Shown in pieces: positions 1 through 9,764 of a stretch of 9,764 nucleotides of DNA; the stretch's first letter is position 1; every line of letters begins with the position of its first letter. Made by a program: the position numbers and the translations under genes. The stretch comes from Octopus sinensis (Eukaryota). The stretch is from NCBI RefSeq assembly GCF_006345805.1, contig NW_021827812.1, positions 1 to 9,764 on the forward strand. The letters run 5' to 3'. Below the pieces are notes generated by a model that was given only the letters and a program-made list of their open reading frames with translations, made no database searches and was not told the DNA's origin.

Positions 1-187
1 TGGTATGACTACTTAGCTACAACCTATCCATCAATTGCAGAAGACATTTGCCAAGAGGTAGCCTAATAAGTTTGGTATGCAACAGTAAAATCCATAGAGT
101 CCATCATTCAATCCGGGCGATTTATCCCTTAGATAACTACCTATTATGCCCCGCCCCTCCCTTGTTGCTACTGACATCTTACAGTAC

Positions 188-297
188 AGGCGCAGGAGTG
201 GTTGCGTGGTAAGTAGCCTCCTTGCCAACCACATGGTTCCGGGTTCGGTCTCACAACGTGGCACCTTGCGCAAGTGTCATCTGCTATAGACCTCGGC
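188..297 (+). mobile_element. tRNA-derived SINE, family 1, head only (copy A)
   Basis: Pol III A-box-like TGGTTGCGTGG (199-209) and B-box-like GGTTCGGTCTC (242-252), followed by GTGGCACCTTGCGCAAGTGTC, which resembles the start of the CORE domain. Aligns to the reverse complement of 3985-4098. Similarity stops near 297. Confidence 0.9.
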
Positions 298-350
298 GAT
301 AGGTGAACCGCGATATTGCGAGGGATTACTGTACATCGTCCCGAGTATTG

Positions 351-559
351 CTTTTATCTTTTCTATTTGACTTGTTTCAGTCAATAGTTGGTTACGGCCA
401 TACTGGGGCATCGTCTACAAGGATTTTTTAGCCAAATGAATCGACCTCAGTACTCTTAAGCCTGGCAATTATTCTACCATCTCTGTTTCTGAGTTGCTAA
501 GTTACAGGGACGTAAGACACTCACACCGGTAGTGGGGAACAAACACACACAACACAATG

Positions 560-603
<44 letters not shown>

Positions 604-627
604 TATTATATATGCCACATATATATC

Positions 628-663
<36 letters not shown>

Positions 664-929
664 CATATTATATATGTTACATTATATATATATATACATA
701 TATATATAAATAAATTTTTAATATATTATATATATATTATATTATGTTATTATATATAGATATATATAACCGACAAGCTTCTTTTAGTTTCCGTCTACCA
801 AATCCACTCACAATGCTAAGGTCAGCCCAAGGCTATAGTAGTAGATACATCGCTAAGGTGCCACGCAGTGTCGCTGAACGCAGAGGCATGTGGTTGAGCA
901 AGAAGCTTCTTACCACACAGCCACGCCTG
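351..929 (-). mobile_element. tRNA-derived SINE, family 1, full-length but diverged (copy B), with an expanded internal microsatellite
   Basis: 351-545 aligns to the tail of copy C (3721-3890) and 769-929 aligns to its head (3935-4098). A-box TGGCTGTGTGG on the minus strand at 913-923; B-box degraded. Confidence 0.9.
540..768. repeat. (CA)n/(TA)n microsatellite inside SINE copy B
   Basis: Interrupted TA dinucleotide run lying between the SINE tail and head segments. Confidence 0.95.
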
Positions 930-993
930 GTAATTATTTCATCGACCCCGAAACGATTAAAACAAATTCGACAACAGCGGAATTTGGACTCAA
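927..993 (-). mobile_element. SINE family 2 fragment, diverged, probably interrupted by copy B
   Basis: CTGGTAATTATTTCATCGACCCCGAAACGATT...GCGGAATTTGGACTCA aligns to 9323-9389 (CTGGTACTTAATTTATCGACCCCGAAAGGATG...GCGAAATTTGAACTCA). Confidence 0.8.
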
Positions 994-1085
994 AATATAT
1001 ATATATACATTCATATATTCACACGGAGTTGAAACGCTGTTTGATTTTTCTTTCAGTGATGACCGTTAACCATCCCATTTCCATT

Positions 1086-1150
1086 GCACACACACACACA
1101 CACACACCACACACACAGACACACACACAGACACACACGCACACACACAA
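1086..1150. repeat. (CA)n microsatellite
   Basis: Interrupted CA run. Confidence 0.9.
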
Positions 1151-1483
1151 ACACTTACATGACACCTTTTTACATACACACGCATATATATTCACGCCGT
1201 TTGCATTTTTCTTTCATCGCAGAACTTCCATCATCCCACTGCCAAGTTTGCCAACACCCCTTCCTTCCTTATTCATCTATGACCCCTTCCTTTCACATTC
1301 ATATGTTATGACGGAGAAATGCACACGAGTATTATTACAGTAGATAATAATAATAGTTTGAACGTCGCGCATGTCAATCATTGACACATTTTCATTAGTG
1401 AAGCATTATGGGTTTTAGAATGGTACTGAAGACTTTTAATATCTATCTATTAATCTTATCTTTACATCCACAAATATACAATG

Positions 1484-1484
1484 T

Positions 1485-1521
<37 letters not shown>

Positions 1522-1860
1522 CATATATATATACCCATATACATGTGTGTGTATATCTGTACATATGTGTGTGTTTGTGTGCGTGTATATATATTCAAAT
1601 ATATATACCTGCATATATATATAAATAGAGAGAGAGAGAGAGCGAGAGAGAGAGAGAGGTAGAGATAGATATAGATGTAGATATGTATATGTATATATCT
1701 ATATGTATATTTATACACGTGTCTGTGTATGTATATATCTATGTATATATATGCATATATATGTACATATATATATATGTGTATATAAATATATATGTAC
1801 ATATATTTAAAAAAATACACACACCACACACACAAACACTTACAAATACGTACAAACAAA
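1484..1860. repeat. Compound (CA)n/(TA)n/(GA)n microsatellite block
   Basis: Successive CA, TA, GA and TA-rich runs. Confidence 0.9.
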
Positions 1861-2140
1861 AACAATGACACACGAAAGAGTATACCTCTAATTATTCGGT
1901 GAAACTGCTGACATACCGAAACGTCAATCTAAAGCCAGCCTCCCAGTCTACCCTCTACCCGTCCACTCCCTTTTTCTCTCCTCTTCAGCCTTTCCCTCCC
2001 CCTTCATCATTTCCCTCCCCTTCATCCTTTCGCTCTTCCAACTCTTATTCCACCATTTTGCCACTTTTCTGCCTACTTCCCAAATTCCTGTTTTTTTTTT
2101 TTGGTTTGCTGGTTTCTTTTTTGTTCATCTTTTGTTTCAG

Positions 2141-2221
2141 CAGTAACATTATCCCAATCAAGTGTAATCTTGTGTCAGACGGAATCCCATCGCAGGCAAT
2201 CATACTTGAAGCTAACTGATG
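2141..2221 (+). CDS. Candidate 81-nt internal exon (phase 1-1), product unknown
   Basis: About 200 nt of pyrimidine-rich sequence ending TTTTGTTTCAG|CAG (tandem NAGNAG acceptor). Open frame xVTLSQSSVILCQTESHRRQSYLKLTD. Only a weak donor, G|GTGATT. Confidence 0.25.
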
Positions 2222-2277
2222 GTGATTCTGAAGATGTCACTAGTAAACTCCAGATTGTCTTACTGCTGCGTAGTTTA

Positions 2278-2623
<346 letters not shown>

Positions 2624-3318
2624 TAAAATGGCCGACTGCTTCATTCGGTTTTTTTATTCAATTTTTTTTTGGCGTATTTTTTAAATATTCTTTTTTTATT
2701 TATATATCAATATAAATTTAGTTTTTTTCTTTTGTCTTGTTTTTTTAATTCCTTATTGTCTCACCTTAGACACGTGTTTTTCATTGATCGATTAGGTTAT
2801 CCAGCAATCAACTAACCAAAAATTGGTCTCCGTTCGGCAAAGAAATGTATTGCCATTACTCCTTTTTCTTGCACTGTATTGTACAAGATTCTTTTGTGCA
2901 ATAATATTTTTTTTTTCTTTCAATTCGATTACATCTTATTGCCATTTATCTATTTAGTGATATTTGTAGAAATTGTCGTCGTTGTTGTAGATGTTGTTAG
3001 CCTTCTTGTTAGCGTGGCTGTTACGATGTTTTTTTACGATGTTTTTTTTTCTTTGTGTGTCTCAGTTCGCCCCCACCCTTGCCATCGTCGTCGCCGACAT
3101 TGTCGTCTGCTTCATTTTCCTTGTTGATTCTGTGATTGTTATTGTTGTTTCTCTATTGTTTTTGAAATGATTATGTTTTATTGTGTATTTCAAGCTATTA
3201 CATTTCCAACTCAGAACCATTATCTTCATTATTACTTTTATAACCACGCTGAAACACCACGAGAGGTGAGGGAGATAGGTGCAACTCCAAAGGGGAATAT
3301 AAAAATGTCGCCCATCGT

Positions 3319-3492
3319 CTCTCTCACTCTCTCTTTCTATTGCACTCTCTGTCTATCTATCTATCTATCAATCTACCTCTATCTCACTCTATATCTCTGT
3401 CTCTCTCTATCTATTTATCTCTTTCTCTTTCTTTCTCTCTCTATCCCTATCTATCTATTTATTTATCTATCAATTTATCTATCTATCCATAT
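3319..3492. repeat. (CT)n/(ATCT)n low-complexity tract
   Basis: Alternating CT and CTAT units. Confidence 0.9.
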
Positions 3493-3720
3493 ATGTTCTC
3501 CCCGTTTTTTTTGTCTCTGACTCTGAGTTCAAACACCATTTCATCCGTCGTCCAATTTTCCACCCGTCTTTCTGGGTTTCCAGGAGACAAATATCACAAT
3601 TGCACATCTCCAGTAATGTGTGTGTGTGTTGATGTGTGCGTGCATGTAATTGTGTGTGTGTACACGCTCGGACTAATACAGACACACATATATATACAAT
3701 ATATATGCTGTTTTATTATA

Positions 3721-4098
3721 CTCTCTTTTACTTGTTTCACTCATTTGACTGCGACCATGCTGGAGCACCGCCTTTAATCGAGCAACTCGACCCCGGGACT
3801 TATTCCATCGGTCTCGTTTGCCGAACCGCTAAGTAACGGGGACATAAACACACCAGCATCGGTTGTCAAGCAATGCTAGGGTGACAAACACAGGCACACA
3901 AATACACACACGCATATATATATATACATATATACGACGGGCTTCTTTCAGTTTCCGTCTACCAAATCCACTCACAAGGCTTTGGTCAGCCCGAGGCTAT
4001 AGTAGAAGACACTTGACCAAGGTGCCACGCAGTGGGACTGAACCCGGAACCATGTGGCTGGTAAACAAGCTACTTACCACACAGCCACTCCTGCGCCT
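3721..4098 (-). mobile_element. tRNA-derived SINE, family 1, full-length and best preserved (copy C)
   Basis: On the minus strand: A-box TGGCTGTGTGG (4077-4087), B-box GGTTCAGTCCC (4034-4044), CORE-like GTGGCACCTTGGTCAAGTGTC, a short TA/TG microsatellite, and a tail ending AAACAAGTAAAAGAGAG. Possible TSD TTTTATTATA at 3711-3720 and 4124-4133. Confidence 0.95.
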
Positions 4099-4576
4099 AC
4101 TAGTATAATATAGTATAATATACTTTTATTATAATATTCTGTATTGCGTTATACTGTATCATATTACGTGTAAGTGGATTTGTCAAGTACATTTGTTAAG
4201 CAGTTCATTCTAGAAATGTTGGATGCTCTTCTGCTATGAAAAATCATTCTACTTCCAGAGACCACTGAAAGCTGCAGAGGGATTTCGGATCTGTGTACCT
4301 TAGGGTGTGCAGAGAGAACGGCTTTACCACAGCTAGTTTAAGAGAGAGCGCTCAAGCATGAGTCCTGTAACGGTAAAGGAAGTGTTTGAGTAGTGGTTGG
4401 AAAGAACCCGGATAGATATCATGAGTTACTGCAAAGTAAAATGTTATCTAGCCTTGGGGTATCGATGGGAAATAAACCGGTGATTGGTCTGTCGTTGAAA
4501 TTTAAATTCTCTGAGGAATCCTTTTATTTAAAGACTTAAAAGTATAAGAATCTGACTCCTTTCTTACCGCAAGTAA

Positions 4577-4780
4577 TAAATTACACCATCTAGAAAATTA
4601 CATATAATACAAAAGTTAAAATCAAAATAACAATTATAAAGTAAAGATGAAGTAAATTACAAAAATAATATAATGTATATAATAGGTAGTATTTTTGTAA
4701 TTTACTTAATCTTTACTTTTTAATTGTTGTTCTAATTTTAACTTTTCTATTATATGTAATTTTCTAGATGGTGTAATTTA
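4577..4780. repeat. Long inverted repeat or foldback element: 91-bp arms, 22-nt spacer
   Basis: Arms 4577-4667 and 4690-4780 match at 85 of 91 positions with no gaps; the outer 33 bp are perfect. Confidence 0.97.
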
Positions 4781-5371
4781 ATTATTCATTTTAAATTGAT
4801 AAAAGGGTTTTTTTCTAATATTTTATATATATATTATTTTGTGTGGAATTTGATTTAGTATCTCTAAATTGAATTCTTTTTCCTTGTAAGTTTGGATTTT
4901 ATTCCCTCAATGATAATATATCTATATATATATATATATATATCTACTATACATATATATGGTAGCAAATATTCGTTATAAATATCACCACCATGGTCTA
5001 GCATGTATAAAAATAGTCAATAGACAACATATTCATATTTTAAAATAGTGTACATTTAAACACAAAAGAAAACTACCCTTTAACAGGTAATTTTTACATA
5101 CTAGGAATAGCAGCCAACTCGGCCAAAACCACGACTACTTTACTATGTATATCAGTCTTCATATTTTATGTAGGCAATCCTGTATTTTCACTATAGAGAT
5201 ACTATTCAGTACTCACACGTCATCTTCAGTATATTATATCTCTTATATCTCTCAAACATTTTCATCTTATATCTTTCAAACTTGCCCTATATTTCTTCCT
5301 GACAACCAAAGCCTAGCGAACTCTGTCTTTGTGTTTGTGTGTATGTTTGTCTGCAACTCTCTCTCACTAAC

Positions 5372-5449
5372 TTTCTCTCTTTATCTCTCTCCTTCATTCT
5401 CCCTCTTTCTCTTTCTTGCTCTCTCTCTCCCTTCTCTCTCTCTCTCTCT

Positions 5450-5478
<29 letters not shown>
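5372..5478 (+). repeat. (CT)n polypyrimidine tract
   Basis: Near-pure CT run directly downstream of CACTAAC (5365-5371). Confidence 0.9.
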
Positions 5479-5480
<2 letters not shown>

Positions 5481-5585
5481 TCTACGATCAAAGCCACAGC
5501 TTTCCTGATGTTCCGGGGGTTCGTTTTATTTCAACATTAATACGAATCACTATCGATCACTAACGTTTCCGTTTGTTTCGTACAG

Positions 5586-5593
5586 ATGTTCAG
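5586..5593 (+). CDS. Candidate 8-nt microexon ATGTTCAG (phase 1-0)
   Basis: Branch-point-like CACTAAC (5558-5564) with its A 22 nt from the AG; GTTTCCGTTTGTTTCGTACAG acceptor; CAG|GTTAGA donor. Confidence 0.35.
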
Positions 5594-5609
5594 GTTAGAT
5601 CCTTCACTC

Positions 5610-5715
5610 AGTCTCTCTTCTCTCCTCTCTCTCTCTCCTCTTTCTCTCTCTCTCTCATTCTCATCTTCTATCTCCCTTCTTCGTACATGCACACTCCTTT
5701 TCTCTATACACTCCT
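5610..5715 (+). repeat. (CT)n-rich tract
   Basis: CT-rich low-complexity run. Confidence 0.85.
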
Positions 5716-5818
5716 CTCTATAATTACCTCTTTTCCAAATTCCCTGATCACGACTTAAAACGTAACTGAACATTAACTGCACTCATCTCATTCGGATGTC
5801 TTTATTTCCCCTCCTCAG

Positions 5819-5825
5819 ACATGCG
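5819..5825 (+). CDS. Candidate 7-nt microexon ACATGCG (phase 0-1)
   Basis: Strong acceptor TCTTTATTTCCCCTCCTCAG and donor GCG|GTAATA. Its phase complements the 8-nt candidate (8+7=15). Confidence 0.35.
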
Positions 5826-5949
5826 GTAATATGTAATGTGTACCAACTTAACTTGCACGATTTATGAACGGCAATGAGTTGAAAGGAACTCTAACATATA
5901 ATTAACAAACCATTATGCATATAACCATACGAATATACATGCATTCCTT

Positions 5950-6088
5950 CATATTAATATATATATATATATATATATATATCTATATATATATATATAT
6001 ATATATTTAAACACACATTTACATGTACTTACATGAAAATATATGTACAATATATAACATATATTGGTAGTACAATATGTGTGTACAT

Positions 6089-6135
<47 letters not shown>

Positions 6136-6265
6136 CTTATATATATACACATATATATGTGTTTACATGAAAGAATATTTACCACAAATAAATATATCGG
6201 TATGTTATATATATGTTTGCATATATTGTATGCATATCTACAATCCTTGTATATAATATATATAT

Positions 6266-6310
<45 letters not shown>

Positions 6311-6428
6311 ATACACATGCATATATATATATATATACACGTATACACACATATACATGTACTTACACATGAAATATGGGTGCCTTGCATAAGACATACT
6401 GCTATGTGTATATATGTGTATATGTATA

Positions 6429-6459
<31 letters not shown>

Positions 6460-6826
6460 GATGTTTATATATATGTCTGTGCATATATTTATATATATAT
6501 ATGCTGTATGTATATATATATGTACATAAAAGTATTCATGTAAAAGTGTGTAAATATTGTATTAGGAGGCACACATACAGAGCCCCTATATATATATATA
6601 TATATATATATTATTATATATCATATATATTATATACACTTGCATATATATGTATACATATGTGTACATATGTGTACATATATATATATGCGTATGTATG
6701 CATATACGTAAATATATCTATATATTCATATATATATATAAATATATATGTGCATAAATACAGACATACATACACACAAAGAGACATAAATGTACTATAT
6801 AGATATATATATATACATAGATAGAT
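5950..6826. repeat. Extended (TA)n-rich low-complexity region
   Basis: Many interrupted TA runs with CA/TG variants. Confidence 0.95.
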
Positions 6827-6936
6827 AGGTACGCGGTTCTCTCTACTGTGTTGTTGGACTAGAAGCTACCGACTCTAATTCCTATGCTGTACAGTGAAAT
6901 GTGTAATTAATATCAACTCATTGTTTGATATTTCAG

Positions 6937-7037
6937 ATATAGAACGCCCTGTAGCTATGACTGCATGGAATCGTTGGAAATACATTGGATTGACGCTACG
7001 TTGTTTGCATTATGTGCAGCTGCGGGTATCATATGAG
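6937..7037 (+). CDS. Probable 101-nt internal coding exon (phase 1-0), unrecognised protein
   Basis: Acceptor TTGTTTGATATTTCAG, donor GAG|GTAAAC, and a stop-free frame (D)IERPVAMTAWNRWKYIGLTLRCLHYVQLRVSYE. It sits in a unique-sequence island between two TA-rich regions. Confidence 0.5.
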
Positions 7038-7044
7038 GTAAACA

Positions 7045-7200
7045 TGTATGCATATGCACACGTACACATACACACACATAGACACAGACACACACGCACT
7101 GCCACATATGTGTGAATTGATATGTCTACATATTTGTGCATATATATGTTGTCTATGTGTGTGTATATATATATATATATATATAAATGTATATGCATAT

Positions 7201-7247
<47 letters not shown>

Positions 7248-7543
7248 TATATTTTATATATGCATATATACAACTAACATATATATATATATATATATCT
7301 ATTTTACTGTATTGCTATTTATATACGCTCGCATACATATATGCATGTCAATGTGTGTGTGTGCGTGTGTAGCACACACACGCGTGTGCGTATATTTAAC
7401 ACATGCATGTCTGTCGTATCTCTCTTTATGAACATATATAGATGTATATTATTATATGCATTGATGCACGTATATATATATATGTATCTATATATATATA
7501 TATATATGTATCTATATATATATGTATATATGTATATATAATA

Positions 7544-7575
<32 letters not shown>

Positions 7576-7652
7576 CTATATATATATATATGTTTGGTGT
7601 GTGTGTGTGTGTGTTTGTATCTTTCTATATATATATATAGATATATATATAT
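7045..7652. repeat. Extended (TA)n/(TG)n/(CA)n low-complexity region
   Basis: Interrupted dinucleotide runs. Confidence 0.95.
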
Positions 7653-7758
7653 GATTCTTTGATATTTCTCTCTTTTGAATTATAAAAATATTTCTATTGA
7701 TTATTACATACGTATTCCTAAGAAGTCTCTTTCTACTGAACCAATTTCAACGACGAGA

Positions 7759-7900
7759 GCCTGAGTGCAGGAAGCTTGCTTCCCAAACACATGTTCCTGG
7801 GTTCAGTCCCAATTCATTTTACCTCAGGTAAGTGTCTTCTGCTAAACCCTGGGGCCTACCAAAGCTTTGAAAGTGGATTCCGTAGACAAAACTGGAAGCT
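7759..7900 (+). mobile_element. SINE family 1, diverged head/core only (copy D)
   Basis: GGTTCAGTCC B-box at 7800-7809; AAGTGTCTTCTGCTA...CCAAAGCTTTGAAAGTGGATTCCGTAGAC aligns to the reverse complement of copy C. No tail. Confidence 0.85.
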
Positions 7901-7917
7901 GAAACAAGTTCTTTGAG

Positions 7918-8003
7918 GAAAATGCTCAGCAGCATTTCACCCGACCTTACTTTCTGAGTTTAAATCCCGCCGGGGTTGACTTTGATATTAATCCCTTTCG
8001 GGA
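7918..8003 (+). mobile_element. SINE family 2, diverged 5' part (copy E)
   Basis: GAAATGCTCAGCAGCATTTC...TGAGTTTAAATCCCGCCGGGGTTGACTTTG...CCTTTCGGG aligns to the reverse complement of 9340-9425. Confidence 0.8.
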
Positions 8004-8186
8004 TCCCTTAAAGTCCCTGTTGCGTGCTGGGTTCCCCCGATCTTCTTGTCCGTCTACCAACATTTGAAAGCAATGTATTATCACATGGCATTTCTACTAA
8101 ATACTAGATTAAGTATTTGACTATATCGGACGACATTTATTTTTTTCCGATGTCATTACTTTTGAGATGTTTGTGTGCGTATTTGT

Positions 8187-8310
8187 GAAGGCGCTTGGCT
8201 AAGTGGTCAGAGCGCCTGACATACAATCGTGAGGTTCTAATTTCAATACCTGGACCAGACTTTGTGCTGTTTTGAGCAAGACATTGAGCAAGGCATTTTA
8301 TTTCACGTTT
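8187..8310 (+). mobile_element. tRNA-derived SINE, family 3, head only (copy G)
   Basis: Canonical A-box TGGCTAAGTGG (8196-8206) and degenerate B-box ATTTCAATACC (8240-8250), then a TTGAGCAAGACA core-like motif tandemly duplicated at 8272-8295. Confidence 0.75.
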
Positions 8311-8788
8311 GTGATAGTATATGACTGCAGAATATTTTATGTTTTAGCAAAGATTATTAGATTATTTAATGACTACTAATCTTAATTTTCTAATAATCTA
8401 TAAACTATTAATCTTGCTTGCTTGCAATGTTACACAGCCAAACTGGCGCATAATAGGAAAATAATTTGAAATTAAACCGCCCCAGAAATGTGAATACGAA
8501 CGTAATAAAACAAATTTCGTGTAAATCGAACCAGTAATTATTGTGATATTCGTGGTTTTGTGGTATAAATACCCAAAATTTTGCATAATCAAAAATATTC
8601 CGAAAATAATTTCACACTGAAAGGGAAGAAACTCTAAATTTTCCAGTAGATTCATTATGGTAGGCAAAATATTTTAAAGTGAAAATGACGGTAAATATTT
8701 CGTAAAAGACCCGTTCGTAATGTAGGTGTCAAATAGATTTTTTTCCATAGGTTTCTTTCGAGTGCATCCAACGTATCTCACCTCCAAA

Positions 8789-8899
8789 ATTTGGCTGATA
8801 TTTCTAGCACGCCCTGGCTCCACGTAACATCTATTTACGATAAAGGACCCAAAAAACCTGTTACCTGGTAGCAGGGCGTGCAAGAAATCGCAGCCAAAT
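8789..8899. repeat. Imperfect inverted repeat: 41-bp arms, 29-nt spacer
   Basis: 8789-8829 versus the reverse complement of 8859-8899: 34 of 41 ungapped, and 25 of 28 in the outer part. Confidence 0.9.
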
Positions 8900-9064
8900 C
8901 TTATTTTTTTCTGGTGAAAGGAGCCGTTTAGCATGATTTCGATGTCACATTCGTTGAAAGCATGCGAAATAGTATGGAAGAGAAAAACCCAGGAAACAAA
9001 ACTCCGTTACTGGGAAACACACCTCCACGGTGAGCCAAGGGGTCTCGGATATCCTAGTTAATCA

Positions 9065-9113
9065 CGCAGACGTGGCTGTGTATTAAGAATCTTGTTTCCC
9101 ACTACCATGGCTC
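9065..9113 (+). mobile_element. SINE family 1, short 5' fragment (copy H)
   Basis: GCAGACGTGGCTGTGTATTAAGAATCTTGTTTCCCACTACCATGG resembles the head of copy B (CAGGCGTGGCTGTGTGGTAAGAAGCTT...). Confidence 0.65.
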
Positions 9114-9229
9114 TTATATTTGTATATATTTATATTCTTTCAGCTCCATTGCCTTAAATTTTTAGTCGCCTTTATTATGCATGAAGTTATTCCATATATT
9201 TTTCTTCATTCGACTTCACTCGTATTACC

Positions 9230-9444
9230 TATTTCTTTATTACCCACAAGGGGCTAAACACAGAGGGGACAAACAAGGACAAACATAGGTATTAAGTCGA
9301 TTACATTGACCCCAGTGCGTAACTGGTACTTAATTTATCGACCCCGAAAGGATGAAAGGCAAAGTGGACCTTGGCGAAATTTGAACTCACAACGTAACGG
9401 CAGACGAAATACGGCTACGCATTTCCCCCGGCGTTTTAACGTTT
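9230..9444 (-). mobile_element. SINE family 2, near full-length, slightly 5'-truncated, with an 11-bp TSD (copy F)
   Basis: Minus-strand B-box GAGTTCAAATT (9378-9388) and tail ...GTGGGTAATAAAGAAATA. Flanked by the exact direct repeat CTCGTATTACC at 9219-9229 and 9445-9455. Confidence 0.92.
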
Positions 9445-9764
9445 CTCGTATTACCCTTTCAGGTTTTATCACCTTTTATTCGTGTAAATGTGTATATTTT
9501 ATACTGCTGGCTTTTACCATTAGATGCCCTATTATTTTAATATATATTTACATTTGAGTTTTTATAATTTGCTGAGTCTGCGTTCTTTTTTTGTTTTTCG
9601 AGTATGAACACGTGGTTATATGTACATATATTTATTCTGTCTTTTCAAATTTTTTCTATTATCGAATCTAATTAGCCTTTGGACATACACCTTTTTTATG
9701 TATATATCAGCAATAACTTTCACACTGATAATGCCTTCTCACTATATTGCAAAAATAAAATCTT

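What the first reader, a model, noticed from the sequence alone, without database searches (positions are those of the whole stretch)
4577..4780. Near-perfect 204-bp foldback in otherwise unique DNA
Seen: 91-bp arms matching at 85 of 91 positions, no gaps, a 22-nt loop, about 16% GC, an A-rich left arm and a T-rich right arm. The outermost dinucleotide on each side is TA. On the + strand RNA the mismatches include two A-C oppositions (A4625-C4732 and A4734-C4623). Established: TA target duplications mark Tc1/mariner-type MITEs; A-C mismatches in long dsRNA are preferred ADAR sites; long hairpins can yield endo-siRNAs; AT-rich palindromes extrude cruciforms. Inference: either an unannotated foldback MITE or a locus-specific intronic hairpin RNA or editing substrate.
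Basis: partly seen in the sequence, partly recalled or inferred. Interest (0 to 1): 0.7.

Follow-up and report, generated by a model that had tools for sequence, protein, structure and literature searches.

The report
AT-rich 204-bp foldback, probably MITE
A real, sharply bounded 204-base DNA palindrome sits in non-coding, repeat-rich octopod DNA; it is most likely an old copy of a small hairpin-shaped mobile element (or a local inverted duplication), and nothing found here shows that it has a function.

Summary
Window 4577-4780 is a quasi-palindrome with 91-nt arms matching at 85/91 positions and no gaps. It extends to 94-nt arms (87/94) around a 16-nt loop. GC is 16.7%, the left arm is A-rich and the right arm T-rich, and TA lies at both ends. 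It folds far better than shuffles on either strand (z about -20). Complementarity drops to chance right outside the TA ends.

There is no coding capacity, no Rfam family, no second copy in the window, and no exon nearby.

The decisive test is genome copy number plus the empty or orthologous site. I could not run it, because none of the searchable DNA collections holds octopod DNA. A control search with the window's own high-copy SINE also found nothing.

My best reading (about 0.5) is a decayed palindromic, TA-targeting MITE of the MADE1/Stowaway kind. The main rival (about 0.3) is a single-locus inverted duplication.

The two A-C oppositions are simply what transitions produce and do not point to ADAR. 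The endo-siRNA idea is disfavoured for molluscs by published data. Either strand, if transcribed, would give a roughly 91-bp dsRNA that generic ADAR hyper-editing could target.

This is an ordinary feature of low interest.

The parts
4577..4780 (.). Whole 204-nt quasi-palindrome (foldback element)
   Evidence: (I9)
4577..4670 (+). Left arm, A-rich (A55 T24 C9 G6). The outer 33 nt pair perfectly with the right arm.
4671..4686 (.). Central unpaired loop, 16 nt (TAATGTATATAATAGG). It is 22 nt (4668-4689) if the weak inner pairs are excluded.
4687..4780 (+). Right arm, T-rich (T54 A24 G9 C7), reverse complement of the left arm at 87/94 positions
4577..4578 (.). Left terminal TA. It could be one copy of a TA target-site duplication, or simply the end of the palindrome.
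4779..4780 (.). Right terminal TA (same caveat as the left one)
4623..4625 (+). Small internal loop in the + strand RNA: C4623/A4734 and A4625/C4732 flank the A4624-U4733 pair. In the - strand RNA these two become G:U wobbles.

Best explanation
This is a decayed copy of a short, non-coding, whole-length palindromic DNA transposon derivative (a MITE) of the TA-targeting, Tc1/mariner-like kind, lying in non-coding octopod DNA. It is built like MADE1 or Stowaway: two terminal inverted repeats, here about 92 nt each, joined by a 16-22-nt centre with nothing else inside.

Such elements are cut out and pasted into a TA dinucleotide by a transposase supplied in trans, which binds the termini. The TA is duplicated on insertion, which would explain the TA at both ends.

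The two arms differ at 6.6% of positions (K2P 0.069, about 3.5% per arm). This copy is therefore old and probably no longer mobile.

Secondary consequences are inferred, not shown. If read-through transcription covers it in either direction, the RNA folds into a dsRNA stem of about 91 bp. That stem meets the published operational criterion for an intramolecular ADAR substrate. At the DNA level it is a moderately hairpin-prone quasi-palindrome.

Shown: the structure, sharp boundaries, TA ends, lack of coding capacity, lack of any known RNA family, and equal folding on both strands. Inferred: transposon origin, mobilisation mechanism, editing.
For: The palindrome is real and extreme. Its boundaries are sharp, with complementarity falling to chance immediately outside the terminal TA and no arm-like sequence in either flank. 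The size of 204 bp, 83% A+T and absence of any open frame longer than about 25 codons are typical of MITEs.

The outer 33 nt of the arms are perfect and all six mismatches lie further in. The probability under uniform scatter is 0.06, which is only suggestive of conserved termini.

Whole-length palindromic MITEs with two TIRs and a few central bases are an established kind: MADE1 has 2 x 37-bp TIRs plus 6 bp (PMC1784062), and Stowaway-like families arise from Tc1/mariner elements (PMC3814204). [quoted passage not shown]

The substitution-only divergence between arms argues against a sequencing artefact.
Against: The defining property of a MITE, many dispersed copies, was not testable. No second copy or half copy occurs in the 9.7-kb window, and none in 20.3 kb of Argonauta hians.

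The TA ends belong to the palindrome, and a TA would end a random palindrome about 14-17% of the time.

From my own memory (a lead, not a test), the termini (TA)AATTACACCATCTAG do not resemble canonical Tc1/mariner/pogo ends such as CAGT or ACAGGT.

The AAATTACA motif occurs three times per arm, but this is not significant (P = 0.21 for any 8-mer at three or more occurrences; P = 0.49 for a 9-mer repeat).

Local inverted duplications with a similar 15-nt spacer do exist in an octopod assembly (L001).
Confidence: 0.5

Rival explanations
1. It is a single-locus inverted duplication. A stretch of about 94 nt of local A-rich (or T-rich) sequence was copied in reverse orientation next to itself. 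The cause would be fold-back priming at a break or a template switch during replication. This left a 16-22-nt spacer, and the two copies then drifted apart by about 7%. It would have no mobility and no function.
For: There is only one copy in the window, and none in the A. hians sample. TA ends are expected by chance at 14-17%. No subterminal motif is significant. Short-spacer palindromes that are clearly local occur in A. hians L001: an inverted partial unit abuts a 354-bp tandem array, giving 124-nt arms and a 15-nt spacer. Snap-back and fold-back formation from short inverted repeats with 3-12-bp spacers is documented (PMC7999016).
Against: No microhomology is visible at the outer junctions, since the first flanking positions do not pair. 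By my estimate from general knowledge, hairpins of this size and A+T content with short loops in animal genomes are more often MITEs. The L001 examples sit in satellite arrays and are 99% identical, which is a different context and could be assembly artefacts.
Confidence: 0.3
2. It is a selected hairpin-RNA gene, whatever its origin. It would be transcribed and maintained because the roughly 91-bp dsRNA serves one of three roles: a small-RNA precursor (miRNA or hpRNA/endo-siRNA), a dedicated ADAR substrate or sponge, or a regulator of host-transcript processing.
For: The hairpin is very stable on either strand. It exceeds the operational criterion used for intramolecular ADAR substrates, which is at least 80% identity over at least 50 nt (PMC9989829). 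Palindromic MITEs have become miRNA genes elsewhere (mir-548 from MADE1, PMC1784062).
Against: No Rfam family matches it, even at E <= 1. The stem is about three times longer and far more perfect than an animal pre-miRNA. Molluscs, including O. bimaculoides, show no evidence of a dedicated endo-siRNA pathway (PMC12479628). There is no strand asymmetry in mismatch type: G:U versus A:C is 1:2 on + and 2:1 on -. Three transversion mismatches are uncompensated. Transcription is unknown and there is no exon in the window.
Confidence: 0.07
3. It is an assembly or sequencing artefact: a chimeric fold-back read or a mis-join created a palindrome that is not in the animal's genome.
For: Palindromes are a known product of chimeric library molecules and are hard to sequence (PMC4057610, listed). 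I could not inspect reads.
Against: Artefactual fold-backs copy the same molecule, so their arms are identical or differ by read-error-type indels. Here the arms differ by six substitutions and no indel over 91 nt, with a non-palindromic 16-22-nt centre. The feature is small and lies inside a 9.7-kb contiguous stretch.
Confidence: 0.04

Closest known systems
MADE1 (human mariner-derived MITE, source of the mir-548 family)
   Same: It is a whole-length palindrome made of two TIRs with a few central bases. It is non-coding, and either strand's transcript folds into a stable hairpin (PMC1784062). From my own knowledge, not checked in that paper, it also inserts at TA.
   Different: MADE1 is 80 bp (2 x 37 + 6), whereas this element is 204 bp (2 x about 92 + 16-22). 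MADE1 has a known parent (Hsmar1) and thousands of copies, while neither parent nor copy number is known here. From memory, the termini are unrelated.
Stowaway-like / Tc1-mariner-derived MITEs (e.g. Gnome, Elf, Goblin from Ozma in Aedes; from memory also Angel in zebrafish, Cimi-1 in Ciona, PAL elements in C. elegans)
   Same: They are short, A+T-rich, TA-flanked, strongly folding and non-autonomous. They arise by internal deletion of a Tc1/mariner element (PMC3814204).
   Different: Those families are defined by many copies and a matching autonomous element. Neither could be tested here. The terminal sequence here does not look like the classical Stowaway or Tc1 ends.
Palindromic AT-rich repeats (PATRR17, about 190 bp; PATRR11; PATRR22)
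   Same: They are A+T-rich near-palindromes of comparable size that can form hairpins or cruciforms (PMC1851657).
   Different: From my own knowledge, PATRRs have essentially no spacer and more symmetric arms, and they are known through recurrent translocations. This element has a 16-22-nt spacer and 7% arm divergence, both of which lower secondary-structure propensity (PMC7999016). No instability is known for it.
Drosophila-type hpRNA loci (long inverted repeats giving endo-siRNAs)
   Same: A long, near-perfect intramolecular dsRNA is encoded at one locus.
   Different: hpRNA loci have longer arms and target specific genes, and they need a siRNA pathway. Molluscs appear to lack a dedicated one (PMC12479628).
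Inverted-repeat ADAR hyper-editing substrates (e.g. inverted Alu or SINE pairs)
   Same: Intramolecular dsRNA with at least 80% identity over at least 50 nt is the general metazoan editing target, in octopus too (PMC9989829).
   Different: Those substrates are usually two separate repeat copies hundreds to thousands of bases apart. The window's own inverted SINE pair at 188-289 and 3997-4098 is an example. This element is instead one tight hairpin. Neither transcription nor editing has been shown for it.

Membership tests
TA-targeting (Tc1/mariner-like) palindromic MITE | Short (<800 bp) and without coding capacity | tested here: met
   204 bp; the longest stop-free stretch in six frames is about 25 codons; no Pfam hit nearby
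TA-targeting (Tc1/mariner-like) palindromic MITE | Terminal inverted repeats | tested here: met
   Arms of 91-94 nt at 93% complementarity, with the outer 33 nt perfect
TA-targeting (Tc1/mariner-like) palindromic MITE | TA target-site duplication flanking the TIRs | tested here: inconclusive
   TA is present at 4577-78 and 4779-80. TA is self-complementary and so cannot be told apart from the palindrome's end. Local TA frequency is 14-17%.
TA-targeting (Tc1/mariner-like) palindromic MITE | Many dispersed copies in the genome | not testable with these tools
   No other copy in the window or in 20.3 kb of A. hians. The hairpin 22-mer gives 0 hits in the viral, metagenome and prokaryote collections. 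The window's high-copy SINE 23-mer also gives 0, so these collections hold no octopod DNA.
TA-targeting (Tc1/mariner-like) palindromic MITE | Empty site (flank-TA-flank) in a paralogue, allele or sister species | not testable with these tools
   The orthologous locus could not be fetched. ORF look-ups were not on record and the neighbouring ORF has no homologue.
TA-targeting (Tc1/mariner-like) palindromic MITE | Termini matching those of an autonomous transposase-encoding element | not tested
   No octopod transposon library was available. From memory, the ends do not resemble canonical Tc1/mariner/pogo ends.
Animal microRNA precursor | Hairpin of about 60-90 nt with an imperfect stem of about 22-35 bp, or a match to a known family | tested here: not met
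   The stem is 91-94 bp and near-perfect. No Rfam hit overlaps 4577-4780 at E <= 1.
hpRNA / endo-siRNA locus | Long transcribed inverted repeat yielding about 21-nt small RNAs through a siRNA pathway | not testable with these tools
   The structure is compatible, but there are no expression data. The literature reports no evidence of a dedicated endo-siRNA pathway in molluscs (PMC12479628).
ADAR hyper-editing substrate | Intramolecular dsRNA (at least 80% identity over at least 50 nt within a few kb) | tested here: met
   93% over 94 nt with a 16-nt loop; the criterion comes from PMC9989829
ADAR hyper-editing substrate | Transcribed, with clustered A-to-G differences between RNA and DNA | not testable with these tools
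   No RNA data are available, and no exon or gene was identified in the window
PATRR-like unstable AT-rich palindrome | Near-perfect A+T-rich palindrome with little or no spacer | tested here: inconclusive
   83% A+T and a size close to PATRR17 (about 190 bp, PMC1851657). It has a 16-22-nt spacer and 6-7 mismatches per arm, and spacers and divergence lower the propensity (PMC7999016).
Local inverted duplication (fold-back or template switch) | Single copy; the ancestral or orthologous site carries one arm only | not testable with these tools
   The same limits apply as for copy number. No junction microhomology was seen.

The most novel reading that the evidence does not exclude
The hairpin is a conserved, transcribed octopod-specific RNA element. 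It would be a tight dsRNA stem of about 91 bp, kept in a neural gene's intron or in a lncRNA. It would act as a dedicated ADAR-binding or hyper-editing platform, or as a Dicer substrate in a phylum reported to lack an endo-siRNA pathway. This would link a palindromic transposon relic to the unusual RNA-editing biology of cephalopods.
Probability: 0.04. Interest if true: 0.6.

Novelty: new member of a known kind. Interest (0 to 1): 0.18.

Why it matters
As it stands it matters little. Short A+T-rich foldbacks are a routine component of animal genomes. This one adds, at most, an uncatalogued repeat to an octopod repeat library.

It would matter more under two conditions. If it proves to be multi-copy, it would be a new MITE family useful for annotating cephalopod genomes and for masking spurious hairpin or miRNA calls. 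If expression data show that it is transcribed and heavily edited, tight hairpins of this kind would be clean natural reporters of ADAR activity in cephalopods.

Tried and rejected
1. Other copies in the window. blastn at word size 7 with two scoring schemes found only the two arms plus weak A+T/(ATT)n low-complexity matches.

2. A third, degenerate arm copy in the flanks. An initial weak match at 4772-4840 did not survive a shuffle test (p = 0.5-0.86).

3. Subterminal repeats as transposase-binding sites. TAAATTACA lies at arm positions 1 and 77, and AAATTACA occurs three times per arm. Neither is significant (P = 0.49 and 0.21).

4. Known RNA family. An Rfam search at E <= 1 gave 86 hits, none on the hairpin. 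All lie on TA/CA microsatellites and fall below gathering scores. No tRNAs were found.

5. Public DNA collections. An exact 22-26-mer from the conserved outer stem gave 0 hits in viral, metagenome and prokaryote genome contigs. A control 23-mer from the window's SINE, which is conserved in A. hians, also gave 0. These negatives therefore say nothing about copy number.

6. Reaching orthologous loci through ORF products. Five window ORFs are not on record. The 48-aa ORF next to the hairpin has no homologue. The SINE ORF hit one Argonauta hians protein, and its 20.3-kb locus shares only the SINE with the window.

7. Exons or transposase remnants in the window. No Pfam hits of note and no protein-like stop-free segments.

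8. Alternative TSDs. Read by eye, there is no TTAA on the left (piggyBac). TAA on the left against TTA on the right are inverted, not direct (PIF/Harbinger). Longer TSDs would have to be palindromic by chance.

9. I ran no further search on sampling octopod loci at random. At about 20 kb per look-up, I estimated the expected yield of a MITE copy at a few percent.

Full report
**Observation**

The repeat finder lists arms 4577-4670 and 4687-4780 (94 nt, 93% complementary, 16 nt apart). This is the only long, closely spaced, high-identity inverted repeat in the window that is not made of microsatellite.

The non-complementary pairs are C4610/C4747, C4623/A4734, A4625/C4732, T4628/G4729, T4637/T4720 and G4649/A4708. 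GC is 16.7%. The left arm has 55 A and 24 T, and the right arm is its mirror. TA lies at both ends.

The fold energies are about 20 standard deviations beyond dinucleotide-preserving shuffles:
- + strand RNA: -98.9 kcal/mol, z = -19.9.
- - strand RNA: -100.7 kcal/mol, z = -23.7.
- DNA: -69.2 kcal/mol, z = -18.5.

**Boundaries and internal anatomy**

Complementarity stops right outside the terminal TA. Only 7 of the next 20 and 17 of the next 40 positions pair, against 0.32 expected from composition. Neither flank resembles either arm (shuffle p = 0.3-0.86), so there is no hidden third copy and the element is sharply bounded.

The six arm differences are three transitions and three transversions with no indel. 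The p-distance is 0.066 and K2P is 0.069, or about 3.5% per arm if both arms started identical. All mismatches lie inside the outer 33 nt. This has probability 0.06 under uniform scatter, which is suggestive of conserved termini and no more.

The motif AAATTACA occurs three times in each arm and nowhere else in the window, but shuffles show this is not unusual (P = 0.21; a 9-mer repeat has P = 0.49).

No reading frame longer than about 25 codons crosses the element.

**Context**

The window is non-coding, repeat-rich animal DNA.
- Tandem Repeats Finder lists (TAT)100, about 800 bp of (AT)n, and several (TA)n, (CA)n and (CT)n arrays.
- A SINE-like repeat of about 165 nt is present four times, in both orientations.
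- No stop-free segment looks like an exon and ten candidates have no Pfam match, so 'intronic' cannot be confirmed.
- The only external match is the SINE-like repeat. Its translation hits one 'hypothetical protein' of Argonauta hians. The 20.3-kb A. hians locus shares just that repeat with the window, at 87.6% over 113 nt. This places the window in an octopod but does not name the species.

**What could not be tested**

The deciding question is whether the element is multi-copy with TA-flanked insertions or a single local duplication. Answering it needs the source genome or a relative.

Exact searches with the best-conserved outer-stem 22-26-mer found nothing in the viral, metagenome and prokaryote-genome collections. 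A control 23-mer from the window's SINE-like repeat, identical in A. hians, also found nothing there. These collections therefore contain no octopod DNA, and the negatives are uninformative.

Attempts to reach orthologous contigs through ORF products failed.

**Interpretation**

The anatomy is that of a whole-length palindromic MITE: short, A+T-rich and non-coding, with two long terminal inverted repeats joined by a few bases, sharp ends and TA at each end.

This is an established kind. MADE1 has 2 x 37-bp TIRs plus 6 bp, and either strand folds (PMC1784062). Stowaway-like families arise by internal deletion of Tc1/mariner elements (PMC3814204). [quoted passage not shown]

I therefore rank 'old copy of a TA-targeting palindromic MITE' first, at about 0.5.

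The TA evidence is weak. TA is self-complementary, so it cannot be separated from the palindrome, and TA makes up 14-17% of local dinucleotides. From memory, the termini do not resemble classical Tc1/mariner ends.

The main rival, at about 0.3, is a one-off inverted duplication by fold-back priming or template switching. The A. hians locus shows that short-spacer local inverted duplications occur in octopod assemblies: an inverted partial unit abuts a 354-bp tandem array, giving 124-nt arms and a 15-nt spacer. That context is different (satellite arrays, 99% identity), and the example might itself be an assembly artefact.

An artefact here is unlikely (about 0.04). The arms differ by substitutions only, around a non-palindromic centre.

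**RNA-level ideas**

The two A-C oppositions are not a pointer to ADAR. Every transition between the arms yields A:C in one strand's RNA and G:U in the other. The + strand has two A:C and one G:U, and the - strand has the reverse. Neither strand is favoured, and three transversion mismatches are uncompensated.

No Rfam family matches the hairpin even at E <= 1. The 86 weak 'miRNA' hits in the window all lie on microsatellites, below gathering thresholds. The stem is about three times longer than an animal pre-miRNA stem.

A survey that included O. bimaculoides found no evidence of a dedicated endo-siRNA pathway in molluscs (PMC12479628).

What remains plausible is generic. If transcribed, the stem exceeds the operational criterion for intramolecular ADAR substrates used across metazoans, octopus included: at least 80% identity over at least 50 nt (PMC9989829). 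It would probably be hyper-edited like any other inverted repeat. I give a selected RNA function about 0.07.

**DNA-level idea**

The element resembles the smallest human PATRR in size and A+T content (PATRR17, about 190 bp; PMC1851657). However, its 16-22-nt spacer and 7% arm divergence both reduce hairpin and cruciform propensity (PMC7999016). Its apparent age also suggests it is tolerated.

**Verdict**

This is an ordinary feature, at most a new member of a known kind. A single BLASTN against the source genome, plus one orthologous alignment, would settle its origin.

Noticed in passing
window ~170-300 and ~7773-7890 (one orientation); ~771-935 and ~3935-4100 (the other); L001:10040-10152: A SINE-like interspersed repeat of about 165 nt occurs four times in the window. 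The Argonauta hians copy is 87.6% identical to window 3935-4047. By eye, one end reads like a tRNA-derived head with box A/B-like motifs, but ARAGORN calls no tRNA.
   Followed up: partly
window 188-289 versus 3997-4098: Two SINE-like copies in opposite orientation, 85% complementary over 102 nt and 3.7 kb apart (I7). If co-transcribed, this is the classic kind of long-range inverted-repeat dsRNA that ADAR edits, independent of the foldback.
   Followed up: no
P0001 / L001:10001-10300: The only database protein matching the window is 'hypothetical protein Ahia01_000201400' of A. hians. It aligns to the translation of the SINE-like repeat (78% identity), so that gene model is probably a repeat-derived mis-annotation.
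   Followed up: partly
window 2278-2623; 5957-6749; 560-768; 7164-7302; 7471-7591; 1087-1154; 5357-5478: The microsatellite load is very heavy: (TAT)100 followed by (TAG)20, about 800 bp of degenerate (AT)n, and several (TA)n, (CA)n and (CT)n arrays.
   Followed up: partly
window 1481-1627, 6290-6775, 7020-7540 and others: All 86 Rfam matches at E <= 1 (mir-3149, mir-297, mir-466, mir-1277 and others) fall on TA/CA microsatellites, often on both strands, and are far below gathering scores. They are composition artefacts, not miRNA genes.
   Followed up: yes
L001:12505-13448 and L001:14740-15744 (Argonauta hians): Tandem repeats of 354 and 357 bp (at least 3 units each) are each abutted by an inverted partial unit. 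This gives 99%-identical palindromes: 124-nt arms with a 15-nt spacer (12505-12767) and 187-nt arms with a 209-nt spacer (15162-15744). They are flanked by (TA)n. They are either real local inverted duplications or assembly artefacts.
   Followed up: partly
window 1973-2035: There is a short tandem array with an 18-nt unit (TTTCCCTCCCCTTCATCC, 3.4 copies, 82% matches).
   Followed up: no
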